From the NCBI GenBank assembly GCA_963813025.1, contig CAWEXO010000014.1:256001-320000 (forward strand): a stretch of 64,000 nt of DNA, read 5' to 3'. Within the stretch, counting starts at the first letter, position 1. Each line of letters begins with the position of its first letter. Below, in pieces: positions 1 through 64,000 of the stretch. The DNA is from an uncultured Verrucomicrobiae bacterium. GTDB taxonomy: Bacteria > Verrucomicrobiota > Verrucomicrobiia > Chthoniobacterales > JAFAMB01. The notes under the pieces are model-generated. The model saw only the letters and a list, made by a program, of their open reading frames with translations, did no database searches and had not been told where the DNA came from. A program made the position numbers and the translations under genes.

Positions 1-1215
1 ATAGCGGGTGACGAGTCCAACCCCTTTATACGGCGGAGCAAACCATTACCGATGCCGCCGATGCGCCGCTTCCGGCTCGGGGAGTTTTTTAAAGATGCGA
101 CCAAGCGGATGGGTTTGCACGCTCACCCGGTGCCGGTGGGAGTCAACACAATTCCATACCGCGGTCGCCCAGCGACCACTTACAGCGCTTGGAGCAACGG
201 ATTCGGTTCTCTGACCGGCGATAAATGGGACCCCTCTCTCACTTGTATCCCGGAAGCGCTCGCCACGGGCAATCTCGATCTGCGCACGCATTGCCGGGTC
301 ATCAGCATTCATACGGATGAAACTGGGCGCGTCGACGGGGCCGAATACATCGATCCTTTGGGTCGGCGTCGCTTTCAAGGCGCGCGCATTGTGGTTTTGA
401 GCGCGTACACGTTTGAAAACGTTCGTCTGCTTTTTCTTTCGGGCGATGCGAAACACCCCAATGGCTTGGGCAACAACCGCGGCCAGCTCGGCAAGCATTT
501 CATGACCAAAATGTTTGCGCACGTCGATGGCTACTTTCCCGGGGTGATCTTCAACCGCCATACCGGTCCCGCCGCACAGGGCCTGGTGCTGGACGACTTT
601 TTCGCACCCGATTTTGACTCGCTCCGACACGGTTTCATCGGTGGCGCCACGCTGGGCGCTGAACAGCAATTTTTGCCGATCCAGATCAGTCGCGAGGCAC
701 TGCCGGCCGACGTGCCGCGCTGGGGCAAGCCCTACAAAAACCATCTGCGCCAGTGGCAACATTTCGGCGTGGTCCGCATCCAGCCGGACACATTGTCCTA
801 CGTTAACAACTACCTTGAACTTGACCCGTCCCGCCGGGACCGCAGTGGCCTCGGTCTCCCCGTGCTTCGCATCACCTATGACCTGCGGGAAAATGAACAC
901 CGCCTGGCGGATTGGATGGAGGCGAAGTCCGAGGAAATCCTGCGGGAGATGGGCGCGACGAAGACGTGGCGAGGCGACCGATTCACGGGAGTGGGAAGCA
1001 GCCACGATTTCGGCGGGGCGCGCATGGGCGCGGATCCCGCAAAGAGCGTCGTCGATCCGGAACTTCGGGTGCATGACACTCCGGGGCTGTATATCTATAG
1101 CGGCGCTGCTTTTCCTTCTTGTCCAGGAATCAATCCCACCCTCAGCTTGCTCGCACTTATCTACCGCGCCGCGGAAAGGCTTGTCCAACGAATCGCCAAC
1201 GGAGAAGAGCGATGA
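1..1215 (+). CDS. GMC-family oxidoreductase (gluconate 2-dehydrogenase flavoprotein-like), 5' end outside the window
   Basis: Frame 1 is open from base 1. It has C-terminal GMC motifs (NGLGN..GQLGKHFM, HDFGGARMG.DP..SVVD, PGINPTLS). Confidence 0.85.
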   Translation: MAGDESNPFIRRSKPLPMPPMRRFRLGEFFKDATKRMGLHAHPVPVGVNTIPYRGRPATTYSAWSNGFGSLTGDKWDPSLTCIPEALATGNLDLRTHCRVISIHTDETGRVDGAEYIDPLGRRRFQGARIVVLSAYTFENVRLLFLSGDAKHPNGLGNNRGQLGKHFMTKMFAHVDGYFPGVIFNRHTGPAAQGLVLDDFFAPDFDSLRHGFIGGATLGAEQQFLPIQISREALPADVPRWGKPYKNHLRQWQHFGVVRIQPDTLSYVNNYLELDPSRRDRSGLGLPVLRITYDLRENEHRLADWMEAKSEEILREMGATKTWRGDRFTGVGSSHDFGGARMGADPAKSVVDPELRVHDTPGLYIYSGAAFPSCPGINPTLSLLALIYRAAERLVQRIANGEER

Positions 1216-1982
1216 ATCAGTCGACCAAGGTTGAGTTTGAAATTCAGGGGTCGATCGCGCGCATCGTGTTAAATCGGCCTGAGAAACTCAATGCGCTGGA
1301 TCCGGAGATGCTGTCCGCTTTAGAGGCGGCCGTCGATCAGGCCGAGCAATCGCGCGAAGTTCGAGCCATCATCCTGGCTGCCGCCGGAGAAAAGTCGTTC
1401 TGTGTCGGGGCCGATATTCTTGCCTGGACGTCGCTTTCGCCGCTCGCCATGTGGTCGGAGTGGGTGCGTCGGGGCCATCGGATTTTCGATCGGCTGGAGC
1501 ATGCGCGTCAGCCGGTCATCTGCGCGATCCAAGGTTACGCTTTGGGCGGGGGCCTGGAAATAGCCCTCGCTTGTGACGTGAGAATCGCGGTCGATGCAGC
1601 TCGATTCGCGATGCCCGAAGTCAAGCTTGGCACGATTCCAGGTTGGGGTGGCACGAACCGTTTGCCAAAATTGATCGGCAGCAGTCGAGCGAAACAGATG
1701 ATCTTCACCGGTGAGCAAATTCCCGCCGATGTCGCCGAACGGTGGGGCTTGGTAAACGAGGTAGTGCCGGCGGGCTCGCTGAGCGATCGAGTCAATGAAC
1801 TTGCCCGAAAAATCGCCGGTAACGCCCCGGTTGCAGTCCAGACAGCCAAACAGCTGATCGCGACTCCTTCCGCAGCGACGCTCGAATCTCTGGCCTCCGC
1901 AGTGAACGCTTTCAGCAATGACGCTAAAGAAGGGCTGGCCGCCTTCCGCGAGAAACGGCTTCCCAAATTTGAAGGGCACTGA
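1212..1982 (+). CDS. Enoyl-CoA hydratase/isomerase family protein
   Basis: ATGA overlap with the upstream stop. Motifs LNRPEKLNAL, FCVGADI, GGGLEIALACD and MPEVKLG, with both catalytic Glu present. Confidence 0.92.
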   Translation: MNQSTKVEFEIQGSIARIVLNRPEKLNALDPEMLSALEAAVDQAEQSREVRAIILAAAGEKSFCVGADILAWTSLSPLAMWSEWVRRGHRIFDRLEHARQPVICAIQGYALGGGLEIALACDVRIAVDAARFAMPEVKLGTIPGWGGTNRLPKLIGSSRAKQMIFTGEQIPADVAERWGLVNEVVPAGSLSDRVNELARKIAGNAPVAVQTAKQLIATPSAATLESLASAVNAFSNDAKEGLAAFREKRLPKFEGH

Positions 1983-1985
1983 ACT

Positions 1986-3485
1986 ATGCTCCCCAGAACA
2001 CCATTTCAGTATGAGTTGTGGATCGGCGGAAAGGAAATTCCGTCCCAATCCGGAAAGAGATTTGACCGGCAGAGTCCGGCACACGGCACAGTCGTGGGAG
2101 AGTATGCCCGAGCCGACGGTAGAGACGTTGACCTGGCGGTTCAAACTGCGCGAGAAGCTTTCGATCAAGGTTCCTGGCCAAAGGCTTCGGGGACAGAGCG
2201 TGCGAAATGCTTGCTGAAAGCGGGTGAGTTAATCCGCCGGCAAAAGGAAGAGCTAGCCCTGGTAGAAACTCTGGAAAGCGGCAAACCAATCGCCCAGGCC
2301 CGGGACGAAGTGGATTGGTCGGCCGGCCTTTGGGACTATGCCGCCACCCTGTGCCGGCACATTTACGGGGATACTTACAATGCGCTTGGACCGGCGATGC
2401 TCGGTTTGGTGATCCGCGAACCCATCGGGGTGGTCGGGATGATTACGCCTTGGAACTTTCCGCTTTTGATTATCAGTCAAAAACTGCCGTTCGCGCTCGC
2501 AGCTGGATGCACTTGCGTCGTAAAACCGAGCGAGCTTACGCCGGGCACTACTCTTCGATTGGGAAGAATCCTGGCCGAGGCGGGCGTGCCCGACGGGGTC
2601 GTAAATATCGTGAGCGGTTTCGGCGATCCGGCCGGAATTCATCTCAGCGCTCACCATCAGGTGGACATGATGTCTTTCACCGGATCCACCAGCATAGGAA
2701 AAGCGGTGATCGATGCTTCGCGCGGGAATTTAAAGAAAGTTGAACTCGAACTCGGCGGCAAAAATCCCCAGATCATCTTCGCCGACGCCGACCTGGATGC
2801 TGCCCTGGATGCGGCCGTGTTCGGAATCTGCTTCAACATGGGGGAGTGCTGCAACAGCGGAAGCCGCCTGCTGGTCCAACGGCCGATCGCAGACGAGTTC
2901 GTGCGAAGAGTCGTAGAACTGGCGCGTGAAGTGCCTGTCGGCGACCCGTTGGATGAAAAGACCAAGGTCGGCGCTATTGTTAGCGAGCCACAGTTTGCCA
3001 AAATCATGGGTTACATTGACCAGGGCCGGCATGCGGGAGCCACCCTTCAGCTTGGTGGTCAGGCACTTCAAATCCTGAATGGCCGGTTTGTTGAACCGAC
3101 CGTCTTTGACCGGGTTGCGCCTGACATGGCGATTGCTCGGGAGGAAATCTTTGGTCCGGTTCTTTCCGTCCTCACCTTCGATACGGCCGAGCAAGCTATC
3201 GATATCGCTAACGGTACAATGTACGGCTTGTCCGCCGGAGTCTGGACGCGAGATCTCGACACAGCCTTGTCGGTCAGCCGCCGTATCCGGGCCGGCACGG
3301 TTTGGGTGAACACATTCATGGATGGTTACCCTGAACTCCCATTCGGCGGGTACAAAGAAAGCGGACAAGGTCGCGAACTTGGCCGGTTCGCGATCGACCA
3401 GTTCACTGAACTCAAAACGATTCAGCTCCACGTCGGGCCAAGGTCGTCCTGGTGGACCAAAGCAAAGGTCGGCTATGAGAAATAG
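1986..3485 (+). CDS. NAD(P)-dependent aldehyde dehydrogenase
   Basis: Motifs ITPWNFP, FTGSTSIG, LELGGKNP, catalytic Cys in GECCNSGSR, and EEIFGPV. Confidence 0.95.
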   Translation: MLPRTPFQYELWIGGKEIPSQSGKRFDRQSPAHGTVVGEYARADGRDVDLAVQTAREAFDQGSWPKASGTERAKCLLKAGELIRRQKEELALVETLESGKPIAQARDEVDWSAGLWDYAATLCRHIYGDTYNALGPAMLGLVIREPIGVVGMITPWNFPLLIISQKLPFALAAGCTCVVKPSELTPGTTLRLGRILAEAGVPDGVVNIVSGFGDPAGIHLSAHHQVDMMSFTGSTSIGKAVIDASRGNLKKVELELGGKNPQIIFADADLDAALDAAVFGICFNMGECCNSGSRLLVQRPIADEFVRRVVELAREVPVGDPLDEKTKVGAIVSEPQFAKIMGYIDQGRHAGATLQLGGQALQILNGRFVEPTVFDRVAPDMAIAREEIFGPVLSVLTFDTAEQAIDIANGTMYGLSAGVWTRDLDTALSVSRRIRAGTVWVNTFMDGYPELPFGGYKESGQGRELGRFAIDQFTELKTIQLHVGPRSSWWTKAKVGYEK

Positions 3486-3599
3486 CGTGGAGGAGCCTCA
3501 ACCGAATCAGTTCTTGGTCTCCGGAGGCGTTAACGAAAACAGGCCGGCATCGGCCCCTCCCGGGATCCTCGAGAAAAGAGCCCAAACATTGTAGCACCA

Positions 3600-4757
3600 A
3601 TGACCCAATCATTTTCCGAACGGGCTCAATCAGCGACCGCGTTTGCCGGGAAACAACTGAGCCGTTTGATCACTGAGCATCCGGATTACTTTCCGCTATA
3701 CACCCAGCACGGAAAATGGAAACACGAATCAGAAGCCTGGACCAATTGGTGCGAAGGGTTTCTGGGCGGAATGTTGTGGATCCTCTTTCGGCACACGGCA
3801 AACCCTTCGTGGCGGGAACGAGCCGAGCATTATTCGCAACTGATCGAATCCCGAAAAAACGATCGAAACGTACATGATCTGGGGTTCCTTTTTCTGCCCA
3901 CCTGGAAGGTCTGGTATGAGTTGACGGGTGATCCAGCCAAGAACCAGGTTGTCATCGACGCCGGCAGAACTTTGGCCCTCCGCTTCCAGCCTAACGGCCG
4001 TTATCTGCGATCCTTTGTGGCCCCGGAAAGTCTGTTCATCGACATTATGATGAATGTGGGGATAATTTTCTACGCCGCCCAACAGACCAACGATTCGAAA
4101 TTGCAGCGAATCGCCCTCGATCATTGCCTGACGACTCGCCGTTTTCTCGTCCGGGGGGACGGCAGCACGGCTCACGAAGGCCTGTTTGATCCCAAGACCG
4201 GCGAGTTCATCAGACAAAAAACTCACCAAGGATGGCGGAATGACTCGAGTTGGGCGCGCGGTCAGGCTTGGGCTTTATCCGGTTTCACGAGGGCCTATCA
4301 GTTCACTCAAGATGAGCGTTTCCTCCGGACTGCAGAGCACTGTGCAGAATTCTATCTTGAGCGTACGCGACCGCAGGGGGTGCCACCGAACGACTGGGAA
4401 GAGCCTCAACCGCGGCAACCCTACGAAAGCTCGGCCGCGGCTATCGCCGCCGCGGGACTGCTCGACCTGGCGGAAGCCGTTAGCGAATCCTCAAAAGCTG
4501 ATCATTATCGAGAGCACGCTTTCGTGATCCTCGACACGCTGCTCAGCCCGGAGTTCCTGGCCAATGAAACACCCGGTTGGGAAGGCATCCTCAAACATGG
4601 AATTTATCATCAAGGCAATGGTCTCGGCGTCGATGAAAGTGTTATGTGGGGCGAGTATTTCTTTCTCGCCGCACTGGATAAGGCGCTTGCCACTGTTGAA
4701 TTGCGCGCGTCTTCTACCTCAAAACGGTTCCCCAATCCAACCCCAAAACAAAAATGA
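3600..4757 (+). CDS. Glycoside hydrolase family 88 (unsaturated glucuronyl hydrolase-like)
   Basis: Motifs W.EGF..G.LW, HDLGF, FIDIMMN, SSWARGQAW, ESSAAAIAA and WGEYFF. Confidence 0.88.
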   Translation: MTQSFSERAQSATAFAGKQLSRLITEHPDYFPLYTQHGKWKHESEAWTNWCEGFLGGMLWILFRHTANPSWRERAEHYSQLIESRKNDRNVHDLGFLFLPTWKVWYELTGDPAKNQVVIDAGRTLALRFQPNGRYLRSFVAPESLFIDIMMNVGIIFYAAQQTNDSKLQRIALDHCLTTRRFLVRGDGSTAHEGLFDPKTGEFIRQKTHQGWRNDSSWARGQAWALSGFTRAYQFTQDERFLRTAEHCAEFYLERTRPQGVPPNDWEEPQPRQPYESSAAAIAAAGLLDLAEAVSESSKADHYREHAFVILDTLLSPEFLANETPGWEGILKHGIYHQGNGLGVDESVMWGEYFFLAALDKALATVELRASSTSKRFPNPTPKQK

Positions 4758-6034
4758 AAAACAAAATAAGAAAACGCATCTGTTTCCCCTTCGTTGGGCT
4801 CGCGCTCTTGCTCGCAGCCCAGATTCCGACCGCTTTGTTTGCGGCGGACAAAAAATTGGAAGTCTTCTCCTGGTGGACGTCAGGCGGCGAAGCAGCCGCA
4901 CTCGACAGTTTGTTTCAGGCTGTAAAAAAGGCGGACCCCGGAATTCAGATTATCAATGCGACCGTCGCGGGCGGCGGGGGGTCGGCCGCGCGACCTGTCC
5001 TCCAGGCGCGCTTAGCCGGCGGTAATCCTCCCGATAGCTGGCAAACGCATCCAGGTTGGGAGCTGCTTGGCCAATATGTCGCGGCTAACTACTGCGAGCC
5101 TATCACCGACCTCTATAAGAGCGAAGGTTGGGACAAGGTCGTTCCAAAAGGTCTGATTGATATGCTGAGCAAGGATGGCGAGACCTATGCAGTTCTAGTC
5201 GGCGTCCACCGCGGCAACGTTCTCTGGTACAACAAGAAAGTGCTCGAGAAGAATGGAATCAAGGTCGGCGACAAGATGACATTCGACGAATTCTTTGCTG
5301 CTGCCGAAAAATTGAAAGCGGCCGGAGTGACGCCGTTGGCGGTGGGCGATTCCGGAATCTGGGCCACTGCTCAACTCTTTGAAAACACCTTGTTGGGCAC
5401 CGTGGGACCGCAAGGCTGGACTGACCTTTTCAGCGGGAAGATGGCTTGGGACGACCCAAAGGTTAAGCAGGCGGCCGAGAAGTACGGGAAAATGCTCGCC
5501 TACCAAAATTCAGATCACTCGGCCCTGACGTGGGACCAGGCGGTGAAAGCGGTAATGGAAGGTAGGTGCGCGTTTACGTCAATGGGCGACTGGACCTATG
5601 GCGAGTTTGCCAAAGCTAAAATGAAGGACAAGGAGGACTTCGGGTGGGTCAGTCATCCCGGTACAGACGGTGCGTTTATTATCGTTGCCGACGGCTTTCC
5701 ATTGGCCAAAGGCGCGCCTCACAGAGAAGCGGCGACTACTTGGCTGAAAGTCTGTGGCAGCAAGGATGCGCAGGAGGCGTTTAATCCGTTAAAAGGCTCG
5801 ATTCCTCCGCGGACCGACGTGGACAAGAGCAAGTTTGGTCCTTATCACAACTGGTCAATGGAGTCCTTTGCAAAGGATGCGTTGGTGCCCAGTTGCGTGC
5901 ACGGCGAGGCTGCTCCGGCTGCATTCCAGCAGGCCCTTAACGATGCGATCACGACGTTTGTCGTGGATAAGAATGCCGACCGACTCACGCAGGCCTTGGC
6001 GCAGGCCGCTAAGGAGTCTGAGATGAGCAAATGA
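4754..6034 (+). CDS. Sugar ABC transporter substrate-binding protein (CUT1, glucose/mannose-binding type)
   Basis: Signal peptide, then EVFSWWTSGGEAAAL, VAGGGG, HRGNVLWYN and MGDW. Confidence 0.9.
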   Translation: MKNKIRKRICFPFVGLALLLAAQIPTALFAADKKLEVFSWWTSGGEAAALDSLFQAVKKADPGIQIINATVAGGGGSAARPVLQARLAGGNPPDSWQTHPGWELLGQYVAANYCEPITDLYKSEGWDKVVPKGLIDMLSKDGETYAVLVGVHRGNVLWYNKKVLEKNGIKVGDKMTFDEFFAAAEKLKAAGVTPLAVGDSGIWATAQLFENTLLGTVGPQGWTDLFSGKMAWDDPKVKQAAEKYGKMLAYQNSDHSALTWDQAVKAVMEGRCAFTSMGDWTYGEFAKAKMKDKEDFGWVSHPGTDGAFIIVADGFPLAKGAPHREAATTWLKVCGSKDAQEAFNPLKGSIPPRTDVDKSKFGPYHNWSMESFAKDALVPSCVHGEAAPAAFQQALNDAITTFVVDKNADRLTQALAQAAKESEMSK

Positions 6035-6264
6035 AAAAGGAGTAAGTACCGGATTCTCCAAAAAACAGGATTGGAACATGCCCTGAATCGCCGAAGAAGG
6101 TCTTTTTAGAGGATCTTCTCAGCCTCTCGAATGGGCAGCAGAACTCAGCGCGTGGTTCAACCCCGGGAAAGCTTATCGGAGCTTGTCCCTGTCGAACTCT
6201 GATCGCTTATCGACAGGGACCGGCTCCTGCCGGTCCGCCCGTTTTCAAAGAAAAGCTGGACGCC

Positions 6265-7344
6265 ATGAATGTAAAAATCCCTGCTGGGATCTCAGCCGGT
6301 GGGCCCGCAACGCAAGCCGACCCGATTGGCCAGGCACTGGCGCCGAAGACCGCAACTCGCCGGCGCCGGGTGCGACTGGATGATCTGCTTCCTCCCTTGA
6401 TCCTCACCCCGGCGATGATCGCGAGCATCGTCTTTGTCTATGTATTCATTGCGATCACCATCTGGGTCTCATTATCAAAATGGGGCACTTTGCGGATGGA
6501 CCTTAATTTGCGCGAACCATTCGGGTTCACTTACCAGCAGATGTTTTCGATGCCTCGCTGGCACGCCAACCTTCGCAACGTTTTCGTTTTTACGATTCTT
6601 TTTCTGACGAGCTCGATCAGTTTTGGGTTGCTTTTGGCGATGCTCCTGGACCGCAAGCTGCTGGGGCACACCATCCTGCGAAACGTTTTTTTATTTCCTT
6701 ACGCGCTGTCCTTCATTGTTACCGGCATCGTTTGGCGATGGATCTTCAACCCGGAAACAGGGATCAACCTGTTGTTTGATGGCTTGGGCATCAATCATCT
6801 GATCACATCGATGGGCGGCCCTCCTCTCAGGCCCGGCTGGACGACCGATCCTTCGGTCCTCTTTTCGCTCAATGACTGGCTCGGGCACATTTTCCCGGCT
6901 GTGAAAGGTATGTCGATCCAGTTAGGAATCCCGGTTGCCTTAATTCCTGTAGTGATCGCCGCGGCCTGGCAGTTAACCGGTTTTTCTATGGCGATGTACA
7001 TCGCCGGTATGGCGACGATATCCCACGAGTTGCGCGAAGCCGCTCGGATCGACGGAGCGAGCGAATTCCAAGTTTATACCAACGTAATCCTACCCTTGCT
7101 CTGGCCGGTTACCGTCAGCACCGCGATTATCCTGGGACATGTGTCCCTGAAAATCTTCGATCTGATCTTCGCGATGACCGGTGTCGGACCGGGGTTTGCC
7201 ACGGATGTCCCCGGCATCTTCGTTTTTGATCAGACCTTTAAAGCGACGAGATATAATCTCGGGGCGGCGGCATCGGTTGTGATGCTTGTTCTGGTCTGCC
7301 TGATCATCGTGCCCTATCTCTGGGCTAATTTCCGCAAGAGGTAA
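6265..7344 (+). CDS. Sugar ABC transporter permease (MalF-like)
   Basis: Multiple TM helices and the EAA loop EAARIDGA. Confidence 0.92.
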   Translation: MNVKIPAGISAGGPATQADPIGQALAPKTATRRRRVRLDDLLPPLILTPAMIASIVFVYVFIAITIWVSLSKWGTLRMDLNLREPFGFTYQQMFSMPRWHANLRNVFVFTILFLTSSISFGLLLAMLLDRKLLGHTILRNVFLFPYALSFIVTGIVWRWIFNPETGINLLFDGLGINHLITSMGGPPLRPGWTTDPSVLFSLNDWLGHIFPAVKGMSIQLGIPVALIPVVIAAAWQLTGFSMAMYIAGMATISHELREAARIDGASEFQVYTNVILPLLWPVTVSTAIILGHVSLKIFDLIFAMTGVGPGFATDVPGIFVFDQTFKATRYNLGAAASVVMLVLVCLIIVPYLWANFRKR

Positions 7345-7346
7345 AT

Positions 7347-8210
7347 ATGACAAAGACACCCTCAATTTTTTACCCCTTTCGGCAGGCCCTGCCGCGGAAC
7401 CTCTGGGATTACCTTATTCTCGCAGTGTTATTGGGATGCATGTTGTTCTTCTTGATGCCGGTTTATGTGATGGTCGTAACCGGGCTGAAAGAGGCGCGCA
7501 ATGTCAGCCTCTCGACGATGTGGAATTTACCGCGCCAGTTCACTGGCGGCGGATTTGTCGAGGCCTGGCATCGTTTGGAGCCGAACCTTGGTAATAGTCT
7601 TATGCTGACTATTCCAGCCACCGTTATCTCGGCGATCTGGGGATCCATTAATGGTTATGTCTTTTCCAAATGGAAGTTCCGCGGTTCAAACCTTCTTTTC
7701 GCAATGTTGGTCTTTGGCATGTTTATTCCCTATCAGAGTATCCTGATTCCACTGATTCAGTTTCTCCAGCATATCAAACTCTACGGGACGATTTGGGGCT
7801 TGGTGACCGTTCACGTCCTCTACGGACTCCCAATTACCAGTCTGATTTTTCGAAATTATTTTGCTAGCATTCCGGATGAATTGATGGACGCGTCGCGTAT
7901 CGACGGTGCGGGCATTGTGCGAACTTTTATCCACGTCCTGCTTCCTCTTTCGATGCCTGCTTTTGTGGTGGTCGCGATTTTCCAGTTCACCAATATTTGG
8001 AACGATTTTTTGTTTGGCGTGACGATTCTGCCAAATCCCAGTGCTCAACCCGTGACTGTGGCCTTGAATAATCTGTCAGGCTCATTTTCGGTCGATTGGA
8101 ATGTGGTGATGGCGGGAGCAGTCATCGCCGCACTGCCGACTGCGCTGGTTTACATCTTCCTAGGCCGATTTTTTATCAAAGGACTCTTGGCCGGTTCGGT
8201 AAAAGGTTAG
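7347..8210 (+). CDS. Sugar ABC transporter permease (MalG-like)
   Basis: Motifs IPDELMDASRIDGAG and FQFTNIWNDF, with C-terminal GSVKG. Confidence 0.92.
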   Translation: MTKTPSIFYPFRQALPRNLWDYLILAVLLGCMLFFLMPVYVMVVTGLKEARNVSLSTMWNLPRQFTGGGFVEAWHRLEPNLGNSLMLTIPATVISAIWGSINGYVFSKWKFRGSNLLFAMLVFGMFIPYQSILIPLIQFLQHIKLYGTIWGLVTVHVLYGLPITSLIFRNYFASIPDELMDASRIDGAGIVRTFIHVLLPLSMPAFVVVAIFQFTNIWNDFLFGVTILPNPSAQPVTVALNNLSGSFSVDWNVVMAGAVIAALPTALVYIFLGRFFIKGLLAGSVKG

Positions 8211-8223
8211 TGAACGTGTTGTC

Positions 8224-9762
8224 ATGGAGGCCTATGATTTGGTAATTATCGGCACCGGCATGGGCGGCGGGACGTTGGCCTACGCCCTCCGCGATTCGGG
8301 TAGGAAAATCTTGCTGCTGGAGCGAGGCGATTATCTTCCTTCCGAATCAGAGAACTGGAGTCCGGAGGCGGTTTTCGATCGGAAAAGGTACAAACCCAAA
8401 GAGCAATGGTTCGACCATACTGGGCATCCTTTTTCTCCGGGGGTTCATTACTTCGTCGGTGGCAACACGAAGGTTTACGGGGCGGCTCTGCCGCGGTTTC
8501 GCCAAGAGGATTTCTCAAGCCTGGAACATGAAGAAGGTGTGTCGCCTGGTTGGCCAGTAACCTACGAAGATTTTGAGCCTTACTATTGCCGTGCTGAAAA
8601 GATGCTCTTTGTTCATGGTGAAACCGGTTCCGACCCGACAGACCCACCGCGCTCAGCGTCGTTCCCGTTTCCTGCAGTTCCGGACGAACCTTATATCAAG
8701 GATTTGCGAACGCGGTTAGAAGGGCAGGGGCTGCACCCGTTTTCCTTGCCGCTTGGGATCGATCTGCGATCGGGCGGAACGTGCATTCGCTGCAAGACAT
8801 GTGACGGTTTTCCCTGTAAAGTGTTCGCCAAAGCAGATGCCGACATCTGCTGCGTCCGACCGGCCGTTGCCTCGGAGAAGATCGAACTGCTTACGCGAGC
8901 TTTTGCTCGCCGCCTCATCACTGACGCTTCCGGCGAAAAAGTGACCGAAGTCGAGATCGAGCGCGATGGAGAAGTCCGACGGATCGGCGCCGATACTTTT
9001 GTTGTCTCGTGCGGCGCGGTGAACTCTGTCGCACTCCTGTTGCGTTCGGCATCTGCTCACCATCCAAATGGACTAGCAAATTCGTCTGGATTGGTGGGTC
9101 GAAACTACATGGTTCATAACAACACCGCCCTGATGGCAATCCATCCCTTTCGGATAAATCGTACGACGTTTCAAAAGACGATGGCAGTCAATGATTTCTA
9201 TTTTCGGGGTGAAACGGGTTACCGATATCCTTTAGGTAATCTGCAGCTTCTTGGAAAGCTGCAAGCAGGGATGCTGACAGCCGACCAAAGATGGGTGCCA
9301 AAGCCGATCCTCCGTGCCTTGGCCAATCGTAGCGTGGACTGGTGGGTCATGTCCGAAGACCTGCCTGACCCGGAAAACCGAGTGACTCTGGGACAGGGCG
9401 GCCGGATCGAAGTTCATTTCCGTCCCCATAATCTGGGGGCCCACACCCGGTTAATTAAAGCCGCTACGCGAATGTTAAAAAAGGCAGGCTATCCGATCGT
9501 GTGGATTCAGCGCATGGGCATTGAGACCAATTCCCATCAGTGCGGTACGATGAGGTTCGGGACTGATCCGAAAAGCTCTGTGCTTAATCTTTTCTGTCGG
9601 AGCCACGATGTTACCAACCTGTTTGTGGTTGATAGTTCGTTTTTTCCCTCCTCAGCCGCGGTTAACCCGGCCCTTACCATTGCCGCCCAGGCGCTGCGCG
9701 TTGCTGACCACATAGAAGGTTCTCTGGCAACAAATCCAGCGATTGAAAGCAGTGGAACGTGA
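8224..9762 (+). CDS. GMC-family FAD oxidoreductase
   Basis: FAD motif IIGTGMGGG, VGGNTKVYGA, CIRCKTCDGFPC, SHQCGT.RFG and NPALTI. Confidence 0.92.
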   Translation: MEAYDLVIIGTGMGGGTLAYALRDSGRKILLLERGDYLPSESENWSPEAVFDRKRYKPKEQWFDHTGHPFSPGVHYFVGGNTKVYGAALPRFRQEDFSSLEHEEGVSPGWPVTYEDFEPYYCRAEKMLFVHGETGSDPTDPPRSASFPFPAVPDEPYIKDLRTRLEGQGLHPFSLPLGIDLRSGGTCIRCKTCDGFPCKVFAKADADICCVRPAVASEKIELLTRAFARRLITDASGEKVTEVEIERDGEVRRIGADTFVVSCGAVNSVALLLRSASAHHPNGLANSSGLVGRNYMVHNNTALMAIHPFRINRTTFQKTMAVNDFYFRGETGYRYPLGNLQLLGKLQAGMLTADQRWVPKPILRALANRSVDWWVMSEDLPDPENRVTLGQGGRIEVHFRPHNLGAHTRLIKAATRMLKKAGYPIVWIQRMGIETNSHQCGTMRFGTDPKSSVLNLFCRSHDVTNLFVVDSSFFPSSAAVNPALTIAAQALRVADHIEGSLATNPAIESSGT

Positions 9763-9766
9763 GAGG

Positions 9767-11242
<1,476 letters not shown>

Positions 11243-11350
11243 TCAGGACAATAGAGTACGAAACTGAGCGCAGCATGTTGCCGGAGCGCAACCCGGCATT
11301 CACCGGACATTGATAACGATCGAGTCGCGCACAGAGGTCACGGAGTACAC

Positions 11351-11377
11351 AGCGCGGCGTAGCCGCTACGCCGCGCT
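11351..11377. repeat. Perfect GC-rich palindrome AGCGCGGCGTAGC-C-GCTACGCCGCGCT within a larger imperfect inverted repeat
   Basis: 13-bp arms read directly, flanked by GCACAGAGGTC / GACCTCCGTGC. Confidence 0.7.
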
Positions 11378-11470
11378 AGGACCTCCGTGCGAGGCTCTCT
11401 CTGCTCCGTTGCCGATTTTCGCCAAGACATCGGAAGCCGGGCGAGTCGGAGCAGGAGACTTTCGATCCCG

Positions 11471-12526
11471 TTATTCGCTCTGGGGAACCGCAGAGAATGC
11501 TCCCGGCACACCTTGGGCCGTCCTGCCGAGTTTCGTGCGGCGCTTCGCGGCTGTCACGGCGAGTCCGACCGCGAGGATGAGCATGGCTCCGTCAAAAATT
11601 GGTTCGACGAAGAACGGGGCTCCCATTTGGTTGAGGCCGGCAACTGTCACTGCAAGAACTGCGACGGCCAGAATCGTGCCCCAGACGTTGACGCGACCTG
11701 GTCGGATCGATGTTGCTCCCAGAAGTGCGGCAGTAAAGGATGGAAGCAGATATTCCTGTCCCACCGAACTCTGCCCGACCTGAAGCTGCGACTGGAGTAC
11801 GATTCCTGCGAAAGCGGAGATGATCCCCGTTACCAGAAAGGCACCGGTAACGTAACGCCTGGCTGAGATGCCGTTCAGCTCGGCGGCTCGGGGACTAGCG
11901 CCGAGGACGTACAGGTACCGGCCGACGGGCAGGTACTCGAACACAACCCAAAGCGATACGCTCAGCACCAACACATAGATCGCCGGCAACGGGATCCCAA
12001 ACACTGCTCCGGAGATGTTGATGAAACTCTCGGGAAGAGCGGCGACTACCTGCTGCCCGCCGGTGTACCACTCGTTAAAGCCATAGAGCAGCGTCCCGGT
12101 CCCGAGCGTGGCAATGAAGCTGTCAATGCCGACGATCGTGACCAGGATCCCATTGGCCAGGCCGACTGCGGCTCCGAGCAGCAAAACCACGCCCGACGCC
12201 TCCGGCCATGTCAATCCCTGGCCCTGCAGCCCGATTACCAGGACCTGGGAGATGCCAAGAAGAAAACCTACCGAAAGATCGAAGTGATTGGCGGTCATCG
12301 GCAAGAAAACGGCAAGCGCAAGCAATGCCTGAACCGACTTGTTGTTCACGATCGAGCGAAAATTGAAATACGTCGGAAACGTATCCGGCTTAATGATTGA
12401 AAATGCGATAACAAGCGCGACCAGAAGTATCAATAAGCTCCACACCGAAATGAGATGTGCGAGTGCGTAGAGCCGAAATTCGTCTGCCTGGGTTCCGGAC
12501 GCTTCACGTCGTTGTCTCCGGTTCAT
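11471..12526 (-). CDS. Monosaccharide ABC transporter permease (RbsC-like)
   Basis: Hydrophobic protein with FDLSVG, IDSFIATLG and AAELNGI. Confidence 0.9.
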   Translation of the reverse strand: MNRRQRREASGTQADEFRLYALAHLISVWSLLILLVALVIAFSIIKPDTFPTYFNFRSIVNNKSVQALLALAVFLPMTANHFDLSVGFLLGISQVLVIGLQGQGLTWPEASGVVLLLGAAVGLANGILVTIVGIDSFIATLGTGTLLYGFNEWYTGGQQVVAALPESFINISGAVFGIPLPAIYVLVLSVSLWVVFEYLPVGRYLYVLGASPRAAELNGISARRYVTGAFLVTGIISAFAGIVLQSQLQVGQSSVGQEYLLPSFTAALLGATSIRPGRVNVWGTILAVAVLAVTVAGLNQMGAPFFVEPIFDGAMLILAVGLAVTAAKRRTKLGRTAQGVPGAFSAVPQSE

Positions 12527-14022
12527 GACTCACGCCTGCAGCGAGTGCGGTCAAATTGGTGACATTGATATTTTTGCGATCGATCTCGGCCGTCAACTTG
12601 CCGCGGCCGAAGACCAGCGCGCGATGGCACACCTTCTCCACCTCGTCGAAGTCGGAGGAAATCAGAAGCACAGCACGGCCTCGTTCATCGGCGATCCGCA
12701 GATCGCGGTAAATTTCCGCTTTTGACCCGATATCCACCCCGATTGTCGGCTCCTCGAGAATGAGCAGCCGAACATTGGCTTCCATCCACCGCGCCACAAC
12801 TACCTTTTGCTGATTCCCGCCACTAAGGGTGGCAATCGGCCGTGTGGGGTCCGGGGGCCGCACGGAGAACCTCGCCAGCGCTTCTCTGCACATGCGGAGT
12901 TCCGTGCCATGCCCGACTGGGTGGAACGGCGCGATACCCCTGGCTTGCGAGTTTATATACAGATTCTCGAGTACGGTGAGGTTGTGAGCGAGGCTCTCTT
13001 CGGCTCTGCGGCTGGAGACGAAGCCGATGCCTTTCCGTATGGCATCGGCGGGATCGGTAATTTTGGCTTCGCGGCCCTGGAAGATGATTTTTCCGGAATT
13101 CACTGGCAATGCTCCAAAGATCGCGCGACCCACAGCGTGGTGCCCCGCGCCGCGCAGACCTACGAGTGCCAGCGTCTCGCCCGGATAGATCTCGAACGAT
13201 ACGGGACCGACTAGCCCTGTCCCGCTTTCCTGCGGTACGACCAACTGCTCCACGGAGAGCAACGGGACTGGTGGAACCTGGCCGGGCTAGCGATGGCCGT
13301 TTCGGCAAGTGCGCCGCCGACAATCCACGACACGAGATTGCCCGGCGAGGTCTCGCTGACTGCGCGGGTTGCTACCTGCCGGCCGTCCCGGAGCACCGTC
13401 ACGCGGTCCGCGATGCGGAAGACTTCATCCAGCCTGTGTGTGACATAAAGAAGCCCGATACCACTGGCCCTGAGCCGCTTCAGCTTGTCGAGCAACAGAT
13501 CGACATCGCCGGCCGGCAGCGCGGCAGTCGGCTCGTCGAGGACGAGAAGATCACTGCGAAAGGCAAGCGCTCGAGCGATCGCTACGATCGATTTTTCCGC
13601 CGCCGACAGTGTGCCGACTTGCGCATTCGGCGTTGATCGAGCTCTCCATGGTCCTTAGGGCCGCAACGGCGGCTGCTGTTGCGCCCCGCCAGTCGATAAT
13701 GCCTCTCTTACGAGGATATCCGGTTAAAAGGGCAATGTTCTCGGCCACCGTCATGCTGTCGACCAATCCAAGGTCCTGGTGGATAAAAGCGATAGGGAGA
13801 TGCCCCGTAGTCGGATCTACGGCCTCTCCCCGCCAACGGATGACTGCCGGCCGTTGGTGCATAGATGCCCGCCAGTATCTTGATTAGGGTGGACTTCCCG
13901 GCGCCGTTCTGGCCAAGGAGCGCATGGATCTCGCCACTTCTGACGTCAAGATCAACTCGATCAAGTGCCAGCGTACCGGTAAACTGTTTGACGATACCGC
14001 TCAGCTCGAGGACGGGGTTCAT
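12504..14022 (-). CDS. Monosaccharide ABC transporter ATP-binding protein (RbsA-like, two NBDs), broken by about 3 frameshifts
   Basis: Consecutive frames give [25 protein letters not shown] / YVTHRLDE and [14 protein letters not shown]. Confidence 0.85.
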
Positions 14023-14041
14023 CGCACCCCGCACGTCGCTA

Positions 14042-15167
14042 TCAAGATCCGACCCCCCAGATTTGGAGATAGTGTTTCTTATAGTCGTTGTCCGGGACGA
14101 AGATGTTCTTCGTGCCGCCCGCCTCGTTCACGTTTTTCGGAGTGACCAGGTAGGGCGGTTGAACAAATCCGCTCGGCGGGGCCTTGTTGAACGCACGATT
14201 GAATTCGTCGATGGCCTGGTAAGCCTGCAACTCGATCGGCTCGGAAACTGTGACCGTCTGGTACTGGTTACCTTTCCGAATCCGTTCGTAGGCGGAGCGA
14301 TTCCCATCGGCACCGATGAGTTTGACTTGATCGGGCGTTGACGCCCGCGGCACGCAATGCCGGAACCGCGAAATCAAGATCGTTGTCGCCGACAGAAGTG
14401 ACATAGAGCGGTAAGCCAAAGCGTTGGACCCAACTGGTGGTGAGTTGTGGCATTCTTTGCGCAGCTTCCGACGCCGGGAAATTGACATAGTCGAGAACCT
14501 TGCAGCCCGGACAAGCCTGGATTTCGTCACGGGTTGCGCCCGACTTCGTTGCCGCAATCTGATACTCGTTGTGGGTCACGACAACGACATGCGCCTTGCC
14601 GTCGCTGTCGGCAATCGCCCAGTCGGCTTCCGCCTTTCCGATCTCTCTTGGATCCTCCTGGATGTTAACGAACAGATGGAGATCCGGAGCCGGTCCCGGC
14701 AAAGACGCAGCGTGGAGGCCGATGACCGTGATGCCTTGGTCGATTGCTGTGCGAATCGGATCTTGAAGGCTTTTCGCGTCCGCAAATATTGCTATTCCGT
14801 CAGGCTTAAGGGCGATCGCCTGATTGAAGCCCGCTACCCAGCTCGCCGGACTACCTTTGCCGTCAATGACCGTGAGTTTCCAGCCCAGTTTGGCTGCGGC
14901 TTCCTTCATATAAAGCCCGTACTCGCGCGAAATATCGTTCTGCTCGTCTCCGGACAGGTAGACGATGAACTTGCCCTTGGCCGGAGTGGGTGCTGAGGTC
15001 GGTCCCTGCCAAGCCGTCTGCGGCCCGGAATAGCGCACAACCGCCGCCTTCGCAGCCGATACCGCATCCTCCGCTGCGCCCACGAGTTCGCCTGAAAAAA
15101 GGAAACCAGAAAAGCCGAGAGCGGAGCAAGCGAGCACCCTTAGCGCCCGGGATCGCACATACTGCAT
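14042..15167 (-). CDS. Sugar ABC transporter substrate-binding protein (RbsB-like), one frameshift near 14335
   Basis: Signal peptide and WQGPTSAP. The C-terminal part ([18 protein letters not shown]...YLQIWG) lies in the adjacent frame. Confidence 0.85.
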
Positions 15168-15206
15168 GGGTCGTCTCCTAGTTGCGGCGCCTTCGTCGGC
15201 ACCATT

Positions 15207-15219
15207 CCAATATTATTGG
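15207..15219. promoter_or_regulatory. Candidate operator CCAATA-T-TATTGG upstream of the minus-strand sugar ABC operon
   Basis: AT-rich 6-1-6 inverted repeat about 40 bp upstream of the ATG at 15167, with a TTGACT -35-like hexamer further upstream on the minus strand. Confidence 0.4.
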
Positions 15220-15700
15220 CCCATCAATCTGGGCTGAGCTCGCGGAGGCAGTCAATCAAAATCCTGGACGCAGCTCATCTTGATTGCATGTAGCAGGACC
15301 CGCAAAGCGATTGCCTCTTGAAAACGAACATTGAATCTGGGGAACGCAATCTCGGTCGACGAGCTTGGAGGTGATCCGTCCTCTGAGCCGAGAGAGGAAG
15401 AAGGTGTTAGCAAAATCGATCGCGGGGGGTCTCCGACAAAGACGAATTCGGGGCGGTCCACCTGGTATTTTCCCGAGAGAGAGCCGTCACGCCGGTGTTG
15501 ATGACTTTTGAAATAGAATTTGACAAGTGCACCTCGAACTGCATGTGCCTGTTGCGCACTCTTCCGATTTCATTATGGCGAGGTAATCGCCGGTGGCTGA
15601 TACACAGCTGGCATTCCCGGTGGCAGAACCAAGGGTTAGAGTCGGATTGATGTTCGACTGTTTTGGTTTTATGATGCGAGATCACCCACATTCGGGATTT

Positions 15701-15880
15701 TCACCAAGGCTTGTCAGTCCTCTGTAACCAACGATAATACTGAGACAGACCTCGCGTCGCATGGACGAAGAACACCTTCGTGGAAGCGGGTGACCACAGA
15801 CGAGTGAAAATCGCTTTCGCTAGCGGTTGCCTCTCGGTCGTTTTCAGGAGAAAGACTGGAGCTTTAGTTATTGGCATCAT
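15701..15880 (-). CDS. Possible 59-aa ORF behind the duplicated promoter; only the first ~10 codons resemble the DUF1348 start
   Basis: MMPITKAPVF versus MLPRTKPPF at 20740. The remainder is unrecognised. Confidence 0.25.
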   Translation of the reverse strand: MMPITKAPVFLLKTTERQPLAKAIFTRLWSPASTKVFFVHATRGLSQYYRWLQRTDKPW

Positions 15881-16010
15881 GGCAGCCAACCTCCGAGATC
15901 TAAGTTGAGTACAGTTACTTTCTTCATATTTTGCTAATTGTGACTTTGTTGTTCGGTTTACTGTTTGTTCGCGCGGCGAGCGCCGTACAAGCATGTGTGT
16001 TGTTGTTGTC

Positions 16011-16078
16011 AGTCTATTCACGAGTAGACGGCGCTGCCATTAGCCTAACGAGCATTTCTTACTTACCCTAAGGGGTAA
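16011..16078 (-). promoter_or_regulatory. Promoter P1: tandem NarL-type boxes plus -10
   Basis: Minus strand reads TTACCCCTTAGGGTAA-7nt-ATGCTCGTTAGGCTAA-23nt-TAGACT. It is part of a ~230-bp diverged inverted copy of 20538-20770. Confidence 0.7.
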
Positions 16079-16133
16079 TGAACGAGTCACGTCTCGGCGG
16101 CTCGCAGCGGAGTTCGAAACCACGAGGTGTGGT

Positions 16134-17168
16134 CTAAGTCAGGGAAACGACGATCTTCCCGACTTGAGCGCCCGTTTCGATGTATTGGTGCGCCGGCACA
16201 TATCCCTCCAAGCCATAAAAGACGCGGTCGATTTTCGCGGTAAACGACCTTGAGGCAAGTCCTCTCCTGATAAACCTCTTTGCCCTTGCTGTTGCCTGCA
16301 AGTTGGCGGACAGACCCAATCTTGAATTTCCGGTGAAATCGAAGACCCTGAATCCGGCATGGAGTTTAATCCCGCGCAAGAAGCAAGCGCCGAAAGGTAA
16401 CGATGTTGCGCCAGCTTTTCCGCCAAGCGCACCGTAGACAATCACCTGACCAAGCCGCTTGGTCGCCCAAACCAATTCCTCGAGACCAGGGCCGGCAACG
16501 GCATCGTAAATTACGTCTGCTCCGAGGCCGTCGGTGATATCGACGATCGTTTCCCGTACGTCTGCATCGCCTACTACGACTACACGCTCGGCTCCGGCCG
16601 CAATCAGCTCGGGAGTTTTTTTTGCGGATCTCGTTAATGCAATGCCCTTCGCACCGATCGCCCTGATCAGTTGGAGGGCGGCAATTCCGGTGGAAGAACT
16701 GGCCGCGGTGACAACCACGTATTGGCCCCTTTGAAGCTCCGCCATTTCCACCAAGGCAAAGTAGGCGGTAAAGAGGCCCGTGTTAACTGCTGCCGCCTCG
16801 ATCGGACTGAGGTTCTTGGGATAGAGTAATAGAGCGTGGTCAGGATAGAGGATCGCTTCGCCGTGCGCTCCATAGTCAAGCAACGAGACTGCCGGAAGGG
16901 TGGATACCTCGTCGCCGACCTTCAAACCAACAGCCTTCCCAACGGCCACGATAGTGCCCGCTGCATCATATCCAATTTGAGCAGGGAACACCGGATCTTC
17001 GATATAGCGGCCTTCTCGCCAGAGGACATCAGTCCGGCTCAGGCCCATGGCCGTTACCTTGATCAGGACCTCGTTTTCTCTCGGTTCGGGTAGCGGGACT
17101 TTGTCGGTCCTCAATACGTCCGGGCCCCCGGTTTGATTGAAGCGGATCAGTTTTCTTGCCGCACACAT
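16134..17168 (-). CDS. MDR-superfamily NADPH:quinone oxidoreductase-like protein
   Basis: Motifs GGPDVL, P.P..NEVLIKV, IGYDAAG, VTAASSSTG and GKIVV. The start may be further upstream (GTG at 17288). Confidence 0.88.
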   Translation of the reverse strand: MCAARKLIRFNQTGGPDVLRTDKVPLPEPRENEVLIKVTAMGLSRTDVLWREGRYIEDPVFPAQIGYDAAGTIVAVGKAVGLKVGDEVSTLPAVSLLDYGAHGEAILYPDHALLLYPKNLSPIEAAAVNTGLFTAYFALVEMAELQRGQYVVVTAASSSTGIAALQLIRAIGAKGIALTRSAKKTPELIAAGAERVVVVGDADVRETIVDITDGLGADVIYDAVAGPGLEELVWATKRLGQVIVYGALGGKAGATSLPFGACFLRGIKLHAGFRVFDFTGNSRLGLSANLQATARAKRFIRRGLASRSFTAKIDRVFYGLEGYVPAHQYIETGAQVGKIVVSLT

Positions 17169-17315
17169 CGCAGATTGTTCATCTTCCACGCAAGTTTCCG
17201 AGTAGAAGCCAAGCAGAGCCCGTCCGACCGCTGCACAGAATTTACGAATCCAAACTGAGTGAGAAAAACTCTGTCCCGGAAATAGCACGCACCCGCTCTA
17301 TCAGGTTTCTCTACG

Positions 17316-17383
17316 AGACTAATCACGTATGCGTCTTGCCTCTATTCTCCAGAAGGGTAGTTCTGTGTTACCCGAAAGGGTGA
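17316..17383 (-). promoter_or_regulatory. Promoter P2: tandem NarL-type boxes plus -10, driving the oxidoreductase
   Basis: Minus strand reads TCACCCTTTCGGGTAA-7nt-CTACCCTTCTGGAGAA-23nt-TAGTCT. Confidence 0.62.
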
Positions 17384-17390
17384 TCATATC

Positions 17391-19847
17391 TTGCTTTTGC
17401 AAGGAAGCAATCTGTGCGAGACTGGCCAGTTTACTGCCAGAGCAAGCGTGAAGAATCGCCGGGCAGAATTTTCCAGAACAGACGATGCGTCGTTGCGTGA
17501 GGACAGCAGGCGCAAGGCCGGCGAGGTTCTAAAACGAAGCCTGAAGGCGCTAGCTGGCGATCAGCAACTGGGCGCCTTTCTTGATCAAGTCCTGGCGGTC
17601 CTCACGGAACAGCTCGGCGGACTCGCCTCGACCCTTTGGCTCCTGGACAACGATAAACGCCACCTCTGTTTGCATTCGATCTGCGAGGATGGGCGGGTGG
17701 TGGCGGCTAGGGAATCCAGGCATCCGTTTGCCCAGAAGCCGTATCGAATAGCAACGGCCGACCCAACCTGGATCGCGATAGAAGCGAAGCGTCCCTTTGT
17801 TCAGTACGACCCGGCTAGCAACGTCGGCTATTTTCCGTCGGTCCAGCGAGCGCTCTTTTCCAAGCTGGGCGTCCGGGCTTTGGTTTGGTTGCCATTGGTT
17901 TTCGGCGACGATCTTATTGGGGTACTCGCGGTTCGGATGTCGAAAGAGTGCGCAGTCGATGACGAGGAACTCGAGCTTGCTCATGCCTTGGCGCAACAGG
18001 TCACCGTGGCCCTTGAGCTGACCAAGCGGGCCGAACAAGGAAAGCAGGCGGCCATCGCAGTTGAACGGGAGAAGCTGGCCAACGAACAAGCTTCTAAGCT
18101 TTCGAAGACAAACGCGGCGCTGAAGCAAAGCCTCCAGGCATTGGCGCAAGATCCGGATCTGAACAGTTTTCTTGGTCATTTACTCGTCGAAATGGCTCAC
18201 CAATTTGAGACGAATACGTCAGCGGTCTTTATCATACAGCGCCCAAACCGGAGATTGTTTCCGCACCTTATCTACGAGAATGGGCACCTGATTCGGGGAG
18301 AAGATTCTGACCACCCGATTGTGAAGAATCCTCGCGTGTTTGCGGACGATGATCCGGTCTGGCTCACCTTTTGCCGCAATCAACCAGTCATCAGGCGCAA
18401 TCCTCAGTCGGATACCAGCCTCGGCTGGACGCAGGCTCACCGAGCCTACTACACCAGGAAAGGGATTACTGGAATTCTCAACGTGCCGCTCATTTTCGGT
18501 GGCGAGGTCGTTGGGACCCTTGCGCTACAGTTCAGTGATCAGCGGAACATTGATCAAGCGGCAGTCGAGCTCGCGCAGACCTTTGGCCTGCAAGCCACCT
18601 TGGCGCTTCAGCTCACCAAGATGGCCGAGCAGTCAAAGCAGATCGCGATTGCCAAGGAACAGGCACAGTTCACCCTCCAGAGAGCGGCAGAGTTGGGAAA
18701 GGCGAATGAGGCGTTACGTGCATGTCTGGATGCGCTCGCCTCTGTGCCGGAACTGGATGAGTTCCTCGGGCAAGTGATGGGCGCAATGACGCGACAACTG
18801 GGTGCGGCGTCTTCCGTTTTGCGATTGCGCAACTTCGAACAGAACGTTTTGACCTTAGAGCTTGTTTTTCAAGACGGCCGCGTGATGACTCCTGCGGAAG
18901 CAAATTATCCGGCGGAGTTGCAAACGTATCCGCTCGATGAGCGACAACACAGGATGTTAAAACCACCGGCGGTCGTTTTACATCATCTGGACGCGACTAC
19001 GTCGGTCCCCGATATATTTGTCCCTGATGCATTCCGGGCTTACTTCCTTGGGCTGGGCGTAAAGACATCGCTGATCATTCCGTTGAACTTGGCCGGCCAG
19101 TTGCTCGGCATTCTATCGTTTCGGTTCACCGAGGACCGGGAATTTCTCCCGGAAGAGCTCGAAATCGCTCGAGCCCTGGCCAGTCAGGCCAGCCTCGCGA
19201 TTCGTCTCACCCGACTGGCGAAGGAAGCGAGACAATCTGCCGTTCTGGGAGAGCGGAATCGAATGGCAGGCGAGATTCATGATTCTCTAGCGCAAAGTTT
19301 TGTTGGAATTGCCATGCAACTGGACGCCGCGGAGGCCGCTCCTTCCAAGGCGAAGAGCCTGACCCATATCCGAAGGGCAAACGAACTCGCGCAATTTGGT
19401 CTCGCTGAAGCACGGCGCTCGGTGCTCAGCTTGCGAGCCGGAGTACAAACGGGAGGACTGGTTAAAGCCATTCAACAACTCGTTGAACGTTCGAACGTGC
19501 CCGGTATTTTGCGTTGCGAGCTGCAATCGGAGGAAATCCCCGATGAGAGTATACCTTCTCAGGTCAGGCATGAGCTTGTTAGAATCTGTCAGGAAGCGAT
19601 GAGCAACGCTGTTCGCCATGCCAGACCCACTGTCATTACCACCACCCTGCGTTGGGACATACCGAAGCTCACCCTTCAGGTCAAAGACAATGGATCGGGG
19701 ATGAGCGAGCATTGTCTCGAACAAAACGCTGGCTTTGGAATCGCCAATATGCGTGCACGGGTCGAGAAGCTCGGAGGGAAGTTGCAAATCGAGGCCGGCG
19801 TAGGCCGCGGAACGAGCATCATTGTCACCTTGCAACTCGGGCCATAA
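17391..19847 (+). CDS. Cytoplasmic sensor histidine kinase with three tandem GAF units (HisKA_3 / NarX-like transmitter)
   Basis: Three internal repeats (L..SL.ALA....L..FL..., PL.FG....G.L, ELA..LA.Q...AL.LT..A), H-box ERNRMAGEIHDSLAQ, EAMSNAVRHA, DNGSG and GFGIANMRAR. No TM helix seen. Confidence 0.92.
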   Translation: MLLQGSNLCETGQFTARASVKNRRAEFSRTDDASLREDSRRKAGEVLKRSLKALAGDQQLGAFLDQVLAVLTEQLGGLASTLWLLDNDKRHLCLHSICEDGRVVAARESRHPFAQKPYRIATADPTWIAIEAKRPFVQYDPASNVGYFPSVQRALFSKLGVRALVWLPLVFGDDLIGVLAVRMSKECAVDDEELELAHALAQQVTVALELTKRAEQGKQAAIAVEREKLANEQASKLSKTNAALKQSLQALAQDPDLNSFLGHLLVEMAHQFETNTSAVFIIQRPNRRLFPHLIYENGHLIRGEDSDHPIVKNPRVFADDDPVWLTFCRNQPVIRRNPQSDTSLGWTQAHRAYYTRKGITGILNVPLIFGGEVVGTLALQFSDQRNIDQAAVELAQTFGLQATLALQLTKMAEQSKQIAIAKEQAQFTLQRAAELGKANEALRACLDALASVPELDEFLGQVMGAMTRQLGAASSVLRLRNFEQNVLTLELVFQDGRVMTPAEANYPAELQTYPLDERQHRMLKPPAVVLHHLDATTSVPDIFVPDAFRAYFLGLGVKTSLIIPLNLAGQLLGILSFRFTEDREFLPEELEIARALASQASLAIRLTRLAKEARQSAVLGERNRMAGEIHDSLAQSFVGIAMQLDAAEAAPSKAKSLTHIRRANELAQFGLAEARRSVLSLRAGVQTGGLVKAIQQLVERSNVPGILRCELQSEEIPDESIPSQVRHELVRICQEAMSNAVRHARPTVITTTLRWDIPKLTLQVKDNGSGMSEHCLEQNAGFGIANMRARVEKLGGKLQIEAGVGRGTSIIVTLQLGP

Positions 19848-19849
19848 AG

Positions 19850-20494
19850 ATGAAGTCATCCTCGAAAGCGGCTGGAAAAGTCATCCGGATTCTCCTCGCT
19901 GACGATCACCCGGTAGTCCGAGAAGGTATGGTGAGTATTTTGAAAGCCAAGGATATCAAAGTGATCGGCGAAGCAAGCGACGGAGAGGAAGCATGTAGGC
20001 TCTACGATGAACTCTCCCCGGATATTCTCATCCTTGACCTGCGAATGCCTAAGAAAAACGGATTGCAGGTGGTAACTGAACTCATGTCGCGGGCACCGAA
20101 GCCGCGCATCATTGTCATGACGACCTACGAGGGTGAGGAAGACGTGCGTCGCGCCCTGAGTGCAGGAGCCAAGGGATATGTGCTCAAGGGAACGAAACGA
20201 GATCAGATCCTGGAAACGGTGCGGAAAGTATATGAAGGACAACCATCGTTGTCGCCGGAAGTCGCCGCCAAGCTGGCGGATTCGCTGACGCGTTCCCAGC
20301 TATCCGAACGTGAACTCCAGGTTCTGAAGCACATGGCTGCGGGTAAGAGCAACAAAGAGATTGCCCAGGTTATTTACGTGAGCGAAAACACTGTGAAGGC
20401 TCACGTGAAATCGATCCTCGCGAAGATGGACGCGATGGGAAGGACCGACGCCATCGCGATCGCGATCAAACGAGGCATGATCGAGATTACTTAA
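19850..20494 (+). CDS. NarL/FixJ-family response regulator (REC plus LuxR HTH)
   Basis: Motifs ADDHPVVREG, ILDLRMP, GYVLKG and LSERELQVL..MAAGKSNKEIA. Confidence 0.95.
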   Translation: MKSSSKAAGKVIRILLADDHPVVREGMVSILKAKDIKVIGEASDGEEACRLYDELSPDILILDLRMPKKNGLQVVTELMSRAPKPRIIVMTTYEGEEDVRRALSAGAKGYVLKGTKRDQILETVRKVYEGQPSLSPEVAAKLADSLTRSQLSERELQVLKHMAAGKSNKEIAQVIYVSENTVKAHVKSILAKMDAMGRTDAIAIAIKRGMIEIT

Positions 20495-20539
20495 GCCCAG
20501 GAAGCGGTTCGGGATTTGCGGCCGGTGTGGCCGCCTTCA

Positions 20540-20608
20540 TTACCCCTTGGGGTAAGTAAGAAATGCTCGTTTGGCTAATAGCAGGCGGCGTCTAGTTGTG
20601 AATAGACT
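20540..20608 (+). promoter_or_regulatory. Promoter P3: tandem NarL-type boxes plus -10, driving the DUF1348 gene
   Basis: TTACCCCTTGGGGTAA-7nt-ATGCTCGTTTGGCTAA-24nt-TAGACT. Confidence 0.7.
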
Positions 20609-20697
20609 GATAACCGACAAAGAAACCTGCTTTGTACGGTCCAGCGCCGGCGAAGTAATAACAGTAAACGGAAGAACAAGGTCACAGTCAGCGAAAT

Positions 20698-21063
20698 ATG
20701 AAAACGGTATCTGAACTTACGTGTCAGAGTATGGTTGCCATGCTACCAAGGACTAAACCGCCTTTCACCCGTGAGAGTGCCTTGGCCAAGATTGAGGCTG
20801 AGGAGGATGGTTGGAACAGTAGGGATCTAGACTATCGCGTGAAAAAGAGCCTCTGGTGCTACACCGAGAACCAGATTGGCGTTTCCTTCGAGTATCAATG
20901 GGATGATGAATCGGGACAGCGGTACAGATCTTCCGGAAACGAATTTTGGGAGTTTGACGCTGACGGACGGAGGCGGCAGCGAATCGTCAGGATTTATGAC
21001 GTTCCAATCAAAGAAGCCCACTGGAAGCGAAGCGGCGAAAGCTTTCCGCTGAAAAATCCGTAG
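20698..21063 (+). CDS. DUF1348 (NTF2-like) family protein with an internal in-frame deletion
   Basis: Motifs PPFTRESA..K...EDGWNSRD, LDYR..K.LW and GNE.WEFD..G. The segment normally between WNSRD and LDYR is absent. Confidence 0.75.
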   Translation: MKTVSELTCQSMVAMLPRTKPPFTRESALAKIEAEEDGWNSRDLDYRVKKSLWCYTENQIGVSFEYQWDDESGQRYRSSGNEFWEFDADGRRRQRIVRIYDVPIKEAHWKRSGESFPLKNP

Positions 21064-21070
21064 AACTGTC

Positions 21071-22648
21071 ATGATCCAAAGGCGGCCGTTCTCACCCAAC
21101 CGCTTGACGGTTTCCCTTTGCGCTCTGGCGTTCGTGAATCTTGCTTGGTTTACCGGTGTCGTCGCCGCAGTCCCAGTGTTGTCTTCGGCCCATCTAGGTG
21201 AGCGCACCGCGGTGCCCGAGAGAAAGCTCCTGCAAGGTGGCTGGCATCCGTGGGATCCGTACCAGTACAGCGAGTCCCGGCGTGGCGTTCAGATTCTGAC
21301 CGGCTTCGATGTGGAGATCGAACGCGCTGTTGCGCGGGCTATGGGCGCTGACCTGATCCTCAGCGACATACCCTGGGACCAGCATCTGGCTGCGCTCGAG
21401 GCTGGAACCGTCGACATTGCGGCGGGTGCTACCTACAGTCCCCGACGCGATCGCTATGCGTACTTCTCCGTACCCTATCGACACGAGACCGATGTGCTAA
21501 TCCTGCGGAAGGGCGCCAGCTCTCGATATTCATTTCAAACGATCGAGCAAATGCTCGGCCTATTCGCTCAGCAGCGCTTTCGGCTCGGTGTGCTCGCCGG
21601 GTACGTCTACGCCGACGAGCGGGTCAACGAGTTTGTTGCCGATCTGACGAATCGCGACCTGGTCGTCAAGGTCGCCGACGACCATCAAAATCTGCAAAAT
21701 CTTCTCGATGGGAAGATTGATGGCTTCATCGCTGATCGTATCGTCGCCGCCACTACAGCTTGGCGTCACCAAAAGAGCGGTTTGATAGAAGAACATCCAT
21801 TTCGCTTCTCTACCGATATCCACTTCATGCTCAGCCGTGCATCCCAGAACACGGCCACGCTGGCCCGTCTTAACTCCGCCATCGATCAAATAAAACGGAA
21901 CGGCGAATTCCAGCGCATTGCTGATGCCTATGCCTTACCGATCCTGATCCACCAGACCTTGGACAGTGGTTGGTTTCAGATCCTCGAAATCCTCGGCACG
22001 ATTTCCTTCGCCCTCTCTGGCGTGGTGCTCGCCTATGCCGGACGTTGTACGCTGTTTGGGGCGGTGGTCCTCGCCAGTCTTCCTGCAGTCGGCGGTGGCG
22101 TGGTTCGCGATCTCCTGCTGAACCGCGATCCGCTGGGAATTGTTCGCGATCCGCTGATCCTGCTGGCGATATTCGGCACGGTCATAGCAGGGATGCTGGT
22201 CATCAAGATCATGTCTCTGGCTGGCACGAAGCGCTTCGCCCAATCTTTGGAGTCGCGCGGGCATCTGGGAACGCACCTCATCAAAGTGTTCGACGCCTTG
22301 GGTCTTGCCGCCTTTCTTGTCGTCGGAGTGGTCGTGGTCTTCGACACATCTGCGCAGCCGCTCTGGTTGTGGGGGGCTATTTCCGCCGGGATAACCACCT
22401 CGTTCGGCGGCCTGATGCGCGACTTGTTTCGACACGACCATCTGATTCCGAGTCTCCAGGGGGAACTCTACCCGGAGATAGCGGTCATCTGGGGTCTCGC
22501 CCTGTCGCTGTTTTTACAGTGGGAATCCGAGCGCCTGCAGCCGGAAGAGATTTTGTTCGGCGTCGCCATCACCATCCTCGGAGCATTCTCTACCCGTATG
22601 CTGGCGATCATTTATCACCTGAAGGGGTGGTCCTACGTGCCTAGATGA
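21071..22648 (+). CDS. Fusion of an amino-acid-type solute-binding domain (SBP family 3) and a TRIC/UPF0126 membrane domain
   Basis: N-terminal part has W.PYQY..., GFDVEI, G.VDIAAGA...P.RD.YAYFS.PY and LLDGKIDGFIAD. C-terminal part has two TRIC repeats: GTISFALSG...AVGGGVVRDLLL and DALGLAAF...FGGLMRD...GELY. Confidence 0.82.
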   Translation: MIQRRPFSPNRLTVSLCALAFVNLAWFTGVVAAVPVLSSAHLGERTAVPERKLLQGGWHPWDPYQYSESRRGVQILTGFDVEIERAVARAMGADLILSDIPWDQHLAALEAGTVDIAAGATYSPRRDRYAYFSVPYRHETDVLILRKGASSRYSFQTIEQMLGLFAQQRFRLGVLAGYVYADERVNEFVADLTNRDLVVKVADDHQNLQNLLDGKIDGFIADRIVAATTAWRHQKSGLIEEHPFRFSTDIHFMLSRASQNTATLARLNSAIDQIKRNGEFQRIADAYALPILIHQTLDSGWFQILEILGTISFALSGVVLAYAGRCTLFGAVVLASLPAVGGGVVRDLLLNRDPLGIVRDPLILLAIFGTVIAGMLVIKIMSLAGTKRFAQSLESRGHLGTHLIKVFDALGLAAFLVVGVVVVFDTSAQPLWLWGAISAGITTSFGGLMRDLFRHDHLIPSLQGELYPEIAVIWGLALSLFLQWESERLQPEEILFGVAITILGAFSTRMLAIIYHLKGWSYVPR

Positions 22649-22789
22649 GGAACTAGTCAGGTTAGCTGGTGCCGCCATCGGGCACGAAGGCGGACAGGCT
22701 TGGGTTTGTTGGACTATAGCTAGACGTGCAAAGATCCGGGAGAACTGCGCGAAGCGCAGCCAAGCAAAAGCGAGTCCGGTCGGCAGCCC

Positions 22790-23705
22790 TCATCGACGAG
22801 ATCGGGCGACAGTCACCGCGAGAATTATAATAACTCCACGGGCGATCAGCTGCTGGCTGAACTCCAGACCCATCAGAATGAGACCATTGTTAATCAATCC
22901 GATCATGAGCGCGCCGACGATAGACCCGATAACCGACCTGAAGCCGCCGAACAAACTTGTGCCTCCGAGGACGGCCGCAGCAATGACTGACAGCTCGTCA
23001 CCTTCCCCCAGCTGGAAACGTCCCGATCGAAGACGGCCGGCATAAAGCATCCCGGCAATCGCTGCCGCGACGCTGGAGAGAATCAGCGCCTGCATTTTTA
23101 TCACGTGTTTTGATGCCGGTAAATCTGGCTGCAGTTTCACTGCCACCAGTCGCCAGTACCTTCCGCCCGAAGGTAGTTTTGCGAAGCACGATGTGGCCAA
23201 TAATAGCGATAACCAACGCCCACACCAACAAAACGGGCACCGGCCCGAGATTGCCGGATCCGAAGCTGAAATAGTAGGTTCGGTCCAGAATCGGAATAGC
23301 AGCGGTGGTGCTGATCCACATGGCTGTTCCACGGGCGATGCCCATCATCGCGAGGGTCACCAAAAACGACGGGATACCAACCCTCGTGGTCAAAAGTCCA
23401 TTAATTGAACCGACAACCAAGCCCGTCAGAAGCCCGCCAACAATTCCACCGATGAGACCGAACCTTGCCAGCGACATCGCGGTGGTGACCGAGACCAAGC
23501 CGGCCACTGCGCCAATAGCCAAATCGATCTCACCGGCAGACAAGACAAACGTCATCGCCACGGCCATGATTGCGATCATGGCCGTCTGGCGGACGATGTT
23601 CAGCAAGTTAGTCGGATCAAGAAATCCTTTGTCGGACAGGGTTACGGCAAAAAAGATAAAAATTATGATGAACCCCGCATAGATGACGTATTGACGCCAG
23701 TCATC
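22790..23705 (-). pseudogene. 5'-truncated RbsC-like sugar ABC permease
   Basis: Motifs GEIDLAIG, VGIPSFLVTL and ELSVIAAAVLGGTSLFGG. No ATG/GTG/TTG start lies between the upstream in-frame stop and DWRQYVIY. Frameshift near 23105. Confidence 0.75.
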
Positions 23706-23715
23706 CAGCGCACCG

Positions 23716-24150
23716 ATGGTCGGGCGGGGAACACAGCGAGGCTGTTCTCAGAATACGGTGTTCCGTTGGTGCTCATCGATCGTATGGTTCCCGGTCTGCC
23801 TGCACCCACTGTTGCCGCCGACAACGTCGCTGGAGCGTTCGAGGCCACGAAATACCTGCTTTATCTGGGGCATACCCGTATTGGATAATCGTGGGTCGCA
23901 AAGCGTTAGGCTCGATGACCGCGCGGGTGGAAGGATATCGCCGCGCCCTGTCGGCGGGCGGCGCGCTTCTCGACGAAGCCCTCATTGTTGATGCTATTGA
24001 TGTGGGAGTCCAGGGCGGTGCGTATGGAACCGAACAGCTCCTAAACCTGGCCAACCCGCCCACAGCCATCATTGCAATGAACAATCTCCTGGTGCTCGGC
24101 GCACTGAACGCGATCCGAGAAAAAGGACTGCAAATCCCATCCGATATTTC
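23716..24150 (+). pseudogene. Internal fragment of a LacI-family regulator (no HTH, no C-terminus)
   Basis: Motifs GVPLVLIDR, DNVAGAFEAT.YL..LGHTRIG and PPTAII..N..L.LGAL.AIRE.GL.IP.DIS. Similarity stops before the usual VGFDD. Frameshift near 23885. Confidence 0.78.
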
Positions 24151-24290
24151 GAGCAAAGGCCTTTGGCGGCGGCGTCCGGGGCGACACTCCTACTCGCCGT
24201 AGGGAACCCAGACGTTTTTGATTTGGGTGGCGTGTCGGAGATATGCTTTCCATCCTGCCGGTTCTTCGGTGTGCTTATGGTGCCGATTCT

Positions 24291-25024
24291 TTAACTATGC
24301 CACCAATGCGCCAACAATTGGTAAACGATGATCGAAACGACCGTTATTATCAAAAGTAGTTTGAACGTGGACTTCCGGCGAGGCAAAGGCTTTACTGCTG
24401 CTTGCTGTTGTGGCAATGGCGGCGGTTGCGGCGACGTTGGCTGAAGGTCTTCCGGCGTCAGGGTCAATTCCTTGGGTGCTTCTAAATCTTCCCGCTTCAA
24501 CTCCAATGCCGGCTGGTCCTGGTCGATTGTTTCAGGTGTCCATCCCGAGTCTACCAGGTGCTTTGCCAGCTTTATCCACTTACAAATTACGTTCGCCTCC
24601 GCTTTGGAGTAATAGCTCGGTCAGTAATTCCCGCCTCTGTTCGGGCACTCAATTTACGCCAAATTCGCGTTTCATAGGGCGTCAACAGGGAAACTGCTTT
24701 CTGCCCAATTTCGTCGGTAATCTTACTCTGATAGTATCGCTGCTCTTTGTCGTTCCGGAACACCGGCTCCCGTAGATGCTGCAGCCGGCCACTGGGCCGA
24801 TCACTATTGGTTTCCCGGGTTCGGCCGGACCTTTTGCTCCAGGGATGGTGTTCGGAAAAGCTTATTCCTGTCCCGGGCAAACCGACCGTTTGTTTGACTC
24901 CGCGCTTGCCGATGTTCACCGAGTTCCCCCGGCCGCCGACCGAGAAACTAACGCCACTTTTGCTGAAGTTCAGAGCGAGTCCGGGAACGAGCTTGACTCT
25001 CCTTCGGAATCGTAAATTGAACAT
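24291..25024 (-). CDS. DUF4236-domain protein with Pro-rich linker and C-terminal TM helix; probably one ~244-aa gene split by a 1-base indel near 24604
   Basis: N-terminus FRRRVKLVPGLALNFSKSGVSFSVG...TVGLPGTGISF. Adding one A (minus strand) in actccaaagcg joins it to the frame that ends in LLLIITVVSIIVYQLL. Confidence 0.7.
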
Positions 25025-25140
25025 GTTTCGCTCCGTACCTTTTCACCAGTGCATTTCCGCCGTTTCGAGATTCCTCGTTAGTCATTTACAACAGATCAGG
25101 AGATAATTCGAACGTGTAATTCGGCATACGGCCCATGGCC

Positions 25141-25219
25141 GGATGACCAATGACCGATGAATGATGACCGATGACCGCTGTTCAAATCCTCGGACTCCTG
25201 AACTCCTGCAACTCCTGGC
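25141..25219 (-). repeat. Composite short tandem repeat element (GGAGTT(G)CA)n - GGATTT - (GGTCATY)n
   Basis: Reverse-complement counterpart of 27326-27439. Confidence 0.7.
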
Positions 25220-25311
25220 CCCTTGCCGTCCCGACAAGCTAGGAAGCTCCCCAGTTCCAGGCAGCCATTTCCAATTTATTCTTGACGGTAAGGGCAAAGT
25301 AATTAGAGCTT

Positions 25312-25325
25312 CGTGAACGTTCACG
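25312..25325. promoter_or_regulatory. LacI-family operator-like palindrome CGTGAACGTTCACG
   Basis: Perfect 14-bp palindrome with central CG, downstream of TTGACG (25282-25287) and upstream of a sugar ABC operon. Confidence 0.72.
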
Positions 25326-25452
25326 TTTCTCGGCCCCGATTACCCCCTACTGCGTCTTGCGAAATGAAAAGAATGGCCCACGTGTTTGCCGCAGGCATGC
25401 TCATGCTCGGCGGTCTTGAAAGAGAGTTCGCCGCCATGTTGAGAGGCACTCG

Positions 25453-26253
25453 GTGGTGAAAAATCCGGTGCCAGGGCCGGGCGCGCAGCACGCGCTGCGG
25501 ATGGTCAACATCGAAAAGTATTTTGGCCCGGTGCGGGCGCTCAGCAACATCAACTTGGAGGTTGGTCGCAATGAGATCGTCGGGTTGATCGGTGACAACG
25601 GAGCCGGGAAGTCGACGATCGTGAAAATCCTCACGGGCGTGTTTCCCCCGACCAGCGGCGAATTATACGTGGCGGGCCGCAAAATCGACTTCCGCCGCTA
25701 TAACGTCCAAAGTGCCCACGCTCACGGCATCGAAACCGTGTACCAGGATAAGTCGCTTGGCGAAAAGCAGGTCCTTTGGCGGAACTTCTTTATCGGACGG
25801 CAGATTGTGAACCGCTTTGGCTTCATCGACGTGAAAAAGGAAAAAGCCATCGCCAGGGAAATCATGGTCAACACCATTGGATTCCGCAGCAAGGGCATCA
25901 CGGTTGATTCCAACGTGAGCGATCTCTCCGGTGGTGAGCGTCAGGGGATCGCCATCGGACGAGCCATGCATTTCGAGGCCGACCTCATCATTCTTGATGA
26001 GCCAACCGTTGCTTTGTCTCTCAAAGAAGTGGCAAAGGTAATTAACTTTGTCCACAGGATTAAGGAAGGCGGCAAGGCGAGCATTTATATTTCCCACAGC
26101 ATTCCGGACGTGTACGAGGTCTGCGACCGCTTCATCGTCCTGGATCGCGGTGAGATCGGCGCAAGCATTCCAAAGAAGGATATTAGTTTGAAAGGTTTGG
26201 ACGCGTTTCTGCTCGAGTACGCGCACGGCCGGAAAGACAAGGCACAAGCATGA
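25453..26253 (+). CDS. Sugar ABC transporter ATP-binding protein (single NBD)
   Basis: Motifs [23 protein letters not shown] and ISH. Confidence 0.92.
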   Translation: MVKNPVPGPGAQHALRMVNIEKYFGPVRALSNINLEVGRNEIVGLIGDNGAGKSTIVKILTGVFPPTSGELYVAGRKIDFRRYNVQSAHAHGIETVYQDKSLGEKQVLWRNFFIGRQIVNRFGFIDVKKEKAIAREIMVNTIGFRSKGITVDSNVSDLSGGERQGIAIGRAMHFEADLIILDEPTVALSLKEVAKVINFVHRIKEGGKASIYISHSIPDVYEVCDRFIVLDRGEIGASIPKKDISLKGLDAFLLEYAHGRKDKAQA

Positions 26254-27320
26254 ATTTCCTTCGGTCACTCTTTCGGTTTCTGCGCCGGTTGGAAGGTTTC
26301 CCGATCGCGATGGTGCTGTTGGTCCTCTACATCGCGTTGATCATCGCCGCTCCCAGCGTTTTCACCCACCCGCTGATCTATCTGTCTTTTCTGGAAACAG
26401 TTCCACCGACGCTCATTGCGGCGTTGGGTCTTACCCTGGTTATCACCGCCGGCGAGATCGACTTGAGTTTTCCCGCCGTTGTTTCGCTATCTGGCTTTGC
26501 CCTTTCCTGGGGCTGGAAAACCTTTGACCCGGCTTACGGCGCCTGGATTGGCGTCGGGCTGGCCCTGGCGGCCGGCGCTCTGGTTGGCTACATCAATGGC
26601 GTGATGGTCGCACGAATCGGCGTTCCATCGATTATGGCAACCCTTGCCACAAATTTTTTCTGGTACGGCATCTCGATTCTGCTAGCGGGCGGACTGCAGG
26701 TGGCCCTCAAAGGAAGCCAGGAGAATTTCGTTCACCAGCTTTTTGTCGGACGGCTGTTTGGCAACGTGCCTGCTCAGGCATTCTGGGGGTTGGGGTTGGC
26801 TGTGCTGCTATGGTTCATCTTGAACCGGCATAAGTTCGGCGAGGGTATCATGTTTATCGGCGACAATGCCAACGTCGCGCGGGTGATGGGGGTCAACGTC
26901 GAAGCGACCCGCATCAGGCTGTTCGCTTTGCACGGCATGATCGCGGCTTTTTCCGGAATCATCGTCACCCTGGATATTGGCGTGTTCTACCCGGATCAAG
27001 GCAACTTTCTCCTGGCCGCCATGGCGTCAGTGTTTGTTGGCGGCACCTCAATTGCCGGGGGCGCAGGTTCCATCTTCGGGACCTTTTTCGGAGCTTATAT
27101 CATTGGTTCGCTGGCCGCCGGCGTGGTGGCGACAACGATCAGCGGCTATTGGGTCCAAGTGGTGGAAGGCCTTGTCATGGCTGCGGTCATCGTGCTCAAC
27201 GCGGCAACGGGCAAAGGCAAACTCTCTGCGCTTTCGAATCGTTTCCGTCATTGGCGAGGGCCAATTGCCTCGGACCGCGCTCAGGAACTTTTGCCGAAGA
27301 ACGACCCGACGCCGAACTGA
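26250..27320 (+). CDS. Sugar ABC transporter permease (RbsC-like)
   Basis: Motifs GEIDLSF, GVPSIMATL and VFVGGTSI.GG.G. Confidence 0.9.
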   Translation: MNFLRSLFRFLRRLEGFPIAMVLLVLYIALIIAAPSVFTHPLIYLSFLETVPPTLIAALGLTLVITAGEIDLSFPAVVSLSGFALSWGWKTFDPAYGAWIGVGLALAAGALVGYINGVMVARIGVPSIMATLATNFFWYGISILLAGGLQVALKGSQENFVHQLFVGRLFGNVPAQAFWGLGLAVLLWFILNRHKFGEGIMFIGDNANVARVMGVNVEATRIRLFALHGMIAAFSGIIVTLDIGVFYPDQGNFLLAAMASVFVGGTSIAGGAGSIFGTFFGAYIIGSLAAGVVATTISGYWVQVVEGLVMAAVIVLNAATGKGKLSALSNRFRHWRGPIASDRAQELLPKNDPTPN

Positions 27321-27325
27321 TGAAA

Positions 27326-27439
27326 GGGAGTCGCAGGAGTTCACGAGTCCAGGAGTCGCCGGAGTTCAGGAGTCCAGGAGTTGCAGGAGTCCGGGGATTT
27401 CGACAGCGCCCATCAGCATCAGTCGTCGGTCATCGGTCA
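27326..27439 (+). repeat. Composite short tandem repeat element (GGAGTY(G)CA)n - GGATTT - (GGTCATC)-like
   Basis: About 8 degenerate GGAGT-containing units followed by gtcgtcggtcatcggtca. Confidence 0.72.
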
Positions 27440-27504
27440 AAAGAGAGGTTTTACTCTGAGTCAGTTCTCCCATCAGCAACATCACTAAAGAAAGAAAACA
27501 GAAA

Positions 27505-28503
27505 ATGAAATGTAGCTCTACCGTTACGGCGCTCGCAGGAGCAGCCGCTTTCGTCCTGGCCCTGGCCCCGGCGAAATCCGCCGACGCCCAAGGCAAGCCG
27601 ATTGTCGTCTATATGCAAATGGGCGGCGACAAGGGTATGGCCTCGGTATTGGCCCGCACCACTGGTGCAGAAGCCGCCGCCAAGGCCCTTGGCGTTGAAC
27701 TCCATGAGCAGTACGCAAGCTGGGACACCAAGAAGATGATCGACCAGTTCAAAGAAGCGATTGCCGCCAAGCCTGACGGCATCGCCATTATGGGCCACCC
27801 CGGTGAGGACGCCATGGCGCCGCTGGTTGATCAAGCAATCGCGGCCGGCACCATCATCACCAGCGGCAACAACCCTCTGCCCAACCTCGAAGCCAAGTAC
27901 AAGGAGAAGGGTTTTGGCTATGCCGGTGCTGACCTGTATAAGGGTGGTTACCTGACTGGACAGGCGATGGTCGCGAGTGGGAAGCTCAAGGCCGGTGACA
28001 AGGCCCTTGTGTGGGACATCTGGCATCAGGAAGGCCGCAGCAAGAGTCCTCAAGGAATGTTTGATGCCCTGGAGAAGACTCTCGGGAAGGGCAATGTTGA
28101 CAAGCTCGATGTAACTCAGGATGTCGACTCTGATCCGACCAAGGGTATCCCGATCATGACGGCCTATCTGGCGGCCCATCCTGATCTCAAGGCCATCGGA
28201 ACGCAACACGGTCAGATCACGGCCATCTTGCCCAAGATCCTCAAGGACGCTGGCAAGAAACCCGGTGACGTCGTGGTCGGAGGTATTGACCTCGGCCCGG
28301 ACGTCATCGCCGGAATTCGGGCTGGCTACGTCGTGGCAAGCTTTGACCAGCTTTTGTACCTTCAGGGCTGGTACCCAGTACAACAAATCTGGTTGACCAA
28401 GAATTACCTCGTCCCCGGTTTGCACAACGACACGGGTGTCGGCGAAGTCACGCCGGCTAACGTCGATGTCATTGCCCCCCTGATCGAAAAAGGCTTCCGT
28501 TAA
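27505..28503 (+). CDS. Sugar ABC transporter substrate-binding protein
   Basis: Signal peptide, EAIAAKPDGIAIMGHPG, FDQLLYLQG and terminal GFR. Confidence 0.9.
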   Translation: MKCSSTVTALAGAAAFVLALAPAKSADAQGKPIVVYMQMGGDKGMASVLARTTGAEAAAKALGVELHEQYASWDTKKMIDQFKEAIAAKPDGIAIMGHPGEDAMAPLVDQAIAAGTIITSGNNPLPNLEAKYKEKGFGYAGADLYKGGYLTGQAMVASGKLKAGDKALVWDIWHQEGRSKSPQGMFDALEKTLGKGNVDKLDVTQDVDSDPTKGIPIMTAYLAAHPDLKAIGTQHGQITAILPKILKDAGKKPGDVVVGGIDLGPDVIAGIRAGYVVASFDQLLYLQGWYPVQQIWLTKNYLVPGLHNDTGVGEVTPANVDVIAPLIEKGFR

Positions 28504-28662
28504 TCAACGGATTCATTTTCGCCGGTAAAGATCGATCCGAGATAGGAAGGAGAAGGCAGATACGGGAATGGTCTTCGGACGGCGCTGCAAATCTCGAGCT
28601 TTGAGAAATGTAATTTGATTTCGCCCTCACGCCTCGTGTTTGCCGCCTTCGTCCCGGCGTCG

Positions 28663-28821
28663 ATGGAACGCCGGAGGGTCGCTCGCCGGAAACGTTTCCT
28701 CGAGCGCTTCATCTATTTGATCGTTATCCGGTTCCTCGTTATCCGAGTCTGGTATTGGCTCGCTCTTCCCTTTCTTATCTTCCTCTGGGTAGGGCATGAT
28801 GTTTCCTTGTTTTTATTCTGA
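28663..28821 (+). CDS. Possible 52-aa small membrane protein
   Basis: Arg-rich N-terminus followed by a long hydrophobic stretch. No family recognised. Confidence 0.35.
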   Translation: MERRRVARRKRFLERFIYLIVIRFLVIRVWYWLALPFLIFLWVGHDVSLFLF

Positions 28822-29085
28822 CAATCGATCAAAACGCCTGGAGCGGACGGGCCCGCCGTCTGGAAATAAATCACGGTTTTCACCCTTTTCATCGATTAGT
28901 TGGAGGGGGTTCCGAAGGAGGGAAAACCCGCGACTAAAGACTACGTTGGCAACAACCATCGCCTCCACTCCATTGTACAGAGGCACCTGACAGAACGGTA
29001 AACGACGCGACCAACCGTCGATATCCGGTATCGGATATCGCGTTGGATGTTGAAGATTCGCTTTGGTGAGTCGAATATCCGTTCG

Positions 29086-30012
29086 ATGGCGGCCAAATCG
29101 AAAGTCATAGTCGAGGTGGGAGGCCGCACCCTGGAGCTTTCCAACCTTGATAAGGTTCTTTATCCGCAGACAGGGTTTACCAAAGGCCAGGTTATCGAAT
29201 ACTATACGCGGATCGCGCCGGTACTTTTACCGCACCTGTCCCGACGTCCGATTAGTTTGAAGCGGTACCCGGAGGGAGTGGACGAATTTTTCTTCTATGA
29301 AAAACAGTGTCCATCGCATCGCCCGGGGTGGCTGCAGACAGCGACGGTGACCAGTCAAAGACGAGAAGGCAAAATCGATTACTGCGTTCTGGACGATCTG
29401 CCGTCCCTGGTCTGGGCGGCGAACCTGGCCGACCTTGAGCTTCACACTTTTCTGCATCGTGCTCCGGCGGTCGAGAAACCGACCATGCTTGCATTCGACC
29501 TGGATCCGGGGCCGCCGGCTAACCTCATTAATTGTTGCCGAGTCGGGCTCTGGGTAAGAGATATGCTGAAAGAGGTTGGACTCGAGTCTTTTGCCAAGAC
29601 ATCCGGCTCGAAAGGGCTCCAGGTCTACGTTCCGTTGAACACCGCGACGACTTATGATCGAACGAAGGAGTTTGCCCACGAACTCGCATTGCGCCTGGAA
29701 CGGGAACATCCTGATCAAGTTGTCTCGAAAATGGCCAAGAATTTGCGTCGCGGAAAGGTCTTCGTGGATTGGAGCCAGAACGATGACCACAAAACGACTA
29801 TTTGTGTCTATTCTCTGAGGGCGAAGACCGTTCCGTCTGTATCGACTCCGCTGAGGTGGGCCGAGGTGGAATCGGGTAGTTCGGCGCGGGGTAAACGCGT
29901 CCTGCAATTTGGGCCGGACGAAGCGCTTCGACGCGTGGAAAAATACGGAGATCTTTTCGCGCCAGTGTTGAAACTAAAACAAAAACTACCAGGAGCGGCG
30001 ATCAAAGTTTAA
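29086..30012 (+). CDS. ligD: NHEJ LigD primase-polymerase domain, stand-alone
   Basis: Motifs LSNLDKVLYP, LKRYPEGV..FF.K, AFDLDPG, KTSGSKGLQVYVP, VFVDWSQN and YSLRA...VSTPL.W.E. Confidence 0.9.
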   Translation: MAAKSKVIVEVGGRTLELSNLDKVLYPQTGFTKGQVIEYYTRIAPVLLPHLSRRPISLKRYPEGVDEFFFYEKQCPSHRPGWLQTATVTSQRREGKIDYCVLDDLPSLVWAANLADLELHTFLHRAPAVEKPTMLAFDLDPGPPANLINCCRVGLWVRDMLKEVGLESFAKTSGSKGLQVYVPLNTATTYDRTKEFAHELALRLEREHPDQVVSKMAKNLRRGKVFVDWSQNDDHKTTICVYSLRAKTVPSVSTPLRWAEVESGSSARGKRVLQFGPDEALRRVEKYGDLFAPVLKLKQKLPGAAIKV

Positions 30013-30025
30013 TGAGAATACTTCT

Positions 30026-30265
30026 ATGGACTCAGCAGAAGAACCGGTGCAGGAGCCGAGAGAATTTCTGGAAGAGGAAGTCGAGTCGGGAGTAAGTGAA
30101 TCGACGACTGATCCGTTGGCAGAACCCCCTGCTTCGCGGGGTTTTGAGGTACCGCGGATCACTCCTGACCTTGATGAAGAAGATGCGCGGACGGAACCGC
30201 CCGAGGAGGCGGAGGGGTATGGGACGGCTAACGACGAATCTCTCGAGGAAGGAACGGAGTTGTAG
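30026..30265 (+). CDS. Small, very acidic hypothetical protein (79 aa)
   Basis: Starts 13 bp after the ligD stop. Strongly Glu/Asp/Pro-biased. Confidence 0.6.
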   Translation: MDSAEEPVQEPREFLEEEVESGVSESTTDPLAEPPASRGFEVPRITPDLDEEDARTEPPEEAEGYGTANDESLEEGTEL

Positions 30266-30391
30266 GCGGAGTTATCACTGGCCAAAGACGGCGCCTCCGT
30301 CGATAAAGCTATGGCGGACACGGTCAAACAAGTTCTCGCCCGAGGCTCGGAGAAAGAAGCTGTCTCGCGACGCAATCTATGGCCTTGTATC

Positions 30392-30514
30392 GGTAGGGCG
30401 AAAATTCATTCGAGCGTCAGCGAGAACTTGTTTGAGCCGTCTGGACGTGTGCCACCTCCAACGCCCGGCTCAAACGAGTTCTCGCTTGGCGCTCGAATGA
30501 ATTTTCGCCCTACC
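30392..30514. repeat. REP/REPIN-like long hairpin, family A (GGTAGGGCGAAAATTCATTCGAGCG...)
   Basis: Perfect 25-bp terminal inverted repeat plus a 21-bp inner arm with one mismatch. Ends in GTAG/CTAC. Confidence 0.85.
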
Positions 30515-30646
30515 AGCGCAGAGCCCAAGAATGTTCCGAGACGCTCTCTAAATTCTCGCCGTACCAGCACACAGCAAAGCCACATCGCTTCCGCAGCTGG
30601 GAATATTTCGGTCGGTGGCGCCCTCAACTGATCACTGTATATTGAG

Positions 30647-31186
30647 ATGATCAGGCAATTACTTGGGCTCCTGCTGGCTGGCACCGTTGCCTTGGCCGGC
30701 ACAGCCTGGGGTCAAACGAGCGCAAATCTAATAAAGGATATGTCAAAACTTCCGCAGGATGAGCTAAAGCAAAAGCTGACGCCGGAACAATATTATGTCA
30801 CTTGCCAGGACGGGACTGAACCACCTTTTCGCAATGCCTACTGGAATAATCATGCGGAAGGCCTCTATGTCGACGTCATTTCCGGAGAACCGCTGTTCAG
30901 CTCCAATGATAAATTCGATTCGGGGACAGGATGGCCGAGTTTTAGCAAACCGATTATCCAAGCAGCCTTGAAAGAAAAAACCGACTCCAGCCTCGGAATG
31001 GATCGCACCGAGGTTCGCGGCGCGAAAAGTGACGCACACCTGGGACATGTCTTTGAGGATGGCCCGAAGCCAACCGGCCTGCGTTTCTGCATGAACTCAG
31101 CAGCGCTGCGTTTTATTCCGGTTGATCGCTTAGAAGCGGAAGGCTATGGCGAATACCTCAAGCTTTTCAAAAAAGGGGACAAGTGA
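30647..31186 (+). CDS. msrB: Peptide-methionine (R)-S-oxide reductase with signal peptide
   Basis: Motifs [17 protein letters not shown] and [19 protein letters not shown]. Confidence 0.95.
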
Positions 31187-31195
31187 GGTTTTACC

Positions 31196-31822
31196 GTGAT
31201 CAGAACGATAACTTTCTTGGCTGCTTGCGTGTTGGGACTCTCTAACTTTTCTTTTGGACAAATGACGGAAAGCAAAAACGCGGGAACCACGGAGACAGCG
31301 GTGTTTGGTGGCGGTTGTTTCTGGTGTTTGGATGCCCAATTTAAGTTGTTGGATGGAGTAAAAAAAGTGACTTCGGGTTACGCCGGGGGCACCACGAAGA
31401 ACCCGACTTACGAGCAGGTGTGTAGCGATGAAACTGGGCATGCGGAGGTGATCAAGGTCGAGTTTGACCCGGCGAAAATCACTTATGCAGATCTGCTCCG
31501 GAAGTTTTTTCTGGCTCATGATCCAACCACCTTGAACCGGCAAGGCCCCGATACCGGCACACAATACCGCTCAATTATTCTTTACGAAGATGACAAACAG
31601 AAAGCGGTTGCTGAACAAGTGAAAGCAGAAGCGCGAAAGAGTTGGCCGGACCCGATCGTAACGCAGATTGTCCCGCTCAAGGAATTCTACGCGGCTGAAG
31701 ATTATCACCAGGATTATTTTGCCAAGAATCCCCAGGCCGGCTATTGCCGCCTGGTCGTGGCGCCCAAAGTCCAGAAATTTGAGGAAGAGCTGGAGAAGGA
31801 AAAAGTACAGGCGCAGCGATGA
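31196..31822 (+). CDS. msrA: Peptide-methionine (S)-S-oxide reductase with signal peptide
   Basis: Motifs GGGCFWC, GYAGG, HDPTTLNRQG.D.GTQYRS and AEDYHQDY. Confidence 0.95.
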   Translation: MIRTITFLAACVLGLSNFSFGQMTESKNAGTTETAVFGGGCFWCLDAQFKLLDGVKKVTSGYAGGTTKNPTYEQVCSDETGHAEVIKVEFDPAKITYADLLRKFFLAHDPTTLNRQGPDTGTQYRSIILYEDDKQKAVAEQVKAEARKSWPDPIVTQIVPLKEFYAAEDYHQDYFAKNPQAGYCRLVVAPKVQKFEEELEKEKVQAQR

Positions 31823-31865
31823 AGGCCCTGGAGCTCTTACGTCCCGCGGCCAATTCCGGCCGAGA

Positions 31866-32037
31866 GCGTCGTGGAGTGCGCGCGACTTGTCGCCGCTCTG
31901 AGATCGGGCGGAGCGCGACTGCCAAGGATGCGGGTCTTCTCGACAGGGACTCCGCATTTTATTGGTTCGACTCGCGGCAGGGGCCGCGCGCCGCGCGGAT
32001 CCTGGAGCGGCGACAAGTCGCGCGCACTCCACGACGC
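31866..32037. repeat. REP/REPIN-like element, family C, intact copy
   Basis: Perfect 32-bp inverted arms GCGTCGTGGAGTGCGCGCGACTTGTCGCCGCT / AGCGGCGACAAGTCGCGCGCACTCCACGACGC. Confidence 0.88.
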
Positions 32038-32128
32038 GCCGAACGCTCGCTCGCGGCAGGCTTTTCCAGGTCGTTCGCATTTTTTGGAGCCTTGAACGCA
32101 GCGAAGAGAGCGTTGAACATGCGGCGCA

Positions 32129-34876
32129 ATGAGAGAGGGTCTTTTCCGAAAATCGGTACTCGTCGGGTTAGCGGTGCTCCTTATCAGACCTGAACACGCG
32201 GCGCTCAGCCGGGACCTCAGTGTGCCGTTTACTCCCTATGGGCAAAGATTGACGCCCACTGCAGCGCCTGGCGCGCAGCTGCAATATCTGAATGCCGGGT
32301 TGCCGGATTTGCCGGAGCTCGCCGCCGGGGGAGCGATGAACTGCCTCGCGAGTCCGGACCAAAAAACTTTGCTGGTGTTGACGAGCGGTTATAACCAATT
32401 CCGAGACAAGGCAGGAAAAAGCCAGGCCGAAAATTCTGAGCAATACCTATTCATTTTTCAGATCGATCACCACACGCCGGAGAGAAAACAGGTTCTTCGG
32501 GTGCCGAATACTTTCGCAGGCGCGGCTTTTAGTCCGGACGGAAAAAGCCTTTATGTCGGCGGCGGCTGCGACGATAACGTCCACATTTTCCACCGGCAAT
32601 CTGATGAGTCATGGGCCGAAGCGGGACTCCCGATAAGCCTGGGCCACCGGAAGGCTGAGGAGAAGTCCGGCAGTGTCGAACCGGTGACTGGAGGCTTAGC
32701 GGTTACGAATGATGGTGCCAAGCTGGTAGTAGCCAACGTCTATAATGATTCGGTTTCGGTGATCGATCTGACCAGCAGACAGGTAAGCGAGATTGATTTG
32801 CGTCCCGGCGGACAAAGCCCGGCTCAGTCCGGCGTGCCGGGCGGAGAGTATCCTTATTGGATCGGCCTTAAGGGAACGGCCACGGCTTATGTTTCGAGCC
32901 TGCGAGATCGCGAGATCGTGAAGGTAAACCTGGCGGGGACTCCGCAAATTGAAACGCGGATCAAGGTACCGGGTAACCCGAATCAGATAGTGCTGGAGCC
33001 GAAGCAGAAACTTCTCTATGTGACTGCCGACAACAGCGACCGGCTGCTCGTGATAGACACAGAAACGGATCGCGTCGTGCAGGTAATCCCGACGATCCCG
33101 ACGCGCCTAGCCACCAATCTGCGGCGTTACAAAGGGATGTCGCCCAATGCACTGGCGCTTGCTCCGGGAGGAAACCGGGCCTACGTCACGGACGCGGGAA
33201 GCAACGCCGTTGCCGTAATCGCCGGTCTGCCGAAAGCAGGAAAATGCATCGGGCTGATTCCAACGGCACTGTGTCCGTACGGGATCGCGACCAGTCCTGA
33301 TGGCCGGTGGATGTATGTCGTCAGTGGTCGGAGTGTTTCCGGACCCAATCCTGGTTTTTTTAAGGACAAGGACGAAAACCAGTATGTCGAGCAGCTACAG
33401 CGCTCGTCGCTCCTGTCCCTCCCCGTGCCGACGCCGGAGCTTTTGGAGAGTCTCACCAGGCGGGTAGCTGAAAATAACGGTTTCGGCAGGACAACCGGAA
33501 AAGAAGATCAGCGGCTCTTCGCTGAACTGCACCGGCGCATCAAGCACGTGATTTATATTATTAAAGAGAATCGGACTTACGACCAGATTCTCGGCGATTT
33601 AGGCAAGGGGAATGGTGACCCCGGCATCACGGAGTTTGGCCGGGCGATCACGCCTAACTTTCATCAGCTGGCAAGCCAATACGTTGATCTGGATAATTTC
33701 TTTGATTGTGGCGATGTGAGCGCTGACGGATGGCCCTGGAGCACGGCCGCCCGAGAAAGTGAATTTGGCCGGCGAGCGGTTCCGTTGGACTATTCGGAGC
33801 GGGGTACGACCTACGATTACGAAGGTACCAACCGCGGGATCAACGTTGGGCTTGCGACCGTGCAGCAGCGAAAAGCGGCCAACCCCGATTCTCCGGATGA
33901 CCCGAATCTTCTGCCGGGCACAGCTGATGTAGCGGCCCTGGATGGTCCGGAGGGAACCCCGCCCGAACAGGGTTATCTCTGGAACGCGGCTCTCAGAGCA
34001 GGGCTGACCGTTCGCAACTATGGTTTTTTTTGTGACCTGTCCCGCTACAGCGCTGAATCAAGCAGACGCATTCCCCGAGAACACAACCCGGCGGAAAATC
34101 AGTTGGTGGTGGCCTTTCCGGCCAAGTCTGAGCTGGCCGCTAACTGCGACCGGTACTACCGAGGCTTTGACACGGGTTTTCCCGATTACTGGAGAGAGAT
34201 TGAATGGGAACGCGAGTTTTCGCAGTTCGTCAAGGACAGGAAGCTGCCGTCGCTGGAGCTGGTTCGCCTGGGTAACGACCACACCGGCAGTTTCCGGGAT
34301 GCGATCGATGGAGTGAACACCCCGGAACTGCAACAGAGCGACAATGACTATGCCGTGGGACGTCTCGTGGAAAAAGTCGCGCACAGTCCGTTTCGGGGAG
34401 ACACGCTCATCTTTGTTATCGAAGATGACGCGCAGGCCGGGGCGGATCATGTCGATTCACACCGCTCAACTACTTATATTGTCGGACCATATGTGAAACA
34501 AGGCGCGGTTGTTTCCCGGTTCTATAACACGGTCACTCTGCTCCGAACTATCGAGGATATACTCGGTCTGGATCATCTGGACCTCTTCACGGCAACCCAA
34601 TCGCCGATGGCTGACGTGTTCGATTTGGCGCACAAGGATTGGAGCTTCGAGGTCAAGCCTGCGGAAATCCTCTATAACACGCAGCTACCTCTTCCGCCCC
34701 GCAAGGAGACGTCAAATGTTCCACGTCCGACGCATGACGCCGCATATTGGGCCGACAAAACGGCAGGCTTCGATTTCAGCCGGGAAGATCATTTGTATGA
34801 TCCCGAGAAGTATAACCGGATTATCTGGGAGGGGCTGAAGGGAGATGTGCCCTATCCGGCAGGGGAGAGCGAGTAG
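32129..34876 (+). CDS. Exported YncE/YVTN beta-propeller plus alkaline-phosphatase-like phosphoesterase protein
   Basis: Propeller repeats (SPDGK.LYV, VSVIDL), IKHVIYIIKENRTYDQILGD, LGNDHTG and IEDDAQAGADHVDSHRS. Confidence 0.88.
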   Translation: MREGLFRKSVLVGLAVLLIRPEHAALSRDLSVPFTPYGQRLTPTAAPGAQLQYLNAGLPDLPELAAGGAMNCLASPDQKTLLVLTSGYNQFRDKAGKSQAENSEQYLFIFQIDHHTPERKQVLRVPNTFAGAAFSPDGKSLYVGGGCDDNVHIFHRQSDESWAEAGLPISLGHRKAEEKSGSVEPVTGGLAVTNDGAKLVVANVYNDSVSVIDLTSRQVSEIDLRPGGQSPAQSGVPGGEYPYWIGLKGTATAYVSSLRDREIVKVNLAGTPQIETRIKVPGNPNQIVLEPKQKLLYVTADNSDRLLVIDTETDRVVQVIPTIPTRLATNLRRYKGMSPNALALAPGGNRAYVTDAGSNAVAVIAGLPKAGKCIGLIPTALCPYGIATSPDGRWMYVVSGRSVSGPNPGFFKDKDENQYVEQLQRSSLLSLPVPTPELLESLTRRVAENNGFGRTTGKEDQRLFAELHRRIKHVIYIIKENRTYDQILGDLGKGNGDPGITEFGRAITPNFHQLASQYVDLDNFFDCGDVSADGWPWSTAARESEFGRRAVPLDYSERGTTYDYEGTNRGINVGLATVQQRKAANPDSPDDPNLLPGTADVAALDGPEGTPPEQGYLWNAALRAGLTVRNYGFFCDLSRYSAESSRRIPREHNPAENQLVVAFPAKSELAANCDRYYRGFDTGFPDYWREIEWEREFSQFVKDRKLPSLELVRLGNDHTGSFRDAIDGVNTPELQQSDNDYAVGRLVEKVAHSPFRGDTLIFVIEDDAQAGADHVDSHRSTTYIVGPYVKQGAVVSRFYNTVTLLRTIEDILGLDHLDLFTATQSPMADVFDLAHKDWSFEVKPAEILYNTQLPLPPRKETSNVPRPTHDAAYWADKTAGFDFSREDHLYDPEKYNRIIWEGLKGDVPYPAGESE

Positions 34877-35089
34877 CGAGTAGCGGGTGCCGAGTAGCGC
34901 GGACGGCCTCGTCCGTACATTCGTCCAACGCCCTATGCATGCGCGACGTCGGTGAACTCCAATAACCTGGCTTGGTTTGGACGTCGGACAAACGGGCTGC
35001 CTCGCGACCTGCCAAGGCCCGGTCGCCAGAGTACGGACGAGGCCGTCCGCGCTACTCGGGACCCGCTACTCGGGACTCGGGACTCGCTA
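34871..35089. repeat. REP pair, family B (GTAGCGCGGACGGCCTCGTCCGTAC), between convergent genes
   Basis: 25-bp unit at 34894-34918 with an exact inverted copy at 35031-35055, flanked by short GAGTAGC/GCTACTC-type repeats. Confidence 0.88.
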
Positions 35090-36814
35090 GTACCCGATCG
35101 CCTCCCCATCTTTCCGGCTCTCGGACGCGCCGCAATAGATCCCAGTCTGAGGATCGCGCATGATCGCCTGGTATCCGCCGAATCCTCCAAGATCGTACCC
35201 GATCTTGTGACCGCGATCCATGAGTTCGCGGACAGTCTCGTAGGGAACTCCGGATTCCAAATAGACCGTGCCACCGTCGGTCATTCTTTGATCGGTCGGC
35301 TCGGACGAGCCTGCATGTTGCCAGCGGGCGGCGTCTCCGGCCTCCTGCAAATTCATCCGGAAATCGATCAGATTGGTGAGCACCTGAACATGACCCTGCG
35401 GCTGCATGTCACCTCCCATCACGCCGAAGGCGAGCCACGGTTTACCATTTCTCAATACGAATCCCGGGATGATGGTATGGAAGGGACGTTTGCCCGGAGC
35501 GTACACGTTGGGATGGCCTGGCTGCATAGAGAAAAGCTCACCACGATCCTGAAAGCCGAACCCAAGCCCGGGCACTACGATCCCGGAACCCATTCCGAGG
35601 TAGTTGCTCTGGATGATTGATATCATCGAGCCCTCCGGATCTGCCACGCAAAAGCAAGTGGTGTCGCCATGCGCCAGGGAACCCGTTCCCGCATCGTAGC
35701 GCTTTGCGGCGTGCCGAACGTCAATGAGATTGCGGCGCTCCGCCGCATACTGTTTGGACAAGAGCTTGTCCAAGGGCGCCGCAACAAAAGCGGGATCTCC
35801 GTAGGCGCGAGCCCGGTCTTCGAAAGCCAATTTTTTAGTTTCAATCATGACATGCAATTCATCCGGACTATTGAACCCCATTTCGCGCAGATTGAACCCT
35901 TCCAGAATATTGAGCATCTCGAGGGCAGTAACGCCTTGGGTGTTAGGAGGTAATTCAAAGACGTCATAACCACGGTAATTCGTTGAGATGGGGTCTACCC
36001 ATTCGGAGTGATGAGCGGCGAGATCCTCTTTGCGCAGATAACCCTGATGAGTTCGGAAAAATGAGTCGATCTGCTCGGCAATTGCGCCACTGTAGAAAAC
36101 ATCTCGGCCTTGCTCGGCAAGCAGCCGATAAGTGTGCGCGAGGTCTGGGTTTTTGAAGAGTTCGCCTTTTTGCGGTGCCTTGCCGTCATGGGTAAATGTG
36201 GAGAGGATGGCTCCGGGTTGATTCGCGAGAACCGCGACTTCTCGGCCCCAGTCGTAGGCGATCACTTCCGAGACCGGGAAACCGTTTTCGGCATAATCGA
36301 TCGCCGGAGCCAACAGTTCTGACATCGGCAGTTTACCGAAGCGATCATGTAACTGAAACCAAGCGTCCACGGTACCCGGCACGCTGATCGGGAGCATCCC
36401 GAACTTGGGGATCGTCTTCGTTCCAAGACGTTCCAACTCACTCTTTAGCTGCTCATAGCTGAGGCCGCCCGGCGAGCGACCGCTCCCGTTAATTCCGTAC
36501 AAATGCTGGGTCTTTGCATCCCAGACGATGGCAAAGAGATCGCCGCCAACCCCGCAGCTGATGGGTTCCATCAAGCCCAGCGCGGCGTTCGCGGCGATCG
36601 CGGCGTCTACCGCCGTGCCACCTTTCTTCAGAACATCGATCGCGATCTGTGAGGCGAGCGGCTGGGCGGTACAAGCTATCCCGTGAGTGGCAAACACTTC
36701 TGAGCGTGTCGCGAAGGATTTTCCTGTTAGGCGATCCATTTGGCTGAAACCAGTGGAGACGAGGAAAGCGAGGAAAGCAATGGAGCAAACGTGGGCTGAG
36801 CGCATGCGTTGCAT
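35087..36814 (-). CDS. ggt: Gamma-glutamyltransferase
   Basis: Motifs GGTAVDAAIA, GVGGDLF, ELPPNTQG, nucleophile Thr in GDTT, PGKRPFHTIIP, FGVMGGDMQPQGH and SESRKDG. Confidence 0.95.
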   Translation of the reverse strand: MQRMRSAHVCSIAFLAFLVSTGFSQMDRLTGKSFATRSEVFATHGIACTAQPLASQIAIDVLKKGGTAVDAAIAANAALGLMEPISCGVGGDLFAIVWDAKTQHLYGINGSGRSPGGLSYEQLKSELERLGTKTIPKFGMLPISVPGTVDAWFQLHDRFGKLPMSELLAPAIDYAENGFPVSEVIAYDWGREVAVLANQPGAILSTFTHDGKAPQKGELFKNPDLAHTYRLLAEQGRDVFYSGAIAEQIDSFFRTHQGYLRKEDLAAHHSEWVDPISTNYRGYDVFELPPNTQGVTALEMLNILEGFNLREMGFNSPDELHVMIETKKLAFEDRARAYGDPAFVAAPLDKLLSKQYAAERRNLIDVRHAAKRYDAGTGSLAHGDTTCFCVADPEGSMISIIQSNYLGMGSGIVVPGLGFGFQDRGELFSMQPGHPNVYAPGKRPFHTIIPGFVLRNGKPWLAFGVMGGDMQPQGHVQVLTNLIDFRMNLQEAGDAARWQHAGSSEPTDQRMTDGGTVYLESGVPYETVRELMDRGHKIGYDLGGFGGYQAIMRDPQTGIYCGASESRKDGEAIGY

Positions 36815-36893
36815 AGGAGTTCAGGGAAGTTCAGGGAAGTTCAAGGGAGTTCGAGGAGTTGCAGGAGTCCGGAAGTTGCGGGAGTTGCAGGAG
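36815..36893 (+). repeat. Degenerate (GGAGTTCA/GGAAGTTCAG/GGAGTTGCA)n tandem repeat
   Basis: About 8 units read directly. Confidence 0.7.
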
Positions 36894-36936
36894 AGGGCGC
36901 GCCACCGGAGCTGACTCGGGCCTCGGGACTCGCCAC

Positions 36937-39015
36937 TCATTGCACCAGCACGACCACGGAGCGGCTGTCTACTTCGTAGGTGGGACCCGCTGCCGGTAAA
37001 TCATCGCTCGGGCCCAGAATCTCTCGAGGGGATGGTTGAGCGGTGTCAATGACGCGAAACCAAGGACGCGAAAGCCCGTCGCAGATCGTGAAAACGCGCG
37101 GTTCGGCGCTGGCATTCGCCATGACATAGAGATCGTTGTCGTTGAGTCGCTCGCCCTTGAGATAATAAGCGAACACTTGTGAGCGATAGGAAAAATCGAC
37201 GGCCGAACTCGTGCCGCGCCATTTGATATCGTCCCGCCAGAAGCCGCTTCGAGAGAGGCTGGGATGCGCTTTTCGAAAGCTAATCATGAGTTTAACAAAT
37301 CGGAAAAAGGACTGGTTCTGTTGCAATCGGTCCCAGTTCAACCAAGTGGTTTCGTTATCCTGATTATACGGATTATTGTTACCGGACTGGGTGTGGAGAA
37401 ACTCGTCACCGGCGGAAAACATCGGTATGCCGTTGGCGAGGAGCAGCAGGCAAAATAAATTCCTTGCTTGCCTCTCCCGCAGCATTCGAACTTCTGCGGG
37501 GGCTCCGTCGTCGCCTTCCCAACCGCAATTCCAGCTGAAGTTCTCGACGGTCCCGTCCGCGTTGTTGTGACCGTTCGCAAGATTGTGGCGGTCATTAAAG
37601 GAGACCAGGTCATACAGCGTGAAACCGTCGTGCGAGATGACATAGTTAATGCTGTAGAAAGGGCGCCGCGCTTCTTCCAGACGGTCCGGAAACAGATCGT
37701 CACTCCCATAGAGTCGCCGCATGACTGCGCCGACCATCCCGGCATCGCCACGAACAAATCGTCGAACGTCATCCCGAAATTGGCCATTCCACTGATGCCA
37801 GAACATACCTGGGAACGCGGTTCCGAGCTGGTAGGCCCCGCCGGCGTCCCATGGTTCGGCGATCAGCCGGACCTGGCTGAGGACAGGGTCTGTCCGGATG
37901 GCAGAAAGGAGAGGCGGATCTATCAGGTCGATTGAACCGTCGGAGGAGCGGGTCAGAATGGAAGCCAGATCAAACCGAAAACCGTCTACCCGCATTTCCT
38001 GCACCCAATACCGAAGACTCTCGAGGACAAGACTGCGGATGCCAGGATCGCTGATATTCAGCGTGTTACCGGTTCCGGAGAAATCAGCGTAGGGCCGAGC
38101 CTGATCGGTGGACATCAGGTAAAAACTCGCGTTGTCGATCCCTTTAAAAGAATAGGTCGGACCCGTGTGGTCAGCCTCGGCGGTGTGATTGTAGACAACG
38201 TCCAGGATGATTTCGATTCCCGCGGCGTGCAAAGCGTCCACCATCTGCTTGAATTCTTTGACTGGATCGCCGCGTGCTGAAGAATATTCGAGGTGGGGTG
38301 CGAAGAAGTTGAGCGTCATGTAGCCCCAGTAATTTCCCTCCTGAGGGTCAAATTGCTGGACCGGCATCAGTTCAACAATCGTGACCCCGAGATCCCGCAG
38401 ATAAGGGATTTTTTCGATAATTCCAAGAAAAGTGCCGCGGCAGTCAGGGTTTACTCTGCTGGTGGGGCTGACGGTAAACCCTTTGACATGGAGTTCATAG
38501 ATAATCGCGTCCGAAAAATGGCGGGGAGCATGGCTGTTTGACCAGGCAAAATCCGGAATTTGCGAGCTGAAAACACCCAGGGGAGCGCGTCCGGCGTTAC
38601 TCCCGCTTTTCTGCGCTGATGCTCGATTGAAATCAGGTGGAAAAAAAACTTCTTTCGCAAACGGATCCAAAAGGATTTTCGATCGATCGAATGCGTGCCA
38701 CTGATTCGGACCGCGCGGGGCGGGACCGTCTACCCTATATGCGTAATAGCAGCAGCCCGCCAGCTCCGCAGCTTTCAAGCGGCAATGCCAGACTCTCTTC
38801 GTTTTGTTGCTGAGCGGTTTTAGCTCGATCTCGACTCGCGGTTTTGTCACATCAGCCTTGCCATAGAGCAGGAGTGTGACAGCGCGAGCGTTCTGGGAGT
38901 ACAAGGCAAAGTTGTAGGCCTGTTCCTCCGGAATGTAACAGACGCCGAGCGGCCCCGGCGAGCCTTCAAATGTGGGCCAGGAAACTGGTTTGGGTGGCCA
39001 GACCGAGTCGCTCAT
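36937..39015 (-). CDS. glgX: Glycogen debranching enzyme / isoamylase (GH13)
   Basis: Motifs IIYELHVKGFT, NYWGY, LDVVYNHTAE, VDGFRFDLA, LIAEPWD, HDGFTLYD and GNNNPYNQDN. Confidence 0.93.
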   Translation of the reverse strand: MSDSVWPPKPVSWPTFEGSPGPLGVCYIPEEQAYNFALYSQNARAVTLLLYGKADVTKPRVEIELKPLSNKTKRVWHCRLKAAELAGCCYYAYRVDGPAPRGPNQWHAFDRSKILLDPFAKEVFFPPDFNRASAQKSGSNAGRAPLGVFSSQIPDFAWSNSHAPRHFSDAIIYELHVKGFTVSPTSRVNPDCRGTFLGIIEKIPYLRDLGVTIVELMPVQQFDPQEGNYWGYMTLNFFAPHLEYSSARGDPVKEFKQMVDALHAAGIEIILDVVYNHTAEADHTGPTYSFKGIDNASFYLMSTDQARPYADFSGTGNTLNISDPGIRSLVLESLRYWVQEMRVDGFRFDLASILTRSSDGSIDLIDPPLLSAIRTDPVLSQVRLIAEPWDAGGAYQLGTAFPGMFWHQWNGQFRDDVRRFVRGDAGMVGAVMRRLYGSDDLFPDRLEEARRPFYSINYVISHDGFTLYDLVSFNDRHNLANGHNNADGTVENFSWNCGWEGDDGAPAEVRMLRERQARNLFCLLLLANGIPMFSAGDEFLHTQSGNNNPYNQDNETTWLNWDRLQQNQSFFRFVKLMISFRKAHPSLSRSGFWRDDIKWRGTSSAVDFSYRSQVFAYYLKGERLNDNDLYVMANASAEPRVFTICDGLSRPWFRVIDTAQPSPREILGPSDDLPAAGPTYEVDSRSVVVLVQ

Positions 39016-39120
39016 CGAGATGGAGATTTAACGTTCGAAAGAGAAGGTTCAAGTTTGGAATGTTGCGGGAGCGGCTGGTAACACCTTTGACCTGAACGAA
39101 TGGCAGTTCGAGCGGGACAT

Positions 39121-39320
39121 CGTGGAGTGCGTGCGACTTGTCGTCGCTTTGGAACCGCGCGAAGCGCGGCTACCAAAGAAAAGTGTGCCTTTCGCCAGGA
39201 AATTTCTCTACTTTGTGGTTCGGTCCTCGGCGTGGCCGCGCGCCCTCCTTCGCTGTCGCGGACTCGACGTCCAGCGGGCGAGCCGCGCGTTCCAAAGCGT
39301 GCGACAAGTCGCACGCACTC
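39121..39320. repeat. REP/REPIN-like element, family C, right arm interrupted by the group II intron
   Basis: Left arm CGTGGAGTGCGTGCGACTTGTCGTCGCTTTGGAA. The right arm ...TTCCAAAGCGTGCGACAAGTCGCACGCACTC resumes as CA at 41227. Confidence 0.85.
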
Positions 39321-41226
39321 GTGCGCCTGGGAGGGCGCACCAACAGTGGGGTGGAAGTCCCCATCGGACAGAAGCACTGGCTGTCCGTAGTCGAAGGTAA
39401 CTGCGTCGTCGAGAGGCGGGGTGGAGAGCAACCGGAGGCGAATGACCAGTCCATAACTAAAACAATGGTGAACTCGATTCGGCCTAATGCATTGGCGAGC
39501 CTGCGAGTGAAAGGCGAAGCCCAGAACGGAAAGCTGCCCGGAAAGGGAAAACGGCAACACAGCGACCGGCTCTAGGACGAGACAGTGAGCGTGGAGAACG
39601 GAGTGCATGGGGTGGGTGGAGATAGAATGGTCAGAAGTTGGAGCGACAGTAACCAGGGATCACGATCCGGGAAAGGAGCGGCGTTCATGACCAGCAGAGA
39701 GTCCGAAGAACCGTGCCCGGAAGGTGACAGAGCCTTCGTAGTAGCGAAGAAGCGGGGTAACGCCCGTGGAGCCAAGGGAGGCAGGAAGGTGGAAGCGTGA
39801 AAGTCAGGACAGAGGAACACAAACCCTCGGTAGTGCCGGCAACGGCTCCACAAGGGGGAGAGATCCGTGCCCGGTGGGCCTGGGTCGAACCAGTGGTCTG
39901 GACAGAACGCATGTTGGCAACCCTGGAAACGGGGATTGAAGGAGGAAAGTGGTTTCGGTTGATTGATAAAGTCTGGAGTCCAAAGAATCTGACTCGAGCG
40001 CTGGAAAAGGTCGTGGCCAAAGGCGGCAGCCCTGGGATCGACTCCCAGAGCGTGCACCAAGTCCAAGTCCACCAAAACCAGACGATCAGGAAGTTAGAGC
40101 AGGAACTCACGAGCCAATCAATATCAGCCGCAAAGCAGTCAAACGGGTCTGGATTCCAAAGCCTGGGAGTCAAGAGAAGCGGCCGCTAGGAGTACCGGTG
40201 GTCCGGGATCGGATCGTCCAAGGAGCCCTGCTCCAAGTGATTGAGCCGATCTTTGAACGCGATTTTGCTCCGCAAAGCTATGGGTTCCGTCCGGGCAAAG
40301 GATGCAAGGACGCATTGCGCCGAGTCGAGGAGCTGCTCAGAAGCGGCTATCACTGGGTGGTCGATGCGGATTTGAAATCCTACTTTGACCCATTCCGCAA
40401 AAGGCTTTGCTGCAGTGCATCGAGGAAAAGATCGCGGACGGGAGGGTGTTGGGACTCGTGGAACAGATGCTCCAGGCAGGAGTCATGGACAGTGCTAAAG
40501 GATGGCAACCGACCGAGCAAGGCACACCGCAAGGGGCGGTCATCAGTCCATTGTTATCGAATATCTATCTGAATGGATTGGACTGGCAAATGGCACAAAA
40601 GAGCTTTGAAATGGTGCGCTACGCCGATGACTTCATCGTGCTGTGTCGCGAGCCAACAACAAGCCCAAAGAGCCCTCGAAGAAGTCCGTCATTGGGTGGA
40701 AGCAAACGGCCTAATCCTGCACCCGCACAAAAGCGCGACTGATCGATGCCAGTCAACCCGGAGGCTTCGACTTCCTGGGTTACCATTTTGAGCGGGACAT
40801 GAAATGGCCGCGAAAGAAAAGCATGGATAAACTGAAGGACACGATCCGGGAAAAGACCCGTCGCAGCGAGGGCCGTAGTCTGCAGGCCATCTGCGCGGAT
40901 CTCAATCGAAGCCTGCGCGGCTGGTTCGAGTACTTCAAGCACAGTAAAAGCCCTGTCTTCGGAGCCGTCGACGAATACACCCGGGGCCGACTGCGCAGTA
41001 TCCTGCGTCAACGGATGGGCAAAGAAGGACACGGTCGCGGAAGCGATCATCAACTCTGGCCCAACACCTACTTCTCCACAGTGGGCTTGTTTTCCTTTCG
41101 ACAAGCACATCGTGTGGCTTGCCGATCTTCTTAGAAGTTAACCACCAACTGGAGAGCCGGATGCGGGAGATCCGCCAGTCCGGTTCGGAGGGAGGGGCGC
41201 TGCTAATCCGGCGTCCCTACCCCTAT
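39321..41226 (+). mobile_element. Group II intron (ribozyme plus RT/maturase, no endonuclease domain)
   Basis: 5' end GTGCG, domain V GAGCCGGATGCGGGAGATCCGCCAGTCCGGTTC, domain VI GGAGGGGCGC...GCGTCCCTACCCC and 3' end AT, with an internal RT ORF. Confidence 0.93.
39797..41134 (+). CDS. ltrA: Group II intron reverse transcriptase/maturase, several frameshifts
   Basis: Across frames: GGSPGID, RVWIPK...RPLG.P..RDRIVQ, SYGFRPG, VVDADLKSYFD, GTPQGAVISPLLSNIYL, RYADDF, FDFLGY and LN..LRGW..YF. Confidence 0.88.
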
Positions 41227-41230
41227 CAAA

Positions 41231-42847
41231 TCAGCGCGTTGCCGGAGTGCGAACCACGTACGAGCGGCTGATCTTGTCGTGCCAAGCCTGTTTCTGGGGA
41301 TCGAACAAGATCCAGATGAAACCAAGGCCGAGCGGCAGAAAAGAAATCAGACTGGCTAATGCTCGGAGAGCCGAGGTGCCGGTATCACGAGTGAGCAAGC
41401 CGCCGTCATGCCGGCGGACTTCCAGGCCCAGGATAATTTCGCCTAAGGTGGCACTTCGCCATACGTACATCCCGAAACGGTACAATGCCCAGAGGATGAG
41501 CGTATAACGATTCAGGTGGACTGTGTTGAGAACGGTGTAGAGTAGAACGATATCAATGATATTGGCCAGTAACCGAGGCCAAAATTCAGCCGGGATTTCC
41601 GCCGGCGTCACCGAAGCAGCTGGCGAGGCGCCAACTGGCGGGGCCACCGGCAAGGCGAGAGATCCGGGCTGCGGCTCGCCTTGATGCGCCGAAGGTGAGG
41701 TCGTCGGAACGCCTTTTGGGCGGGTACGCTCCACCAAATAAATGGTAAACGCGCCCAGGCCGAGAAGGAACACGGCGGTGCTGGCGAGAAAACCAATGAC
41801 AGGGATGGTATAGAGAACCCAGCAAATAATAGCTCCCAGGCAGATCCAGACCAGAGGCGCGTAGTCAGGTCGCTGGAGATCAGGCTGCACTGCCGACAAG
41901 TGACCCGACGGGGTTGGGGGTGGCGTAGCAGTGGTGACAGGCTGCGTTCCTGGTGCCTCGACACTCCCTCGGCCAAGATGGGGTGCCATCTTTTTTCCGA
42001 TGACCTGAAACAGCGCGGTGTTGCCTATTGCCGAAAAGACTAAAACCGCACCAAGCACCAGAGGAATCGCGAGAATTCCGATCAAGGTCAGGAGAAGAAG
42101 AAAACAGAGAAAGGCGGCGGCGGGCACAATCGCGATCCCGGCTAAAACCGCGGCGGGCGCGCGTTCCTGAATGATCTGGCCGGTCTCCGCGACCGGTCGC
42201 GGAAGAAAAAAACCAACCGCGATACAGGAAGCAAAACTGACCAGGCAGAAAAACCAGGAAATGCCGGAAGTTAGAGACATGGGCCGAAGAAGAAGGACGG
42301 TATGAGCGAACCAGTGATGAATACCTTGCAGCATACCCGGTGAAAGGAAGTCCATCTGCATCTGGTCGCCACTGACGTGAATGCTCTCGTCTTTCCGGCC
42401 CGAGGACAGAAACGTCACGTAGTCTCCGTTGATCGTTGCGCCGGTTTCGAGGTTCACCTTTGACGCGACGCTCACGAAATCCCCGTTTATGGTTCCCCGG
42501 ATCGTGGCACTGGACCCGACCAAGACCACGTCGCCATTGACGTTGCCAGCGATCTCGGCCTGAGCCCCGATCAGCACCAGGTCACTGTTCTGAGCTTCGC
42601 CTTCTTCCAGCTTATAGTTGTGTCCGATAATTACCTGTTGGTGGTTCGAAGCGTCAGAGCGGTGAGACTTCGCTCGAGTGACGACCGCGCCGATCCAACT
42701 GGCCTGATCGTTCCAGCGATCAACGCTGACTGTGCCCAGGGTACTCGGTACGGAATGGGAGCGGCTTTCGATCGAAAACCCGCTCGTGGCGAGCGCGTTG
42801 CCGCAGAGCAATAGAATACCCAGCCCTGAGAAAAGACGGCGCTTCAT
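41231..42847 (-). CDS. Membrane protein: signal peptide, bactofilin-like beta-repeat, multi-TM region, C-terminal RDD domain
   Basis: Repeats G.V.GDVV.VG, GTINGDFV and GATINGDYV. RDD motifs FWPRLLANIID, TLG..ILGL.V and QAWHDKI....VV. Confidence 0.8.
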   Translation of the reverse strand: MKRRLFSGLGILLLCGNALATSGFSIESRSHSVPSTLGTVSVDRWNDQASWIGAVVTRAKSHRSDASNHQQVIIGHNYKLEEGEAQNSDLVLIGAQAEIAGNVNGDVVLVGSSATIRGTINGDFVSVASKVNLETGATINGDYVTFLSSGRKDESIHVSGDQMQMDFLSPGMLQGIHHWFAHTVLLLRPMSLTSGISWFFCLVSFASCIAVGFFLPRPVAETGQIIQERAPAAVLAGIAIVPAAAFLCFLLLLTLIGILAIPLVLGAVLVFSAIGNTALFQVIGKKMAPHLGRGSVEAPGTQPVTTATPPPTPSGHLSAVQPDLQRPDYAPLVWICLGAIICWVLYTIPVIGFLASTAVFLLGLGAFTIYLVERTRPKGVPTTSPSAHQGEPQPGSLALPVAPPVGASPAASVTPAEIPAEFWPRLLANIIDIVLLYTVLNTVHLNRYTLILWALYRFGMYVWRSATLGEIILGLEVRRHDGGLLTRDTGTSALRALASLISFLPLGLGFIWILFDPQKQAWHDKISRSYVVRTPATR

Positions 42848-43260
42848 CGGACGGTCGACAGCCGTTGAACGGCTTTGGCAGCCGCGATGCAGAGAAGATA
42901 ACTCGATAAAAACAGAATCCCGAGCAACACCAGCAACGGGATGGAGCCGATCCTGCTCTGAATTACCATCGTCTGGAAAGACTCAAGGACAACCGCGGCG
43001 CCGCGGATCGCGGGTGAGCCTTGAAACAGAGCTCCGGCGAAACTATTGGTCAGAAGGCTCACCACGAGAACAATCAGAGCCAGACCAATCGCGAGAGCGG
43101 GAGCCAGCTCGGAGCGGCGATCAAAAATTCGCAAAAACCAAGGTCGTCCGGCGCGGGCGCGCACTTCCGCCATTACTTTCGGCAGAAGCGTTTCCGGAGC
43201 CTCGAGCTCGTCCAGAGACTTCAGCTCCGCGTCCAGCCAATCGTGTTCCTGGTCATTCAT
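42844..43260 (-). CDS. Putative membrane anti-sigma factor
   Basis: Overlaps the sigma stop. N-terminal LD.ELK.L..LEAP.TLLP.VMA.V, then two TM helices. Confidence 0.6.
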   Translation of the reverse strand: MNDQEHDWLDAELKSLDELEAPETLLPKVMAEVRARAGRPWFLRIFDRRSELAPALAIGLALIVLVVSLLTNSFAGALFQGSPAIRGAAVVLESFQTMVIQSRIGSIPLLVLLGILFLSSYLLCIAAAKAVQRLSTVR

Positions 43261-43744
43261 CGGTTTTTTGTAGGATCGTTCGCAGAGCCTCGCGTCCCCG
43301 ATGAATATCGGTCTTAATTTTGGCCAGCGAAACGCTGAGTTTTGCGGCAATTTCCTCGTAGCTCATCTCTTCGAAGTGAAAGAGCACGAGGGGGACCCGC
43401 TGCGCATCCGGCAATTGGCGGAGCGCCAGTTCGAGGCGTTCTTTCCGTTCCAGTGAAGACTCGGGAGAGGGGATTTCCGGAGTTTGTTCCTGCTCGGAGA
43501 AAAAACGCCAACGGGCTCGGTACCGATTGAGGTGGTTAATTGCCAGATTGGTCGCCACGGTTTTGAGCCAGCCGCCGATTCGGCTGCTCTGCTGCAGTTC
43601 AGAAAATCGATCGAACGCTTTGATGAACACCTCTTGAGTGATGTCCTCCGCGTCAGCAGAATTTCCGAGGATGCGGGTCGCGACGGAGAAAACCATATTC
43701 TGGTAGTTTCGAACAAAGATCTCGAACTCCTGAACTTCGGGCAT
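43253..43744 (-). CDS. ECF RNA polymerase sigma factor
   Basis: Motifs DAEDITQEVF, WLKTVATNLAIN, LPDAQR..LVL.HFEEMSYEEIA and IKTDIHRGR. Confidence 0.93.
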   Translation of the reverse strand: MPEVQEFEIFVRNYQNMVFSVATRILGNSADAEDITQEVFIKAFDRFSELQQSSRIGGWLKTVATNLAINHLNRYRARWRFFSEQEQTPEIPSPESSLERKERLELALRQLPDAQRVPLVLFHFEEMSYEEIAAKLSVSLAKIKTDIHRGREALRTILQKTDE

Positions 43745-43836
43745 GCTCGCGGACAGTCCGCGGGAAGCGTATTCAGGGAGCGCAAAGAACTGCAGCGCCG
43801 CGGTGGTACCCATCTTGGCAGGAGTTTGCGGACCAA

Positions 43837-44028
43837 TCAAACGCGAAGCAAAGACAACTGATAGACACAGATCATCGTGGCGAGCAACCCCCAGAAGCCC
43901 AGCCACACGACAGCGGCTTCTTCCAGCGCTTCCGAGTAATCGCCGGCTGCCGCCCGGATCCAATTAGCTGAACTGACCGTGACCATTTGCTGTTTGCCGG
44001 GTCGAAACTGAACAATCTTGTTTTCCAT
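43837..44028 (-). CDS. Small hypothetical protein with C-terminal TM helix (63 aa)
   Basis: ATG at 44028 and hydrophobic tail AVVWLGFWGLLATMICVY. Co-oriented upstream of the sigma gene. Confidence 0.45.
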   Translation of the reverse strand: MENKIVQFRPGKQQMVTVSSANWIRAAAGDYSEALEEAAVVWLGFWGLLATMICVYQLSLLRV

Positions 44029-44238
44029 AAGCAATAACTGATTCCATGAGCAGGACACGGCAAAGGGGTGGAAAGTTGCAAAAGATGGAAAGGTGCGAGT
44101 CCCGAGTCCCGATCGCCCGATTATCCCAAGGCCGACAAAACCTGTACCCGCTACCCGGGACTCGTTACTAATAAAGGTCCTGTATCCGTGGGGTGAAACT
44201 GCAGAGAATGCCTCGCTCCGCGGCCTCGGCTGAGGTCC

Positions 44239-44360
44239 GGTAGGGAGAGAATTTATCTGAGCCTTCGGCGAAGACTCGTTCGAGCCGGGCGCTGGAGCGG
44301 CCACGCCTAAGACGGCTCAAACAAGTTCTCGCTAAGGCTCGAATAAATTTTCGCCCTACC
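44239..44360. repeat. REP/REPIN-like long hairpin, family A, second diverged copy in opposite orientation
   Basis: GGTAGGGAGAGAATTTATCTGAGC...GACGGCTCAAACAAGTTCTCGCT..GCTCGAATAAATTTTCGCCCTACC aligns with the reverse complement of 30392-30514. Confidence 0.85.
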
Positions 44361-44473
44361 GTAACAGGGCAAGAGACACGTTCCCAGAAAAGCTCTTTCT
44401 CGCCAAACCAACTAGGTCTGCGCGGATGGATGTGGGTTGCGGAAGGGGAACCTCGCGTTACGATCAAAGAGCA

Positions 44474-45586
44474 ATGCAGGAATCAGAAAACGTGCTTTCG
44501 CGGGCGAATCCATGGTTGAAAGACCTGGTTAGTTATATCTCGGGCAAACCGATCGAAGACGTCGCGCGCGAGCTCGGACTGGCGCCGGAACAAATCATCA
44601 AACTTGCCTCCAATGAGAATCCGCTAGGCCCGTCGGAGAAGGCCCTGGATGCTATTCGAGCGGCAGGTACGCGGCTGAATTTTTATCCGGACGGCGGCGG
44701 TTTTCATCTGCGGTCGGAAATTGCCCGGAGATTTCAGCTGACGCTGGGCCATATTATCCTGGGAAACGGTTCCAACGAGATCATCGAATTTCTGGGACAC
44801 GCTTTTCTCCAGCCGGGAGACGAAGTGCTCACCGCCGAGTACGCCTTCGTTGTCTACAAATTAATGGCGCAATTGTTCGGAGCGGAAGCAACGGCCGTGC
44901 CGGATCGTTCGTTTACCTGCGATGTGCAGGCCATGGCAGCGGCGGTGACACCAAGAACCAAGCTTATTTACCTGGCAAACCCGAATAATCCAACCGGGAC
45001 TATGGTGGCCGAAGCGGGGTTAGATTGGTTAGTGGCCAACGTCAGGTCCGACGTGGTGATTGTGTTGGACGAGGCTTATTACGAATTTCTGGAGCAACCT
45101 CCGAACACTCTGAAGTACGTGCGGGAACAGCCAAACGTCATCTTGTTACGGACTTTCTCGAAGATTCAAGGTCTGGCCGGACTGCGGATTGGCTATGGCC
45201 TGGCCAATCCTACGTTGGTCGAGCTTCTGCAAAAGACACGGCAACCTTTTAACACGAACTCGCTGGCCCAGGCCGCCGCATTAGCCAGTCTGGAAGACGA
45301 AGGACACGCGGAGCGTACCCGCCAAATTGTTCATACCGGTCGAGCGTTTTTGCAGAAAGAACTAGGTGAGCGCGGGATAGAGTTCGTGCCAAGTTCGGCG
45401 AACTTTATCTTAGTAAAGGTCGGAAAAGGCAAAGACATCTTCGAAAAGCTGCTCCGGCGCGGAATGATTATTCGAGCAATGGATGAATATCGGCTGCCGG
45501 ATTGGATTCGGGTCAGTGTGGGCACGGAAGAACAGAACCGGCGATTTTTGGAAGACTTCGATGCGGTGAGAGCGCCTACGAAGTGA
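44474..45586 (+). CDS. hisC: Histidinol-phosphate aminotransferase
   Basis: Motifs KLASNENPLGPS, GNGSNE, NPNNPTG, LDEAY and RTFSK..GLAGLRIGY. Confidence 0.95.
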   Translation: MQESENVLSRANPWLKDLVSYISGKPIEDVARELGLAPEQIIKLASNENPLGPSEKALDAIRAAGTRLNFYPDGGGFHLRSEIARRFQLTLGHIILGNGSNEIIEFLGHAFLQPGDEVLTAEYAFVVYKLMAQLFGAEATAVPDRSFTCDVQAMAAAVTPRTKLIYLANPNNPTGTMVAEAGLDWLVANVRSDVVIVLDEAYYEFLEQPPNTLKYVREQPNVILLRTFSKIQGLAGLRIGYGLANPTLVELLQKTRQPFNTNSLAQAAALASLEDEGHAERTRQIVHTGRAFLQKELGERGIEFVPSSANFILVKVGKGKDIFEKLLRRGMIIRAMDEYRLPDWIRVSVGTEEQNRRFLEDFDAVRAPTK

Positions 45587-46950
45587 AATTGGAACCAGAG
45601 ATTGGGAGGATAATCTCTTCCTCCCTCCCTGACACCATCGCCGCAATTGCCACCCCGCTGGGCGAGGGTGCGATCGCCGTTATTCGAGTAGCGGGACCGG
45701 GGTCGTTCCAGGTCGTTGGGAAGGTCTTTCGACCGCGCCAGAGCAATCAGCAGCCGCGACCGCGCCGAGTTTATTTAGGCGAACTGCACGACGAAAAAGG
45801 TAAACTCGACGAGGTGTTAGTAACGTACTATCGGGCGCCGCAGAGTTATACCGGCGACGATTTGGTGGAGGTGAGTAGTCACGGCGGCATTCTTGTCGTG
45901 CGGAAAATCTTGCAGACCTTACTCCGGCACGGAAGCCGCATGGCCGAGCCGGGCGAATTTACCAAGCGTGCCTTTCTAAACGGTCGAATGGACTTGACGC
46001 AGGCGGAGGCGGTGATGGACGTGATCCGGGCGCAAACCGAACTCGCTCTCCGCGCGGCGAACGAACAATTGGCCGGTGCACTGGGAGAAGAACTGGCGCG
46101 CCAGCGAGATAGTCTCCTGACGGTGCTGGCCCACGTCGAGGCCTATATTGATTTTCCGGATGAGGAAATCGATCCAGCGACGGGGCGGGCGCTCGAGCGG
46201 CGCTGCGTGACGATCGAACAGGCGTTCAGCCGCTTGCTGGCGACGGCGGAGCAAGGGAGGATCCTGCGGCACGGTCTTCGCACGGTGATCTACGGTCTGC
46301 CAAACGTGGGTAAATCGAGTCTCCTGAACCTCCTTCTCGGTTATGAGCGCGCTATTGTCAGCGAAATTCCCGGCACGACCCGCGACACGATTGAAGAAAC
46401 AATCAATGTGCTGGGTCTGCCGGTGCGTTTGATCGACACGGCCGGTATGCGGAACACGAAGGACGACCTCGAACGGGAGGGAATGCGACGTACGGAGGCG
46501 CAGCTGGAACAAGCTGATCTTGTTCTCTGGATGGTCGATGGAAGCGCGGCCCCCGAGATCGGAGTCCCGCCGCCGAATGCGATTGTGCTCTTGAACAAAT
46601 CTGATCTCGGTGTGCACCCGGACTGGACAGGCCGCCCAGGTATTCGGTTTTCCTGTAAAAACCGGTCCGGGTTGGGCGAACTGAGCCAGGCGATTTGGGA
46701 CAAGGTGATGGGAGGAGAAGTCAGCTTTCAAGACGTGCATATCGCGATCAGCGCCCGGCATCAAAGTCATCTGGAGAGAGCGGCCGCGCGTCTGGCGAAC
46801 GCCCGGCAAAATCTGTCCGCCGGTCTGAGCCCGGAGTTCATTGCGATTGAACTGCGGGAAGCACTCGATGCGCTCGGAGAAATTCTGGGCCGGTTAGATA
46901 CAGAAGATCTTCTGGGACGAATCTTCAGTGAGTTTTGTATTGGAAAATAA
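45583..46950 (+). CDS. mnmE: tRNA modification GTPase MnmE
   Basis: Motifs DTIAAIATP.G, GEFTKRAFLNG, G.PNVGKSS, GTTRD, DTAG and terminal FCIGK. Confidence 0.97.
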   Translation: MKLEPEIGRIISSSLPDTIAAIATPLGEGAIAVIRVAGPGSFQVVGKVFRPRQSNQQPRPRRVYLGELHDEKGKLDEVLVTYYRAPQSYTGDDLVEVSSHGGILVVRKILQTLLRHGSRMAEPGEFTKRAFLNGRMDLTQAEAVMDVIRAQTELALRAANEQLAGALGEELARQRDSLLTVLAHVEAYIDFPDEEIDPATGRALERRCVTIEQAFSRLLATAEQGRILRHGLRTVIYGLPNVGKSSLLNLLLGYERAIVSEIPGTTRDTIEETINVLGLPVRLIDTAGMRNTKDDLEREGMRRTEAQLEQADLVLWMVDGSAAPEIGVPPPNAIVLLNKSDLGVHPDWTGRPGIRFSCKNRSGLGELSQAIWDKVMGGEVSFQDVHIAISARHQSHLERAAARLANARQNLSAGLSPEFIAIELREALDALGEILGRLDTEDLLGRIFSEFCIGK

Positions 46951-46970
46951 CAGAATGGCGAAGAGGTAAA

Positions 46971-47140
46971 AAACCACAGATTCACAGATTTGAGGACGGT
47001 TTTATGGGACAAAGCGTGCCCACACCCAATCGCAAGCGTTGCCCGGATCTCTGTACATATATAACAAGCTGGAAAAGGAGATGTTAATCTACCAAATCTT
47101 TTGACGGTTTAATCTGTGCTAATCGGTGGAATCTGTGGTT
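46971..47140. repeat. Inverted (CACAGATT)n / (AATCTGTG)n short repeats
   Basis: aaaccacagattcacagatt at 46971 and aatctgtgctaatcggtggaatctgtggtt at 47111-47140. Confidence 0.6.
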
Positions 47141-48148
47141 CGAATCTCCTCTTCCTTCTATGAACGCCTGATCCGCCCAGTTCTATTCTCGCTTGATCCG
47201 GAAACAGCTCACCGCTGGACGCTTGGGTGTTTGCGGCTGGTCTCTAGCTTAATCGGTGGTCACGCTGGCCGCTGTTTCTCCGGCCGGGGAGGAGTTGAGC
47301 TTTTCGGGCTTCAGTTTCCTAACCGAGTGGGGTTAGCCGCTGGATTTGACAAGAATGGCGTTGCACTACCGGCCTGGGCTGCGCTGGGATTCGGATTTGT
47401 TGAAGTGGGAACGATCACGGCGTGTGCGCAACCAGGAAATCCGCGTCCGCGGATCTTCCGCGTACCGGAGCAGGAAGCGCTGATCAATCGTTTGGGCTTT
47501 AACAACGAGGGTGTGGAGAAAGTGGCGAGGCGTCTGGAAATGCTTCGCCGCAGCAATCGCTGGCCCGGCATACCCATCGGCCTCAATCTAGGCAAAAGCA
47601 GAATCACGCCCCTGGAAAACGCGGTTGAGGATTATCTCGTCTCGTTTCGCCGGACGCGCGATCTCGGCGACTACTTCGTCCTAAATGTTAGTTCTCCCAA
47701 TACTCCCGGACTAAGACAGTTGCAAAATTATGAGATGTTGAACATGTTGCTGACCGCCATACGAGCGGAAGCGCAGGGTAAACCGGTGCTGCTGAAGATC
47801 GCGCCTGACCTGAAGGAAGCGGAGCTGGATGGGATACTTGAGCTGACAGAGCAACACCGATTGGCCGGCCTGATTGCCACCAACACAACGGTTGAACAGG
47901 AGAGTTTGGCAGAGCATCGGCGCGTGGAAGGCGGCCTGAGTGGTGCTCCTTTGCGAGAACGAGCAATGGCGACGTTGCGCTATCTTCGCCCGCGAACCGA
48001 GCGCCCGTTGATAGCGGTAGGTGGAATCATGTCCGAGGCGGATGCACGAGCGCGCTTCGATGCTGGCGCCAACCTTGTCCAGATTTACACGGGATTGATT
48101 TATCGCGGTCCGGCTTTGATCAGGGCGATTGCCGGGGCCGTAGGATAA
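47126..48148 (+). CDS. pyrD: Quinone-dependent dihydroorotate dehydrogenase (class 2)
   Basis: Motifs DPETAH, GLAAGFDKNG, INRLGFNN.G, NVSSPNTPGLR, KIAPD and GGLSG. Exact start uncertain. Confidence 0.95.
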   Translation: MESVVRISSSFYERLIRPVLFSLDPETAHRWTLGCLRLVSSLIGGHAGRCFSGRGGVELFGLQFPNRVGLAAGFDKNGVALPAWAALGFGFVEVGTITACAQPGNPRPRIFRVPEQEALINRLGFNNEGVEKVARRLEMLRRSNRWPGIPIGLNLGKSRITPLENAVEDYLVSFRRTRDLGDYFVLNVSSPNTPGLRQLQNYEMLNMLLTAIRAEAQGKPVLLKIAPDLKEAELDGILELTEQHRLAGLIATNTTVEQESLAEHRRVEGGLSGAPLRERAMATLRYLRPRTERPLIAVGGIMSEADARARFDAGANLVQIYTGLIYRGPALIRAIAGAVG

Positions 48149-48208
48149 AGTTTCCAGCTTGTCGCCACTAAACCGGGCGCATGAGCGCACGGCAGAAACG
48201 GGCAAGGA

Positions 48209-48470
48209 GCGTCCTGGAGTGCGGCGACTTGTCGCCGCTTTAGGAGTCGCGCGGAGCACAGGTAACGCGCACGGCCTCGCGTTACCTCCCGATACGGACG
48301 AGGCCGAACGTGTCGGATCTTGGGGAGATTTGAGTCGCTCCTTCAGAGCTGGGTCATTTTTTTTGCACGTTTCCTAAGGCTGCGCCCAAGGCTCTCTTGA
48401 ACCGCACCTTCGGCGCCCTGGCCGCGCCGAAAGCGCCGGGTCAGGATAGCCCGGGGTGTGCAGCCCAATT
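48209..48470. repeat. Cluster of degenerate REP-like units (family C left arm, family B remnant, GCACCTTCGGCGC/GCGCCGAAAGCGC pair)
   Basis: GCGTCCTGGAGTGCGGCGACTTGTCGCCGCTTT at 48209-48241 and TACGGACGAGGCCG at about 48293. Confidence 0.65.
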
Positions 48471-48549
48471 ATTTAAGCCGCTGACCGCCTCCGGACACTG
48501 CCGCTGAGAACAGACAGCGGCTCAAATTTATGAGGACCTTGGGCGCGGG

Positions 48550-48891
48550 TTAACGGCGCCGAAAATCCCGATCCCGCCCGCGACGCGTGTCTTTCTGACC
48601 GCCGCTGCGGGGTTCTCCGGGAAAGAAACGGTCTTGCCGCGCCTCCGGTGGGCGCGCCTCGTTGACCGTCAATGGACGATTATCGAGCGAGTACCCATTA
48701 AACTTCGAGATAGCTTCATTCGCGTGGTCCGAGGATTCCATTGTGACGAATCCGAAACCCCGGGACTTTCCAGTGAACTTGTCCTGAATAATCTTCACAT
48801 CGACGACGTTGCCGACCTGCCCGAAAAGATCCTGCAGATCCAGCTCTGTTGTCGCGAAAGACAAATTACCTACATACAATTTAACCGACAT
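48550..48891 (-). CDS. RRM-domain RNA-binding protein
   Basis: RNP2 LYVGNL, RNP1 RGFGFVTM and LTVNEARP. Confidence 0.95.
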   Translation of the reverse strand: MSVKLYVGNLSFATTELDLQDLFGQVGNVVDVKIIQDKFTGKSRGFGFVTMESSDHANEAISKFNGYSLDNRPLTVNEARPPEARQDRFFPGEPRSGGQKDTRRGRDRDFRRR

Positions 48892-49125
48892 AGCATTCTT
48901 CCATGGGACGCCTCATCGAGCAGGCCGGTCCTTAATGGACGTTCTTGCCAATGAGCCAAACTCCTGGCAATCACCCGGAACGAGAAGTAGTCTCGGATGG
49001 GTACGTCAGGTGTCTGAGGCTTTCAAGCGGGTTTTTGAAACGATCAGGTGACGGGGGAGGGCAGAGGTGTCGCAGGAGTCCAGGATTTGTCGACGTACGT
49101 GTGGACTCGGGACCCGCCCTCGGGA

Positions 49126-49554
49126 CTAACCAACAGCCGCAGTGGCGCGGCCCCACACAAAACTCACCGGGACGGCGATGTCCGGATGAAGGCTCTTGTG
49201 GACCGGACAAGTGAGCGCTGCGTGTTCGAGCGCAGCCCGTTTGGGATGATCCTCAGCAAGTGGTACGGCGATTTCGACCGACAGTTTGCCGATCCGGCGG
49301 ACTGGCTGCTGAGTCATCTCTTTCTTCACCGTGGCCCGAGTGCCGGCGATCGTGATCTCGTTGCGGCGCGCGTAGATATCCATCACGGTCAACATGCAAG
49401 TACCCAGCGCGGTTGCCACCAGATCGGTCGGAGAAAATCTTTCTCCTTTACCGCAGTTATCAACCGGGGCGTCCGTTTCCAGAGTTGTCCCAGAGGGACC
49501 ATGCTTGGCGAAGGTGTGCAGACCACCCTCGGCGCGGATAATAATCTCAACCAT
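49126..49554 (-). CDS. OsmC-family protein
   Basis: Motifs TDAP.DN.G.G..FSPTDL.A.ALG.C and CPVHKSL. Confidence 0.92.
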   Translation of the reverse strand: MVEIIIRAEGGLHTFAKHGPSGTTLETDAPVDNCGKGERFSPTDLVATALGTCMLTVMDIYARRNEITIAGTRATVKKEMTQQPVRRIGKLSVEIAVPLAEDHPKRAALEHAALTCPVHKSLHPDIAVPVSFVWGRATAAVG

Positions 49555-49616
49555 AGTAGTCAGGAGTCAGGAGTAATGAACCATCGGTCATCGTTCTTTG
49601 GTCATTGGTGATCGGC

Positions 49617-50471
49617 CTACATCGGCAGGTGGAAGAAATCGCAAGCATTGCGGGTCGTCTTTTCGGCGAATTCGTCAAACGGCAGACCGCGCTGTTTCGC
49701 AATCGTTTCCCCGACCTGCCGAACAAATGCCGGCTCGCAGCGCTGCCCACGAAACGGGACCGGAGCAAGGAATGGACAGTCGGTCTCGATCATCACTCGA
49801 TCGATCGGGATATTCTCGGCAATTCCCCTGGTTTCGGCCGCGTTCTTGAAGGTAATCAACCCGGTAAAGGAAATCATGTGGCCCAGGCGAATGACTTCCT
49901 GAGCCTGGGCCAGGCTGGAATTGAAACAGTGGAACACGCCGCGCACAGTGCTGTTCCGCAGAATGTCCAACGTATCCATCCAGGCGTCTCGCTGGTGGAT
50001 AATTACGTTTTTATCAAGTTCAGCAGCCAATTCGAGATGTTGCTCGAAGGCGGCAGCTTGAGCAGCCTTCACCGCTTCGTCTTCGATCTCGAGTTGCAGA
50101 GAGGAACCGGTGGTTGATCCCAAGGTTGTTTCGACAACGTCTTCTTTCTGGTTCCGGCTCGGCAGATAGTGATAATCGAGCCCCGTCTCGCCGATTGCCA
50201 CGACCCGTGGGTGCTTGGCCAGATCCCGGAGCTGACTTATAAAGTCTGTTTTCTGCTCGAAGGCGGAGTTGGGATGAATGCCGACTGCTGCGAAGACTTC
50301 GGGAAACTCTTCAGCCAGTTTGATCGCCTTCCCGCAGGACGGCAAATCTGTGCCAATGGTGATAATGCGATGAACGCCAGCAGCCCGGGCCCGCTGAATA
50401 ACTGCTGGAACATCGCCCGCAAACTCCGGGAAATCGAGGTGCGCGTGGGTGTCGATCAATGATAAGTTCAC
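49617..50471 (-). CDS. TatD-family deoxyribonuclease
   Basis: Motifs DTHAHL, VGIHP, IGETGLDY, IHQRDA, VFHCF and ETDCPFLAP.P.RG. Confidence 0.93.
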   Translation of the reverse strand: MNLSLIDTHAHLDFPEFAGDVPAVIQRARAAGVHRIITIGTDLPSCGKAIKLAEEFPEVFAAVGIHPNSAFEQKTDFISQLRDLAKHPRVVAIGETGLDYHYLPSRNQKEDVVETTLGSTTGSSLQLEIEDEAVKAAQAAAFEQHLELAAELDKNVIIHQRDAWMDTLDILRNSTVRGVFHCFNSSLAQAQEVIRLGHMISFTGLITFKNAAETRGIAENIPIDRVMIETDCPFLAPVPFRGQRCEPAFVRQVGETIAKQRGLPFDEFAEKTTRNACDFFHLPM

Positions 50472-50533
50472 GGTGGCGAGTTTTTAATAGCAGATCTTTG
50501 TCGAGAATAAAGGCCCTACCGCAGATGGCTCGC

Positions 50534-50643
50534 GTAGCGCGGACGGCCTCGTCCGTACTCTGGCGTGCACTCCTTGGCACCGAGCAACGCTCAATCTACC
50601 CGCGGTGTGCCGGTGGAAGTACGGACGAGGCCGTCCGCGCTAC
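50534..50643. repeat. REP pair, family B, second copy
   Basis: Identical 25-bp unit at 50534-50558 with an inverted copy at 50619-50643. Confidence 0.88.
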
Positions 50644-50742
50644 GTCGCAAGCCGCTCAAGCCGCGGCAAGTCATGCCGTGCCGCAGCCGAGCACAGCGAG
50701 AGCGAAGAAGGCCGCACCCACTCAATGCCCAACTCCATGCCT

Positions 50743-51766
50743 CTACCACTGGATAACGGAACTTGCCCAGGTCAGGCCGCCGCCAAAAACGATCAAGAGA
50801 ATGTAATCACCAATCTTAATGCGTCCGCTCCGATGCGCTTCATCGAGCGCCAGAGGACACGGCCGCGGCCGAAGTATTGCCGTATCGATCAAGGTTCACG
50901 TAGAACTTGTCCATAGGCAGATGCATGCGCTCGGCGATCGCTTCAATGATGCGCATGTTTGCCTGGTGAGGGATAACGCAAGCGATATCTTCATAGCTTA
51001 GCCCGGACTGCTCCAGCACGCGGTTTGCGGCATTAAACATCGAGATGACCGCTTGCTTGTAGACGTCGCGGCCCAAGCATTTTAATCGTGTTGAGTTGCT
51101 GGTCCACATTCTTGGCGGTGATCGGGTATCGGCTGCCGCCGCCGGGCATGAAGAGAATGTCGGTAAAAGATCCGTCGCTTCCCATATAGGTCGAGATGAC
51201 CCCATGGGAGTCAGGCCGGTTGCGCAGAATAGCTGCTCCGGCGCCGTCTCCAAAGAGCACACAGGTATTGCGATCGGTCCAGTCAGCGATCGCACTCAGC
51301 TTATCTGCGCCGATGATGAGCACTGTGTTGTACACGTGCGTCGAAATGAATTGTTGAGCGATTTCCAGCGAGTAGAGAAAGCCGGAACAAGCGGCGGAAA
51401 CGTCAAAGCAAGCGGCATTGATGGCGCCAATGCTGCTTCTGGACCCAGCAGGCAGTGGCCGGAAACAAGGTGTCTGGGGTTACCGTGGCGACAATGATCA
51501 GATCGATCTCCTCGGGAGCTGACTTCGGCCTGTTGCATCGCGGCCAGCGCCGCTTTGGTGGCCATGTCGCTGGTCGACTCGTTTTCCGCCGCGATCCTTC
51601 TTTCCCGGATGCCGGTCCTGGTGCGAATCCATTCGTCGGTGGTGTCCACCAGAGCTTCGAGATCCCGGTTGGTAAGAATATGTTCCGGAAGATAGCTCCC
51701 GGTAGCAACGATCGAAACGGAGCTGCTCGGTTTACTGGACCGGCGCGGGGGCGGCGAACTTCTCAT
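50743..51766 (-). CDS. fabH: 3-oxoacyl-ACP synthase III, with frameshifts
   Basis: Across frames: [56 protein letters not shown] and GGGLTWAS. Confidence 0.9.
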
Positions 51767-52761
51767 TATAAGCTTGGACTTCGCGAATGATTTGCGGGTT
51801 GATTTCGTGCTTGATGGATTCGCCGGCAGCCCGGATCGCATTCTTGATCGCCAGCGGAGAACTCGCGCCGTGTGCGATGATGCAGATACCATTCACCCCA
51901 GCAGCGGCATGCCGCCATATTCCTCGTAGTTGGTTTTTTTTTTGATCGTGCGGAAAGCGCCTTCGGCCAGCTTTGCGCCGAGCTTGCGGACGGTGTTGCG
52001 GACCAGTTCATGCTTGAGCCAAGCGAAGATGGCGTGAGCGATCGCCTCTGAGGTCTTGAGAACAACGTTGCCGGTGAAACCGTCACAAACCACCACTTCG
52101 CTGGGTTCTCGAACAGGTCGTGTCCTTCGATATTGCCGCGAAAGTTCATTCCGCTGCCGCGCAAGCAATTTGAAAGCTTCCTTCGTGACGGCGTTGCCCT
52201 TCATGTCTTCTTCGCCGATCGACATGAGCGCGACAGAAGGATTGCGATAGCCGAGCACATGGCGAGAGTAGACTGAGCCCATGATCGCGAACTGGACAAG
52301 GTTGTCGGGCGCCGAGTCGAGATTGGCTCCGCCGTCAATCAGGACAAAAAGTTTGTTTTCGGTGGGAAGAGGGCAGGCGACGGCCGGCCGTTCGATCCCG
52401 TCCAGGGTCCGCAGCTTCAGCACGGCGGCGGCGACCGCGGCGCCGGTGTGGCCGGCAGAGACAACCGCATCAGCCATCCCTTTTTTGACAAGATCGACAG
52501 CGCGGCGAAATCGAAGCATCTTTTTTGGTGCGGACGGCTTTAGCGCCGGACTCTTTCATGCCGACCACCTGGGGCGAGTGAAAGATCTCCATGCGCGAAT
52601 CCTCGTACCGGAGACGATTCAGTTCAGTCGGCCAGAGTGACGGCGTCGCCAACCAAAAAAAGCTTTTCAATCCGCGGGTACTCTTTCAGAGCGAGGACCG
52701 CGCCTTCAACGGTGTTTTTTGGGGCGTAATCACCGCCCATGGCATCTAAAGCAATCCTCAT
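51732..52761 (-). CDS. plsX: Phosphate acyltransferase PlsX, with frameshifts
   Basis: Motifs [50 protein letters not shown] and YGG.PLLG. Confidence 0.92.
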
Positions 52762-52876
52762 ACTACACGCCCGGCGTGTCTGCGCCGTGAGTCGGGGTAG
52801 GATGGGTGCTTAACGCAATACAAAGTCACAGGCAAACCATTTGTACCGAATGACCGATGACGCGATTACCGATTGC

Positions 52877-53059
52877 TTAAGCGACCTCGATCGTCAGAAT
52901 CTGTCGCCCACGGTAATAGCCGCAGGAGGGACAGGCAGTATGGCCGCTGACCCGGCTTCCGCACTGCGGGCATTGCGTCAGTTGAGGTGCGTGCCAGCGA
53001 TTTGCCGCTTTGCGCGTGCGCAACCTCATCTTGGAGGTCTTTCGTTTTGGAACACCCAT
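52877..53059 (-). CDS. rpmF: 50S ribosomal protein L32
   Basis: MGVPKRKTSK...CPQCG....H.ACPSCGYY.GR. Confidence 0.97.
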   Translation of the reverse strand: MGVPKRKTSKMRLRTRKAANRWHAPQLTQCPQCGSRVSGHTACPSCGYYRGRQILTIEVA

Positions 53060-53060
53060 C

Positions 53061-53522
53061 TTAGCTTTTTCCTTTTAACTTCAAATCGTTCAGTGCGTCC
53101 CAGGCATTCGCGGCTGAGGGCTCTTCTCCGATCATTGACAAATCAGCGCGCGGACCGAGACACACGGTCTTTCCCATCCCAATCGCATCTTGGATAGGGC
53201 GGAAGGGCGAGCAGGATATCCTCGCGGATGGCCGGCGTCAAGTCGACCAGTTCCGGGCCCGTCCGGTCAATTTGGGCTCGCAAAATCATCGACGAGCACC
53301 GGATAGATAAATGCTGAAGACAAGCCGCCGCACTCCAGCTCGACATCGGACCCAAAGACGACCGGTGACAAACAGACCAGAGCCGGAGAGCCCGAGATCG
53401 AGCGAGTAGTGGACATTTTCCAACGGCAGGATGTTGGGATCCCGCAAGTCCAGGATATCGTTTTCTTCCTGGCCTTCAAGATGAAGACCTTCTGCTGGAA
53501 TTTGATGAATATGAATTTTCAT
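53061..53522 (-). CDS. yceD: YceD/DUF177 family protein, with frameshifts
   Basis: Position upstream of rpmF. Motifs DLTPAIREDILLALP.YP.C and C-terminal WDALNDLKL. Confidence 0.8.
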
Positions 53523-53551
53523 AGAGCAATTCCCAGTTGGACCGGACCTCC

Positions 53552-54149
<598 letters not shown>

Positions 54150-54187
54150 TCACCAACAACTGGCATTGACACTGGCACTCCCACTTC

Positions 54188-55766
<1,579 letters not shown>

Positions 55767-55882
55767 GAGAAAGCGGGAATTATGGCACAGCGGGCCGTTG
55801 ATAGCTAGGGGCTCGTGGGCGCGGAGTTGCTTTTGGAATGCGTGAAGGGACGAGGAGGGAAAGGGACGGGAGCGGCCAAACA

Positions 55883-56674
55883 CTAGATCCCGCCGACCGC
55901 CACGCTAAAACGGTCGTTTCGATGGCGCACCGTCATCGCAACACCGAACGCCTTGCTCAGGACGGCCGTATTTACGACGCCCGCTATGGGACCCTGCGCG
56001 ACGATCTCGCCGCCGCGCAAGACAATCGCGGATCGAAAGCTGGGCAGAATTTCCTCAACGTGGTGCGTGACGAAAAGCAGGCCGGGCACCCGGTCGGAGG
56101 TCGCCAGCCGATGCAGAAAAACCAGGAACCGTTCCCGGGCTACTGGGTCAAGGCCGGAACAGGGTTCGTCGAGGATGAGAATCCGGTAATTCGCCATCAG
56201 AGCGCGCCCAATCAGCGCGCGTTGTCGTTCGCCTTGCGAGAGATACGCCCAAGGACGGTCCGCAAGATGAGCGCATTCGACTTGTTCGAGCGCAGCGAGC
56301 GCCTCAGTCCGGAGAATTCCCTTCGGGGGATGCCAGAGGTTGAGTTCCGCCTCGCGCCCGCTGGCCACGACTTCGAGTGCGGTCTGATAATCCTCGATCA
56401 ATTGCCGAATACTCGAGCTGACCAACCCGACTTCTTTTCTCAAATCTCGCCAGTCGGATTTGCCGTACCGCTTACCGAGCACTCGGATGACGCCGGTTGA
56501 GGGGGTGACGTAACCGGTGATGCAACTCAAGAGGGTGGTTTTGCCGGAGCCGTTCGCCCCGAGAACGGCCCAGTGCTCGCGCTCCTTTACTTCCCAATGA
56601 ACGTTGCGCAGGATCTCGGCGGCGCCACGGCGGACGGTGAGGTTGTGGATCGAGATCAGGATCGTATCGGGCAT
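55883..56674 (-). CDS. Stand-alone ABC ATP-binding protein (ModF-like)
   Basis: Motifs GANGSGKTT, LSQGERQR, ILDEPCSGLD and VTHHVEEI. Confidence 0.88.
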   Translation of the reverse strand: MPDTILISIHNLTVRRGAAEILRNVHWEVKEREHWAVLGANGSGKTTLLSCITGYVTPSTGVIRVLGKRYGKSDWRDLRKEVGLVSSSIRQLIEDYQTALEVVASGREAELNLWHPPKGILRTEALAALEQVECAHLADRPWAYLSQGERQRALIGRALMANYRILILDEPCSGLDPVARERFLVFLHRLATSDRVPGLLFVTHHVEEILPSFRSAIVLRGGEIVAQGPIAGVVNTAVLSKAFGVAMTVRHRNDRFSVAVGGI

Positions 56675-56775
56675 GCGGACCTGGTTGAAGGAATCTGGGT
56701 TATCACGCAACACCGATTTTAATTTTCCGCGACGCCAATTTCGGCGAGGACGAGATGAAGAAATTGAATTGCGAT

Positions 56776-56993
56776 ATCCCTACCGGTGCTGGTCCTTAAC
56801 GCCACTCCGAAAGCGGCTCGAATTTTCAGCCGAGCCGCTTTCGGAGTGGCGTTAAGGACCAGGAGCGGTAGGGATGAGCTCGGGATGAGCTCCTGCTCGT
56901 CCAAATCGAGAGGTGATCCAAGGAGGTCAAGCGGGAGCTTGACCCTACCGACCTTGGGTGTTGTGAGACAATCTCTGAAATTCTCGCCCTACC
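56776..56993. repeat. Long perfect hairpin embedded in a cluster of GTAG-type REP units
   Basis: 32-bp perfect stem 56789-56820 / 56831-56862 with a 10-nt loop, outer ATCCCTACCG/CGGTAGGGAT, a GGTAGGG...CCCTACC pair at 56867-56949 and a family A end at 56976-56993. Confidence 0.85.
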
Positions 56994-57081
56994 GGCACAT
57001 AATGAAAACGCGCTGCAAGAGAATGCAACGTGGTGAGGGAGATCTCGAAAACATCGTCCTGCCGACGAAGCATGTACGTAT

Positions 57082-57696
57082 GTGTTATCATCAGACGTGC
57101 GCGTGCAACAAAGGCTGATTCCGGCATCACTGCTCTTGAAGGCTTACTGCACGGGGCTCTTCCCGATGGCGGTAGACCACGAGCAGATCGAATGGTTTTC
57201 GCCCGATCCGCGGGCGATCATGCCATTGGACGCTTTTCACGTACCCCACGGATTGAAACGCGCGTTGAAAAAAAACGCTTTTGAGATCCGCCTCGATACG
57301 AATTTTGAGGAGGTGATTCGGGAGTGCAGCCGCCGCGCCGAGACTTGGATCAACGAAGAGATCATTGCGAGCTATGTTAATCTGTTCCGATTGGGGTTTG
57401 CCCACTCGATCGAGTCGTGGCGGGAAGGGCGGCTGGCCGGCGGACTGTACGGCGTCGGCGTTTTCGGGGCGTTCTTCGGTGAGTCGATGTTCCATCACGA
57501 GACCGACGCCTCAAAAGTCGCTTTGGTGGCGCTGGTGGAGCATCTGAGGGAGCGCGGTTATCGGCTATTGGACATACAGTATGTCACTGATCATTTGCGC
57601 GCCTTCGGCGCGGTAGAGATTCCTCGCCCGAGGTATATGCGGTTACTGCATCAAGCGCTGGCTATCGATTGCCGGTTTGAGCGGCCGCCGAAATGA
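57082..57696 (+). CDS. aat: Leucyl/phenylalanyl-tRNA--protein transferase
   Basis: Motifs LL.AY..GLFPM, WFSPDPR, TWIN, AHSIE.W, GGLYGV, FFGESMF and DASKVA. Start uncertain. Confidence 0.93.
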   Translation: MLSSDVRVQQRLIPASLLLKAYCTGLFPMAVDHEQIEWFSPDPRAIMPLDAFHVPHGLKRALKKNAFEIRLDTNFEEVIRECSRRAETWINEEIIASYVNLFRLGFAHSIESWREGRLAGGLYGVGVFGAFFGESMFHHETDASKVALVALVEHLRERGYRLLDIQYVTDHLRAFGAVEIPRPRYMRLLHQALAIDCRFERPPK

Positions 57697-57917
57697 ACGT
57701 AGGTTCCCGGCTATCAGCTTTTCCAGAGCAAGGCACAGCGGTGTGTCCTGGCCGCTGAACCGCGGGGAAAAGGCGGTTTCGGTTTGGGAAGCCCTGGTCT
57801 GCTATTTGCTTTTCGATCTTGTTGATCCGTATTTTCGGGCCAGGAAGGGAGTGGCTGCCGTTGGAGGCCGCGAGCGGCGATGGTAGAAACGCGATCCAGC
57901 AAGGAGATATAAGAGCA

Positions 57918-59189
57918 TTGAACTCGTCGACAAAACGCAAGGTGCCAGCGCAAAAAGCACGAATTCTATGCAGGCCGTTCTCACCGATTTTCCGGTTCCC
58001 GAGCCTTCTTCTCCTGCTGCCGCTAATTTTTGGCGGCTGCGGGCAAAATAAGCCGCAAGCTCAACAAGCTCCGCCGAAGAACGTGCTCGTAACCTCGGTG
58101 GAATCGCGGGACGTGCCGGTCCTGATCCGGCAGTACGGGCGTATATCGTCGCCGGAATCGGTGGATGTCCGGCCGCAGGTCAGCGGACGCATCACTGAGG
58201 TCCATTTCAAGGACGGGCAAGAAGTGAAACGAGGCGACCTCCTTTTTGTCATCGACCCGCGCCCATTCCAGGCCGATCTCGAACAGGCGCAGGCTCAGCT
58301 CCAGTTAGACCAGTCTCAGTTAGACCTTTTCAAACGCAACTTGGCCCGGGACGAGAAGATCGGTCCGCAGCACTTTATTTCGGAGCAGCAACTCGACCAG
58401 GATCGAACGCAGGTAGAGAACTTCCAAGCCGCGGCAGCGAAAGATCAGGCGACCATCAATCTGGCAAAATTGAATCTCGATTATTGTTACGTGCGAGCAC
58501 CCAACGACGGCCGGACCGGCCGCCGGTTGGTGGATCCGGGCAACTATGTGGCGACCGGGGGAAACGCTTTGGTGAACATTCAACGGCAGGACCAGGTCTA
58601 TGTCGACTTCATCATTTCGGAGAATGATCTGGCCCGGCTCCGCGACAACATGCCGGGGAAGCAGCTGAAGACAGAGGTCATCGCACCGGCCAAACCTGAC
58701 ATCGTGAAGAGTGGTTTTTTGACTTTTCTCGACAACACGGTCTCGTCCCAGGCGGGCACCGTGATGCTGCGGGCAACGATCCCCAATGCCGATCGTTATC
58801 TCTGGCCCGGCCAGTACGTGAATGTGGCGCTCACGCTGAAGACCTTAAAAGATGTTCCTGTTGTACCCAACCAAACAGTGCAGATCGGCGGGAAAGGTGA
58901 CTATCTATTTGTGGTGAAACCGGACCACACCGTGGAGCAGCGCCAGGTTACGCAAGGGGAACGTTTCGGTGACCTGGTCGTAGTTTCTCAAGGGGTGCAG
59001 CCCGGGGAAACGGTCGTGGTCGAGGGTCAACTCGCCCTTGCCTCCGGCATGAAGGTCAATCCGAAACCTTACGAGAGCGGGGGAACTCCCCGACCGGCGG
59101 CCAGCTTGACGGAAAACGGCGCAGATAAAGCGGGAGCGCCGAGCACTCAGTCTGGGCAAAGCCAAAGCAAAGGGAATGCCCCGTTATGA
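57918..59189 (+). CDS. RND efflux membrane fusion protein (lipoprotein)
   Basis: AAGGAG upstream of a TTG start, lipobox-like FGGC, VRPQVSG.I..V.F.DGQ.V..GDLLF.IDPRP and LWPGQYV. Confidence 0.9.
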   Translation: MNSSTKRKVPAQKARILCRPFSPIFRFPSLLLLLPLIFGGCGQNKPQAQQAPPKNVLVTSVESRDVPVLIRQYGRISSPESVDVRPQVSGRITEVHFKDGQEVKRGDLLFVIDPRPFQADLEQAQAQLQLDQSQLDLFKRNLARDEKIGPQHFISEQQLDQDRTQVENFQAAAAKDQATINLAKLNLDYCYVRAPNDGRTGRRLVDPGNYVATGGNALVNIQRQDQVYVDFIISENDLARLRDNMPGKQLKTEVIAPAKPDIVKSGFLTFLDNTVSSQAGTVMLRATIPNADRYLWPGQYVNVALTLKTLKDVPVVPNQTVQIGGKGDYLFVVKPDHTVEQRQVTQGERFGDLVVVSQGVQPGETVVVEGQLALASGMKVNPKPYESGGTPRPAASLTENGADKAGAPSTQSGQSQSKGNAPL

Positions 59190-62100
59190 ATTTCTCGGAG
59201 ATTTTCATCCGGCGTCCAATCATGACGCTGCTTTTGACGATCAGCGTGATCGCGGCAGGTATCCAGGTTTTCCGGCAATTGCCGGTGAACGATCTTCCGG
59301 CCGTCGACTATCCGGTCATCCAGGTCCAGGTGAGTTATCCCGGAGCAAGCCCGGAAACCATGGCCAATACCTGCGCCACGCCACTGGAAAAGCAGTTTTT
59401 GCAGATCCCAGGGCTGGATGTGGTGACTTCGACCAATCAGACGGGCCAGTCGACGTTGGTGCTCCAGTTTTCTCTCGACAAAAGCCTGGGAGATGCCGCC
59501 ACCGACGTCCAGGCGGCGATTTCGCGGGCGCAGGGATTTCTGCCGCAGGACCTGCCGCAACCGCCTTCCTTCACGAAGACCAACCCAAATGATCAGCCGA
59601 TCTTCTACATCGCGCTCGTCAGTGATACCCTGACGGAAGGGAACCTCTACGATTACGCGAATACGCAACTGGGCCAGCAGATCGCGATCATCAATGGGGT
59701 GAGCCAAGTCAACGTTTACGGGGCGCGGAGCGCGATCCGCATCAAAGTCGACGTGAACAAGCTATCCTCGCTTGGTCTGACGATGACCGATGTGACGAAC
59801 GCGGTCGGGCAGAGTACTTCCTATAAAGGAGCGGGCCAGTTCGACGGGAAAGATCGTACCTACTTACTCTATCCCCATGGTCAGCTTTCCACTCCGGACC
59901 AGTACAATAATGTTATTATTGCCCAGCCCAGCGGGCAGCCGGTGTATCTCAAGGATGTTGCCCGGGTGGTGCAATCGGTCGAGGACGAGCGGATAAACCG
60001 GAACTTCTGGGCGCGCGAATACGGTGAGGCGCCCGTCGAGGTTGTCCTGGCAGTCAGCCGGCAAGCCGGGGCCAATGCCGTCGAGGTCGCTCGCCAGGTC
60101 CGCTCTCTTCTGCCGCAATTTGAGAAAGAGCTGCCGGGATCAGTGAAACTGATTCCGTTGTACGATCGTTCCAAGACGATTGTGGCCAACGCCAATGAAG
60201 TCGAGCGCACCCTCATCATCGCCTTTGTGCTGGTGGTGGCAGTTATCTTCGCATTTCTCGGGCGAGCGACCGACACGCTCATTCCCGTGGTCGCGTTGCC
60301 ACTCTCGATGCTGATCACCTTTACAGTCATGGGTGCGCTGAATTTCAGCTTAAACAATCTGACCTTGATGGCTCTCACTCTGGCCATCGGCTTTCTGGTC
60401 GACGACGCGATAGTGTTCCTCGAGAATACTGTGCGGCTGATCGAGGACGGGCAGAAACCGATGGAAGCGGCCTTGAATAGCGCCCGGCAGATCACGTTCA
60501 CGATCGTCGCCATGACCGTCTCGCTCGCGGTCGTTTTCCTGCCTTTAGTTATGGTGAGCGGGATCATCGGTCGCATATTCCGCGAGTTTTCCGTCACAAT
60601 CATTGTGGCCATTTTCGCATCGGGCCTGGTCTCGATTACCCTTACTCCGATGATGTGCTCGCGTCTGCTCAGCGGAGAACGTGGGCACGGTCACGAGACC
60701 TGGATGGAGCGATCGGTAGGAGCGCTCTTTAAAACAATTACCGGCTTCTACGGACGCACCCTATATTTTTTCCTGCACCATCGCTGGATTTCCGCTTTAG
60801 GGTGGGTGGTCTCGCTGGGGGCGACTGTCTGGTTCTTCGGTCAGTTACCAAAAACTTTCATTCCGGCCGGAGACAGCGGATTCATTCGAGGTATCATTCT
60901 CGGGCCGGAGGGGATCTCGCCGCAGCGCTTTCGGCAGATTCAGTCCCAAGTTGACCAAATCCTGCGAAAAAATCCGGCCGTGGACGAGACTTTTACCCTA
61001 TCGGGTTTTTCCAAAGGATTGTCATCCAATCAGATGCTCGGGCTGGCCTTTTTGAAGGACGTTAGTCAACGGCCTCCGATCAATGTCGTGGTCGCTCAAC
61101 TGACGCGTGATCTCAGTCAGATTCCGGGGATCATTCCGTTGGTGCGACCTGATCCGGTCCTCCAGATCAGCACAGGTGCGACGAAAAACAATCAAGGCCA
61201 GTATGCATTCGCGATCTCGGGCGTCGATGCTCAGCAAGTCTACCAGTCGGCCTTGGCGATGATGGAGAAGTGTCGGGCTTATCCCGGCTTTCAAAGCGTT
61301 TCTTCGGATTACTTTGCACATACGCCGCAGCTCGGAATCGACCTCAACCAGACCCAACTTCAGTCTTACGGATTGACCAATGTCAATGTGGAGGACCTCC
61401 TGAAAAACGCCTACTCGCAGAACTACACCTACCTGATCAAGACTCCGGTCGACCAATACCAGGTGATTGTCGAAGCCGAGGATTCTCAACGGGCGAACCC
61501 GTCGAATCTCAACCAGCTCTTCTACAAGCCGACGAACGGCCAGACCACCATCCCGAGCCAGACGGTTACGAGCCCGCAAGCATCGGCCGGGATGTTGTCG
61601 GTGAACCATCTCAACCAGTTCCCGTCAGTCACTTTATATTTCAATTTGAAACCGGGAGCCTCGACCGGTGACGCCACAAACTTTATTACCCGAACCGCCG
61701 CACAGGTGCTGCCTTCGACCATTCGCGGTCAGCTTCAAGGGGAGGCGCAAACCTTTAGCGAAACCTTCTCCCAACTGGGAGGGCTGCTTTTTGTCGCGGT
61801 CTTCATCATGTACGTAATCCTCGGGATCCTGTATGAGAGCTGGTTCCATCCGATCACAGTTTTATCATCGTTACCGGTGGCCACGGTCGGCGGTCTGGCC
61901 ACGCTCTACTTCTTGCAGTCAGAGCTCTCGCTGTATTCCTACATCGGGATGTTCATGCTGATTGGGATTGTGAAGAAGAACGGTATCATGATGGTGGATT
62001 TCGCGGTGGAACAGCGGAGAGCGGGCAAGTCACCGGTTGAGGCGGTGCACGAAGCGAGCATCGAGCGGTTTCGGCCAATCATCATGACAACGTTGGCCGC

Positions 62101-62329
62101 GCTGATGGGTGCCATCCCGATTGCTCTGGGATTGGGTGCCGACGGAGCCTCCCGGCGTCCACTCGGCCTGATTCTGGTCGGTGGTTTAGTCGTGTCACAG
62201 CTGATCACTTTGTACGTGACGCCCGCGATTTATCTGTACATGGAGCAGCTCCAGGACAAGCTCAATGAGGTGTACGATCGCTTGCGTAACCGAGGAAGCG
62301 CCAAGGAGAAACTGGCAACGGTCGGGTGA
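59186..62329 (+). CDS. RND efflux permease (HAE1, MdtB/MdtC-like)
   Basis: Motifs FIRRPIMT, LP.VDYP.IQV, DDAIV.LEN, GIVKKNGIMMVDFA and RFRPIIMTT. Confidence 0.95.
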   Translation: MNFSEIFIRRPIMTLLLTISVIAAGIQVFRQLPVNDLPAVDYPVIQVQVSYPGASPETMANTCATPLEKQFLQIPGLDVVTSTNQTGQSTLVLQFSLDKSLGDAATDVQAAISRAQGFLPQDLPQPPSFTKTNPNDQPIFYIALVSDTLTEGNLYDYANTQLGQQIAIINGVSQVNVYGARSAIRIKVDVNKLSSLGLTMTDVTNAVGQSTSYKGAGQFDGKDRTYLLYPHGQLSTPDQYNNVIIAQPSGQPVYLKDVARVVQSVEDERINRNFWAREYGEAPVEVVLAVSRQAGANAVEVARQVRSLLPQFEKELPGSVKLIPLYDRSKTIVANANEVERTLIIAFVLVVAVIFAFLGRATDTLIPVVALPLSMLITFTVMGALNFSLNNLTLMALTLAIGFLVDDAIVFLENTVRLIEDGQKPMEAALNSARQITFTIVAMTVSLAVVFLPLVMVSGIIGRIFREFSVTIIVAIFASGLVSITLTPMMCSRLLSGERGHGHETWMERSVGALFKTITGFYGRTLYFFLHHRWISALGWVVSLGATVWFFGQLPKTFIPAGDSGFIRGIILGPEGISPQRFRQIQSQVDQILRKNPAVDETFTLSGFSKGLSSNQMLGLAFLKDVSQRPPINVVVAQLTRDLSQIPGIIPLVRPDPVLQISTGATKNNQGQYAFAISGVDAQQVYQSALAMMEKCRAYPGFQSVSSDYFAHTPQLGIDLNQTQLQSYGLTNVNVEDLLKNAYSQNYTYLIKTPVDQYQVIVEAEDSQRANPSNLNQLFYKPTNGQTTIPSQTVTSPQASAGMLSVNHLNQFPSVTLYFNLKPGASTGDATNFITRTAAQVLPSTIRGQLQGEAQTFSETFSQLGGLLFVAVFIMYVILGILYESWFHPITVLSSLPVATVGGLATLYFLQSELSLYSYIGMFMLIGIVKKNGIMMVDFAVEQRRAGKSPVEAVHEASIERFRPIIMTTLAALMGAIPIALGLGADGASRRPLGLILVGGLVVSQLITLYVTPAIYLYMEQLQDKLNEVYDRLRNRGSAKEKLATVG

Positions 62330-62398
62330 GTGGTCCAGGCGTTAGCAGGTGCTAAAAGGGCACAGTCACTGGAGCTTTCAAGAGGCCGTACTTGTTAC

Positions 62399-62690
62399 GT
62401 AGCGCGACGGCCGTGGGTCTCCCGGACTTCGACATTTGCCGATTCCTCGGTCCATCGACGACGCATCAGGCCCTGCGTGGGACGGTACGTAGCGCCGACG
62501 GCCTCGTCGGTACATCGGCGGAGAGATGCCCAGCACGTTGCGCAATCTGTCGATCTCGACGGCGCACGAAGCTGGGAGCGTGATATGTAACGTCGGCGCT
62601 ACGCAACGCACTCGCCTTTTGGGTCACGGGATCGAGGGAACCGCACAACGCGTTGGGCGTGCTCACAGGCGGACGGACGAGGCTGTCCGC
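62399..62690. repeat. Cluster of family B REP variants
   Basis: GTAGCGCCGACGGCCTCGTCGGTAC at 62489-62513, CGTCGGCGCTAC at 62591-62602 and further partial units. Confidence 0.75.
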
Positions 62691-62814
62691 CTTCGTGCCC
62701 GCTTCGAGGGCACTACGGCGCGACAAGTTCCGCGCTGCGCTCGATCTCTGGAGCAGACAAATTTTCGAGAACTGGACCGCCAGTTGGCGCTATTGTGTTG
62801 ATCAGGAGAACTCC

Positions 62815-63441
62815 ATGTCTGAACCGATGGAAAAGCAGATCTACCTGATCCGTCACGGCGAAACCGAATGGTCCAAAGACGGCCGGCACACCGGTCGAAG
62901 CGATATTCCGCTGACCGAAACCGGCCGCGAGCAAGCCAGCTTTCTGGTGCCGGTTTTTGATGAGGCAAAATTTACGCACATTTACAGCAGTCCGCTTCAG
63001 CGATCGCTGGAGACCGCGCGCCTGGCGGGCGTCGGCAACAAGGTGGAGATCTGGGATGATCTACGGGAATGGGATTACGGCGAATACGAAGGAATTACCA
63101 CCCAAAAAATCCGCGAAAAGGTTCCCGGCTGGACAATTTGGACGCACCCGGTGCCGCACGGCGAAACCGCTCAGGAGATTTCTCGCCGGGCAGATCGGGT
63201 CGCCGCCCGTCTCCATGAAATTGAAGGAAATGTCGCCATTTTCTCGCACGGCCATTTTTTGCGGGTGCTCGCGGCCCGCTGGCTGGGGCTCGAAGTCTCA
63301 TGCGGCCGGTTCTTTTTGCTGGGAACGAGTACATTGTCGATCCTCGGTTATGAACACGAGAACGCGGCAATAAAGACCTGGAACGGTCCGCTGATTACGG
63401 CGGCTTGCGCGGTGCCTTGGCGGGGGAAGAGCGTGCCGTAG
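62815..63441 (+). CDS. Histidine phosphatase (phosphoglycerate mutase superfamily)
   Basis: RBS AGGAG, RHGETEWS, SSPLQRS.ET, EWDYGEYEG and SHGHFLR. Confidence 0.93.
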   Translation: MSEPMEKQIYLIRHGETEWSKDGRHTGRSDIPLTETGREQASFLVPVFDEAKFTHIYSSPLQRSLETARLAGVGNKVEIWDDLREWDYGEYEGITTQKIREKVPGWTIWTHPVPHGETAQEISRRADRVAARLHEIEGNVAIFSHGHFLRVLAARWLGLEVSCGRFFLLGTSTLSILGYEHENAAIKTWNGPLITAACAVPWRGKSVP

Positions 63442-63472
63442 GGGTGAGTTAATCGATCGCCTGCGATAAGTA

Positions 63473-63586
63473 GAGGAGTCAGGAGTCGGGAGTCAGGAGT
63501 AACCAGTAATCGGTAATCGGTAATCCCGCCTAACGCCTCAAGTCGCTCAAGCCGCTCAAGCCGCTCAAGCCGCTCAAGCCGCTCAA
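63473..63586 (+). repeat. Stacked short tandem repeats (GGAGTCR)n, (GGTAATC)n and (CTCAAGCCG)x5.5
   Basis: Read directly. The nonamer array is at 63537-63586. Confidence 0.85.
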
Positions 63587-63693
63587 ATGACTGTGACCTG
63601 TCCCCATTTGATCCACTGTCAACAGTCGTCTTGCCTCTTTGTGCCGAACTGGTAACAAATAGATGGAGCTCGAAAAACGAGCGGAGTGTGCGC

Positions 63694-64000
63694 ATGGCGA
63701 GCCGGACGAGGCAGATGAACGGGGAGCACGAGGCGGCAGCGAAGACCACCTTGCATCTTCTGCAGGCCGTGCTGGGTGAATATCATCCTCGCAATTTTGC
63801 CGTGCAGTTGTGGGACGGCAGTGAGTGGCCGGCCGAAACGAATAGTCCGAGTTTTACGCTGCACCTGAACCACCCGGGCGCCCTGCGCAGTATCTTTCAA
63901 AAATCCGATCTGGCGGTTTCGGAAGCCTATATCCACGGCTACCTGGATATTGAAGGCGATCTCGAAGCGGCCATGCCGGTCGGCGATTTTCTGCGGAGCC
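63694..64000 (+). CDS. cfa: Cyclopropane-fatty-acyl-phospholipid synthase family protein, N-terminus (runs off the window)
   Basis: Manual translation gives ...FAVQLWDGS...FTL.LNHPGALR......DLAVSEAYIHGYLDIEGDLEAA. Confidence 0.75.
   Translation, partial: MASRTRQMNGEHEAAAKTTLHLLQAVLGEYHPRNFAVQLWDGSEWPAETNSPSFTLHLNHPGALRSIFQKSDLAVSEAYIHGYLDIEGDLEAAMPVGDFLRS

What the first reader, a model, noticed from the sequence alone, without database searches (positions are those of the whole stretch)
39121..41230. Group II intron that appears to home into a REP-like repeat family
Seen: the intron (GTGCG at 39321 to CCCTAT at 41226) splits the right arm of a family C repeat exactly at GCACTC^CA. The intact copy at 32006-32037 reads GCACTCCACG, and the left arm of the interrupted copy predicts the same junction. 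The insertion is 5 nt after the repeat's own hairpin CGTGCGAC-AA-GTCGCACG (39298-39315). In domain I, a stem-loop GCCT-GCGAGTGAA-AGGC (39499-39515) presents GAGTG (39505-39509), complementary to the last five exon bases CACTC, so it is a candidate EBS1. Known: inserting just after a stem-loop with a short IBS1 is the class C strategy (terminators, attC), and class C has a CGC triad in a shortened domain V. This intron has an AGC triad in a full-length domain V. Inference: a non-class-C intron may use an abundant, non-essential repeat as a multi-copy safe target. Both flanking genes are on the opposite strand, so its transcription must come from elsewhere.
Basis: partly seen in the sequence, partly recalled or inferred. 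Interest (0 to 1): 0.8.

Follow-up and report, generated by a model that had tools for sequence, protein, structure and literature searches.

The report
REP-hairpin-targeting group II intron lineage
This is a decayed copy of a self-splicing bacterial retroelement whose relatives almost always land at the same distance behind small repeated DNA hairpins between genes, using a five-letter RNA guide that has been rewritten again and again to fit different hairpin families, a habit so far worked out only for a different intron class.

Summary
Confirmed and extended. The intron (39321-41226) splits a REP-like arm at GCACTC^CA. A second copy in the same genome (97.7% identical) sits at the same base of another arm; the family has 69 arms. 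Both protein genes are broken. GAGTG is EBS1: in 77 close relatives with 23 different 5-mers it pairs exon positions -1 to -5 in 95-99% of cases (45-61% permuted). No EBS2 signal was found. In 103 of 123 distinct flanks a hairpin apex lies at -13 to -15, with no T-tract and no strand link to the upstream gene. The target was a multicopy repeat in all 7 genomes tested (hand-picked; 18-442 matches). The RT falls outside class C, with an intron labelled 'Unclassified' by Miura 2022, who already noted U1/U2 introns next to predicted terminators. So hairpin targeting outside class C is partly foreshadowed; I did not find REP targeting with EBS1 retargeting in print (five searches). Exceptions exist (non-repeat hairpins, a plasmid site beside an IS91-family gene). 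Unexplained: the only two arms with a repaired bulge are the two occupied ones. This scan noted REP-homing introns before on other DNA (unchecked notes).

The parts
39121..39150 (-). Left arm of the REP-like doublet (intact, unoccupied arm; reads ...GCACTC^CA on the minus strand)
39294..39320 (+). Right arm, 5' exon part (27 nt identical to the flank of the second copy; carries the extra T that repairs the family's bulge)
39297..39316 (+). Target DNA hairpin, apex at about -14.5 from the junction
   Evidence: fold -10.6 kcal/mol, z -3.2; clade-wide apex position
39316..39320 (+). IBS1 (CACTC)
   Evidence: covariation with EBS1
39321..41226 (+). Group II intron, 1906 nt, En-minus, unclassified (U1/U2-like) lineage
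39375..39379 (+). Candidate alpha (CACTG in the Ib loop)
   Evidence: read by eye from the alignment; compensatory changes in several relatives; not counted
39499..39515 (+). EBS1 stem-loop; EBS1 = GAGTG at 39505-39509
   Evidence: consensus fold; covariation
39583..39587 (+). Candidate alpha' (CAGTG), 3' of the EBS1 hairpin
   Evidence: read by eye
39615..39615 (+). Candidate EBS3 (G), pairing with exon +1 (C41227)
   Evidence: 20 of 20 Watson-Crick in close relatives, two pair types only; 7 of 9 in the wider set
39797..41134 (+). Broken RT/maturase frame (5 single-base indels against the second copy; YADD present; no En domain)
   Evidence: intact relative is 444 aa
41154..41186 (+). Domain V, 33 nt, AGC triad at 41155-41157, 5-nt loop
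41190..41226 (+). Domain VI with likely branch A at 41219 and the 3' end AT
   Evidence: Rfam alignment; branch position by analogy with known introns
41227..41230 (+). 3' exon: remainder of the repeat arm (CA); IBS3 = C41227
   Evidence: 65 of 69 arms continue with CA
36937..39015 (-). Flanking gene: isoamylase/GlgX-like glycoside hydrolase (intact)
   Evidence: Pfam PF00128, PF02922
41231..42847 (-). Flanking gene: RDD-family membrane protein; its stop codon lies 4 nt from the intron end
   Evidence: Pfam PF06271
31869..32037 (.). Intact, empty doublet of the same repeat family (reference for the junction)

Best explanation
This is a decayed member of an En-minus group II intron lineage outside class C (within Miura's 'Unclassified' set, probably U1 or U2). 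It picks targets as class C does, by DNA hairpin shape plus a short guide, but is tuned to REP-type extragenic palindromes rather than terminators. Shown by comparison: a hairpin with its apex about 14 nt before the junction, a 5-bp EBS1-IBS1 pairing, EBS3 pairing with +1, no EBS2, and EBS1 rewritten many times so that it fits the conserved unpaired end of one repeat family per intron variant (often the complement of the GTAG tag, cut as CTA|C; here CTC|C). Inferred by analogy with the E.r. IIC structure and other En-minus introns: the RNP binds the hairpin on single-stranded DNA at the replication fork, reverse-splices, and primes cDNA from a nascent strand. REP preference needs no sequence-specific REP reader. 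An EBS1 that matches the end of an abundant extragenic hairpin family gives tens to hundreds of harmless sites, so such variants spread and persist. The two copies in this genome are old insertions whose protein genes have since broken.
For: Two independent copies at the same base of different arms, flank identity ending at the arm boundary. EBS1 covariation: 22 of 24 diverse introns scored, 20 different 5-mers, 101.5 of 110 against a permutation mean of 42 and maximum of 68 in 20,000; 77 close relatives, 23 5-mers, 95-99% paired at -1 to -5 against 45-61%. The best 4-bp helix over 68 aligned ribozymes is 39505-39508 with -1 to -4 (excess 0.48); the best using only -7 to -20 is 0.08. Hairpin: 108 of 123 flanks fold at -4 kcal/mol or lower, against 35 of 110 and 6 of 68 in windows shifted 100 and 300 nt; apex at -13 to -15 in 103 of 123; TTTT in 1 of 123. 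Targets are multicopy in 7 of 7 genomes tested: 69, 405, 442, 60, 18, 53 and 296 matches, reversed-pattern controls 0 in the six tool searches. Recent bursts: 99.9-100% and 99.8-100% identical copies with open frames in G001 and G002. Tree: class C clade (SH-aLRT 98) excludes this clade (94), which holds the pBN3 intron labelled Unclassified.
Against: No mobility or splicing data. The seven genomes were picked because their flanks looked repeat-like, so the REP fraction of the whole clade is not measured. Some copies sit behind non-repeat hairpins (L033, L265), directly behind another intron copy (L167, L272, pBN3), or at a site beside an IS91-family/integrase pair (pBN3). L046 and L006 pair poorly. 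47 of 128 junctions have no GTAG/GTAA/GGAG-type end. In this genome only 58 of 146 sites fitting a loose hairpin-plus-CACTC|C rule belong to the family, so two hits in the family would not be surprising alone. Rows are related, so permutation values overstate significance. No g6 reference was in the tree, and a sister relationship with class C is not rejected (p-AU 0.116). The shared extra T in both occupied arms is not explained.
Confidence: 0.8

Rival explanations
1. Ordinary class C (or g6) terminator targeting: the REP arms simply act as I-shaped terminators and the intron is a IIC variant.
For: Domain I has IIC-like topology and no EBS2. The best PDB matches are IIC proteins. Toor 2006 says IIC introns lie after terminators 'or other inverted repeats'. 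Miura 2022 places U1/U2 near C and g6 and next to predicted terminators. The AU test does not reject a C-plus-clade grouping.
Against: AGC triad, 33-nt domain V with 5-nt loop, 5-bp IBS1, and no 11-nt AGGAA bulge (against the definitions). The class C clade excludes it. No T-tract (1 of 123). Orientation to the upstream ORF is 13 same and 12 opposite.
Confidence: 0.08
2. The intron depends on the REP's own Y1 (HUH) transposase: the nuclease nicks or holds the opposite strand, exposing single-stranded DNA or supplying the primer, so REP targeting is mechanistic and not only adaptive.
For: Many junctions fall inside the complement of the GTAG tag (35 CTA|, 16 shifted by one, 17 TTA| of 128), on the strand that TnpA-REP does not bind (passages of PMC8266576). 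In G001 a Y1 gene is flanked on both sides by doublets of the target repeat.
Against: Only 1 of the 22 Y1 loci examined in six genomes was flanked on both sides by the tested target repeat, and 0 of 3 in this genome (80% complete). That protein scores as IS200-like (56.5 bits, cut-off 55), not REP_Tyr_transpos (20.2, cut-off 80). Insertions occur behind non-REP hairpins.
Confidence: 0.07
3. The copies in this genome spread by recombination or gene conversion between repeat arms, or as cargo of a moving REP doublet, carrying the 27-nt flank along.
For: Both occupied arms share an extra T found in none of the other 67 arms in the AAAGCG context.
Against: Left arms, spacers and everything beyond +4 differ between the two loci. 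In G001 and G002 near-identical introns sit in different sequence variants of the repeat. EBS1 tracks the target across the clade, which recombination would not produce.
Confidence: 0.05

Closest known systems
Class C (IIC) group II introns: B.h.I1 (Toor 2006, PMC1702495), E.r. IIC RNP (Chung 2022, PMC10190682), IIC-attC introns
   Same: En-minus protein; no EBS2; a DNA stem-loop in place of IBS2; short EBS1 plus EBS3; multi-site spread in intergenic DNA; similar domain I layout around the EBS1 hairpin (compared with reference L085).
   Different: RT outside the class C clade; AGC instead of CGC; 33-nt domain V with 5-nt loop; 5-bp instead of 3-4-bp IBS1; targets are short-stem REP-type palindromes without T-tract, in either orientation to genes; EBS1 is hypervariable between otherwise about 84%-identical ribozymes.
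'Unclassified' U1/U2 IEP types of Miura et al. 2022 (PMC8919778)
   Same: The pBN3 intron, labelled Unclassified in their Table S3, lies inside this clade (50% RT identity). They report g6/U1/U2 introns right after predicted rho-independent terminators, L- or I-shaped.
   Different: In the sections read they give no EBS analysis, no spacing rule and no mention of repeats or palindromes (0 hits for both words). Whether the clade is U1 or U2 could not be read (figure file too large).
Class E and F (IIE/IIF) introns (Nagy 2013, PMC3753933; Toro 2013, PMC3552965)
   Same: AGC triad, 5-nt domain V loop, alpha' apparently in a stem-loop of domain Id, En-minus.
   Different: E and F have an apparent EBS2-IBS2 and home to sequence-defined sites. 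References for E, F-g2, F-g3 and G-g1 fall outside this clade.
REP-targeting insertion sequences (ISPpu9, ISPpu10, ISPa11, ISPsy8, IS1397; Tobes and Pareja 2006, PMC1525189)
   Same: Use of REPs as multi-copy, non-essential landing sites. The same table lists 2 of 9 P. putida group II intron copies at REPs.
   Different: Those are DNA transposons. Here the guide is a ribozyme loop plus hairpin shape, and occupancy is near-complete within a variant (14 of 14, 9 of 10).

Membership tests
Group II intron (RT-encoding) | GUGYG 5' end, AY 3' end, domains V and VI | tested here: met
Group II intron (RT-encoding) | RT/maturase frame in domain IV | tested here: met
   TIGR04416 334 bits (cut-off 300) and GIIM on the second copy; broken in the window copy
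Class C (IIC) | CGC triad and distal domain V stem 2 bp shorter | tested here: not met
   AGC, 33 nt, 5-nt loop; definition from PMC1702495
Class C (IIC) | RT inside the class C clade | tested here: not met
   C clade of 7 rows (98) excludes this clade (94); sister status not rejected, p-AU 0.116; only 2 published C references, both from plasmids, plus 5 rows typed by CGC
Class C (IIC) | 11-nt bulge with AGGAA in domain Ic | tested here: not met
   6-nt AGAGCA bulge in the consensus fold
Class C (IIC) | No EBS2; stem-loop at the IBS2 position | tested here: met
Class C (IIC) | IBS1-EBS1 of 3-4 bp | tested here: not met
   5 positions pair in 95-99%, a sixth in 51% against 34%; Chung 2022 describes a discontinuous fifth pair in E.r.
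Class C (IIC) | Insertion after intrinsic terminators (T-tract, same strand as the upstream gene) or attC | tested here: not met
   TTTT in 1 of 123; 13 same, 12 opposite among 25 of 32 loci with an ORF call; no terminator-like site at the target
g6 variety | RT clade g6 with IIC-like RNA | not testable with these tools
   no g6 reference could be fetched; the in-clade pBN3 intron is labelled Unclassified, not g6, in Miura Table S3
Class E / F | 5-nt domain V loop and AGC triad | tested here: met
Class E / F | RT inside the E or F (g2-g5) clade; apparent EBS2-IBS2 | tested here: not met
   one E and two F references outside the clade; no EBS2 signal; g4 and g5 references not available
Miura 'Unclassified' U1/U2 | Clusters with introns labelled Unclassified, about 400-500 aa, En-minus | tested here: met
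   pBN3 intron inside the clade; 444 aa in L007; U1 versus U2 not resolved
REP / REPIN (target) | 20-40 bp imperfect palindrome, high copy, extragenic, in inverted doublets | tested here: met
   69 arms, 20 doublets mostly 146-157 nt, 6 of 69 inside long ORFs against 66% of the genome
REP / REPIN (target) | GT[AG]G (or CGTC) tag at the foot of the hairpin | tested here: not met
   the conserved end here is TGGAG; only 17 of 69 arms give GTGG. Many relatives' targets do carry GTAG
REP / REPIN (target) | Cognate Y1 transposase (RAYT) gene flanked by the repeat | tested here: inconclusive
   0 of 3 Y1 genes in this 80%-complete genome; met once in G001 by an IS200-like Y1 gene
Group II intron (RT-encoding) | Self-splicing and retrohoming activity | not testable with these tools
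   needs bench work

The most novel reading that the evidence does not exclude
The clade is a dedicated parasite of REP/Y1-transposase systems and a fourth target specificity beside homing sites, terminators and attC. It inserts on the strand that the REP nuclease ignores, destroys the tag that the nuclease needs (so the new copy is shielded from cutting), switches repeat family by rewriting five EBS1 bases, and may use the Y1 nick on the opposite strand as its primer. The repaired bulge in both occupied arms would then mark arms that the nuclease can no longer process.
Probability: 0.15. Interest if true: 0.85.

Novelty: new variant of a known kind. Interest (0 to 1): 0.62.

Why it matters
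Zimmerly and Semper 2015 list three target specificities for bacterial group II introns and credit structure-based targeting to class C alone. A separate, widespread lineage (Verrucomicrobiota, Acidobacteriota, Planctomycetota, Myxococcota, Pseudomonadota) that reads a hairpin plus five bases, with AGC-type ribozyme chemistry, bears on whether hairpin recognition is ancestral, a question Toor 2006 left open. It also gives a natural library of more than 20 EBS1/target pairs on a nearly constant ribozyme, which makes the spacing rule and retargeting directly testable and may suit multi-copy integration tools. It shows REPs shaping the evolution of a retroelement guide.

Tried and rejected
Rfam D1-D4 models gave no class call (best group-II-D1D4-4, 21 bits against 49). 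EBS2: no covarying helix with exon -7 to -20. Internal plus-strand promoter: none in a consensus scan of 38900-41400 (weak test). Cognate RAYT in this genome: three Y1 genes, each flanked by other repeats. This repeat family in relatives: the 27-nt occupied-arm pattern was not found in 42 other family genomes; this substitution-only search cannot see the one-base-shorter consensus, so it says nothing about the family itself. Sequencing runs: no RNA holder listed; six DNA runs with small shares. Laying four of them showed only related introns in contigs and no joint across the intron, so neither the indels nor an empty site could be checked. 'Perfect stem required': rejected as a general rule because occupied sites in G001 carry the ordinary mismatched stem and many targets have 5-6 bp stems. 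Thumb residues that bind the DNA stem in E.r. (R349, R353, K358) align with R, R, K in L007, but S346 and R347 do not; the motif is common to domain X, so it is not used as evidence. The careful tree did not finish; quick and FastTree trees were used. A g6 reference and four further class references were not in the plasmid collection.

Full report
Observation. The window lies at G000:C14:256001-320000 of a 4.4-Mb, 56% GC, 80%-complete genome. The labels of its nearest intron relatives suggest a soil verrucomicrobium (inference). The intron runs from GTGCG at 39321 to CCCTAT at 41226, with Rfam Intron_gpII at 41152-41226. It interrupts the right arm of a repeat doublet at GCACTC|CAAA. The candidate loop GAGTG (39505-39509) and the AGC triad are as described. 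The hairpin spans 39297-39316, folds at -10.6 kcal/mol (z -3.2) and ends 4 nt before the intron. Domain V is 33 nt with a 5-nt loop. The neighbours are an isoamylase-like gene and an RDD-family gene, both on the minus strand.

Second copy and decay. BLAST of the intron finds exactly one other copy, C12:99235-97333, 97.7% identical. It follows the same 27 nt of a different arm and is followed by CAAA; the sequences diverge outside these limits, so the insertions are independent. The copies differ by 38 substitutions and 5 single-base indels. All indels lie in the RT frame and break it in the window copy. The second copy is open through the RT domain and has one stop before domain X. Neither encodes a complete protein as assembled; assembly error cannot be excluded. 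The second copy has same-strand ORFs upstream, so it could be transcribed by read-through.

The repeat. A census finds 69 arms; 65 continue with CA and 2 with the intron. 20 inverted doublets occur, mostly 146-157 nt across. 6 of 69 arms lie in long ORFs, against 66% of the genome. The family is REP-like in size, structure and placement, but its conserved end is TGGAG rather than the canonical GT[AG]G (Quentin 2018 passages), and none of the three Y1 genes in the assembly is flanked by it. One oddity: 52 of 69 arms read AAAGCGG with a bulged stem, and the only two that read AAAGCGTG, with the bulge repaired, are the two occupied arms. Possible causes are a preference for a stable stem, template-switch correction during integration, flank co-conversion, or survival in arms that a Y1 nuclease cannot process (in E. 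coli, repairing the REP bulge abolishes TnpA-REP activity; passages of PMC8266576). With n = 2 this stays open.

EBS1 is real. 80 related loci came from the species-level genome collection (best 80 of 139). Aligning domains I-III shows the same hairpin in the full-length ribozymes, with a variable loop. For 22 of 24 diverse introns where the loop could be parsed (20 different 5-mers), pairing with exon -1 to -5 scored 101.5 of 110, against a mean of 42 and a maximum of 68 in 20,000 permutations; L046 and L006 pair poorly. It gave 173 matches, 168 with enough flank and 128 distinct flanks. In the 77 with a parsable loop (23 different 5-mers), positions -1 to -5 pair in 95-99% of cases against 45-61% permuted, -6 in 51% against 34%, and -7 at background; EBS3 and +1 agree in 20 of 20, but only two pair types occur. 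A scan of every ribozyme column against exon -1 to -20 in 68 sequences ranks this helix first (excess 0.48) and finds nothing for -7 to -20 (0.08), so there is no EBS2. EBS1 columns carry 1.2-1.8 bits against 0.40 on average, at a median identity of 84%. The rows are related, so these are descriptive, not independent, statistics.

The hairpin rule. After dropping 2 tandem insertions and 3 short flanks, 108 of 123 flanks fold at -4 kcal/mol or lower, against 35 of 110 and 6 of 68 for windows shifted by 100 and 300 nt. The apex lies at -13 to -15 in 103 of 123, while the stem end varies (mostly 3-7 nt from the junction). TTTT occurs in 1 of 123. Upstream ORFs are same-strand in 13 and opposite in 12 of the 25 loci (of 32) with a crude ORF call. 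These are not oriented L-shaped terminators.

The hairpins are repeats. I tested seven genomes, chosen by eye, not at random. Target patterns gave 69 arms here, 405 matches in G001, 442 in G002, 60 in G004, 18 in G006 (some counted on both strands), 53 in G295 and 296 in G258, with 0 in the reversed-pattern controls of the six tool searches. In G001, 14 of 14 fetched copies sit at the end of the repeat (13 in the main family, 1 in a sister family); equal-length full copies are 99.9-100% identical. In G002, 9 of 10 do. Of 128 junctions, 35 end CTA|, 16 are shifted by one, 17 end TTA| and 11 CTC|, that is, inside or at the complement of a GTAG-, GTAA- or GGAG-type tag; 47 belong to other palindrome types and 2 are tandem insertions. 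In G001 one Y1 gene is flanked on both sides by doublets of the target repeat; it scores as IS200-like, and it is the only such case among 22 Y1 loci examined. Against a strict REP rule: L033 and L265 follow non-repeat hairpins, and the pBN3 copies sit behind a hairpin beside an IS91-family/integrase pair, one of them in tandem. In this genome 58 of 146 sites fitting a loose rule are family arms. Shape plus five bases is therefore enough to explain the data, and REP preference follows from which EBS1 variants succeed.

Class. With references taken from published tables (Miura Table S3, Toro Table S2), the RT falls in a clade (support 90-94) that excludes classes B, C, D, E, F-g2, F-g3 and G-g1 and includes the pBN3 intron labelled Unclassified (quick and FastTree methods, mostly one reference per class, no g6). 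A class C group of 7 rows has support 98; a sister relationship with it is not rejected (p-AU 0.116). By Toor 2006's definitions (passages) the ribozyme fails the CGC, short-stem, AGGAA-bulge and 3-4-bp tests, but shares the missing EBS2 and the stem-loop. It has the 5-nt domain V loop that Nagy 2013 assigns to IIE/IIF (part 1 and passages). It works like class C without being a member.

Mechanism. Shown here by comparison: boundaries, EBS1, the absence of EBS2, hairpin spacing, multicopy targets and recent bursts. Inferred from Chung 2022 (passages) and Zimmerly and Semper 2015 (passages): shape recognition of the DNA stem by thumb/DBD and domain Id, reverse splicing into single-stranded DNA, and fork-derived priming. 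Speculative: any role of the Y1 nuclease.

What is in print. Miura 2022 (sections 7 and 9, passages, rows of Table S3) reports g6, U1 and U2 introns just after predicted terminators, which foreshadows non-C hairpin targeting; its figure supplement could not be read and may bear on U1 versus U2. Tobes and Pareja 2006 (one table passage) list 2 of 9 P. putida intron copies at REPs. Sonbol and Siam 2021 (passages) speculate on hairpins before IIB introns. Di Nocera 2013 has no mention of introns. Five full-text searches returned no paper describing a REP-targeting lineage or EBS1 retargeting among REP families; the library lacks most subscription papers. This scan's earlier notes describe REP-homing introns in other genomes, assigned to several classes. 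My reading was recorded before I saw them, I did not test them, and they are not counted as support.

Verdict. A real feature, correctly read, and the visible part of a clade-wide pattern. New variant of a known kind; interest 0.62.

Noticed in passing
G000:C12:99235-97333 (L001 7236-5334): Second copy of the intron at the same base of another arm; one stop before domain X; upstream on the same strand lies a gene pair that looks like a PIN toxin-antitoxin module (by eye).
   Followed up: partly
window 39294-39320 and G000:C12:99236-99262: The only two arms of 69 with the extra T that repairs the stem bulge are the two intron-bearing arms.
   Followed up: partly
window 34893-35055, 50533-50643, 62488-62695; L094, L095: A second repeat family (GTAG-tagged, GTAGCGC...GACGGCCTCGTC type) occurs in the window and surrounds two Y1 genes of the genome; L094 scores 76 bits against a cut-off of 80 for REP_Tyr_transpos, so it is the likely RAYT of that family.
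   Followed up: partly
L093 (G000:C11:984269-987493): A third Y1 gene is flanked by a different palindrome (ACCGGCATCCTGCCGGT type).
   Followed up: no
G000:C8:338547-338620 and C13:506741-506857: Orphan domain V/VI remnant of an unrelated group II intron, and a 39-codon RT fragment, both among transposase or recombinase debris.
   Followed up: partly
L167, L272, L285 (pBN3), L029: Tandem insertions: in L167, L272 and pBN3 a copy sits directly behind the 3' end of another copy (domain VI hairpin as 5' flank, EBS1 not matching); L029 has a second 5' end 80 nt after the first intron in another repeat arm.
   Followed up: no
L115, L182, L185, L206, L223, L229, L231, L246, L260: A second target type: short GCCCCGAAGGGGC-like hairpins, in L185 followed by AGCCCAGGG, matched by pyrimidine-rich EBS1 variants (TTCTT, TCCTT, CCCTG).
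   Followed up: no
L248, L262, L282 (G258): EBS1 AGATG (read in L282): all three fetched copies occupy the CATCT variant of a repeat whose commoner listed variant ends AATCT, as expected if EBS1 selects among variants.
   Followed up: partly
L105 (G001:C40:161093-164425): A 156-aa IS200-like Y1 gene flanked on both sides by doublets of the repeat that the local intron targets, a REPtron-like layout with a protein that does not score as RAYT.
   Followed up: partly
L018, L019, L035, L040, L049: Internally deleted or interrupted intron copies that keep the 5' end at the repeat.
   Followed up: no
window 63537-63586 and 27342-27394, 36845-36885: Short tandem repeats (9-nt unit CTCAAGCCG; AGGAGTCC-type units) between genes.
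   Followed up: no
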